Of a stretch of 64,000 nucleotides of DNA, positions 1 to 64,000 are shown one piece after another (the first letter of the stretch is position 1; each line of letters opens with the position of its first letter). The stretch is from assembly GCF_001194135.2 (NCBI RefSeq), contig NC_068987.1, forward strand, positions 60,448,354-60,512,353, written 5' to 3'. The notes below the pieces were generated by a model. It did not search any database. It was not told the origin of the DNA and was given only the letters and a program-made list of their open reading frames with translations. The DNA comes from Octopus bimaculoides. Lineage: Eukaryota. The translations under genes were made by a program, and so were the position numbers.

Positions 1-274
1 ACAATGGCCTTCATAGGCAGGCAACTTTTCCTGAGGATTCTCATGCAAGCTATTGTCAAGATTTTGCAGACATCAGAATCAATATAATTGCCACCTTTTG
101 TTTTTCAATGTCTGAACTTCGTGGATAAGATGGATGAAGAAATAATGTCTAGGGTATATGTGAAGATGCACTGCATATCATCATCATTATCATTGTCGAC
201 GTTATCGTCATTGTCATCGTTGTCATCATCATCATCATCATCTTCTTCATTATCATAATCATCATCATTTAACA

Positions 275-600
275 TTCATTTTCCATGTTAGCATGGGTTG
301 GAGAGTTCAGCAGAAGCTGGCATGCCAGAGTGCTACTACACCAGACTACATTTGTCTGTTTTGGCATGGTTTCTATAGCTGGATGCTCTTCTTATTAATA
401 ACACCACTTAGCAGAGTGTACTGGATGCTTTTTATGTGGCCCCAGCATCAATGCTTTTTATGTGGCACTAGCACAGGTGAGACCAGTATTGGTCCTTATT
501 GTGTGACCCCAGCATTAATGCTTTTTATGTGGCACCAGCACAGGTGCTTTTTACACGGTGCCAGCAGGGTTGCCAGGCAGTTTGCAAGGCAAAGACCTCT
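275..600 (-). mobile_element. Family D retroposon (SINE-like, RTE-type 3' tail with (ATG)n end)
   Basis: Reverse complement of the recurring tail GGAAGGGCATCCAGC..TAGAAACC..CCATGCCAGCATGGAAAA..GTTAAATGATGATG, with internal 'tggcaccagca' repeats. Confidence 0.75.
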
Positions 601-1187
601 CAGCTAAGAGAGAGAGAAAGAGAGAGTGGAGCTGAGGAAAGTGGTTGTGGGCGAGATGAGAGGGTAGAGTATAGTAGAGGGATGCTTGTCTACACCAGGG
701 GAGGAGAGGAAGAGGAGAAAGAGTTAGAGAAAGATAGAGAAAGACAGTCAGAGGGAGAAAGATAAAAATGGACGGTGCTGGAGATGTAATGTGGGTCTTT
801 CTATTGGGAACAATAGGGGGAGTATAAATAGTACCAAGGGGATAGAGAGCAATGTTCCATAAGAGTGTGAGGGGAGATGTTTAGAGATATGGAAGAGATA
901 GCTGTAGCAAGTGACAGTGAGAGAAAATGGAGCGGCTGAGAAGTGGAGTGTGGTAGATATGTTGGAAAATAGAGAGAGCGCGGATAGGCACATTAGGGAG
1001 AGTGGAGAGTGATGTAGCTGCTATTTCTACCATGCAAAGTAACCACAGAGAGGCTCCATCATTGGCTCATAATTACAAATATATTTGCAAGAATATATAA
1101 TCAGTAGATCTTGGGATCAAAGGTCCTTTCTGAACTATAGACTCATTAGGCTGGTTTCCAAGATTCTGTGATGTAAATATTTCCTCC

Positions 1188-1355
1188 AGGACGAGACACC
1201 AGTCCATCACAGGTTTACTCACTTTTGTCAGCTGAGTAGACTAGAACAGCATGAAAGGACAAAATGTTTTGCTCAAGAACAATGCATTGCCTGATCCAGG
1301 AATCAAAACCTTAATCTTACAATCTTGAGGACAACACCCCAACCACTAAGCTATA
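1188..1355 (-). mobile_element. Family E tRNA-derived SINE head (V-like central domain)
   Basis: Reverse complement of the head 'tagcttagtggtt..gattcctggatcagg..cttgagcaaaacattt..ctactcagctgacaaaagtgagt', also seen at 27640, 49438, 50105 and 63158. Confidence 0.7.
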
Positions 1356-1407
1356 TATGTCCACATATATTCTTATTCCAGTATCCAGAGGGGTTTTAAC
1401 AAGTCTT

Positions 1408-1514
<107 letters not shown>

Positions 1515-2109
1515 ACTGACACATGAAAATAAAGAATAATAAATCAAAATATGAAAAATATCACTAAAAAATATTTATTAATTTCAGTGAGAGGAAAAAA
1601 AAATTAGAACATAGCAGAATCAATTTTTCCTTAAGAGTATAATATCCTGATTAAATATTTAATTATCTATGAAAATATATTCTGAATAAAATATGAAGAA
1701 AAAAAGATTTTATTTTCATTTTCTTTTACTTTATTTTATTTATTTTTTTGCACATATTCAATTCATAGCAATATATATATATATGTGTGTATGTATGTAT
1801 GTATGTATGTATGTATGTATGTATGTATGTATGTATGTATGCATGCATGCATGTATGTATGTATGTATGTATGCATGTATGTATGTATGTATGTACAAAT
1901 GACAAACAAAAAATCATGGTTTAAGGTAATCAAATATTTATGAGAGTTTTCTTTTTCTATCCATATATATATTTCATTGGAACTGTGTAGAAGTGTGAGT
2001 TTCATCTTGGGATTTAATTCATTAAATCACAAATAATTGCTGCTTAATCATCACGATCAATAACAACAGCCAAAACAATTTCATTATTATTCTCATCCCT
2101 TTTAACATT

Positions 2110-2403
2110 ATCACCATCATCATTATCATCATCATCATCATCATTATCATCATCATCATCATCATCATTACCATCACTACCACCACCACCACCATCACCA
2201 CCATCATGGTTCTCATCATCATTATCATCATCATCACCATTACCATCATCCTCATCCTTATCTCCATCCTCATCATCAGTCTCATTGTTGTCATCGTCAT
2301 CAGTGTCACCATCATCATCAGTGTCGTCATCATCATCATCATCATCATCTCTGCTGTTGTCACCACTACCACCATCACTTCCACCACCTCTGCTATCTCT
2401 ACT

Positions 2404-2456
<53 letters not shown>

Positions 2457-2505
2457 CATCATCCTCATCATCATCATCTACTTCCTCTTCTTCCTCTTCT
2501 TCCTC
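2110..2505. repeat. Compound (ATC)n/(ACC)n/(TTC)n trinucleotide microsatellite
   Basis: Read directly. It is the source of the poly-D/M/S/I ORFs. Confidence 0.95.
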
Positions 2506-2669
2506 CATACAGTTGCTATCCATATGTTATCACAATTGTCAACTATTTTTGTGTAACCATATGATCAAACTTTTGAAGATAACATAAATATCATATCACA
2601 CATGCACATCTACACGCTATTTATAGATAAATAGATAGATAGGCAGTGTTAAGGCCAGTCCTTCTGGTG

Positions 2670-3095
2670 GTGTAAAGCACTCATAGCGGTACCAAGTAAA
2701 GTGCCTGTGCAGTGCCGCTTAAAAGCACACTTGTGGTTCCATATAAAAGTACCTGTGCAGTGTCATGCAAAAGCACCCATGTAGTGCTATGTAAAAGCGG
2801 CCATGCAGTGCCACATAAAAGGATCTGTACGGTGCTAGGTAAAAACACCCATGCAGTACCATGTAAAAGCAACGACGTAGTACTATGTAAAAGCACTCAG
2901 CACACTCTGTAAAGGGAGTGGTGTTAGAAAGGGCAGCCAGCCATAGGGACCATGACAAGTTAGATTGGAGTCTGGTGCAGCTCCTCAGCTTGCGAGGTCT
3001 GGTCAAGTCATCCAACTCAAGCCAGCATGGACAATGGACATTAAATGATGATGATGATGATGATGACGACGACGACGATGATGATGATGATGATG
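2670..3095 (+). mobile_element. Family D retroposon with internal ~24-bp minisatellite
   Basis: About 9 degenerate units of GCAGTGCCATGTAAAAGCACCCAT, then the family D tail ending in (ATG)n. Confidence 0.8.
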
Positions 3096-3114
3096 ATAAG
3101 CAGACAAACAGATA

Positions 3115-3360
3115 CATACATACATCATCATCCTTCAGTGTCTGTTTTCCATGCTGGCATGAGTTGGATGGTTTGGCCACAGCTGCTGACAAGCTGAAGT
3201 GCTGCACCAAACTCTAATCTGATTCGGCTTGGTTTCTACAGCTGGATATCCTTCCTAATGCCGACCACTTTACAGTGTGTGCTGGGAGCGTTTAACATGG
3301 CACGGCATGAGCATCCCCACATGGCATAGGCACAAGTGCTTTTTACGTAAATACTAGCGC
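3115..3360 (-). mobile_element. Family D retroposon (tail-to-tail with the previous copy)
   Basis: Reverse complement tail 'tgttttccatgctggcatgagttggatgg...tttctacagctggatatccttcctaatgccgaccactttacag'. Confidence 0.75.
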
Positions 3361-3543
3361 ATGACTCTTGCAGGCCACATACATGCATATATGTATACAT
3401 ACACACTACACAGTCACATGTACATGGATGCATAAATACATACACACACACACATACATAAATATGCTCCACATACTCGTGCTTCATACTTTTTTGTTGT
3501 ACACATTTCATGACATCCTGTGCCCACATATGCATATATATAT

Positions 3544-3591
<48 letters not shown>

Positions 3592-3920
3592 NNNNNNNNN
3601 NNNNNNNNNNNNNNNNNNNNNNNNNNNNNNNNNNNNNNNNNNNNNNNNNNNNNNNNNNNNNNNNNNNNNNNNNNNNNNNNNNNNNNNNNNNNNNNNNNNN
3701 NNNNNNNNNNNNNNNNNNNNNNNNNNNNNNNNNNNNNNNNNNNNNNNNNNNNNNNNNNNNNNNNNNNNNNNNNNNNNNNNNNNNNNNNNNNNNNNNNNNN
3801 NNNNNNNNNNNNNNNNNNNNNNNNNNNNNNNNNNNNNNNNNNNNNNNNNNNNNNNNNNNNNNNNNNNNNNNNNNNNNNNNNNNNNNNNNNNNNNNNNNNN
3901 NNNNNNNNNNNNNNNNNNNN
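3592..3920. other. Assembly gap (N run) after (TA)n. Other gaps: 7683-8511, 23259-23359, 32719-33118, 34328-35186, 35738-36048, 40423-40845, 45524-46291, 47085-47415, 58266-58712
   Basis: N runs read directly. Most are flanked by (TA)n, (CA)n or (CT)n. Confidence 1.
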
Positions 3921-4056
3921 ACACATACATACATACATACATACATACATACCTATATACATCCACATACTTAGACACACACATACTCACACACACATGC
4001 ATACGTGCATACATACATGCATACATACATACATACATACATACATACATACATAC

Positions 4057-4087
<31 letters not shown>

Positions 4088-4339
4088 CATACATGCATAT
4101 ATAAAAATGGTTAATATGTAGAAGTGTATTACAAGCCTTAATTTTCATTTCTGATTGAGAATCTTTATTTATAGCAGAACAGTTCTTTGAAATGACAGGA
4201 ACATCATAATTCTTCAGTAGCATTACCCTTATTAGTCTAAAACATTGTGTCTGATCAATAAAACATTGATTATGGTTTCCAATATTCAGGAATCAAAGAT
4301 AACTCTTCAACCAAATTGTTCCACTATTTTCACTTCTAG

Positions 4340-4376
4340 TTGTGGATTCGATTGTACGAAAGAAGATTAGATCTCG
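4340..4376 (+). CDS. Candidate 37-nt internal exon (phase 1->2), xVDSIVRKKIRSR
   Basis: Acceptor ttttcacttctAG and donor CG|GTAAAC. Open frame, phase-compatible with 8983 and 22175. Confidence 0.35.
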
Positions 4377-4449
4377 GTAAACCATGGAAATGACTTAGCT
4401 TTTATTAGTGGCTGAAACCTTTTTTTTTTTTACTTATTATTAATATTAT

Positions 4450-5445
4450 TATTAAAGGCAAAGTTGACCTTGGTGGTCAACTTTGCCTTTCATCCTTTCT
4501 GAGTAAATAAAATAAGTGTCAGTTGAACACTAGAGACAATTTAATTCACTTAACACCAGCCCCAAAATTACTGGCCTTGTGCTAAAATTATTACTGTCCA
4601 TGCGTAACATGGTAAGCTGGCTGAATCTTTAACATGCCAGATGAAATGCTTAGAAGCACTTTATCAGTCAATACATTCTGAGTTCAAATTCTGCTGAAGT
4701 TGACTTTACCTTTCAGTGTTTCAGGGTCGATAAAATAAGCACCAGTTGAGCATTGGGGTCAATGTAATTGACTTACACACTGCTCTGAAGTTGCTGGTCT
4801 TGTACTAAACTTTGAAACCAATATTATTAAAGGTAAAATCAACTGCAGTGGTCGACTTTGCTTTTCATCCGTTCTGGGAAGATGAAATAGGTATCAGTTG
4901 AGCATTGGGGTTGATGTAATTGACTCCCCCCCCCCACTATCCCTGAAATTACTGGCCATGTACCAAAATTCAAAACCAGTACCAATGTCCATGAGTAAGG
5001 CGGTGAGCTGACAGATTCATTGCCAGAAATGTTAGCACGCCAGGCGAAATGCTTAGTGGTATTTCGTCAGCTGCTACGTTCTGAGTTCAAATTCCACTGA
5101 GGTTGACTTTGCCTTTCATCCTTTCGGGGTTGATTAAATAAGTACCAGTTACGCACTGGGGTCAATATAATCAACTTAATCCTTTTGTCTGTTCTTGTTT
5201 GTTCCCTCTCTGTGTAGCCCCTTGTGGGCAGTAAAGAAATAAGAATCAATTCCATATTGGGCAAAATGCTTAGTGGCACTTCGTCCATTTTTACATTTTG
5301 AGTTCAAATTCCACCAAGGTTGACTTTACCTTTCATCCTTTCAGGGTTGATAAAATAAGTATAAGTTAAACGCCAGAATCAATTTAATTGACTTAGCCTC
5401 TCCCCCAAACCTGCTGCTCTTGTGCCAAAATTTGAAATCATTATT
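4450..5445 (+). mobile_element. Tandem cluster of about 5 family A tRNA-derived SINEs
   Basis: Repeated GGCGAGCTGGCAGAAT..AAATGCTTAG..TTCTGAGTTCAAATTCC..GACTTTGCCTTTCATCCTTTCGGGG..GATAAA.TAAGTACCAGTT..CACTGGGGTC. tRNA A/B-box-like head. Confidence 0.85.
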
Positions 5446-5509
5446 AATGTCCACAAGAGAGATGTCATAAATATAGACCTGTTCATCATTATTTTCTTAT
5501 GTATGATAG

Positions 5510-5670
5510 TCATTCATTGGGATAGCCATGCTAGACATTTAGGTGGTCAGCAGCCATCAATGGTTTCTGTCCTCTGTCACATACAGAACAACTGCAAAAT
5601 CGAAACCTGTCCAGCCCTTGATGCTGCTGGTTCAAGATTTTCCTTGTCTGCTTCTTCTTCTTTGTTCTGA
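5510..5670 (-). mobile_element. RTE-clade LINE ORF2 C-terminal fragment (decayed)
   Basis: Minus frame SEQRRRSRQGKS*TSSIKGWTGFDFAVVLYVTEDRNH*W resembles the RTE C-terminal GxRRRGRxxxxWxDNIKxWTG..EDR..W motif. Confidence 0.6.
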
Positions 5671-5688
5671 GGTAACTCTGCCCTATAA

Positions 5689-5753
5689 CAGCAATCCCCG
5701 ACCATTTTTTGGCACCATGGACAAGTTTCATGCAACACAATTTTTCCAAGGAC
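5689..5753 (+). mobile_element. hAT-Charlie (MER1-like) terminal fragment
   Basis: CAGCAATCCCCGACCATTTTTTGGCACCATGGACAAGTTTCATGCAACACAATTTTTCCAAGGAC resembles the MER1/Charlie end as I recall it (CAGCGGTCCCCAACCTTTTTGGCACCAGGGACCGGTTTCGTGGAAGACAATTTTTCCACGGAC). Confidence 0.65.
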
Positions 5754-5809
5754 TGGCTAATAAAAATGGTGTTTATAATATATAATTTAATTATTGCATA
5801 TATATTGCA

Positions 5810-6090
5810 TCATCATCATTATCATCATCGACATTTAATGTCTGCTTTCTATGCTGACATTGCTTGGATTGCTTGACTGGAACTGGTAAAGTCAGGAGCT
5901 GCACCAGTTTCCATAGTCTGTTTTGGCCTGGTTTCTACAGTTGGATGCTCTTCCTAACATCAACCACTTTGCAGAGTGTCCTAGGTGCTTTTTCCATGAC
6001 GCCATCACCAGTGCTATTTCTGTGGCATCAGCACCAGTGATTTTTAGATGGCACCAGCACCCACACCAATGCTTTTTACATGGCACCTTG
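5810..6090 (-). mobile_element. Family D retroposon
   Basis: Reverse complement of the family D tail plus 'tggcaccagca' repeats. Confidence 0.7.
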
Positions 6091-7252
6091 TATATAAAAT
6101 GCTTACATAACTCAAAAAAACCCCTGAAGACCTGCGATAGTCAATGAAATAGAAATAAAATTTTGAAATTTATTCTTTCTGTGTAGCTCCCAATACCAAA
6201 TGATCTACTGCTCAGTACTGGTATATGTCCCAGTGGTTAGGGACCTCAGCCCTTGAGGATGGTTTTGGGCAGGGGTCATGTTAAGATACATGTTCATACA
6301 AGGTTTCAATGTAGCGAAAATTGGTTCTTGGACTAATTAAGAATTAGCTATTCTACATTACCATTATATAGCAGGCAGTTTTCTATATAGCCTAGTTGGT
6401 ATAACTGTTGTTGTTGATATTAACATTGTTTAACCCATCTTTTGGTACATCTATGGATACATTCAGGGCTTTTAAGTCAGTATATGGGCTATAGAGTCAA
6501 GGAGAAGTACCCTAATTATATGTCAGAACTCTTTCTACGTCAGACAAAAATCTGACAGCCCTATCTTCATTGAATTTTAAAAGGTCACTCTTTCAGCAGG
6601 CCCAAAATCATCCTTATTCTATCTTGTAAATTTCCTGTCAGTAGCTTTGACTATAGTGTCTACTGTGTCCTTCCTTTTTGAAAAGGTAGGGTGTAATTTG
6701 AGAAAAATTTAGCTGCTACTTTTAGAAGTCCAAAACAGCCATTAAGGCTTCCTGTGTTTCTGTGACATCACCTTATACTTAATGTACATAACATCCTTAT
6801 TGAAATTTTTGTTAGCTGTGTTATTTGAATTTAAATACCACATGTCATTCCTAGCTATTGTCCGTCACACCCCAGAATGTCATGACACCCTGGTTGAAAA
6901 ACTACTGATATAAATGTTCTTTCATTGGCTTATCACGTTTCCAGCACTTTAATTGATAAAGATAGTTAAAAGCAATGTCATGTTTCAATATAAATATAAA
7001 AATCTCCTGTTTTATCCTGTAAATCCCAACTAGGATTAAAGATAAACTTTGCCAGGGAATGCAGCATAAGCAATTCCAAAGAACTTAAACGTTGCAAGAT
7101 AACAATGCTATTAATGAATTAAGATCCTGATCACTCAGATACATTCCATCTGTCATTTTGTTTCGGTGGCTATCTCCTGGTTTTCTACGGTGCAAATATT
7201 TCCTTCTTAGTCTGCTGTGATACATCTGTCAAAGATACAGAATAAATTAATT

Positions 7253-7325
<73 letters not shown>

Positions 7326-8701
7326 CATACATACATACATACACACATATATATACATGCATATACATATATATATACATATATATATACATATACACAC
7401 TATATATATATATATATATATATTTATTTATTATATAATATATATATATATAAATATAAATATATGTATAAATATATATATATATAAATGAAAAATATAT
7501 GTATATATGTGTGTGTATGTATGAATGCATGTATGTATATGGTGGAGTTGTACGTGTGTGCATTTATGTTTGTGTGTGAATGTTATATAGTGGGTATTTT
7601 CTATTCAATTTTGGATATTTCTGTTATCACCAACAGTTTATGCATATATACATATATATTTATATATATATATATATATATANNNNNNNNNNNNNNNNNN
7701 NNNNNNNNNNNNNNNNNNNNNNNNNNNNNNNNNNNNNNNNNNNNNNNNNNNNNNNNNNNNNNNNNNNNNNNNNNNNNNNNNNNNNNNNNNNNNNNNNNNN
7801 NNNNNNNNNNNNNNNNNNNNNNNNNNNNNNNNNNNNNNNNNNNNNNNNNNNNNNNNNNNNNNNNNNNNNNNNNNNNNNNNNNNNNNNNNNNNNNNNNNNN
7901 NNNNNNNNNNNNNNNNNNNNNNNNNNNNNNNNNNNNNNNNNNNNNNNNNNNNNNNNNNNNNNNNNNNNNNNNNNNNNNNNNNNNNNNNNNNNNNNNNNNN
8001 NNNNNNNNNNNNNNNNNNNNNNNNNNNNNNNNNNNNNNNNNNNNNNNNNNNNNNNNNNNNNNNNNNNNNNNNNNNNNNNNNNNNNNNNNNNNNNNNNNNN
8101 NNNNNNNNNNNNNNNNNNNNNNNNNNNNNNNNNNNNNNNNNNNNNNNNNNNNNNNNNNNNNNNNNNNNNNNNNNNNNNNNNNNNNNNNNNNNNNNNNNNN
8201 NNNNNNNNNNNNNNNNNNNNNNNNNNNNNNNNNNNNNNNNNNNNNNNNNNNNNNNNNNNNNNNNNNNNNNNNNNNNNNNNNNNNNNNNNNNNNNNNNNNN
8301 NNNNNNNNNNNNNNNNNNNNNNNNNNNNNNNNNNNNNNNNNNNNNNNNNNNNNNNNNNNNNNNNNNNNNNNNNNNNNNNNNNNNNNNNNNNNNNNNNNNN
8401 NNNNNNNNNNNNNNNNNNNNNNNNNNNNNNNNNNNNNNNNNNNNNNNNNNNNNNNNNNNNNNNNNNNNNNNNNNNNNNNNNNNNNNNNNNNNNNNNNNNN
8501 NNNNNNNNNNNGATATTCTTTTGTTTGTAAAATTACTTCTCATCTGATGATTACAGTTTTTTTCTGATGGAGTAATGTTCTATTTCTTCTATTAAAAAAT
8601 GCATAAGAAACAGTTGTAATGAACTGACAATTATCCATTGTCCATATGGACAATTATCCATATATATATATATATATATATGATATATATATATATATAT
8701 G

Positions 8702-8739
<38 letters not shown>

Positions 8740-8741
8740 AG

Positions 8742-8772
<31 letters not shown>

Positions 8773-8982
8773 TGTATGTATGTATGTATGTATGCATGTA
8801 TGCATGCATGCATGTATATTATATTTGCATTCTCTTAGCACCGTTCAGCTGCTAACTGTGAGTCATATAGAAACAATCAGCTTATTGAAATTCCTCATAT
8901 CTTCGATATGGAAAAAGTGTCTAACTTACAGTCTTAATAAATTTCTATTTGATCATATACTGTCTGTGATTATTGACTTTAG

Positions 8983-9003
8983 AGAGCCTCTAAAGCCAAT
9001 AAG
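8983..9003 (+). CDS. Candidate 21-nt symmetric microexon (phase 2->2), (R)EPLKPI(R)
   Basis: Acceptor attgactttAG and donor AAG|GTACAG. Frame-preserving between 4376 and 22175. Confidence 0.25.
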
Positions 9004-9394
9004 GTACAGCCTGTTTTTTCCATACCAAATCAATGAAGAATGGCCAATGTTCTTAAGGCAACCTGTTTACTTACTTTGTCAACTCAGAGATAAAAATGGT
9101 AATTTCACCATAATGGAATTTAAGTTCAAAGAATAGGGGAAAAGAGCCAGTCATCTCTGGCATTGTTTGGAACCACTAATATCTGCAAGAACAGCACTTT
9201 TTGTCTAAAACTTTAAGCCTAATAGAAAGATAGATTATTTCTAAAGACTAGTCATTATCACTTAGTTTCAGGCTAGCCTTCATCTGGCAGACTTATAATC
9301 AAAGACATTCCCACTATGACCATCCTGTTTTTATTTTTTTCAGACAATGTCTCTAGGACCACATTATTACATTTGCTCTTTTACCCCCCCCCCC

Positions 9395-9590
9395 CACCGT
9401 TCCTAACCATCCTTCTGGTAAAATACACTTTCTTTGTTTCAATTAATTTTGAAAATACTGAAAATAACATTGGTGAATGGAATATAAATTTATATGAAAT
9501 TTTGATAGCAAGTTTTAATTTAGATCACTCTAAAACAGGAAGTTTGTATCACAGAACTAGAAACCGATTGAAATGGGTTGGTATCAAAAC
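9395..9590 (+). mobile_element. Decayed copy of the piggyBac-like MITE at 11417
   Basis: Internal sequence 'tttgtttcaattaattttgaaaata..aaattttgat..gttttaatttagatcact' is the reverse complement of 11421-11632. Confidence 0.6.
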
Positions 9591-9729
9591 AGCACTAGAT
9601 TTGAAAGAGGTGTAGCTGCTATTTCTAGCAGGCCACATGATCATCAAGGTTTCCTTGATGACATTTCAAGTACTAGGGCTTATTGTCTTTGTTTTTTTAA
9701 TATGGGTCCCTAATCTCGTGGGCTCATAG

Positions 9730-9985
9730 GTATTGTTGCCACGTTAGAAGCATCTGTGCCAGTACTGTGTAAAAAGCACCCAGTACACACTGTAAAGTGG
9801 TTGACATGAGGAAGGGCATCCAATTTTAGAAACCATGCCAAAACAGACATAGAGCCTGAATAGCCCTTCAGCTGGTCAGCTTCTGTCAAACCGTCCAACC
9901 CATGCCAGCATGGAAAACGGACGTTAAATGATGATGATGATGACAATGATGATGATAATAGTGATGATGAGGATAATGATGATGC
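9730..9985 (+). mobile_element. Family D retroposon
   Basis: 'aaaagcacccagtacacactgtaaagtggttg..gaagggcatc..ccatgccagcatggaaaacggacgttaaatgatgatg'. Confidence 0.85.
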
Positions 9986-10726
9986 TTGTATCCCATTGTG
10001 ATTAAACATGTATATCTCTGTCTATATATATTTAAATGTATACTTAACAGAAATTTTCCTATCTATGAATATATTTACATATCTATGAATATATTTATGC
10101 TTAGCTCATAAATGAGTTAAACCTAAAGTGATGAGGCATTCATTCCCCCCCACCACCACCACCACGCCTCCTGTTTCATCTGAACAACTGTTCTGTTCTA
10201 CATGCCTTCTTTTGTGATTGTTGAAATTCTTTCGACAAAATGGCATTAAAAGTGCTACCAGGTTTCATCTTTTGACATACAACCTTTTACAACAACAAAG
10301 TGTTGCTCATATTTCCATGTCTTTCTTCCTGTATATAAACTGGCATGTTTAGACTATATTGCCTGTAGAAAACCTTCAACAATATTTCCTGGCAAATGTC
10401 ATCGACAATATTGTCATCGGGAGATTAATGGCACTTAACTTTACTATTGGCTGTAATAAATAATATACATCACAGAAAATGATACAAACATTGATCTGAC
10501 TTTGTTAGGCTTTGCCATTGGCTGACATGTCAGATGTCAGAGGATATGACACAGACTAACCAGTGACAAATACATTCAACTTATCATATTTATTATTTGT
10601 TCTCTCTTGCGATTTTGAATGGCGGGCAAATATTTGGATGGAAGAGAAACTGGATGTTAAACTCAAATAAACTGAGGAAGAGAAGTGAAACATTGCAATA
10701 TATATACCATTGTGAATGGGTTTTTT

Positions 10727-11350
10727 TTCACTCTTTAGCATTTAAACCGGCCATATCCAGCCAAAATATTCTGTCTGCTTTATGTTCAAACTTTCAGATC
10801 TAGCCTCTTACACTAACCCTACAATATCATTCTAAAAATTAACAGTTACCTCATCAAAATTTCATAGCTACAAGATTGTTTGTTGGCACTCCGTCACTTA
10901 CAACGATGAGGGTTCCAGTTGATCCAATCAACGGAACAGCCTGCTCGTGAAATTAACGTGCAAGTGGCTGAGCACTCCACACATACGTGTACCTTTAACG
11001 TAGTTCTCGGGGATATTCAGCGTTACACAGAGTGACAAGGTCGGCCCTTTGAATTACAGGCACAACAGAAACAGGAAGAAAGAATGAGAGAAAGTTGTGG
11101 TGAAAGAGTACAGCAGGGTTCGCCACCATCCCCTTCCGGAGCCTCGTGGAGCTTCAAGTGTTTTCGCTCAATAAACACTCACAAGGGCCGGTCTGGGAAT
11201 CGAAACCGCGATCCTATGACCGCAAGTCTGCTACCCTAACCACCGGGCCATTGCGCGTCCACACCTACAAGATAATGCATGATTAATTCAAAACAATGTG
11301 AATAAAAAAGTGTTCATTTTGACACAATAATGTGAACTCTAAAGGATTAA
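10727..11350 (+). mobile_element. piggyBac-like MITE interrupted by a SINE
   Basis: Degenerate ends (ttca)ctctttagc...ctaaagga(ttaa). The body continues across the SINE insertion. Confidence 0.55.
10877..11264 (-). mobile_element. Family B tRNA(Arg)-like SINE (octopus OR-type), full length, 9-bp TSD CTACAAGAT
   Basis: Reverse complement of the 50605-50987 copy. TSD at 10868-10876 and 11265-11273. Confidence 0.9.
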
Positions 11351-11416
11351 AAGGGTTTTTGTTTTTAGGCTTTTTTATGGGTGGGGGGGGGGTAGTACAA
11401 ATGAAGTGGTATAGTT

Positions 11417-11636
11417 TTAACCCTTTCAATTCAAACCTACCTCTAGTTCTATGATATAAAGTTCTCAATTTAAAGTGATCTGAATTAAAATCTTACATCA
11501 AAATTTCATGCTAATTTTATGTTTGAAGCACCAGCTTAATAATGACAAAATTATTTGAATAAATTCATCATTATTTTAATAATTTATTGAGACAAAGCAG
11601 AGTATTTCAACTGAATTATGGTAACGGAAAGGTTAA
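11417..11636 (-). mobile_element. piggyBac-like MITE (TTAA-CCCTTTC...GAAAGG-TTAA); partial tandem copy at 11690-11852
   Basis: TTAA at 11417-20 and 11633-36 with short CCCTTTC/GAAAGG inverted ends. Confidence 0.65.
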
Positions 11637-12037
11637 TATCAACCTACCTAAGATCACTTTTAGTTTTATGGCACAAAAATCCTGCTTTGAAGTGTTCTGA
11701 TTTAAAACTTTCCATCAAAATTTCATGCTAATTTATGTTCTAAACACCAACTAATAATAGCAAAATCATTTTACTAAATTCTTCATTATTTTCAAAATTA
11801 ATTAAAACAAAACCAATCTATTCCATCAAAAATATAGTTATGAAAGAGTTAAAGGATAAGAATAAGCAAATCAAAAGTACATTGCTTCCACAATGTATTG
11901 CATGTTCTATAATTCTCATCAAGGAGAATGCTATGTGCAAATGACTTGTTTTCATTATATAAAGGTAAAAAAAAAAACTGGTGTGATCTGATATCTGAAA
12001 AAATATTAGCAGTGCAATGAAAAGTCGAATGACTCAC

Positions 12038-12067
12038 CTTGCAGTTTGTTTACTGCATGACACAGGC
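12038..12067 (-). CDS. Candidate 30-nt exon on the minus strand, (G)LCHAVNKLQ or PVSCSKQTA
   Basis: Acceptor tttctccAG and donor AAG|GTGAGT. Isolated. Confidence 0.2.
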
Positions 12068-12336
12068 CTGGAGAAATTGTACTTATGGAGCATTAACACC
12101 AGACAGATTTTCCTATTGGTTCAGAATTGATTTACAAAGTTAGATTTTGTGATGTATATACTGCCAACTCTTTGCAGCAAAAACAGCCACTTAGATAGTA
12201 GACAGTGGTAGTGGTAGTGGTAGTGATAATGGTAGTGGTAGTGGTGAGGTTTATATGGTTAGTTGACAAGCAAAAATAGCAACTAAATCTCCCTCAAATC
12301 TGACCGTAATGTTTTAGACACACTCAATAATGGAGC

Positions 12337-12836
12337 TTTTATCTTTTACTTGTTTCAGTCATTAGACTATGGCCATGCCATGGCACTACTTTGAAGAATT
12401 TTTAGTCAAATGTATCAACCCCCAGTACATATTATTTTCTTAAAGCCTGCTCCTGCTACTTATTCTGTTGGTTTCTTTTGCTGAACTGGTAATTTACAAG
12501 GGTATATATATATATATATATATATACAGAGAGAGAGAGAGAGATTGTGTGAGAAAGAGAGCAAGAGAGAGAGAGAAAAAGACACATGTACATGTGTGTG
12601 TGTGTGTGTGAGTGTCTTTGTGCTTGTGTTTATCTTCTACCACCACTTGATGGCCAGCGCTGGCTTGCTTACATCTCTGTAACTTAATGGTTTAGTATAA
12701 GAGAGTAATAGTATAAGTATCAGGCTTAAAAAAATAATTATGTACTAGGATTGATTTGCTTGGCTAAAACCCTTTCAAGAGGTGCCCCAGCATGGCTGTA
12801 GTCCAATGACTGAAACAAGTTAAAGATGAAAGATAA
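12337..12836. mobile_element. Two family C SINE 3' halves in inverted arrangement (12337-12500 minus, 12610-12836 plus)
   Basis: Tail 'ccccagcatggc..cagtc.aatgactgaaacaagt.aaaga' is present in both orientations. Confidence 0.7.
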
Positions 12837-12945
12837 AAAAAAAAGTACATAACATAAGATATATACGCATATATGTATATATAAATGTATGTATGTATGT
12901 ATGTATGTATGTATGTATGTATACATATATAGATAGATAGATACA

Positions 12946-12983
<38 letters not shown>

Positions 12984-13106
12984 TAAAAATATACATCCAT
13001 ATATATATATAAATATATATACAGACACACACTACATATGTATACACACACACACACACATAAATCATCATTTTCATCATCAGTGTTGCATGGGTTGGAT
13101 AAATAA

Positions 13107-13474
13107 ATGAAGAAATATTGATGAACAACAATTGACTTACAGCAATTATTATTTATTAATTCAATACAAATAGACTGCATCCCATCTAACAGCTGTTTCT
13201 GCTTCAAATGTTGCATGGTATTGCCACTAAGATGCTAAAAAATATTTATATTTGGTAATAAAACCGATCTGAAAAATGGAGCTTCATCAGATTGAAGAAT
13301 AAATAAAAGAAAAACCTAGAGAATAAAAAGGAAAAGTTGAACATGGTTATAATCATACCATTTTGGTTGTGTATCTCTTTGGGATGTTAAGTAAATGACT
13401 AAACCTAAAATAGTATTTGAACTAATAAATAATAATTGATGTAAGTCAATCGATGTTTATCAATATTTCTCCAT
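13107..13474. repeat. 56-bp imperfect inverted repeat pair (13107-13162 / 13419-13474), MITE-like remnant
   Basis: Left arm reverse complement gaattaataaataataattgctgtaagtcaattgttgttcatcaatatttcttcat vs right arm gaactaataaataataattgatgtaagtcaatcgatgtttatcaatatttctccat. Confidence 0.75.
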
Positions 13475-13750
13475 TTTCTGTTTTCTTTAAATTTTGATTC
13501 TTGATAAACTCATGTTTGTCTTTGTCTTTACCTATAATTTATGAGCATAATACGCTTACATATGTATGCCCATGGTTAAACAAAGGTAATATACCGGTAG
13601 TATAATGGATACTTCTATCCCTTAGACGGTTATTTTAACCTCTAACTCAGCTAACCTTATATATCAGGACTGACCAGTGGTTAAACAGTCAGACTAAGCA
13701 AGTGTCATTAAAAGTCCTTCAATTAAGCTATACATACATACATACATACG

Positions 13751-13781
<31 letters not shown>

Positions 13782-13953
13782 GTATATGTACACACACACA
13801 TGTGCACATGAATATACACATATGTATATGTAGGGATGATGAGCATGTGTGTGTGTGCGTTGTGTGCATGTGTGTATGTGCGTTGTGTGCATGTGTGTGT
13901 GTATGTTGTGTGCGTGTGTGTGTGTATGTGTGTGTGCGTGTGTGTGTGTGTGA

Positions 13954-13985
<32 letters not shown>

Positions 13986-14191
13986 ACTGCATATCATAAA
14001 AGAGACACTGAATGGGCATGACTAAAGCACTTTTGTTATGTGTCTGCTCCAACATGGCTTTAACTGGAAGGAACTGCATAACAATAACAATGACAACAAC
14101 AACACATCTCTACAGGTTAAGGACCATTTTTTTTTAACCTCCTTGAGTTAAACACAGTTATAACTTTCTCACTTTGCTCTTTGTGTTTTGA

Positions 14192-14573
14192 TTGTTGGCA
14201 CTCTGTTGCTTACGACGTCGAGGGTTCCAGTTGATCCAATCAACGGAACAGCCTGCTCGTGAAATTAACTTGCAAGTGGTTGAGCACTCCACAGACACGT
14301 GTACCTTTAAAGTAGTTCTCGGGGATATTCAGTGTGACGCAGCGTGACAAGGCTGACCCTTTGAATTACAGGCACAACAGAAACAGGGAGTAAGAGTGAG
14401 AGAAAATTGTAGTGGAAGAGTATACAGCAAGGTTCGCCACCATCCCCTGCCGGAGCCTCATGGAGCTTTAGGTGTTTTCGCTCAATAAACACTCACGTCT
14501 GGTCTGGGAACCAAAACCATGATCCTATGACCGCTAGTCTGTTGCCCTAACCACTGGGCCATTGCGCCTCCAC
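14192..14573 (-). mobile_element. Family B (OR-type) SINE, near full length
   Basis: Colinear with 10877-11264 and 50605-50987. Confidence 0.9.
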
Positions 14574-14818
14574 TGTCTTTTGATATCATTGCATGAAAAA
14601 GACATTGGAAGTGAGAGATATGACAAAGTTTTAATGAATGAATATGTGTGAAGTGAAAAGTGGGAAATGTTTATAAACATAAGTGTAAGACTATTTAGAT
14701 TAGTCTTGAAATATTTATGACTACCAATGGGGTCAGGTGGTAATTTAGCTATTAGCTGCTCTTAAATTGCAGGCTTCTGGGAGTCGTATTCACTTAAGAT
14801 AATGTTGAAAATTTGTGA

Positions 14819-14865
<47 letters not shown>

Positions 14866-14894
14866 TGTACGTGTGTGCATGTGTGAGTCTGAGT

Positions 14895-15120
14895 CCTGAC
14901 TTTTTGCAGTAGCTGTAAGGGAGTATCATCATCATACAAGCAATGTTGTTCATTTCTAATCTTCCATGAAAACATGCCTGGTCAAAGGGAAATATTACCT
15001 TATTTGGAAAGAGGGTGACAGTTGGTGATAGGATGAACATCCAGCTGTAGAAAATCTGCTTCAGCAAATTCCGTTTGACCAATACAAGCATAGGAAAAGT
15101 GAACGTTAAACTGCTGCTGT
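14895..15120 (+). mobile_element. Family D2 retroposon tail
   Basis: 'aatattacctt.tttggaaa.agg.tga.agttgg.ga.agga...catccagctgtagaaaatctgc..gaccaatacaagcatagga'. Related copies at 21910-22020, 51400-51610, 54980-55140 (-) and 62455-62580 (-). Confidence 0.65.
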
Positions 15121-15742
15121 TGCCGCCAGTGATGTTGATGATGATAACAATGACAGCAGTGGTGGATGCTGGTGGTGGTGGTGGTGGTATGCATTATGTA
15201 TTAATTTTGTGGCAATAAAATCTTGGTCAGTTCCTCTCATTTGCACTGTCTTCTTCGTATGATGGTCTACAAAGAAGTATACCAGATAAAAGATCTTGCG
15301 ATTACAAAGCAAACTTTTTAACCATCAGCCATAATCGATGTCAATGCTGGAATATTTTAATGTTAATGTCTGGAATATGACAACTAACAAATGTTGCTAT
15401 TTAGTTTTATATGACTCGACAATGAGGAGGATAATCATGATGTCTTGAAATGATAACGTGGGTAATGAGCTTACAGAATCATTACCACAAATGAGACAAA
15501 AATGCTCAGTTGCATTCTGTTCTGTTTTCACATACTAAGTTCAAATTTTACTGAGGTTGGAAGTTAAAAGACAAAAATTATGCATTTGTGGTGCCATGGA
15601 CTTCCTGAAGTTAGAATAATGCAAAAACAGAGCAGTGTTGAGGAAGAGTGATAAAATAAAGTTCTAGTCATGTGCTGGGGTTGATGGTATCATCCAGCCC
15701 TTCCTTTCAAAGTTGCTAGCATTGTGCCAAAATCAAAATCCA

Positions 15743-15799
<57 letters not shown>

Positions 15800-15820
15800 C
15801 ATTATAATTATTATTATTAT

Positions 15821-15998
15821 TCAGTAGTTTTATTTTTATAGCGTGCTTTCACTTCACTACCGAGCGCAGCTCTGTGTGCCTTGGGTATGTGCTGTGGTTT
15901 GCTGTGATGCTCTTATGGTTACTGTATTGAAAGTGTTTTGCGTAGGATTTGTGCAGTGCTCAGTAGTGCAATTTTCTGTATGTTATATATATTTGTCC
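15821..15998 (-). mobile_element. R4/Dong-like LINE 3' end with (TAA)n tail
   Basis: Minus frame NIYNIQKIALLSTAQILRKTLSIQ*, then a 3' UTR ending tactgaataataa into (TTA)n at 15743-15820. Same 3' end on + at 44482. Confidence 0.75.
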
Positions 15999-16009
15999 TT
16001 ATTATTATT

Positions 16010-16101
<92 letters not shown>

Positions 16102-16104
16102 TAT

Positions 16105-16592
16105 TTTGTGAGGTTGTTGATTGAAGATATGTGTGCAGTTCCAAGTAATGCCAACTTTTGCAATACACGTAGATTGTAGAGTATTTCTAAAGTTCTCAGA
16201 TGTTTTTTTCAGGTTTTCAGGTTGGGAGGTATTGAACCCAATGCTCCAATGACAATAGGGATAACTTTTATATTTGACTCTCATAGCTGCCACATCTTGG
16301 TGATCTCAATTCTCAGGTCTCCATATTTATCAACCCTTCCTCTTTCTTTCATGATGATATGTTGATCTCCGGGCACTGTCATGTCAATTTTTAGGCCCTC
16401 CTGATTGTCCCTCCTAAAGGTTACTATATCTGGCCTTCAGTGCTCTAATACCTTGTCTGTCTGGAAGTCAAAATCCAAGAGGGTTTTGCCTTCCCCTTTT
16501 CGTCCATTACCTTTTCCAGTGCATGTTGATACCAAGCACCTATAACCTCATAGCCATACTTATGGCATAGTAGTCAATGAAGGTTTTGAGCT
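16105..16592 (-). mobile_element. R4/Dong-like LINE restriction-like endonuclease domain fragment (frameshifted)
   Basis: Minus-strand pieces LH*LLCHKYGYEVIGAWYQHALEKVMDEKGKAK..DFDFQTDKVLEH*RPDIV..IDMTVPGDQH..DKYGDL..IVIGALG..LQKLALLGTAH fit the PD-(D/E)xK RLE of R4-clade elements. Confidence 0.8.
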
Positions 16593-16599
16593 ACCTAAT

Positions 16600-16861
16600 T
16601 ATTATTATTTAGGCAATGAGCTGTTTAGTGACATTTCATCTATCTTTATGTTCTAAGTTCAAATTCTACCATGGTCAAGTTTGACTTTCATTCTCTCAGG
16701 TTCAATAAAATAAGTACTAGTTGAGCACCAGAGTCAGTGTAAATGACTTACTCCACATCCATCACCACCAAAAAAAGAATTTGCTGGTCTTGTGCCAAAA
16801 TCTGACACCGTTATTATTGTTGTTGGTCTTGTTTTTGTAATTATTATTATTATTATTATTA

Positions 16862-16953
<92 letters not shown>

Positions 16954-17160
16954 ATAATGATGATGATGATAATAATAAGCTTTTCTACTATAAGCATGAA
17001 GCCTGGAATTTTGGGTGAGAGGCCTAGTCAATTTCATTGACCCCCACCCCTCCTGTGCTCGACTGATACCTGTTTTATCAACTCCAAAAGGCAAAATCAG
17101 TCTTTGTGGAATTCGAACTCAGGACATAATGGTAGACATGATGATGCTAAACATTTTGAT
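16600..17160. mobile_element. Inverted pair of family A SINEs (16600-16810 +, 17000-17160 -) around (TTA)n
   Basis: Family A motifs in both orientations. Confidence 0.7.
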
Positions 17161-17720
17161 CTGTATTCTATCCTCGAAACAGATGTAATAACTTAACAAA
17201 TCATTGATTGAAAAGAGTAAATCTCAAGAGTGAGAAGATTTTACTTATTTCCCTTTCCTTCCTCTTCAGAATGAAGATATACGGTGTATTGATGTTATCA
17301 GGTCTTTGATGTAGTAACTTTATTATCTTTAATTCTCCCATTAATGGAAAATGAAACCAATTTCTTACTAGTGGCTATTTCTAAGAATTGTTTTTTTTTT
17401 TTGTATGTCTTCTTATCGTATTTATTGATGTAGTGATGGAGTGATTGAGTGATTGATTACTTTAGTAAAAGACATTTTCCATGCTTAGAAGAGAGTATAT
17501 GGTCTCAGGCTTACACTTGTCTGTTACTGGTGCCAAGTCTGCCAACACACCAATGATTGATGCCAAAGGGAAGTGAAAAGCTAAATCCCTGGGAATCTAT
17601 AAAATTTTTGAGGTTGACTTTGCCTTTCATCCTTCCGATGTTGATAAAATAAGTACCAGTTATGCACTGTGGTTGATATAATCCCCCTAAATCTCAGATC
17701 TTGTGCCTATTGTAGAAAGA

Positions 17721-17758
<38 letters not shown>

Positions 17759-17762
17759 TACT

Positions 17763-18122
17763 ACTTCCGCTTTAGCGAAGGCAGAAGTATTGTTTTCAGT
17801 CATGTTTGTTTGGCTGTGGACAAGATATCTTAAGTACCACTGGTTGGATTTGGATGAAACTTTCAGGGATGTTTGGCTTCATGACTGGCATGAACTGATT
17901 AGATTTTTGGATTGATCTGGCACTGGACAAGGATTCTGGATTATTTTTCCTGTTTTTTTACTTAATTTTTGAGAGCGGCCAAGTTCATTTTCAGTATTCT
18001 CATTTGTGAGAGCAGTCGAGTTTATTTCAGATATTCTCATTTTACAAATTACCTCTGGCTAATCGTTGAGAGGATGTCGGTGTTGCCTTGGCGGAGGTTT
18101 GTACTCTCTGAGTGGTCTTGTT
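17763..18122 (+). mobile_element. HINE/DINE-1-like non-autonomous Helentron element
   Basis: 5' palindrome ACTTCCGC..GCAGAAGT, 3' subTIR CCTTGGCGGAGG and terminal stem-loop GTACTC-TCT-GAGTGG. Inserted in a TTA tract. Second copy at 29857. Confidence 0.7.
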
Positions 18123-18129
18123 ATTCTTA

Positions 18130-18255
18130 TTATTATTGAGGTGGCTAATTGATAGAATTGTTAGTATACCAGACAATATGCATTGCAGTATTCCATCCGT
18201 CTTTTTGTTCCCTAAAACTTGAGGCCTCGCGCTAATAGTAGAAAGGATTGTTGTT

Positions 18256-18286
<31 letters not shown>

Positions 18287-19035
18287 CAGCTGCTGTTGTT
18301 GTTATTGGTTTTGTTGTTGCAGTGAACTGACAGAATCATTTCCTCGCCAGATAAAATGGTCAGTGACATTTCTTCCAGCTCTTTACATTCTTGCATTTAA
18401 ATGTCATTTAAGTCATCTTCGCCTTTCATCCTTTTGGGGTCAATAAATTAAATACGAGGTGAGCATTGGGGAGGGGTTGTTGATATCATCGATTTCCCTA
18501 TCTCCTCAGAATTACTGGCCTTGTGCCATAATTAGAAAGAACTATTACTATCATTCAAGATTTTCATTATTTCTTTTTACAGTAAGGCAGGAAGCTGGCA
18601 GAATCGTTAGCACACAGGGTGAAATGCTTAATATTTTGTTTGTCTTTACATTCTGGGTTCAAATTCCACCGAGGTCACCTTTGCCTTTCATCCTTTCAGG
18701 GTCGATGAATTAAGTACCAGTTGAGTACTGGCATCGATGTAACCAACTTACCTACTTTTCCCAAATTTCAGGCCTTGTGCCTATAGTAGAAAGGATTATT
18801 TCTTTTTACAGTAAGGCAGCAAGCCAGTGGAATTGTTAGCACACCAGGCAAAGAAGCTTTGCAGCGTTGCATCCATCTTTACAATCTGAGTTCAAATTCT
18901 GCCAAGGTTGACTTTGCTTTTCATCCTTTCAAGGTCGATAAAATAAGTACCAGTTGATCACTGGGGTCAATGTAATCTACTTACTCCTTTCCCCAAAGTT
19001 GCTGGCCTTGTGCCAAAACCTGAGACCATTATCTC
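18130..19035 (+). mobile_element. Head-to-tail chain of about 4 family A SINEs
   Basis: Family A motifs repeated, separated by (ATT)n/(GTT)n tails. Confidence 0.85.
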
Positions 19036-20476
19036 TTTTTACAATTTTTCATCAAATTATCTCTTTCCATGTTATCACACAGGCAATAGTCTTGTAAATT
19101 AGAATATTTATATTTTTTAGTTGTCATAATTACTTGTTCAGTTATTTTGTCTGTCACGTTTGTGACCTAACAATATCATTCATGCTTATAGCTATCTTAT
19201 CCTTTGTGTCTCTCAGTCTATAAAGATGCCTTTGAGCAAGCAGATATTCAGTTATGAGGTTTTTTTAATCATGTCATAGATATGGCTACCTCTGTAGTAC
19301 CAGTGCCATGAGAAAATGTACCCAGTACACCTTACAGAGTGTGAAAAGAAAGGAAATCTTTAGTTTTGTGAAGAACATGATACCTCTTTCGTAAGGACAG
19401 ATTAAGACCTCCAGAGGCTCTAAGCACTTAAAAGATTATGGTGCCCCCATATATATGGACTTCAAAATAAAAACAATTTTAAACCATAAAATAAAATTTT
19501 ATTTTTCAAAATAAAACAAAACTAATAGTAAGACAGAAAATAATGCTTATATTTTTTTTTACTTTCACTTTATTTATATTTGAAAAGTTTTCTCCTACAT
19601 TTTTTAAGTGCAAAGTTTATGGTCAGATCTTCAAAATTAGTCATATGTAACACATCTGCTTCTATACTTAATTGTGATAAGGCACCCCAAATATTATTTT
19701 TGCAAGTTTAAAGTGATTTCTTTTGTGCTGTAAACTATTTACCATTTCTGTGATCCCTCTCCCCTTGCTTCCCTTGATGCCCTAAACATGTGCTTATTTT
19801 GCTTAATGGTTTATCAAGCACTGCTTCCTAGTGATGATATGAAGAAAAGCACCCAGTTCACTCTGCAAAGTGCTGATGTTTGAAAGAGCGTCAAGCAAGA
19901 AACCAAATCAAAAATGAGACTCACAAGCTAGATACAGTCTTCCTTATCTAGATGAGCAATATTCATGAATATGTGCTAATTCAAACAGTGACAACCATTC
20001 TAACTTACACCAGCATAGAAAGTGGACATAAACCAATGATAGTGACAATGAGAAACATAACAATTACATCAGTCATAACAGCGATGATGAAAATGATGAT
20101 TATAGTGATAATAATGACAATGGCTGTGGCAATGAAGAGGATAACAGTGAAGTATGATGACCATAAGAATCACAAAAATCTCTATGATGATGATGACGAT
20201 GATGATGACAGCAACAAAGACAACAATGATGAAGGTGACAGTGACAGCAGTAATCAAGTGGTGGTGATGAAGATGATAATAGCAGTAGCAATGACAGTGG
20301 TGGTGGTAGTGGCGGCGGTGGCGGCAGCGGCGGTGGCGGTGGTGGTGTTTGAGCTTTGTTTTAGCTTGATCAGCATGTACCCTATACTGGAGTGTTCTTT
20401 TCTTCCTTTTAACTTATCAGCTACTTATTAAAATAAAGGTGACATGCAGATACTCAGTCTGTCAGACCATCAGGCA

Positions 20477-20510
<34 letters not shown>

Positions 20511-20779
20511 CAAACATGCAGGCAAGCAGACTGCCAAACAGATTGACACAGCAGAGTAATTTGTCCCATTTGTCTTAAGCAATTCACAAACACAATGCCT
20601 GCTGTAAGGTTTCAATTTGTGGTCATTTGATCAGTCAACCACAGTTTTAACAATTACAGCCATCATGACATTTTAGTGATGATGAAGAATTCTTACAACA
20701 TTCCAGCTTTGTCTTTCATTTTCCAATGAATGCAAACTTAATGATTCATTCATTTTAGCTTTGTATTAGGTGTTATAGT

Positions 20780-20986
20780 TCGTGCAGGAGGTATTGTGAG
20801 GATATGAAGTTTGCTTCCCAGTCACAGTGTTCTGGGTTTGGTTCCACTCCAGGGCATCTTAGGCAAGTGTCTTCCACTATAGTCCAAGGCTGACCAACCA
20901 CTTGGGAGTGGATTTGGCTGATAGAAACTGAAAGAAGCCTGTCATGTGAGTTTGTGTGTGTGTGTGCGTGTGTGTGTGTATCATCA

Positions 20987-21027
<41 letters not shown>

Positions 21028-21365
21028 TGCAAACGTGGCTGTGTAGTAAGAAGCTTGCTTCCCAACACATGGTTCTGGGTTCAGTCCCACTGCATGGCAC
21101 CATAGGCAAGTGTCTTCTACTATAGCCTCAGGCCAACCGAAGCCTTGTGAGTAGATTTGGTAACCGGAAACTGAAAGAAGTTTGTCATATGTACATATTT
21201 GTGTGTTTGTGTATGTGTTTGGCCCCCAACCCCACCATCGCTTGACAACTGATTTTGGTGTGTTTACATCCCTGTAACTTAGCAGTTCAGCAAAAGAGAC
21301 TTATGGAATAAGTATTAGGCTTACAAAGAATAAGTTCTGGAATTGATTTGTTCAACTAAAAGAAT
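20780..21365 (+). mobile_element. Two family C tRNA-derived SINEs (decayed head 20780-20945; copy 21026-21365)
   Basis: Head GGCTGTGTGGTAAG..AGCTTGCTT.CCAAC.ACATGGTTC.GGGTTCAGTCCCACTGC..GGCAAGTGTCTTCTACTATAGCCTC, with an internal (TA)/(TG) tract. Confidence 0.8.
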
Positions 21366-21577
21366 ATATATCTATGATATTTATGATATATATATGGATC
21401 AAAACAGTTTGATTCATGTAACTCCCAGTAAATTGGTTGAGTGCCCTTCTTTCATTTATCCACTCACCTGTATATATATAAATATATATAACAATATTTT
21501 TATATAAGCTTATTTACAGGATTGTAAAAATGGTGCCATATAAAAAAAACATTCGCATATATATATATATATAATGA

Positions 21578-21817
21578 GAGACATTGAGTATGTTTCAGCA
21601 AGCTTATGGCAACAAGGCAACAAGTCATATGCAATGTTTTGAGTGGCATGGGTGCTTCAAAAGTGGAAGAACATCTTTGAAAGATGATGAGTGATCTGGA
21701 AGTTCTGCCGTGAGTGTCATCCCCAGAAATGTGAAGAAGATTCATCAGCTTATGCTTGAAGATCGTCAGAAGACAATCACTGACATTGCTGATGTTGTTG
21801 GTCTGTCGTATGAGTCC
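21578..21817 (+). pseudogene. Mariner transposase N-terminal HTH fragment (irritans-like)
   Basis: ETLSMFQQAYGNKATSHMQCFEWHGCFKSGRTSLKDDE*SGSSAVS..VKKIHQLMLEDRQKTITDIADVVGLSYES matches the mariner FEWHxxFKxGRxSxxDDxRSGRP motif. Confidence 0.8.
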
Positions 21818-22174
21818 AATATTGTGTGGCAGTTGTAAATGAGCATCACTGTCAAACAAGCCGTGACTTTCATTTTCAATCTTTTGTGTGAAAACATCTT
21901 TAGCCATAGGGAAAAGTCACCTTGCTTGGAAATAGGTGAGAGGTGGCAGCAGGAAGAGGATTTGGCTATAAAATATCACCTCAATAAACTCTATCCAACC
22001 TGTTAAAGCATGGGAAAGTAGATGCCTAAATGATGATAATAGGTCGATGATGATGATGATAATGATGATGGTGGTGATGGTGGTAGTTGTGGTGACAATG
22101 ATGATGGTGATTGTTATTGTTTTTTTAAAGACTGAATGTTTGATTTTTGTTTTTGCCTCATCCGTCGCACACAG

Positions 22175-22250
22175 ACGCACAAAAAAAATTACATTTGATC
22201 ACTCCTTACAAAAAGTTCATTTAAGTGAAGCTAGTCTTTACAACATACAG
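22175..22250 (+). CDS. Candidate 76-nt internal exon (phase 2->0), (R)RTKKITFDHSLQKVHLSEASLYNIQ
   Basis: Pyrimidine-rich acceptor tttttgtttttgcctc..cacacAG, strong donor CAG|GTATGT, unique sequence and open frame. Confidence 0.45.
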
Positions 22251-22860
22251 GTATGTTTTTGGAGTGTTTTTTTTTTATTCTATATTTTATAACAAAATAT
22301 AAAGAATATATTGTAAGAGGTGCCAGTTTTCTCTGTCTGGTGAAAAGTCAGACAGAAAGAGCACAAATTAGCATTCAGAACAAATCCCAATCTTTGTTAA
22401 TTGAGGCAGAAGTTAGAAAGGAAAGAACAAAGTTGAGAATTTTCAACAAACTCTTCTTTTTATGTGTTAGAGTAAAAAATGCAACAACAAAGCAAAAAAT
22501 GCAACAACAAAAAGAAAAAAACAAGACAATTAGAAAAACACAAAGAAAGTATTGGATGCTTAAAGACGGGATGAAAGATAATAATAGACAAAAAAAGAAA
22601 TAAAGTGAGAAATAAAGAAAAAAGTGTGAACAGGATTATTTAAATGTTAAGTAATTGAAAGAGCAACAGCCAGAAAACTATTAGTTGAATGTCCTCTCAT
22701 AATAATATCATCTTTAAGTTGATATGGCATTGATTATTTGATTATTCATAACTTGATATCAAGTGGTACCAGTGCAAAAGTCAAGTCTTCTATGTATACT
22801 AAATATTATCTCTTAAAATCACTAACTTTGTTTTTGGAAGCTAGTTATAACTTAAGGAAA

Positions 22861-22863
<3 letters not shown>

Positions 22864-22903
<40 letters not shown>
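22864..22903. repeat. A40 homopolymer
   Basis: Read directly. Confidence 0.95.
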
Positions 22904-22904
<1 letters not shown>

Positions 22905-23386
22905 AGAAAAGCCACAAAAAAACATTAGAGTAAAACATACAATATTTGTAGAAGTGTAGCTATAAAATGTCACTTCATTTCTTCTGCAGTAGCAGTAGCA
23001 AGAGCAGCAACAGTAATAACTGCAGTGGTAGCAGTAGTAGCAGCAAGGAAAACAGCAGCAATAATAAACCGCAACCATCAATAGAACTGCATCTACTGCA
23101 GCAGCAGTAACAACAATAGTCGCAATAGTGTTGAGATAAACAGAGAACGCTACTATTAGTGTTGTTATACTTTTTAAAGAAATCAACCGTCAACAGCATT
23201 GGTAGTAGTAGTAATAGTAATAGCGATAGTGGTGGTGGTGGTAGTGAGGGTTGTAGTGNNNNNNNNNNNNNNNNNNNNNNNNNNNNNNNNNNNNNNNNNN
23301 NNNNNNNNNNNNNNNNNNNNNNNNNNNNNNNNNNNNNNNNNNNNNNNNNNNNNNNNNNNGTGGTGGTGGTGGTGGTGGTGGTGGTG

Positions 23387-23428
<42 letters not shown>

Positions 23429-23656
23429 GTAGTAGTAGTCAAAGAGAAGTGAAGGTGAAGTGACTGTATCGATGGGTGGGTACTGCCACAGAGCTGACTG
23501 ACCATTACCACTTTCTCTGAAATTTCTTAGAGGAAATAACAACCACAACAACAACACCGACAACAACAACAACAACAACAGCTACATTATGAATTAGTTA
23601 AAATCTTATCTCGTATATATAATAGACAAATGCCAAATTCTTGGCTTGCTGATAAA

Positions 23657-23861
23657 TCAGTCACTCTTCATGGATTTCAGATTACTGTCTCCTACTCTCC
23701 ATGTTTATATGTGAATGGACAGCTGATAGCGAGCGAGCGAGCAAGCTGCGGAACATCTCAAAAACTGTGCTAACAACATTTAATCAACAAGGGCCTTTTA
23801 GTAATGGGAGGGGTGTTCTTTACCAGTTCCTGTTGCATTTTCTGTTCAGCTGCCAATATAA
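23657..23861 (+). promoter_or_regulatory. Candidate alternative first exon (Inr-like TCAGTC, donor at 23862)
   Basis: Unique CpG-retaining sequence (GCGAGCGAGCGAGC) with E-box CAGCTG, TCAGTC at 23657, ATG at 23701 or 23804 open to the donor AA|GTAATT. Confidence 0.2.
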
Positions 23862-24568
23862 GTAATTCAAATTACAAAAAAAAATTATAAAACGACATTT
23901 AAGCAAGTAAAATAAATATCAAAATATTTTAAAAGATATTTTTTTTTTTTTCAGTTTATTAAAATTGTAGCATAAATATATTAATTCCATACAAAAACAA
24001 AAATATATAGATATGCATGCATGTTCATAAAACAAATATATTTATATGTATATACATAAGGAGACATATAGTTATAAATATAAATAAAAATTATAGATAA
24101 TATATATATATGGTATATGTATATATTTTCCTGCATCATATCGGATGTGGATACAAAAAGAAAAAACAATATTATTTCGATGAAGATAATCAAAGAATTT
24201 TTTGGTAAATGAAATGGATATCTTTGAAAAAGGAATGAGAAAGATTAAATCTGATAGATAAGTTGGCTTCTAACTAATTACAAATTATTCAATTAATTGG
24301 ACTTGCAACTTCTTCCAAACCAACAATGAGTCAAACTTGGGTTACATGCATGTAAGTTCTCTGAATATTTCTACTAATTCTATTTTAAATTTTAATTCCA
24401 AACAACTATCAGATATTATTTATTTATTTTTCCCTTTTTCTTTTGACTATTGTTGTTGTTGTTGCTGCTGTTATTATCATTATTGTCATAGTTTTTTGCT
24501 GCTTTATCTAAACTGGGAGATACTATTTGACTCATAATGTCCTCTCATTCATTGCACTAATAAAACAA

Positions 24569-24604
<36 letters not shown>

Positions 24605-24639
24605 GCATCTACTTCTATTATTATTATTATTATTATTAT

Positions 24640-39290: not shown

Positions 39291-39458
39291 GTGTAGTATA
39301 TTGCCACTTAAGTGTGGCTGACCCCTAGGGGTGGATGTTACTGTTGCTTTTAGCCCCAGGAGGACTAAGCCAGCTGGAGGAGATGTCCTCCTGGGGCTAA
39401 AAGCAACAGTAACATCCACCCCTAAGGGTCAGCCACACTTAAGTGGCAATATACTACA

Positions 39459-39459
<1 letters not shown>
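39291..39459. repeat. Near-perfect palindrome: 75-bp arms, 1 mismatch, 19-nt spacer
   Basis: 39291-39365 is the reverse complement of 39385-39459 except CCCCT vs CCCTT. Confidence 0.95.
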
Positions 39460-39491
<32 letters not shown>

Positions 39492-39499
39492 CATTATTA

Positions 39500-39885
39500 T
39501 TAATATTATTGTTCAACATTTGATAGTTTCAGGTAATTTTCTACTGCATCACCTGCTACACTTCCATGTTGCTAGGGTGTGTACAGCATTGTGTTCTTTT
39601 TTATTCTTGGGAGTGTGCAAAGTCTTCGTGGTATTGTATTGTGTCAGTTTCTTTTCTTTTCTTTTTTGAGGTGTGGTGCAGTCTTCTGTTGCATTGGTGT
39701 TGGTATTGTGTGTTGTGTGTGTAATGTGTTGGGTATCCAGCATGCTGGTAGTAGTTTATTTCATTGGGTACTTGCAGTATAGAGTGTGTCTTGTGTTTGT
39801 GGATTGTTTTGTTTTGTTTAGGTTGTATTATTGAATTGATAGTGTCTTGCATAGGATGTAGGCTGTTCCTAGCAGGTCTTGTTTT
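39500..39885 (-). mobile_element. R4/Dong-like LINE 3' end, second subfamily, (TAA)n tail
   Basis: Minus frame LLGTAYILCKTLSIQ*, then a longer UTR into (TTA)n. Confidence 0.6.
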
Positions 39886-40148
39886 GGATAGTATGTAGTG
39901 TTGTTGTTGTTATTATTATTGGTGTTTCGTCCATCACTACGTTCTGAGTTCAAATTCCCCCAAGGTTGACTTTGTCCTTCATCCTTTCGAGATCGATAAA
40001 TTAAGTACCAGTCAGACACTGGGGTCGATGTGATCATCACATCCCTTCCCCCAAAATGGCTGCCCTTGTAGCAAAATTTGAATCCATTATCATCATCAGC
40101 ATCATCATCCTCATCCTCATTATCATCATCATCATCATCATCATAATG

Positions 40149-40210
<62 letters not shown>

Positions 40211-41149
40211 GTACAAGAAATACACTTCCCAGTAAATCAGAGTTTATGATTATATTATATGTTACATGAGCACATCAGATTTTCAAGTAGAAATTTTATT
40301 TCAATACTGCTTTGCTTATGAAACACCTTGTTTTATTTCTATCAGCTATTTTCTGATTCCTGTTTCTATTTTTTGCCATTTAGTTTTGTATGTGATATCA
40401 TCTACATATATACATACACATANNNNNNNNNNNNNNNNNNNNNNNNNNNNNNNNNNNNNNNNNNNNNNNNNNNNNNNNNNNNNNNNNNNNNNNNNNNNNN
40501 NNNNNNNNNNNNNNNNNNNNNNNNNNNNNNNNNNNNNNNNNNNNNNNNNNNNNNNNNNNNNNNNNNNNNNNNNNNNNNNNNNNNNNNNNNNNNNNNNNNN
40601 NNNNNNNNNNNNNNNNNNNNNNNNNNNNNNNNNNNNNNNNNNNNNNNNNNNNNNNNNNNNNNNNNNNNNNNNNNNNNNNNNNNNNNNNNNNNNNNNNNNN
40701 NNNNNNNNNNNNNNNNNNNNNNNNNNNNNNNNNNNNNNNNNNNNNNNNNNNNNNNNNNNNNNNNNNNNNNNNNNNNNNNNNNNNNNNNNNNNNNNNNNNN
40801 NNNNNNNNNNNNNNNNNNNNNNNNNNNNNNNNNNNNNNNNNNNNNATATATAAATATATGCATGTGGTATTTCTCTGTTTGTGTGTATGTTAAATGATTA
40901 CGTGTGTGCATGTGTGTAAGTATCTGTAGTTAACAGACACTCAGCAATAATGCAGGTGCATCATTGAATTACAAATGTTCCATAAGAGAACATATTAGTT
41001 TAGTTATGATGCATAACAAACTGTCATACGTTGTTTCACTATACAAGTATAATAATAAATGTGTTCACTCATGTCTAAACATTTGCTCTGACACATGTAA
41101 CCTTGTATGTCTAATGAGCAATATATGAATTTAGATGTAATAGTTTCTT

Positions 41150-42245
41150 CATTGAAGTGGTAAGCTGGTAGAATCGTTAGAATGCCAGACAAAATGCATA
41201 GCAGCATTTCATCCGTCTTTATGTTCCGAGTTCAAATTCTGTCAAGGTTGACTTGATCACTGGGGTCAATGTATTTGATTTAATCCCTCCCCCAAACTTC
41301 TTGGTTTTGTGCCAAAATTTGAAACCAATATATAAGGTGGTAAGCTGACTGTGTTGTTAGCAATATTGGGTAAAATGCTTAGCGGTATTTTGTTCATCTT
41401 CACATTCTGAGTTCCAATGCCAGGTCAGTAAAACAAATACCAGTTGAATACTGGGGTCAACGTAATCGACTTCACCCCACCCTTGAAATTGTTGACCTTG
41501 TGCCAAAATGTGAAACCAACAAATGAATTCAGATATATTAGTCTCTTTATTAACATTAAAGTGGTGAGCCTGCAGAATCATTAGCATGCCGAGCAAAACG
41601 CTGAGTGACATTTCGTCTGTCTTTATATTCTAAGTTCAAATTCCATCTAGGTTGACTTTGCCTTTCATCCTTTCGGGATTATCAAAATAAGTACCAGTTG
41701 AGCAGTGGGCTCAACGTAGTCGACTTAATCACTTTCCTCAACTTATTGGTTTTGTGCTAAAATTTGAAACCAACATTAGTTTCTTCATCATATCAACAGA
41801 CAAGTACCATTGTTAGAAATGAGTCACATGGAAACCCAAAGTACCCATTTTCAGCCATGTAGCAGTACTAATAACGGCTTTTGATTTAAAAATAATCTCT
41901 GATTTAGGTTCAAAGCCAGCAGTTTTGAGGTGATGGTGTTAGTTGATACTGTCAACCAAGTACTTGACTGGTATTGTATTTTATCAACCCTTGAGGGTTG
42001 AAAAGCTGAAGGCATCTAACCTATTATTGACATAGTCACAAGGCCAACAATTTTTCCGGAAGAGAGTTAGTAGCATTGACTGCAGTACTTGACAAGTGCT
42101 TTATTATATCTGCCACAAAAGAATGAAAGGTAAAGTTGATTTTTGCTGGTGAAAAGCAGCTACAAAAACTACAAAAGCAATTATTCAAACACTCTAATGA
42201 TTGTGCCAGCTTGCCACCATACATAGCAGAACTAATTATAAACAT
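41150..42245. mobile_element. Three family A SINEs on + (41150-41780) followed by decayed minus copies (41900-42245)
   Basis: Family A motifs in both orientations. Confidence 0.75.
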
Positions 42246-42974
42246 TGATTATAAACATTGATCCTATTTACATCCTCATTTATTTTGCTTTGCTAAGTGA
42301 AAACTTTATAAACTTGACAATTGACAAATTTCTGTCAATAGTGTTAGTTAAATTAAAGAAAAGAAATGAGTGGAAGATTGAAGGAACAAAGTATTTTTCC
42401 CTCCTTGCTCCTCTGAGCATTTGTATTTCTTGATTTATTTTTATCCAGCATTAACCATTTTGTCCAATGCATTAATGATGCAGTGTTTTGTACTTTGCAG
42501 TCTTCCCAGCAATTTCTTTGTTAACACTTCCACCAGTTTGATAATCTATATATGGAATGCAAAGCATCTCTCTATAAATTTTTATTTCTAAAGCTATATG
42601 CTTTTCTTCACCTTCACTATTCTAAAGTTCATGATTTGCACTTCCTGAAGAAATGCTAGTGTGTCACAGAAATTTTCCCAAAAATGCTTGGTAACCTGCT
42701 CCCAACAGTTTGAAAATCTGAAGTAATGTAGAACAAAATGACCCACTAAGAAATACAATCAAATTACAAACACGAACTGCGATGACATACAGTCTTGTTA
42801 TCAGATATCTTAACTACTCTATGTTTTCCTAACCTTTATATACTAGTCAAGCATAAAATTCTTTAATTAAAGTCAAATTGAAATTCTGATGTTCAGTCTT
42901 TCTTTTGGTTCTTCATAGTTATGAAATCATTTCCTTTTCTGTTTTTTAAGATTCTGAATCATCACAATCAGGTC

Positions 42975-43165
42975 AAATCAGATATGGGGGCACTACCACT
43001 GCTGTACATCACAGCATCCACCATCTTTTGGTATTTACTTTGGTCACCCTAGGCAACCCTCCAAGCAATGTCTCAGTCAGTTCCCATCCATATGAAATAC
43101 TTCCTCATCTGCCATAACCATGAGGCATGTGGCTGACCAACACAAGCTACCACCTCAGTCTGATC
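42975..43165 (-). mobile_element. Probable RTE-type LINE 3' end
   Basis: Minus frame VGQPHASWLWQMRKYF..IAWRVA..KMVDAV, ending in 'tgatttgacctga'. Confidence 0.4.
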
Positions 43166-43424
43166 CTCAGAGGGGAAATTATCATAATCACCTCACTAAT
43201 AATTATCAACCCCTGAGGGTTGAAAAGCTAATTCTTTCTTCTCCACAAGGCCTAAAATTTTGTGTGAAAGGTAGTCAAATTACATGGATCCCAGTGATCA
43301 ACTGGTATTTATTTTATTGACCTCAAAAGGATGAAAGACAAAGTCAACCTTGGTGGCATTTAAACTCTGAACATAAAGTCAGAAGGAATGTCATGCTAAT
43401 GATTGTACCTGCTAGCTACCTTAC

Positions 43425-43459
<35 letters not shown>

Positions 43460-43582
43460 TCATCACCACCACCACCACCACTACTACCACCACTACGACT
43501 ACTACTACTACTAATAATAATAATAATGATGATGATGATGATGATGATGATGATAATGATAATAATAATATCAATAATAATA

Positions 43583-44128
43583 AACGCCCTGATGCAGTAC
43601 CAGGCAGTGGCTCTCATGGCTTCTGATCTTAACTGATTGGCAGTGATATCATGTACATGTTTTGTCTTGGTATAAAAGGTGGGCTACAGCAAATATCCTG
43701 CTCAATACCACAGATTTGCTTGTCAGTTGTTTGACCATAACCAGTTGAGCATGTCCCTTGGTGGTTGATGATATGTGCATCTCTGATCATGAGCAGCAGT
43801 AGTAGGGGAGCATCATAGCCATATGTTGAGAGGTATTCTTTGGGGTTTGAATAATTCACTTCTGGAAACATGGGTGTTTTGTTCAACATCCTTAACAAAC
43901 CCTTATTCAGGGACCTTTTGAGTGTGATGAGCTACTCGGCCTGAAGAAAATTCTAACTAGGCCCCACCTGCAAGGTCATGTGCTGTTTATCTTGATATGA
44001 GATCACCATGTCGCACACATATGGTTGTGAAGCATCTGCCTGGTGTACTCTTATCAGATGGGTATACTGGGCTTCATATATTTGTACCCCAGCGTCACAT
44101 TGATGGCATGCACTGCTCTCTCACTCAA
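43583..44128 (+). mobile_element. Family G ~540-bp non-coding retroposon between (TAA)n tracts
   Basis: Colinear with 25868-26403 (reverse complement) and 36428-36545. Ends ctctctcactcAATAATAAT. Confidence 0.85.
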
Positions 44129-44179
44129 TAATAATAATAATAATAATAATAATATAAATAGCACTACTCATCATCATCA

Positions 44180-44480
44180 TCATCATCGTTTAACGTCCGC
44201 TTTCCATGCTAGCATGAGTTGGACGATTTGACTGAGGACTGGTGAAACCAGATGGCTACACCAGGCTCCAATCTGATTTGGCAGAGTTTCTACAGCTGGA
44301 TGCCCTTCCTAACGCCAACCACTCCGAGAGTGTTGTGGGTGCTTTTACATGCCACCGGCACGAAGGCCAGTCAGGCGGTACTGGTAACGGCCATGCTCAA
44401 AATGGTGTATTTTATGTGCCACCCGCACAAGAGCCAGTCCAGGGGCACTGGCAATGATCTCGCTTGAAAGTCCTTACACA
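44180..44480 (-). mobile_element. Family D retroposon
   Basis: 'cgtttaacgtccgctttccatgctagcatg..tttctacagctggatgcccttcctaacgccaacc'. Confidence 0.85.
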
Positions 44481-44481
44481 T

Positions 44482-44645
44482 GCCACGGGCAGCACTACTC
44501 AGCACCGCACACATCCTACGTAAAACTCTTTCAATACAATAAAAATAAGAGCACCACAACAAACCACAGCATATACCTAAGGCACACAGAGTTGCGCTCA
44601 GGAGTGCAGTGAAAGTACATGATAAAAATAAGACTACTGAATAAT
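44482..44645 (+). mobile_element. R4/Dong-like LINE 3' end
   Basis: Reverse complement of 15821-15965 (LLSTAHILRKTLSIQ* plus UTR ending tactgaataa). Confidence 0.75.
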
Positions 44646-46519
44646 GATGATGATGAGGAGGAGGAGGAGGAAGATGATCAATAACAACTCAAACATTATC
44701 ATTACTATCGCCCTCATCAGTAACTTCAGAGCACTTTAAGAGAATTTGAACTCTTAATGCTCAAGACCGTCATCCATTTTCCTTAAGTAATGATTAACGG
44801 AAAAAAAAAAAACAAAGGCGTCAAATTTTCACTTTAATATCATGGCTTGCCTCATGACAAATCAATTCTATAAAAAAATATTTCCAATAATTGGAATATT
44901 TGATTCTTTGACCCAGTCTAGACACTTTACCATACCATAAACTTAGTAATTAAGTATCTCTTACAATTGACTATGTTGTCATTTTACCAAGGTTAAATTG
45001 CTTTGCTTTCTAATTTTCAGCTTGTCTGATCTAATCATATAATTAAAGATAATTTGCAATTAATTCTCACTGCATTAATTATTGTAATATGTTCCAGATG
45101 TAAATTTTAACACTCAACTAATTTAACTGTGAATGAATTAAAAAAGGATTTTGGATTATATACTGAAGACTACATGACTATGTGTGCACATGTATGCCTA
45201 TGTATATAGATATATATACATATATGAGTATGTGTGTGTATGTATGCATGCGTTTATGTATGCATGTGTGTATGTATGTATATATGTATGTTTGTATGTA
45301 TGCGTGCATGTATGTATACACATACAGAGAAAGAGTGAGAGAGAGAGAGAAATGTAACAAATATTTACATTTCATCCATATATATATATATATATATAGT
45401 ATTCATAGCCACTTTAACATGGCTGTCCATTCAAGTGGACTGTACTGTGATTTTTTAACCCCAAGTGGACATCTCCTCTAGCTGGTCAATGATGCACAGC
45501 TGCATCGGATATATATATATATANNNNNNNNNNNNNNNNNNNNNNNNNNNNNNNNNNNNNNNNNNNNNNNNNNNNNNNNNNNNNNNNNNNNNNNNNNNNN
45601 NNNNNNNNNNNNNNNNNNNNNNNNNNNNNNNNNNNNNNNNNNNNNNNNNNNNNNNNNNNNNNNNNNNNNNNNNNNNNNNNNNNNNNNNNNNNNNNNNNNN
45701 NNNNNNNNNNNNNNNNNNNNNNNNNNNNNNNNNNNNNNNNNNNNNNNNNNNNNNNNNNNNNNNNNNNNNNNNNNNNNNNNNNNNNNNNNNNNNNNNNNNN
45801 NNNNNNNNNNNNNNNNNNNNNNNNNNNNNNNNNNNNNNNNNNNNNNNNNNNNNNNNNNNNNNNNNNNNNNNNNNNNNNNNNNNNNNNNNNNNNNNNNNNN
45901 NNNNNNNNNNNNNNNNNNNNNNNNNNNNNNNNNNNNNNNNNNNNNNNNNNNNNNNNNNNNNNNNNNNNNNNNNNNNNNNNNNNNNNNNNNNNNNNNNNNN
46001 NNNNNNNNNNNNNNNNNNNNNNNNNNNNNNNNNNNNNNNNNNNNNNNNNNNNNNNNNNNNNNNNNNNNNNNNNNNNNNNNNNNNNNNNNNNNNNNNNNNN
46101 NNNNNNNNNNNNNNNNNNNNNNNNNNNNNNNNNNNNNNNNNNNNNNNNNNNNNNNNNNNNNNNNNNNNNNNNNNNNNNNNNNNNNNNNNNNNNNNNNNNN
46201 NNNNNNNNNNNNNNNNNNNNNNNNNNNNNNNNNNNNNNNNNNNNNNNNNNNNNNNNNNNNNNNNNNNNNNNNNNNNNNNNNNNNNNNNNNNATATATATA
46301 TATGCATATGATTTGATATGATACAAAGGCTATCAACTTGTTAATTGAATATGACAGAGTACATGCACATTTGCACCAAACGTTTTAAAAACCAACAATA
46401 TATAGAGCTGAAAATTTACAGTTTAAAATTACCAGAAGACGATTAGGGATGGTCAACACGTTGTGTGACTAAACGTGACACTTTAGTCCAGCAAGAGATA
46501 TACAAATTTTTTCTCACAG

Positions 46520-46573
46520 ATAACATGAAAATATTTGATTTCAGTGTAAAGACTGCTGCAAATTTTTATCGTG
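46520..46573 (+). CDS. Candidate 54-nt symmetric exon (phase 1->1), (D)NMKIFDFSVKTAANFYR
   Basis: Acceptor ttttttctcacAG and donor GTG|GTATTT. Unique sequence. Confidence 0.25.
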
Positions 46574-46845
46574 GTATTTCATGTGTTTTGTCAACCCAAA
46601 TTTACATGCATAAATACATACATGCGTGTATTATTTACTTATGTATAAGAAACACTATTTTATAATTGATTTTAACTGAAAAATGAAAATGTGGTGTGAC
46701 CTGTACAGAAGTAAATATAGAGTTGTCTTATCAGCATTATGTGCCTCTGGAAAAATCAGTGCTTTGGGTCCTATAGCATTTATTTATTCATTGACAGCAA
46801 AGCACAAAAAATATATATATATAGTAACTATACATCGAGTAGTAT

Positions 46846-46885
<40 letters not shown>

Positions 46886-46927
46886 GTTACATCAACAGAC
46901 ATATATATATATATATACACACACATC

Positions 46928-46968
<41 letters not shown>

Positions 46969-47914
46969 AGTCTAATGATTGCCTATATGGCTAAGTGTTT
47001 TATAGGTGCAACACCAATGGTCACTCTTTGACCAGCCATAACAACCAACTTCCTAAAAATATATATTATGCGTACATACATATANNNNNNNNNNNNNNNN
47101 NNNNNNNNNNNNNNNNNNNNNNNNNNNNNNNNNNNNNNNNNNNNNNNNNNNNNNNNNNNNNNNNNNNNNNNNNNNNNNNNNNNNNNNNNNNNNNNNNNNN
47201 NNNNNNNNNNNNNNNNNNNNNNNNNNNNNNNNNNNNNNNNNNNNNNNNNNNNNNNNNNNNNNNNNNNNNNNNNNNNNNNNNNNNNNNNNNNNNNNNNNNN
47301 NNNNNNNNNNNNNNNNNNNNNNNNNNNNNNNNNNNNNNNNNNNNNNNNNNNNNNNNNNNNNNNNNNNNNNNNNNNNNNNNNNNNNNNNNNNNNNNNNNNN
47401 NNNNNNNNNNNNNNNATATATATATATATATATATATATGTGAGAAAAAAGATGACGAAAGAATAAACGATTATCTTATGAACTTCATTAGCTTACTGCT
47501 GTTTCTGCTATAAGGTGCAGTGGACTCCTAGTTGAGTGCCTGAATAACTCCTTATAGCTGCATCAGAGTCTCAAACAAGAAGGGCAATTTATTTATATAG
47601 CATAGGAATAGGTGCAAGTGTGGCTGTGAGGTAAGAAACTTGCTTCTCAACCACATGGATCCAGGTTTAGTCCCACTGCATGGAACCTTGGGTAAGTGTC
47701 TTCTGTGCAAGCTTCAGGCTATCCAAACTCTTGTTAGTGGATTTGGTAGACAGAAACTGAAAAAAAGCTGTCATTTGTATATGTGGTTGTGTGTGTGTGT
47801 GTGAGACTGTGTCTGTAAGCCATCAAAGAATCCGTAAGTTAGGAAAAATGCACTTGTATATCTGTCAGTAGAGTGGGTGTATTAATCAGAATATACAGTA
47901 TTATATATATCCAT

Positions 47915-47966
47915 TACAGCTAATCTTACCAGTCAGTTTCACACTATGTAACCATGCACTCATCAG
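47915..47966 (-). ncRNA. Inverted, loop-II-deleted hammerhead ribozyme copy (decayed)
   Basis: Minus strand CTGATGA-gtgcatggttacatagtgt-GAAA-ctgactg-GTA-agattagctgtaatgg. The 5' strand of stem I is replaced by the inversion junction. Confidence 0.55.
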
Positions 47967-47968
47967 AT

Positions 47969-48074
47969 TCCATAATGGCTACCTCTGATGAGTGCAGGGT
48001 TACATAATCGGACTGTCACCTAACACTGTTGAACCCCTTGTATGAAACCAATTGGTAAAATCAGCTGTAATGGA
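47969..48074 (+). ncRNA. Type I hammerhead ribozyme motif (Penelope-like element/retrozyme type)
   Basis: Stem I 5' tccataatggctacct, CTGATGA at 47985-91, stem II gtgcagggtt/aaccccttgtat, GAAA at 48044-47, palindromic stem III ACCAATTGGT at 48047-56, cleavage triplet GTA ending 48057, stem I 3' aaatcagctgtaatgga. Confidence 0.75.
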
Positions 48075-48592
48075 TATATAATACTGTACACTTTGATTAG
48101 TATATGTGCATGTGAGTGTATGTGTGTGTGTGTGTGTGTGCATGTCTTTGTGTCTGTGTTTGTCCCTCCACCATCACTTGACAACCGATGTTGGTGTGTT
48201 TACATCCCTGTAACTTAGCAGTTCAGCAAAAGGAACTGATAGAATAAGTACCAGGCTTTACAAATAAATAATAAGTACCGGAGTTGATTTATTCCACTAA
48301 ATTTTTTCAAGGCAGTACCCCAGCATGGTGGCAGTTTAATAAGTGAAACAAGTAAAAGATAAAGAATATAAAACGTGAAAGAAAAGGAATTATATCAGAC
48401 ATATATTTCAGATTAAGTCTGGAATAGTTTCGTTTTTTATTACTGTTTTTATTTTCCAGTACACTTCACTCATTTATTCAATTTACATATCACTTGAAAA
48501 AGTTTAAAAGATACATTGATTTCAATGTTTTATTTATGTATTAATTACTATATGTTTCCTAATTTCATTAATATCTTCTTGAAATGATAAAG

Positions 48593-48665
48593 AATCCTCA
48601 TGTATTTTACATATTATAATTTCATTTTAATTTATATATTTCTTTTTCTTTCTTTGCAGGTGAGT
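48593..48665 (+). promoter_or_regulatory. Candidate recursive splice site (3'ss directly followed by 5'ss) at 48659|48660
   Basis: 65-nt AG-free zone, tract tttctttttctttcttt, then gcAG|GTGAGT. Confidence 0.6.
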
Positions 48666-48829
48666 ATTTATACCTGTGTGTATATCTAAATATATATATA
48701 TATCATTAAAGAACTTGGTAAGATAAGGATTTTTCAATTCGTTTTTTTTTTTTTTATATTTTTATATTAATATGTATGCATACTGTTATTTACAGTCTAT
48801 ATTCATTTAGCTAATATCACAACTTCCCT

Positions 48830-49315
48830 AAGGAGGTGAGCTGCTAGAATCGTTAACACACCAAACAAAATGCTTAGTGACATTTCATCCATCTTTACAT
48901 CCTGAGTTCAAATTTCACTGCCACTTGAAAAGCACCTATGCTGGTGCTGCATAAATATGCCCGTGCTGGAGTTGTGTAAACACACCCATGCTGGTGGCAC
49001 ATAAAAAGCACCTAGCACACTCATTTAAGTAATTGACATTAGGAAGAACATCCAACCATAGAAACCATGCCACAACAGACAACTGGAGTCTGGACAGCTC
49101 TCTGCTAGCTGGCTCCATGTTAAACTGTCCAACTCATGTCTGTATGAAAAGCAGACATTAAACAATGATGATGATGGTGATGATGATGTTGACTTTGCCT
49201 TTCATCCTTTCAGGGTTGATAAAATAAGTACCAGTTCAGCGCTGGGGCCGATGTCATCAACTTATCTCCTCCCCCAAAGTTTCTGGCCTTGTGCCAAAAT
49301 TTGAAACCAATATGT
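48830..49315 (+). mobile_element. Family A SINE interrupted by a family D element (~48930-49185)
   Basis: Family A head stops at 'ttcaaatttcactg'. The family A body resumes 'gttgactttgcctttcatcc' at ~49188. Confidence 0.75.
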
Positions 49316-49437
49316 TTATTTATCCTACACAATAATGTGAATACATAGACCCAACAGCTTGATCTCTCACTCATTAGAAGTACCTATGAATGGCTGGTCA
49401 GATCTGTTCTTTTGAGGATGAGTGGAGAAATAATTGT

Positions 49438-49680
49438 GAAAGTGTGTGGCCAAGTGGTTAGGGTTTTGGACTCATGATTGGAAAATTGCAGTTTCAATTC
49501 TTGAACCAGGTGATGCACTGTGTTTTTCAGCAAAACACTTAATTTCCCATTGCTCCAGTTCACTCAGCTGGAAAAATTAGTAATCCTGTGACTGACCAGA
49601 ATCCTGTTCTGGAGGTAAATATATCTATGCTATGGAGACCAGGAAACAGGGAAACTGGCCTTTATGAGTCCATAGGGCTC
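49438..49680 (+). mobile_element. Family E SINE; further copies at 50105-50425, 63158-63390 and 63400-63630
   Basis: tRNA-like head plus 'ttgagcaa.acact..attgctccagt.cactcagctgg' domain. Confidence 0.75.
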
Positions 49681-49982
49681 AAGAATAAATAATTGAAGAA
49701 GTAATTGATTATGTCAGCTCTCAGTAACTCACTGATACTATTTTATAAACTCTGCAAAGATGGAAAATAAAGTGAATCTGATCAAGACTTGAACTCAGTG
49801 TGTATATAGCAGTAACTAGATACCACAAGGCACTTCGCTTAACTCCCTATAAATTTAACCAAACATGTGCTTTAAAATAACACTAAAATCTTAAATATAT
49901 ATGTATATATATATAGATACATATATATATATATATACGTATCTATATATAAACATCATCATCATCATCATCATCGTTTAAC

Positions 49983-50080
49983 ATCTTACCAATCAGTTTC
50001 ACACTAGGGGTTCAATAGGGTGTTAGGTAACAGTCTGATTATGTTTCACTGTGCTTTTCAGAGGTTGCCATCACAGAATG
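49983..50080 (-). ncRNA. Third hammerhead-family copy with mutated core (CTGAAAA)
   Basis: Minus strand gatggcaacct-CTGAAAA-gcacag..cataatcagactgttacctaacac..gaacccctagtgt-GAAA-ctgattg-GTA-agat is colinear with 47975-48062. Confidence 0.65.
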
Positions 50081-50604
50081 AAATATGGTGGCATTTAAGT
50101 GAAGGCATTTGATTTAGTATTTAGAGTATTCAACTCACGATCATAAGGTCACAAGTTTTATTCCTGGTGGCATATTCTGTCCTTGAGCAAGACACTTTAT
50201 TTCACATTGCTCCAGTCCACTCAGCTGGCAAAAATAAGTTATATCTGTAATTCATAGGGCCAGCATTATCACATTCTGTGTCATGCTGAATTTCCCCAAG
50301 AACTACATTAAGGGTAAGCATGACTGTGGAGTGCTCAGCCACTTGCATGTTAATTTCATGAGCAGGCTGACCCATTGATCAGACCAACTGAAACCCACAT
50401 CGTTGTAACCAACAGAGTGCCAGTTGAGATGCTCAAACTATGTAATGAAACAGAAGGTTTTAAAATATGCCTTTTGATATGATTTAGTTGACAATAACTG
50501 AAAAAAGCCCACCATAAATATAACACATACCATTTTTTTTTGTTAAAAGCAGGGATAAAATTGTGCAATTTATACACAAGTAAATAATGTATGTATGTAT
50601 GCAT

Positions 50605-50987
50605 GTGTGGAGGCGCAATGGCCCAGTGGTTAGGGCAGCGGACTCGCGGTCATAGGATCGCAGTTTCGATTCCCAGACCGAGCGTTGTGAGTGTTTATTG
50701 AGTGAAAACACCTAAAGCTCCATAAGGCTCCGGCAGGGGATGGTGGCGAACCCTGCTGTACTCTTTCACCACAACTTTCTCTCACTCTTACTTCCTGTTT
50801 CTGTTGTGCCTGTAATTCAAAGGGTCAGCCTTGTCACACTGTGTCATGCTGAATATCCCCGAGAACTACGTTAAGGGTACACGTGTCTGTGGAGTGCTCA
50901 GCCACTTGCACGTTAATTTCACGAGCAGGCTGTTCCGTTGATCAGATCAACTGGAACCCTCAATTTTGTTAGCAATGGAATGCCAAC
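50605..50987 (+). mobile_element. Family B tRNA(Arg)-like SINE (octopus OR-type), full length, inserted in (ATGT)n
   Basis: GGAGGCGCAATGGCCCAGTGGTTAGGGCAGCGGACTCGCGGTC..GTTTCGATTCCC head. ATGTATGTATGTATGCAT is repeated on both flanks. Confidence 0.9.
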
Positions 50988-51016
50988 ATGTATGTATGTA
51001 TGTATGCATGTATGCA

Positions 51017-51189
51017 CAGGGGATCAATTCCATGGGCAAAGAATAGCTATAAGGGGGATCGAGTTGAGCAGATATGGAGGCAATTATGCAGATAAATTAG
51101 ATATATTTAATGTCTGAATAAATGTTTCTGTATCTGCTCAGCTTCATCCCTTTTATAGCCATTCTTTATAACATGGAATTGGTCCCTTG
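51017..51189. mobile_element. Tc1/mariner-type MITE with ~67-bp imperfect TIRs
   Basis: CAGGGGATCAATTCCATG..GCTATAAGGGGGAT..GAGCAGATA is mirrored by TATCTGCTCAG..ATCCCTTTTATAGC..CATGGAATTGGTCCCTTG-TA. Confidence 0.7.
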
Positions 51190-53803
51190 TAAAAACATCA
51201 GTGACTAAGTTTGAATTATTTGAGCTCTATTATGTTTGTATGTATGTATGTGGGTAAGTATATATGTATGTGTGTGTATATATATGTATGCAGTATATGT
51301 GTGTACTTGTGTGCACCTGTATATGCTGGTGTCTGTGTATGTATGTGTGTGCATGCATGTGTGTGTGTGTATGCATGTGTGTGCGCTTCTTTGCCTTGGG
51401 ATCATGTGATAATTTTAAGTAATGTCTTACCGTCAAACAAGCAGTGTCATTCATTTCCAATCTTCTATAAAAACCTGTCCCATCATCTGGAAATATTACC
51501 TTACTCAGAAATAAATGAGGATGGGCAACAGGAAGGGCATCTGCCTCGATGAATTTCATCTGACCCATGCAAGCACAGAAAAGCAAACATTAAAACAATG
51601 AAAATGATGATGATGATGATGATGATGATGACGACGATGACAACGACGATGAGCGATGATGATGACGATGACAATGACATGAATGATGATGATTATGTTG
51701 AGGATGATGATGGTGAAGAGGAAGGGGTAATTCAAATGGACATAACCAAATAACCTCCCATTTCTACTTAAACATCATCCCAATAATCTAATTTCTTCTT
51801 TTGAAAACCATTCCCTGTCATACAGGGTACCAATTATTCCATACCTGCTATTTCTCATTTTTTCAGATGGTTATTGTAGAATGCTACATGTGAAAGAGAT
51901 TGTTTGTCCCACATTTAGCCCTCCTCCCATTTCTTAGCAACAAGGGATGCCATGAATGATTGTGCCACATTGTAGTGTAGCTGATTCTAAGAGAGAGACA
52001 GACAGACAGACAGGGACAGAAAGACAGACAAGCAGGCAGGCAGGCAGACAGGCAGGCAAGCAGGCAAGCAGAAACAGAGAGAGAAGAATCATCTCCATTA
52101 ATTGACTGGTATTATATATATTAACTCCAGAGGGATGAATAGTAAAGTTGACCATTGCAAGATTTGAACATACAACACAAAAAGCCAAACCAATTAGTCC
52201 AAGACATTTGTTAGACACTCTAATGGTTCTAAGAACTAACTGTTTTCACCCCAATTAAGCAAAATAAATAATAATTAAAAACAGTTTCAAAAATGATTTT
52301 GTAATTTAAAATGTTGGCAGGAGCTGTCAATTTCTGAAATTGTAAATTTCCATTAAATTCATTCTATTTTTCCCTTTTGTTTATTTGTTTGTTTCCGTTT
52401 TGTTTTTGCTTTTGTGTTTTGTTTTGTTTTTCTTAGTCTTTAGTACAAATTATGTTTGGGGTTAATTTTTGTTTCTCATTACACAGAAAGCTATAAAATA
52501 AATACTTAGCATCTAGGATTAATTATATCAGCTATATTATTTACTTATCAAGATTTACATGGGCAAAAATGTGTTTGAAATGAGAGCAATGCTTCTAAGT
52601 TCATTAATGCAATGAAAAAAATTTTTTTTAAATGCATACATATCTTCATGTGTGTCTGTGTATGTGCAGAGCAACACACATAAACACACACACACACACA
52701 CACAACATGCACAACACATAACCAAGTTATTAGAATACTGGTCAACCAGCCAAAAGTGGAGCAGTTCATATCCCCTAATTGCCATTGTATCTATGGCAAG
52801 GTGCTAATTTATACTCCCTGTGGTCATATCCACCTAACTCATAGCAGATATGTCTATATATTATAGTTTACTGATGTAGCAACAACTGGACTGTAAAACT
52901 AAATTCTGTAAAAAAAAAGAAACCTTTCAGAAGATGAAGACTTAAGTACTGAGCTAACAATACAACTTTACAAATCACAAAATGTCTCAGAGACCTAACA
53001 GCATAGAACTGATATTAGGGCCACATTTAGAAATCACAATAGTTGAATACAGAGAACAGGTAAAACAATGCTTTTACTACAGTAGAATAATGCATTCTTG
53101 GAAGAATCAAGTATTAATGAAAAGAGGATTGTGGATTACTGTTTGATCAGCTAAGCCTCGAAGCTGTTCTTTGATCAATATCTACAAGTGAATTTGGACC
53201 ACATCTCACAGAAACAAGAGTTTGAACTGAGTAAAAAATTAAAGGCCTTGACGTTTGTGCACATTCTTATGCTTGAATGCCGAAGCTTTTGTAGTAGCAC
53301 AGATACCTGACATAGAGCTTAATACAAAATTTAAAGTAGATCTATGTATTTCATATCATAAAATGTTACATTTACATGTAAGTTTTACTATATGTGACCC
53401 CTCTGACCGTTAAACAAGCTATAAAACATATGTGTCACATGTTACAAAATGATATATTGAAGCCATTATTAGGTCAACTCTTATACACAAACACAAACAC
53501 ACACACACACACAAATACACACACATTACATAGGCCATATAAAAATCTACCAAAATTATATTTTACCTGATCTCTGTAAGCATGGAAAAATGGACAATAA
53601 AATGCTACTGCTATTGCCGATGTGTGTGTGTGTAAATGAAGGGTGTAGGTGTGGGTGTAATTAACTCCATAGGGATAATTTTTTTTCTTCGTTTATATGA
53701 AAAATCTTATTGTTTATGTAACAGGTTGTTGCTTTTTAGCCTAAGGTTTGTCTTAATTGAGAAGTCTTATGATCTGGAATTCAAGTAATGATTCAGATCA
53801 TAT

Positions 53804-54212
53804 TACTCTCTTTACTCTTTACTCTTTTACTTGTTTCAGTCATTTGACTGCGGCCATGCTGGAGCACCGCCTTTAGTCGAGCAAATCGACCCCAGGACTT
53901 ATTCTTTGTAAGCCTAGTACTTATTCTATCGGTCTCTTTTTGACGAACCGCTAAGTTACGGGAACACACCACCATCGGTTGTCAAGCGATGTTGTGGGGA
54001 CAAACACAGACACAAACATACACCCACACATACATATATATATACATATACGACGGGCTTCTTTCAATTTCCATCTACCAAATCCACTCACTAGGCTTTG
54101 GTCGGCCCAAGGCTATAGTAGAAGACACTTGCCCAAGGTGCCACGCAGTGGGAATGAACCCAGAACCAAGTGGTTGGTAAGCAAGCTACTTACCACACAG
54201 CCACTCCTACGC
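53804..54212 (-). mobile_element. Family C SINE, young full-length copy
   Basis: Near-identical to 57354-57763. Confidence 0.9.
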
Positions 54213-54800
54213 TTATTACTTAATCTTTTTTTAAGAATAGTTTATCAAAGCCTACATTGTTCTGGTTAGATATGTCTCCTATTCTTATAACAACAGGGTG
54301 TGTTCTAAGAAAAATTCAGCTGCTATTTCTAGCAGGTCATTCAAGGACATTGAGTCCCTCTTTGCTGTCTCCTGCAATGGTTATGTAGCAGAACAAAGCT
54401 GCCTAAGTATCATCGATCTGGCAGCACTCAGAGTGTCATATTTCATGTTTCACATCATAAAGCAAGATTGACTTACAAATTACCGACTGACATTTCACTA
54501 TTTATTTAACCCCATGTTGGCTCTGATTGACCAAACCTGGGAGCAAAACATTTTTTGCTTTTCTAGAGAGTACGTATAAAACCTACATTATTCAATATAG
54601 TTTCTCTGTGCCTTAAGCACTAGGTTCTAATTTTTGGAAGATTTAGCTGTTATTAACTGACAATTTTAGATTCCTTGTTAGCTGGATACTATTCTTCATA
54701 TTTTATCCAATACACCATTACATGTGTCACATTTGTCATTCATATATGAGAAAAAAATCTGCTTATTTGAATGGTAATGTTGTTGTTGTTGCTGCTACTG

Positions 54801-54831
<31 letters not shown>

Positions 54832-55473
54832 TCATCCTAGAATAAGGACTATGATCAAATGACTTCCAATCATGACATTAATACCATATTAACTGTGATA
54901 GACTTTGAATTCTTAATAACCACCGAGATCCTAAATGCAAGATAAATGAGGAAATTATGCCAATATCAAATTTGATAGATTTAGAATATATGATATCACC
55001 ATCAGCAACATGTTAATGCTAATTTTTCTATGCTTGCATGGATCAGATGAAACTTATTGAGGCAGATTTTCTATGGTCGGATGTTCTTTTTAGCTCAGAC
55101 CCTTATCTATTTCTAAGTTATCTAATATTTCTCCAGAACCAGACGGGACCTTGATGACTGCTATTAAGCAGGAAACTATACTAGTCCTTGTATATATTTA
55201 ATACTCAATATTTCATATATTCAATAAGACATTCAATACTTCATTTCATTTTACTATTTATATTATATATTCCATATTCTATATCCCACATTAATTTTAT
55301 AAGAATATAAATAAAACATAAAAAACAGACAGAGTTGGAACTCTTTTAAATACTATATTCCTCTATACACTCTCGTACAAACCCCTTTTTCATTTTATAT
55401 ATATATATATATATATTTATATGCTTACTTATATATATGAATATATACATAAATATATATATATATTATATGC

Positions 55474-55530
<57 letters not shown>

Positions 55531-57353
55531 GAACAGTCTCCTTTCTATCTGGTAAATACTATTGTATGTTTTTGTTTAGATGTTTCACTCAACGTCAAAG
55601 AAAAGAACACTTGCCTGAGGAACTGCACAGTGGGACTGAACCTGAAACCACATAATTGTGAAACAAACATCCTTAATCGCATAGCCATGTCTGCACTATA
55701 CTTTATTAAATGTATGTGAGTGTATGTGTTTGTGTCTACATGTGTGTGTGATCGTGTGTATTTTCAGGTCATGTGGTTTTGCTATATGAATGTAATGAGA
55801 GTTTTGCCACTGAGGGAGTAAATTTCTGATGTATAATGTATTGATAATGGTCAGAGGAAGTCACTCTAAAACCTTTTATCTTTTCATTGTACTTTCAAGG
55901 AAGGAGTGAAGACCTTTTAGTTGAAATATAGATTTAATTTTCATAAACATATTTTTAAATGTATTACAAATATTTATTCATTTGCAACTAATGTTTCACT
56001 CTATTGTTTCTCAGATTTTCCTTATCTGGACAGTTGTTCAAGTGAAATAAAATAAAAGTTTAAAATAGTATTAGGAAAAAGTGTTGCATATGTCTATGCT
56101 GTTGATTATCTCCAGTCATACGGTACTAATGTGGTCAGCGGATTTGATAGAACTCTAGATAGAGGGAAATAACTGCCAATTAACTTGAGGCTTTAGTTGC
56201 TTGACTTTACTTGGAAGATCATTATGTATATTTATTTTAAGAAGAGCTGTTCACATCCTTTAATTTGACAAAAAAAAACTTATCTTGCTTGGATTTCAAA
56301 TGGGTCTAGCAAAGAGATATATTTGGGAAATGAAAGACTGAATTTTCTTCTGTTTCTTTTTTACTTTGACTTAAAATATTGGTTAGTGTCATAAGCATTT
56401 TTTTGGCAATACATAAATTGCATCTATTTTCCCCATCATTACATAGCATAACTTTCTCAACATTGTTCTCTTTTATAGTAATATCACTAACTCCTCTGTC
56501 TTCAAGTTTCCATATATATATATATATATTGGGGTAATGATGTATGAATGAATAAGCTATGTATATTGGGATTTGAAGATGTTTTCTATCAGCCCTACGT
56601 ATTCCATTTTAAAATCATGTTTTTTTTTTGTTTTTGTTTTTTTACATCAGCTATCTACATGAACACCTTTGATAGACATTTTCCATTGGAAGGATAGCTT
56701 AATGTGTTTTCACAGTTGCATTCACTATTGGGGAAAATTGATGTTTTTGTGGTTTTTATTATAGTGGAAACCAGATTTTATGGAGTTCCCATTAAATATA
56801 TTGTGGCATTTGCGTGTAATAGAGAAACATACGTTTATCAATGATAGGAAGTTTCATGCTATATTTGTAATTATAGTTATGATATATTGGAGGCTATACC
56901 AGATTATCTTCATATTTCTGTAGTTAATGATTTTGTATAAGCTGTTCATTGTTCTTAAGTTTATCTTTGAATCCATATTGTATTAAGCTATATTATAGGA
57001 AAACAATTTATTGAATATTTTCTTATCTCATAAGTTTCATATTTGTCTGCTAATGTTATCTGTCATCCATAAAATGAGCAATGATAAGGTTAGAATATTT
57101 TTTATTAACATATTAGAATAGATTGATCTAAAAATTAAAATAAAAGCAAACTTCAAAACAAACTTTAAAACATACATATTTTCATTACCAAAAACCAAAT
57201 GAATACACTAATAAGAATTAAACATTATAACACATATCACAAATAACTTTAATAGACAAACATCAAATATATTATTAGATAAGAAGTATTCAATAAGGAC
57301 ATCATCCACCTTTCCATAATATTGGTTATGTGCATGGAAGTTTGTGTGTTATA

Positions 57354-57561
57354 TACTCTTTTACTCTTTTACTTGTTTCAGTCATTTGACTGCGGCCATG
57401 CTGGAGCACTGCCTTTGTAGTCGAGAAATTCGACCCCAGGACTTATTCTTTGTAAGCCTAGTACTTATTCTATCGGTCTCTTTTTGACGAACCGCTAAGT
57501 TACGGGGGACGTAAACACACCAGCATCGGTTGTCAAGCAATGGTAGGGGGGACAAACACAG

Positions 57562-57592
<31 letters not shown>

Positions 57593-57763
57593 CATATATG
57601 CGACAGGCTTCTTTCAGTTTCCGTCTACCAAATCCACTCACAGGCTTTGGTCGGCCCGAGGCTATAGTAGAAGACACTTGCCCAAGGTGTCACGCAGTGG
57701 GACTGAACCCGGAACCATGTGGTTGGTAAGCAAGCTACTTACCACACAGCCACTCCTGCACCT
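57354..57763 (-). mobile_element. Family C SINE, young full-length copy
   Basis: Complete head and tail with CpGs retained. Confidence 0.9.
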
Positions 57764-57974
57764 ATATGTATTTTTATATAAACGTTGTGTGTGTGGGGGT
57801 GGGTGATGCACTGCTTCTGTACAAAGTGTGATATTACCTGGTGGTAATAACATGGATATTGAATACATAGCTTGATGTGTGAAGGTTGGCAAGAAATTAA
57901 GTAGGTGTGCATAATATTAGTGAGCATGATGGACAGCACAAATGCTTAAGAGAACAAACAATTATGTATAAAAT

Positions 57975-58215
57975 GAATTTGAAGTAGTGCCCATTGGAGG
58001 ATGATAAATGGGGTAAAAGAAGTGCCAAGCAATCCAAGTGGGAGGAAGCTGCAAAGAATGAAGACCAAGAAACACATGATAGAAGTAATGAGAGCTGATT
58101 TCTAGAGGCTTAACTACACAATGGAGATGACAAAGGACTGGCGAGAAATTGTGTTGAATAAGACCCATCCACTACTTATAAGAATGGGAAAATTAACATA
58201 AAGTGTTGTTGATGG
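57975..58215 (+). mobile_element. RTE-clade LINE 3' end (decayed)
   Basis: EDDKWGKRS/KCQAIQVGGSC..RPRNT..EVMRAD..EMTKDWREIVLNKT resembles the RTE C-terminus, followed by a (GAT)-like tail. Confidence 0.55.
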
Positions 58216-58712
58216 TGATGATAACATGTATTATGTGTGTATGTATTATATATATATATATATATNNNNNNNNNNNNNNNNNNNNNNNNNNNNNNNNNNN
58301 NNNNNNNNNNNNNNNNNNNNNNNNNNNNNNNNNNNNNNNNNNNNNNNNNNNNNNNNNNNNNNNNNNNNNNNNNNNNNNNNNNNNNNNNNNNNNNNNNNNN
58401 NNNNNNNNNNNNNNNNNNNNNNNNNNNNNNNNNNNNNNNNNNNNNNNNNNNNNNNNNNNNNNNNNNNNNNNNNNNNNNNNNNNNNNNNNNNNNNNNNNNN
58501 NNNNNNNNNNNNNNNNNNNNNNNNNNNNNNNNNNNNNNNNNNNNNNNNNNNNNNNNNNNNNNNNNNNNNNNNNNNNNNNNNNNNNNNNNNNNNNNNNNNN
58601 NNNNNNNNNNNNNNNNNNNNNNNNNNNNNNNNNNNNNNNNNNNNNNNNNNNNNNNNNNNNNNNNNNNNNNNNNNNNNNNNNNNNNNNNNNNNNNNNNNNN
58701 NNNNNNNNNNNN

Positions 58713-58803
<91 letters not shown>
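58713..58803. repeat. (CT)n microsatellite; (TG)n also at 60958-61050
   Basis: Read directly. Confidence 0.95.
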
Positions 58804-58805
<2 letters not shown>

Positions 58806-58977
58806 ACCCTGTTTCTCTGACATCAACACTAATTCAGCCAACACTGCATTATACACACACACTCACAACCACAAATATATGATACACAAACACACACACG
58901 TGTGTATGTGTGTGTCAATATATATGCATATATACATATATATATACTTATATATAATGCACTTTCTCTCTCTCTTT

Positions 58978-59056
<79 letters not shown>

Positions 59057-59921
59057 CACACACATATACGTGACTGGTTAAATATATACATATATGTATA
59101 TTTATGTATTTGGTTATTCTTCCAGGATCGTAAACAATTCAGAGAAAGCGATATTGTCAACAGGTTTGCTACTAAATTATTATTATCAGTAATGCTACCA
59201 GACTTCATGTCTTCAGCCAACATAGTTTAGCATCAATCATTGTTGTCAGAAATCTTTGTTATCAGCTTCAAGCCATTCCACTCTTTTGTAGACAAACAAC
59301 CCAGAGATCTTACTCTGCATCAACCACCATAGACTGAGCAGAATAACTTCAACAAGGAAACAAACAAAAGGTTGTTATAGATAGGTTATTATTTAATCAA
59401 TTTAGTTTTTCTAAACATATCTAGATAGCGATGCAATGAGTAATGTTTTTTGCCTTTCGTTTCAATGTTCTATTTACTTCATGCAAACACAATATATAGA
59501 CTTAATTGCTTGATATATTCTTAACTAGAAATATCCACCAATAAGTAATTAGAGCCATTGATTCAGAGCATTTGAACTCAGCAATACAAGTTCACAAAGC
59601 ACTCATGAATTTTACAGTGCCCCCACCTAACCTTTTTATTTAGAGACCAACTCACTTAAATTATATTGTGAACATGTATAATAAATGGTAATAGAAGCAA
59701 CATATTCTTTCTTCTGAATAATTTACAGATCTTGTGTCTAATTAAATAGTCAATTATTTTGAAGTAATGCTAATTAGTATGGAGATCCGTCTCTCCTTAT
59801 GGTGTCAATTTGATAGACATTTCTCTACCCACTCAGTAGCAGCAAATAATAAACTGCTATCATATCAGCTTATCTAAAACCAAATCCAATAAAAGACAAT
59901 AATTATAAATTTTGTTTCCAG

Positions 59922-60011
59922 ATGGGTTTCCTTTTACAAGCAGAATCTCCATTATTAAGGATATATGTGTCTGTGGTACACTCATTTCTTTACACATCAA
60001 TTCAGGAGCAG
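59922..60011 (+). CDS. Candidate 90-nt symmetric exon, open in two frames
   Basis: Acceptor tttgtttccAG and donor CAG|GTAAAT. Reads (D)GFPFTSRISIIKDICVCGTLISLHINSGA or MGFLLQAESPLLRIYVSVVHSFLYTSIQEQ. Confidence 0.25.
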
Positions 60012-60026
60012 GTAAATAGTTTATTA

Positions 60027-60913
60027 CAAGGGGGTACCCAAAAGTAACCAGAAACGTTTTCTGTAGTTCAGGCTTCTGCTACTAGAAGTCACCTGATGCG
60101 ACCCTCAGGCATCAGTGTGCTGACTGGCATTGTCCAGTGAGGTCATACTGCCACGCGCTGCGTCTTTGTTTTGCATTGCTTCTCCCATGTTTGTTGATTT
60201 TTGCTATGGCTGAAACAAAGGAACAGCATTGCTTCCATGAAATTCTGTTTTCTACGGGGGAAAACAGCAGCTGAAACATTTCTCGTGATTCAAACAGCTT
60301 ACAGGGCCACTGCCATGAGCAAAACATAAGTTTACAAGTGGTTTTCATGCTTTAGGAATGGTCACTTATCGCTTGAGGGTCAACCTCATTCAGGGCAACT
60401 GTCCACCTCTCAAAAGAATGACATCATGAAAATTCCTAAACTGATCTTGGAAGACTGTCACCAAACAATTGATGAACTTGTTGATATGACTGGTGTATCC
60501 TGGAGCTCATGTCAATGAATTTTGAGTGAGGAATTGCAAATGAAAAGAGTTGCAGCAAAACTTGTGCCTTGCTTGCTCATTGAAAATCAAAAGCAGTCAC
60601 GACCGAATGCGTGCTGTGAAGTGAAAGAATAGTTGGAAGTTGATCCTGACCTTTTTTCAAAGGTCATCACTGGTGATGAAAACTGCTGCTACAGAATCTG
60701 CAGATGTGAAAGAGGGGAAGAAAAAACAATGGAGGTGTTAAAAGGCATCACTTTGCAAGAGTTCTAAGACTGCTTCCAACAGTGGAAAACACATCTGAAC
60801 TGATGCATTGCTTCAAATGGAGAATACATTGAAGGCGATAAGAGTGTAAACATGTAAAATTAGGTGAAAGAAATAATATTGCAAAATTCTGGTTTCTTTT
60901 GGGTACCCCCTTG
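60027..60913 (+). mobile_element. Internally deleted mariner (irritans-like), both 27-bp TIRs and TA TSDs intact; decayed transposase 60206-60857
   Basis: TA-CAAGGGGGTACCCAAAAGTAACCAGAA ... TTCTGGTTTCTTTTGGGTACCCCCTTG-TA (1 mismatch). MAETKEQ..VYKWFSCFRNG..MKRVAAKLVP..FSKVITGDE is joined to ..FQQWKTHLN*CIASNGEYIEGD. Confidence 0.93.
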
Positions 60914-60953
60914 TAAACAACTGAATATTGATCATCAAAGGATAGAGATCCAC

Positions 60954-61052
<99 letters not shown>

Positions 61053-61307
61053 TGTCTGTTTCTGTGTGTATGCATGTGTGTGTGTATACATATGTATGTA
61101 TGCACATGTATAAATGTGTGCATGTGTATTTATGTATTTATTTATTGGACAACATAACAGGCAAACTATTTGAAAGACATGAATCATCCATGTGACTTTG
61201 TAATTGTTTTTATAATTTGTTATAGAACAATCCAGGATAATATAATTATCACCAGTCATATAAATCCACAACACTCAGCCCTTGAATCACTCTGTGACTT
61301 CTGCAAT

Positions 61308-61357
<50 letters not shown>

Positions 61358-61469
61358 GGTTGAGTATACCACAGACACAGATCAATGTTGGCTTAGCTGG
61401 CTGTAACTTTGAAGACACTGTCAAAACTGTTTTTGTTAAAGAATAATAAATTTGTAACCATGGCCTATG

Positions 61470-61925
61470 CCAGTGCAGCATAACCAGCCCATTTAAGTGT
61501 ACCCTTCAATCATTAGGCAATAAACAGTGTTGCAAAGACCAGTGGCATGTAAAAAGCACCATTCGAGCATGGTTGATGCCAGTGCTAGCTGACTGGTCCC
61601 ATGAGGTGGCATGTTAAAAGTACCATTCGAGTGTGGTCATTGCCAGTGCCGCCTGACTGGCTCCCATGCCGGTGGCACATAAAAAGCACCATTCAAACAT
61701 GGTCAATGCCAGTACCGCCTGACTGGACCTTGTGCCGGTGGCCCGTAAAAAAGTACCCATTACACTCTTGGAGCGGTTGGCGTTTAGGAAGGGCATCCAG
61801 CTGTAGAAACTTTACCAGATCAGACTGGAGCAAGGTGCAGCCTTCTGGCTTGCCAGCCCACAGTCAAACCGTCCAACCCATGCCAGCATCGAAAGCAGAC
61901 GTTAAGCGACGATGATGATGATGAA
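61470..61925 (+). mobile_element. Family D retroposon with 3-4 internal ~60-bp tandem repeats
   Basis: Units 'tggcatgtaaaaagcaccattcgagcatggt..tgccagtgc..ctgactgg', then the family D tail. Confidence 0.85.
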
Positions 61926-62385
61926 GAACGTTATGCGTGTCTGTGTGTGTGTGTGTGTGAATGTATGTACATGTGTGTGTGTGTGTGTGTATGTGTGTGT
62001 GTTTGTATGAGTGTAAGCAATATGTATATATATCAGCAAGGAGAGTGGAGCGAGCAATTCATTTTATTACATAATTCTAGTCATCTCATTGAAATGTCAA
62101 TGCAACAGTTGCAAAGTTATGTAATAAAACAAGTTGCTCACTCCATTCTGCATGATAATATTCATATAAATTCTGCAGATATTTATGAATTTCCAGATAT
62201 CTCATCATATCCATTTCCTTTTTATATTCCTAGCTGACAGCCATACATGCATACATACATACATACATACATGAATGCATGCATAAACACACACATATAT
62301 ATGATATGTATATATATATATATATCTATCTATATAGACATATATATATATATATATATATATACATACATACACACACACATAC

Positions 62386-62445
<60 letters not shown>

Positions 62446-63646
62446 ATATATATAACATTGTTTCATCCTCATCCTTTTTAACATCCACTTTTCTATATTT
62501 GCAAGGGTTAGATGGAAATCCTGTTGTCAATCCTTACCTGTTTCCATGCAAGGTAATATTTCCCCATGACCAGAAATGAATGATATTGCATGTATGAAAG
62601 TGTTACAGTAATACTAGACACAGTCATACATATACACACACTCACACACCCGCACACACACACACACACACAGGTACACACACAAGATAAGCATCTTTCA
62701 GCTTCCATACAGTAAGTCTATTCACAAGGATTTAGTCAACCCAAGGTTACAGTAAAATACATTTGCCCAGTTGCCACACAGTGGGACTGAACCGAAAACC
62801 TTGTGATTGTAATGCAAACTTCTTAACCACACAGCAACACCTAACTATGTATAAATATATATATGTATATATACATACATATATATATATATATATATAA
62901 TTTACGACAACTTGATTCAGTTGCATGTGATTTAAAGTTTTGCAGGCCTCTGGCAGAAGCCTATCTCTTTCAGGCTATAGATTACTGGCTCATCCAGTAA
63001 TCTATAAGCCAGAAAGAAACAGGCTTCTGTTAGAGGCCTGCAAAGCTTTAAGTTACTTGGAACTGAATCAAATTGTTTAAAACAATACTTGTAACTCCTA
63101 CTAAATGTGTTGACTGTCCTTTTCTTTTGTTTGTCTACTCATTCGTGTGTGTATAGGTGCATGGCTTAGTGATTTGAGCATTGGGCTTGTGATTGTAAGA
63201 TTATGGTTTCAGTTCCTGAACTGGGTATTGCATTGTGTTCTTGAGCAAAAACACTGCATTTAATGCTGCTCAGTCCACTCAGCTGGCAAAAGTGAGTAAT
63301 CCTGTGATGGACTGGTGTCTCATCCAGGTGGGTAATATATATGCCATGGAAACTGAGAAACCAGCCTTCATGAGTTGGTATGACTCAATAAGGAAACATA
63401 GTTCAGTGGTTAGAGTGTCAGGCTCACAATCATGAGATAGTGAGTTCAATTCCCAAATCAGGGTGTAGGGTGTGTTCTTGAGCAAAGACATTTTATTTCA
63501 TGTTGCATCACTGGTGCCAAGTTGTATCAGCCTTTGCTTTTCCTTTGGATAGCATCGGTGGCATGAAGAGGGGAGGCTGGTATGCATAAGTGACTGTTGG
63601 TCTTCCACAAACAAATTCACCTGGACTTGGTCATTCACGATTGACC

Positions 63647-64000
63647 TTACCCGCTAGAGGGGAAGCAGATAAGGAAAGATTTGCCAATGTTCTGCGCCGT
63701 GAGGACCAAAGACACGAGGTATTTCGTGTTGCAAGACAGTGTAGGAGAGAGAATAGTGATGTCGTAGGAGACAAATGTGTTCGCATGGATGATGGTATGC
63801 TTGCACTAAATGAGGCTGCAAAGAAAAAGGTCTGGAGATGCCACTACGATAGATTGCTTAATAAAGAGAATGAATGGGAGAAAGAGAGCCTGCTATATGT
63901 CGACCCAACAGAGGGACCAGCTATCCGAGTTGATAGTACCAGGGTAGATAAAGCAATTAAGAGTATGAAGACAGGGAAAGCCCCCAGCCCATCAGGAATC
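63647..64000 (+). mobile_element. 5'-truncated RTE-clade LINE ORF2, open to the window edge
   Basis: ARGEADKERFANVLRREDQRHEVFRVARQ..DVVGDKCVR..WRCHYDRLLNKENEW..DKAIKSMKTGKAPSPSGI. The KAPGPxG-like motif precedes the RT domain. No stop in 63590-64000. Confidence 0.85.

What the first reader, a model, noticed from the sequence alone, without database searches (positions are those of the whole stretch)
48593..48723. Textbook recursive (ratchet) splice site with a downstream stop-containing RS-exon
Seen: a 65-nt AG-exclusion zone and an uninterrupted T/C tract end in gcAG|GTGAGT, so a consensus acceptor regenerates a consensus donor with zero exon length. A second donor TTG|GTAAGA at 48718 defines a 58-nt exon with stops in all three frames. 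Known: AG|GT ratchet points subdivide very long introns in Drosophila, and vertebrate recursive sites use such poison RS-exons. Inference: recursive splicing occurs in a long cephalopod intron, which I am not aware has been characterised in molluscs. It also indicates + strand transcription of the host gene.
Basis: partly seen in the sequence, partly recalled or inferred. Interest (0 to 1): 0.7.

Follow-up and report, generated by a model that had tools for sequence, protein, structure and literature searches.

The report
Unverified recursive-splice-site look-alike in octopus DNA
The sequence really does contain a near-perfect "acceptor fused to donor" motif of the kind used for stepwise removal of long introns. 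Nothing available here shows that it lies in a gene or is used, and a genome this size should hold a few hundred such motifs by chance.

Summary
A 17-nt pyrimidine run ends in GCAG|GTGAGT at 48659/48660. It is preceded by 65 nt without AG. A second donor, TTG|GTAAGA, lies 58 nt downstream, and the interval has stops in all three frames.

The acceptor/donor fusion is a real outlier in this window. Only 5 acceptor-like sites this strong occur on both strands, and 0.003-0.005 would be followed by GTRAGT by chance (0.04-0.06 with a slightly weaker tract). The AG-free zone, second donor and stops add little: chance gives about 0.15, 0.13 and 0.24.

Scaled to a ~2.7-Gb genome, chance alone gives roughly 10^2-10^3 equal sites. 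The motif sits in T-rich low-complexity DNA, between a small tandem duplication and a (TG)n(TA)n microsatellite. It lies in a ~450-bp single-copy spacer between interspersed repeats.

About 7,300 aa of unique ORFs from the 64 kb match no known protein, and no Rfam family or tRNA is present. So neither a host gene nor + strand transcription can be shown.

Conservation and RNA intermediates, the defining features of recursive sites, could not be tested.

My estimates: chance pseudo-site 0.55, genuine recursive site 0.25, ordinary or cryptic exon edge 0.12.

The parts
48593..48657 (+). 65-nt AG-free zone upstream of the acceptor. It contains a branch-like TTAAT (A at 48630, 29 nt before the AG) and a 19-nt tandem duplication at 48604-48647.
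   Evidence: previous AG at 48591-92; TRF, period 19, 2.3 copies; local composition 58% T, 3% G; p~0.15 for such a gap.
48639..48655 (+). Uninterrupted 17-nt pyrimidine run (T TTCTTTTTCTTTCTTT), a (CTTT)n-like tract.
   Evidence: Y run 17; 18 of 20 pyrimidines upstream of NCAG. One of only 5 acceptor-like sites this strong in the window.
48656..48665 (+). GCAG|GTGAGT: a consensus 3' splice site fused to a consensus 5' splice site, with the junction between 48659 and 48660. CAG|GTGAGT is also simply a perfect ordinary donor.
   Evidence: It is the only AGGTRAGT on the + strand of the window, and it lies in sequence that is single-copy within the window.
48660..48717 (+). Putative 58-nt cryptic (RS) exon. 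It has stops in all three frames and is largely a decayed compound microsatellite: (TG)3 followed by (TA)11 at 48681-48703.
   Evidence: translations; TRF; 40% of the 50 nt after the GTGAGT is dinucleotide repeat; stops in 3 frames in 24% of random 58-mers.
48718..48723 (+). Second donor-like site, TTG|GTAAGA.
   Evidence: Chance of a GTRAG 30-120 nt downstream is ~0.13.
47600..48374 (.). Upstream interspersed-repeat copy (5-7 other copies in the window), interrupted by microsatellite. It bounds the single-copy spacer that holds the motif.
   Evidence: self-BLAST coverage.
48829..49330 (.). Downstream block of interspersed repeats (up to ~20 copies in the window). It carries its own AG|GTGAGC at 48834, preceded by a T-run at 48742-48763.

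Best explanation
The motif is most likely a chance pseudo-splice-site composite in non-coding, T-rich, low-complexity octopus DNA.

A short (CTTT)n-like pyrimidine tract happens to end in GCAG. It abuts a GTGAGT that looks like a variant unit of a decayed (GT)n(TA)n microsatellite. GTGAGTATTTATAC differs from GTGTGTATATATAC at 2 of 14 positions.

On this reading the DNA is intergenic, or sits in an intron in either orientation. The site is not used, or is used at most as spliceosomal noise, and the second donor and the stops are incidental.

Shown here: the sequence, its rarity within the window, its low-complexity setting, and the absence of detectable genes in the window. Inferred: that it is not used.
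For: - Genome-scale expectation. Chance gives 0.003-0.005 sites of this strength per window and 0.04-0.06 at >=16/20 pyrimidines. A ~2.7-Gb genome (size from my own knowledge of octopus genomes) equals about 45,600 such windows. That gives roughly 140-230 and 1,800-2,700 chance sites.
- The null is calibrated and the window shows no excess of acceptor-donor fusions in looser classes. There is no second candidate on the + strand.
- Low-complexity origin is plausible. 8 of 31 GTGAGT hexamers in the window sit beside (TG)/(TA) microsatellites, against a 9% background, and this is one of them. TRF finds a 19-nt tandem duplication over the branch region and (TA)11.5 inside the supposed exon.
- No gene is detectable. 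Pfam finds only Mos1/mariner transposase remnants. About 7,300 aa of unique ORFs have no homologue among 5.8 billion protein clusters, which do include O. bimaculoides proteins. There is no Rfam family or tRNA.
- The accessory features are individually expected by chance: 0.15, 0.13 and 0.24.
Against: - For this single window the core motif is a genuine outlier (p~0.005). Adding the second donor (x0.13) brings the full configuration to about 0.0004-0.008 per window.
- It matches fly ratchet-point hallmarks beyond AG|GT: TT at -5/-6, a strong tract, a branch-like A at -29, and a ~50-nt cryptic exon.
- It is not part of a repeat family within the window.
- A window with no exons fits a giant intron as well as it fits intergenic DNA.
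- The chance estimate rests on 59 kb of sequence and on thresholds chosen after seeing the site.
Confidence: 0.55

Rival explanations
1. It is a genuine recursive splice site (ratchet point) in a very long + strand intron.

The 58-nt cryptic exon 48660-48717 would be defined by the acceptor at 48659 and the donor at 48718. The upstream exon is spliced to 48660, which regenerates xxx|GTGAGT. That regenerated donor out-competes TTG|GTAAGA, so the cryptic exon and the rest of the intron are removed in the next step.
For: - All motif-level features of the fly and vertebrate model are present: strong tract, TT at -5/-6, NCAG|GTRAGT, a branch-like A at -29 (fly peak -30), and a downstream donor giving a ~50-nt out-of-frame cryptic exon.
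- The fusion is expected only 0.003-0.005 times per window by chance.
- It is single-copy within the window.
- No exon in 64 kb is what a giant intron would look like.
Against: - No host gene, strand, conservation or RNA evidence could be obtained.
- Chance alone predicts 10^2-10^3 equal motifs genome-wide.
- In the other large-genome lineage studied (mammals), only nine fully suppressed intronic ratchet points are regarded as definite. The number of true sites may therefore be small compared with look-alikes.
- There is no series of sites on the + strand.
- The donor and the cryptic exon look microsatellite-derived.
Confidence: 0.25
2. It is an ordinary splice signal of an unannotated transcript.

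CAG|GTGAGT could be the donor ending a T-rich non-coding or UTR exon. Alternatively, 48660-48717 could be a conventional cassette, cryptic or decoy exon of a non-coding or poorly annotated gene, with no recursive step.
For: - CAG|GTGAGT is the exact 5' splice-site consensus on its own (sequence).
- Another strong acceptor-like site, ttttattttccag, ends at 48459, about 200 nt upstream. Together they would frame a 200-nt stop-filled exon.
- The protein searches cannot see non-coding exons.
Against: - There is no evidence of any transcript.
- The stop-filled AT-rich sequence has no coding potential.
- No Rfam family is present.
- The same chance arguments apply as for the best explanation.
Confidence: 0.12

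Closest known systems
Drosophila intronic ratchet points (zero-nucleotide recursive splice sites: Hatton 1998; Burnette 2005; Duff 2015, preprint 10.1101/006163; Pai 2018, PMC6110457; Joseph 2021, PMC8605326)
   Same: - Juxtaposed (Y)nNCAG|GTRAGT with a prominent pyrimidine tract.
- TT at -5/-6, seen in 99.5% of fly sites.
- A branch-like A near -30.
- A short (~50 nt), out-of-frame cryptic exon closed by a second donor.
   Different: - Fly sites lie in annotated introns of 11-133 kb on the sense strand.
- Their acceptor/donor motif is ultraconserved.
- They are defined by junction reads, saw-tooth coverage and lariats.
- None of this is shown here. The phylum is different, and the setting is microsatellite and repeat-rich DNA with no detectable gene.
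Vertebrate recursive sites with RS-exons (Sibley 2015; Blazquez 2018, PMC6224609)
   Same: - Exon-definition logic: acceptor plus a downstream donor.
- A stop-containing exon that would be a poison exon if included.
- A large, repeat-rich genome.
   Different: - Vertebrate sites were found from RNA data in very long introns of neuronal genes, and they are conserved.
- Only nine fully suppressed intronic sites are regarded as definite, so motif-only prediction has low yield in such genomes.
Pseudo-exons and decoy splice sites in long introns
   Same: Good-looking acceptor and donor pairs in non-coding, repeat-rich sequence that are not normally spliced into mRNA. They arise by chance from T-rich tracts and GT-containing repeats.
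   Different: The zero-length fusion of two near-consensus sites is much rarer than an ordinary pseudo-exon (0.003-0.005 per 64 kb here).

Membership tests
Recursive splice site / ratchet point | Juxtaposed consensus 3' and 5' splice sites, (Y)nNCAG|GTRAGT | tested here: met
   TTCTTTTTCTTTCTTTGCAG|GTGAGT with 18/20 pyrimidines. It is the only such site in the window.
Recursive splice site / ratchet point | TT at positions -5 and -6 (99.5% of fly ratchet points) | tested here: met
   The sequence ...cTTgcag| has T at -5 and -6. Criterion.
Recursive splice site / ratchet point | Usable branch point about 21-36 nt upstream of the AG | tested here: inconclusive
   TTAAT has its A at 48630, which is -29. 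Such motifs are ubiquitous in DNA that is 80% A+T, so this carries no weight.
Recursive splice site / ratchet point | Downstream 5' splice site defining a short cryptic RS-exon (~50 nt), usually out of frame or stop-containing | tested here: met
   TTG|GTAAGA at 48718 gives a 58-nt exon with stops in 3 frames. Chance is 0.13 for the donor and 0.24 for the stops.
Recursive splice site / ratchet point | Located in a long intron (>10 kb) on the sense strand of a transcribed gene | tested here: inconclusive
   No coding exon, Pfam domain other than transposase, Rfam family or tRNA was found in the 64 kb. Either a giant intron or intergenic DNA is possible, and the strand is unknown.
Recursive splice site / ratchet point | Acceptor/donor motif conserved above its flanks in related species | not testable with these tools
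   No cephalopod genome is reachable. Exact-protein look-ups and a metagenome DNA scan found nothing.
Recursive splice site / ratchet point | RNA intermediates: exon-to-site junction reads, saw-tooth read density, lariats from the regenerated donor | not testable with these tools
Recursive splice site / ratchet point | Enrichment of the motif over chance expectation | tested here: inconclusive
   Within the window p~0.005-0.05. Genome-wide, chance gives about 10^2-10^3 sites. A sense-versus-antisense comparison in introns was not possible.

The most novel reading that the evidence does not exclude
The site is a working recursive splice site in a giant (>64 kb) intron of an octopus gene transcribed on the + strand. 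That would be the first recursive splicing described in a mollusc or any lophotrochozoan, and it would imply that ratchet-point splicing of long introns is shared across bilaterians.
Probability: 0.25. Interest if true: 0.55.

Novelty: not a real feature. Interest (0 to 1): 0.3.

Why it matters
If the site were used, recursive splicing would extend from flies and vertebrates to cephalopods. Their large, long-intron, neuron-rich genomes are a natural place to ask why some lineages rely on ratchet points. Specialists already regard the mechanism as unified across metazoans (PMC8605326), so a single site would be an expected extension, not a surprise.

As it stands, this is one motif match without gene, RNA or conservation support. 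Its practical value is as a seed for a genome-wide test comparing sense and antisense strands. That test could be run quickly with existing octopus annotations and total RNA-seq.

Tried and rejected
- Exact-protein look-ups of window ORFs, including the 36-aa ORF that spans the site, to find the source scaffold or other assemblies: nothing on record.
- Look-up of the O. bimaculoides protein P0002 to fetch a real octopus gene locus, for splice-site calibration and a sense/antisense test: not on record. P0001 gave only a 541-nt ENA contig. This made the planned test of motif density in real octopus introns impossible.
- A 28-mer across the site searched in JGI metagenome contigs: no match.
- Markov-chain simulations (orders 1, 3 and 5; 12 Mb each): too few events to estimate the strict class, and such models under-represent long pyrimidine tracts. 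I replaced them with the empirical product acceptor-count x P(donor|AG).
- Rfam and tRNA scans, hoping for an intronic snoRNA or miRNA that would reveal a host strand: nothing.
- The sigma-70 promoter and terminator scan is irrelevant to a eukaryote and was ignored.
- Base-skew along the window shows no consistent strand asymmetry, so it was not used.
- I considered whether the ORF at 63590-64000 was an exon of the N-terminal glutamine amidohydrolase gene and rejected it. It matches only residues 1-58 of P0002, almost entirely upstream of its Nt_Gln_amidase domain (residues 52-190), and no Pfam family hits the ORF. I read it as a dispersed repeat.
- I considered whether the motif belongs to an interspersed repeat and rejected it for this window. 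The ~450-bp spacer (about 48,375-48,828) matches other parts of the window only through simple repeats.

Full report
**Observation.**
The sequence is exactly as described.
- A 17-nt uninterrupted pyrimidine run (48639-48655) is followed by GCAG, ending at 48659.
- GTGAGT starts immediately at 48660.
- The previous AG is at 48591-48592, so the AG-free zone is 65 nt.
- TTG|GTAAGA lies at 48718, giving a 58-nt interval (48660-48717) with a stop in each frame.

**Is it more than chance?**
- AGGTRAGT occurs four times in the window, once on + and three times on -. Only this copy has a pyrimidine tract.
- Only five YAG sites on both strands have >=18/20 pyrimidines upstream.
- Multiplying by the empirical probability that GTRAGT follows an AG gives 0.003-0.005 expected sites per window. 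At >=16/20 the figure is 0.04-0.06.
- For looser classes the observed counts match expectation, for example 41 against 33.7 and 9 against 9.85. The null is calibrated, and the window shows no general excess of acceptor-donor fusions.
- The accessory features carry little weight. At the local composition (49% T, 9.5% G) a 65-nt AG-free stretch has p~0.15, and 111 such gaps occur on the + strand. A GTRAG 30-120 nt downstream has p~0.13. Stops in all three frames occur in 24% of random 58-mers.
- The core fusion is therefore a genuine outlier for one window.
It predicts 1,800-2,700 with a slightly weaker tract.

**Setting.**
- The window is a draft eukaryotic assembly with ten N gaps, about 33% G+C over the non-N bases, dense microsatellites, and 34% of its length repeated within itself.
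- An octopus origin is supported indirectly. A repeat-derived ORF at 63590-64000 is 75% identical to the N-terminal 58 residues of an Octopus bimaculoides UniRef protein, almost entirely upstream of that protein's Nt_Gln_amidase domain.
- The motif lies in a ~450-bp spacer (about 48,375-48,828) that is single-copy within the window. The spacer sits between interspersed-repeat copies at 47,600-48,374 and 48,829-49,330.
- The immediate surroundings are low-complexity. A 19-nt tandem duplication covers 48604-48647, which includes the branch region and the start of the tract. (TA)11.5 lies at 48681-48703 inside the supposed exon. A T-run lies at 48742-48763.
- GTGAGT hexamers in this window are about 2.8-fold enriched next to (TG)/(TA) microsatellites: 8 of 31 against a 9% background. 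This copy is one of them. A neutral origin from a (CTTT)n-like tract abutting a decayed (GT)n(TA)n array is plausible.

**Host gene.**
- Pfam scanning of unique ORFs from 1-52 kb found only Mos1/mariner transposase pieces.
- Two composite queries totalling about 7,300 aa of unique, non-low-complexity ORFs (>=28-38 aa, both strands, whole window) found no homologue at E<=0.001. The database of 5.8 billion protein clusters does contain O. bimaculoides proteins.
- Rfam and ARAGORN found nothing.
- No second credible AG|GTRAG site exists on the + strand.
- The window is therefore either intergenic or wholly inside an intron longer than 64 kb. Neither the intron nor + strand transcription can be shown, and deducing the strand from the motif is circular.
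- Caveats: very short exons, non-coding exons, and genes missing from the database would escape these searches.

**Comparison with what is known.**
- Fly ratchet points are (Y)nNCAG|GTRAGT sites with a more prominent tract than ordinary acceptors.
- They have TT at -5/-6 in 196 of 197 cases and branch points peaking at -30.
- They lie in introns of 11-133 kb, show strong conservation, and are supported by junction, saw-tooth and lariat evidence (10.1101/006163).
- They act through a cryptic RS-exon of about 50 nt closed by a second donor. That exon is poorly conserved and usually out of frame, and the regenerated donor normally wins the competition (PMC8605326).
- The same paper counts >500 intronic sites in flies but only nine definite fully suppressed ones in mammals.
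- The candidate meets every motif-level criterion: TT at -5/-6, a branch-like TTAAT with its A at -29, and a 58-nt cryptic exon.
- The criteria that actually discriminate (sense long intron, conservation, RNA intermediates) were inconclusive or untestable here.
- No paper in the held library connects recursive splicing with octopus or molluscs beyond incidental mentions.

**Weighing.**
- The posterior depends on how many true sites of this strength an octopus genome holds, compared with 10^2-10^3 chance sites. Requiring the second donor as well reduces the chance figure to a few tens to a few hundred.
- If octopus is fly-like, with hundreds to thousands of sites, the candidate is probably real. 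If it is mammal-like, with tens of sites, it is probably not.
- The null may also underestimate neutral production of such motifs in microsatellite clusters.
- My estimates are about 0.25 for a genuine recursive site and 0.55 for a chance pseudo-site. I put about 0.12 on an ordinary or cryptic exon boundary of an unannotated transcript, since CAG|GTGAGT is also just a perfect donor. The rest is unassigned.

**Verdict.**
- It is a reasonable candidate for a quick check against existing octopus annotation, total RNA-seq and genome alignments. On present evidence it is a motif match, not a demonstrated feature.

Noticed in passing
window 31,950-32,700 (- strand); also 21,695-21,835 (+) and 60,330-60,515 (+): Degenerate Mos1/mariner-type transposase remnants. 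Pfam Transposase_1 (E=4e-18) and HTH_48 hit the ~32-kb copy. The other two look like mariner HTH pieces by eye only, and Pfam gave no hit for 60,330-60,515.
   Followed up: partly
window 63,590-64,000 (+), runs off the end of the window: An open frame of 137 aa is 75% identical to residues 1-58 of an Octopus bimaculoides protein annotated as N-terminal glutamine amidohydrolase. The match lies almost entirely upstream of that protein's amidase domain (residues 52-190). I read it as a dispersed, retrotransposon-like repeat that has been built into that gene model. The retrotransposon resemblance is from memory, and Pfam gives no hit.
   Followed up: partly
window 3592-3920, 7683-8511, 23259-23359, 32719-33118, 34328-35186, 35738-36048, 40423-40845, 45524-46291, 47085-47415, 58266-58712: Ten assembly gaps (4,798 N in all). 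In the six-frame translations most of them adjoin YIYI/CVCV-type frames, that is (TA)n or (TG)n microsatellite. This suggests the draft assembly broke at simple repeats.
   Followed up: no
whole window, e.g. 49,188-49,322 and 48,829-48,923: Short interspersed repeats (about 90-500 bp, 70-88% identical) are very abundant. 34% of the window has at least one other copy in the window and 20% has three or more. One family has about 20 copies in 64 kb. No tRNA or Rfam match was found, so their class is unknown.
   Followed up: partly
window 21,469 (- strand): A second CAG|GTGAGT fusion lies on the minus strand, preceded by a TA-rich tract and not a pyrimidine tract (11/20 pyrimidines, 39-nt AG-free zone). 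It is a much weaker look-alike.
   Followed up: no
window 2,020-2,590; 15,840-16,300; 26,395-26,745: Long trinucleotide-type simple repeats give homopolymeric 'proteins' in several frames (M/D/I/S runs; V runs). They account for several of the longest ORFs in the window and are not genes.
   Followed up: no
window 28,430-29,750: A GC-richer (0.41-0.48) single-copy island has overlapping ORFs on both strands. Short pieces resemble the C-terminal region of LINE reverse-transcriptase ORFs, a resemblance from memory. Pfam found nothing, so it is probably an old retrotransposon fragment.
   Followed up: partly
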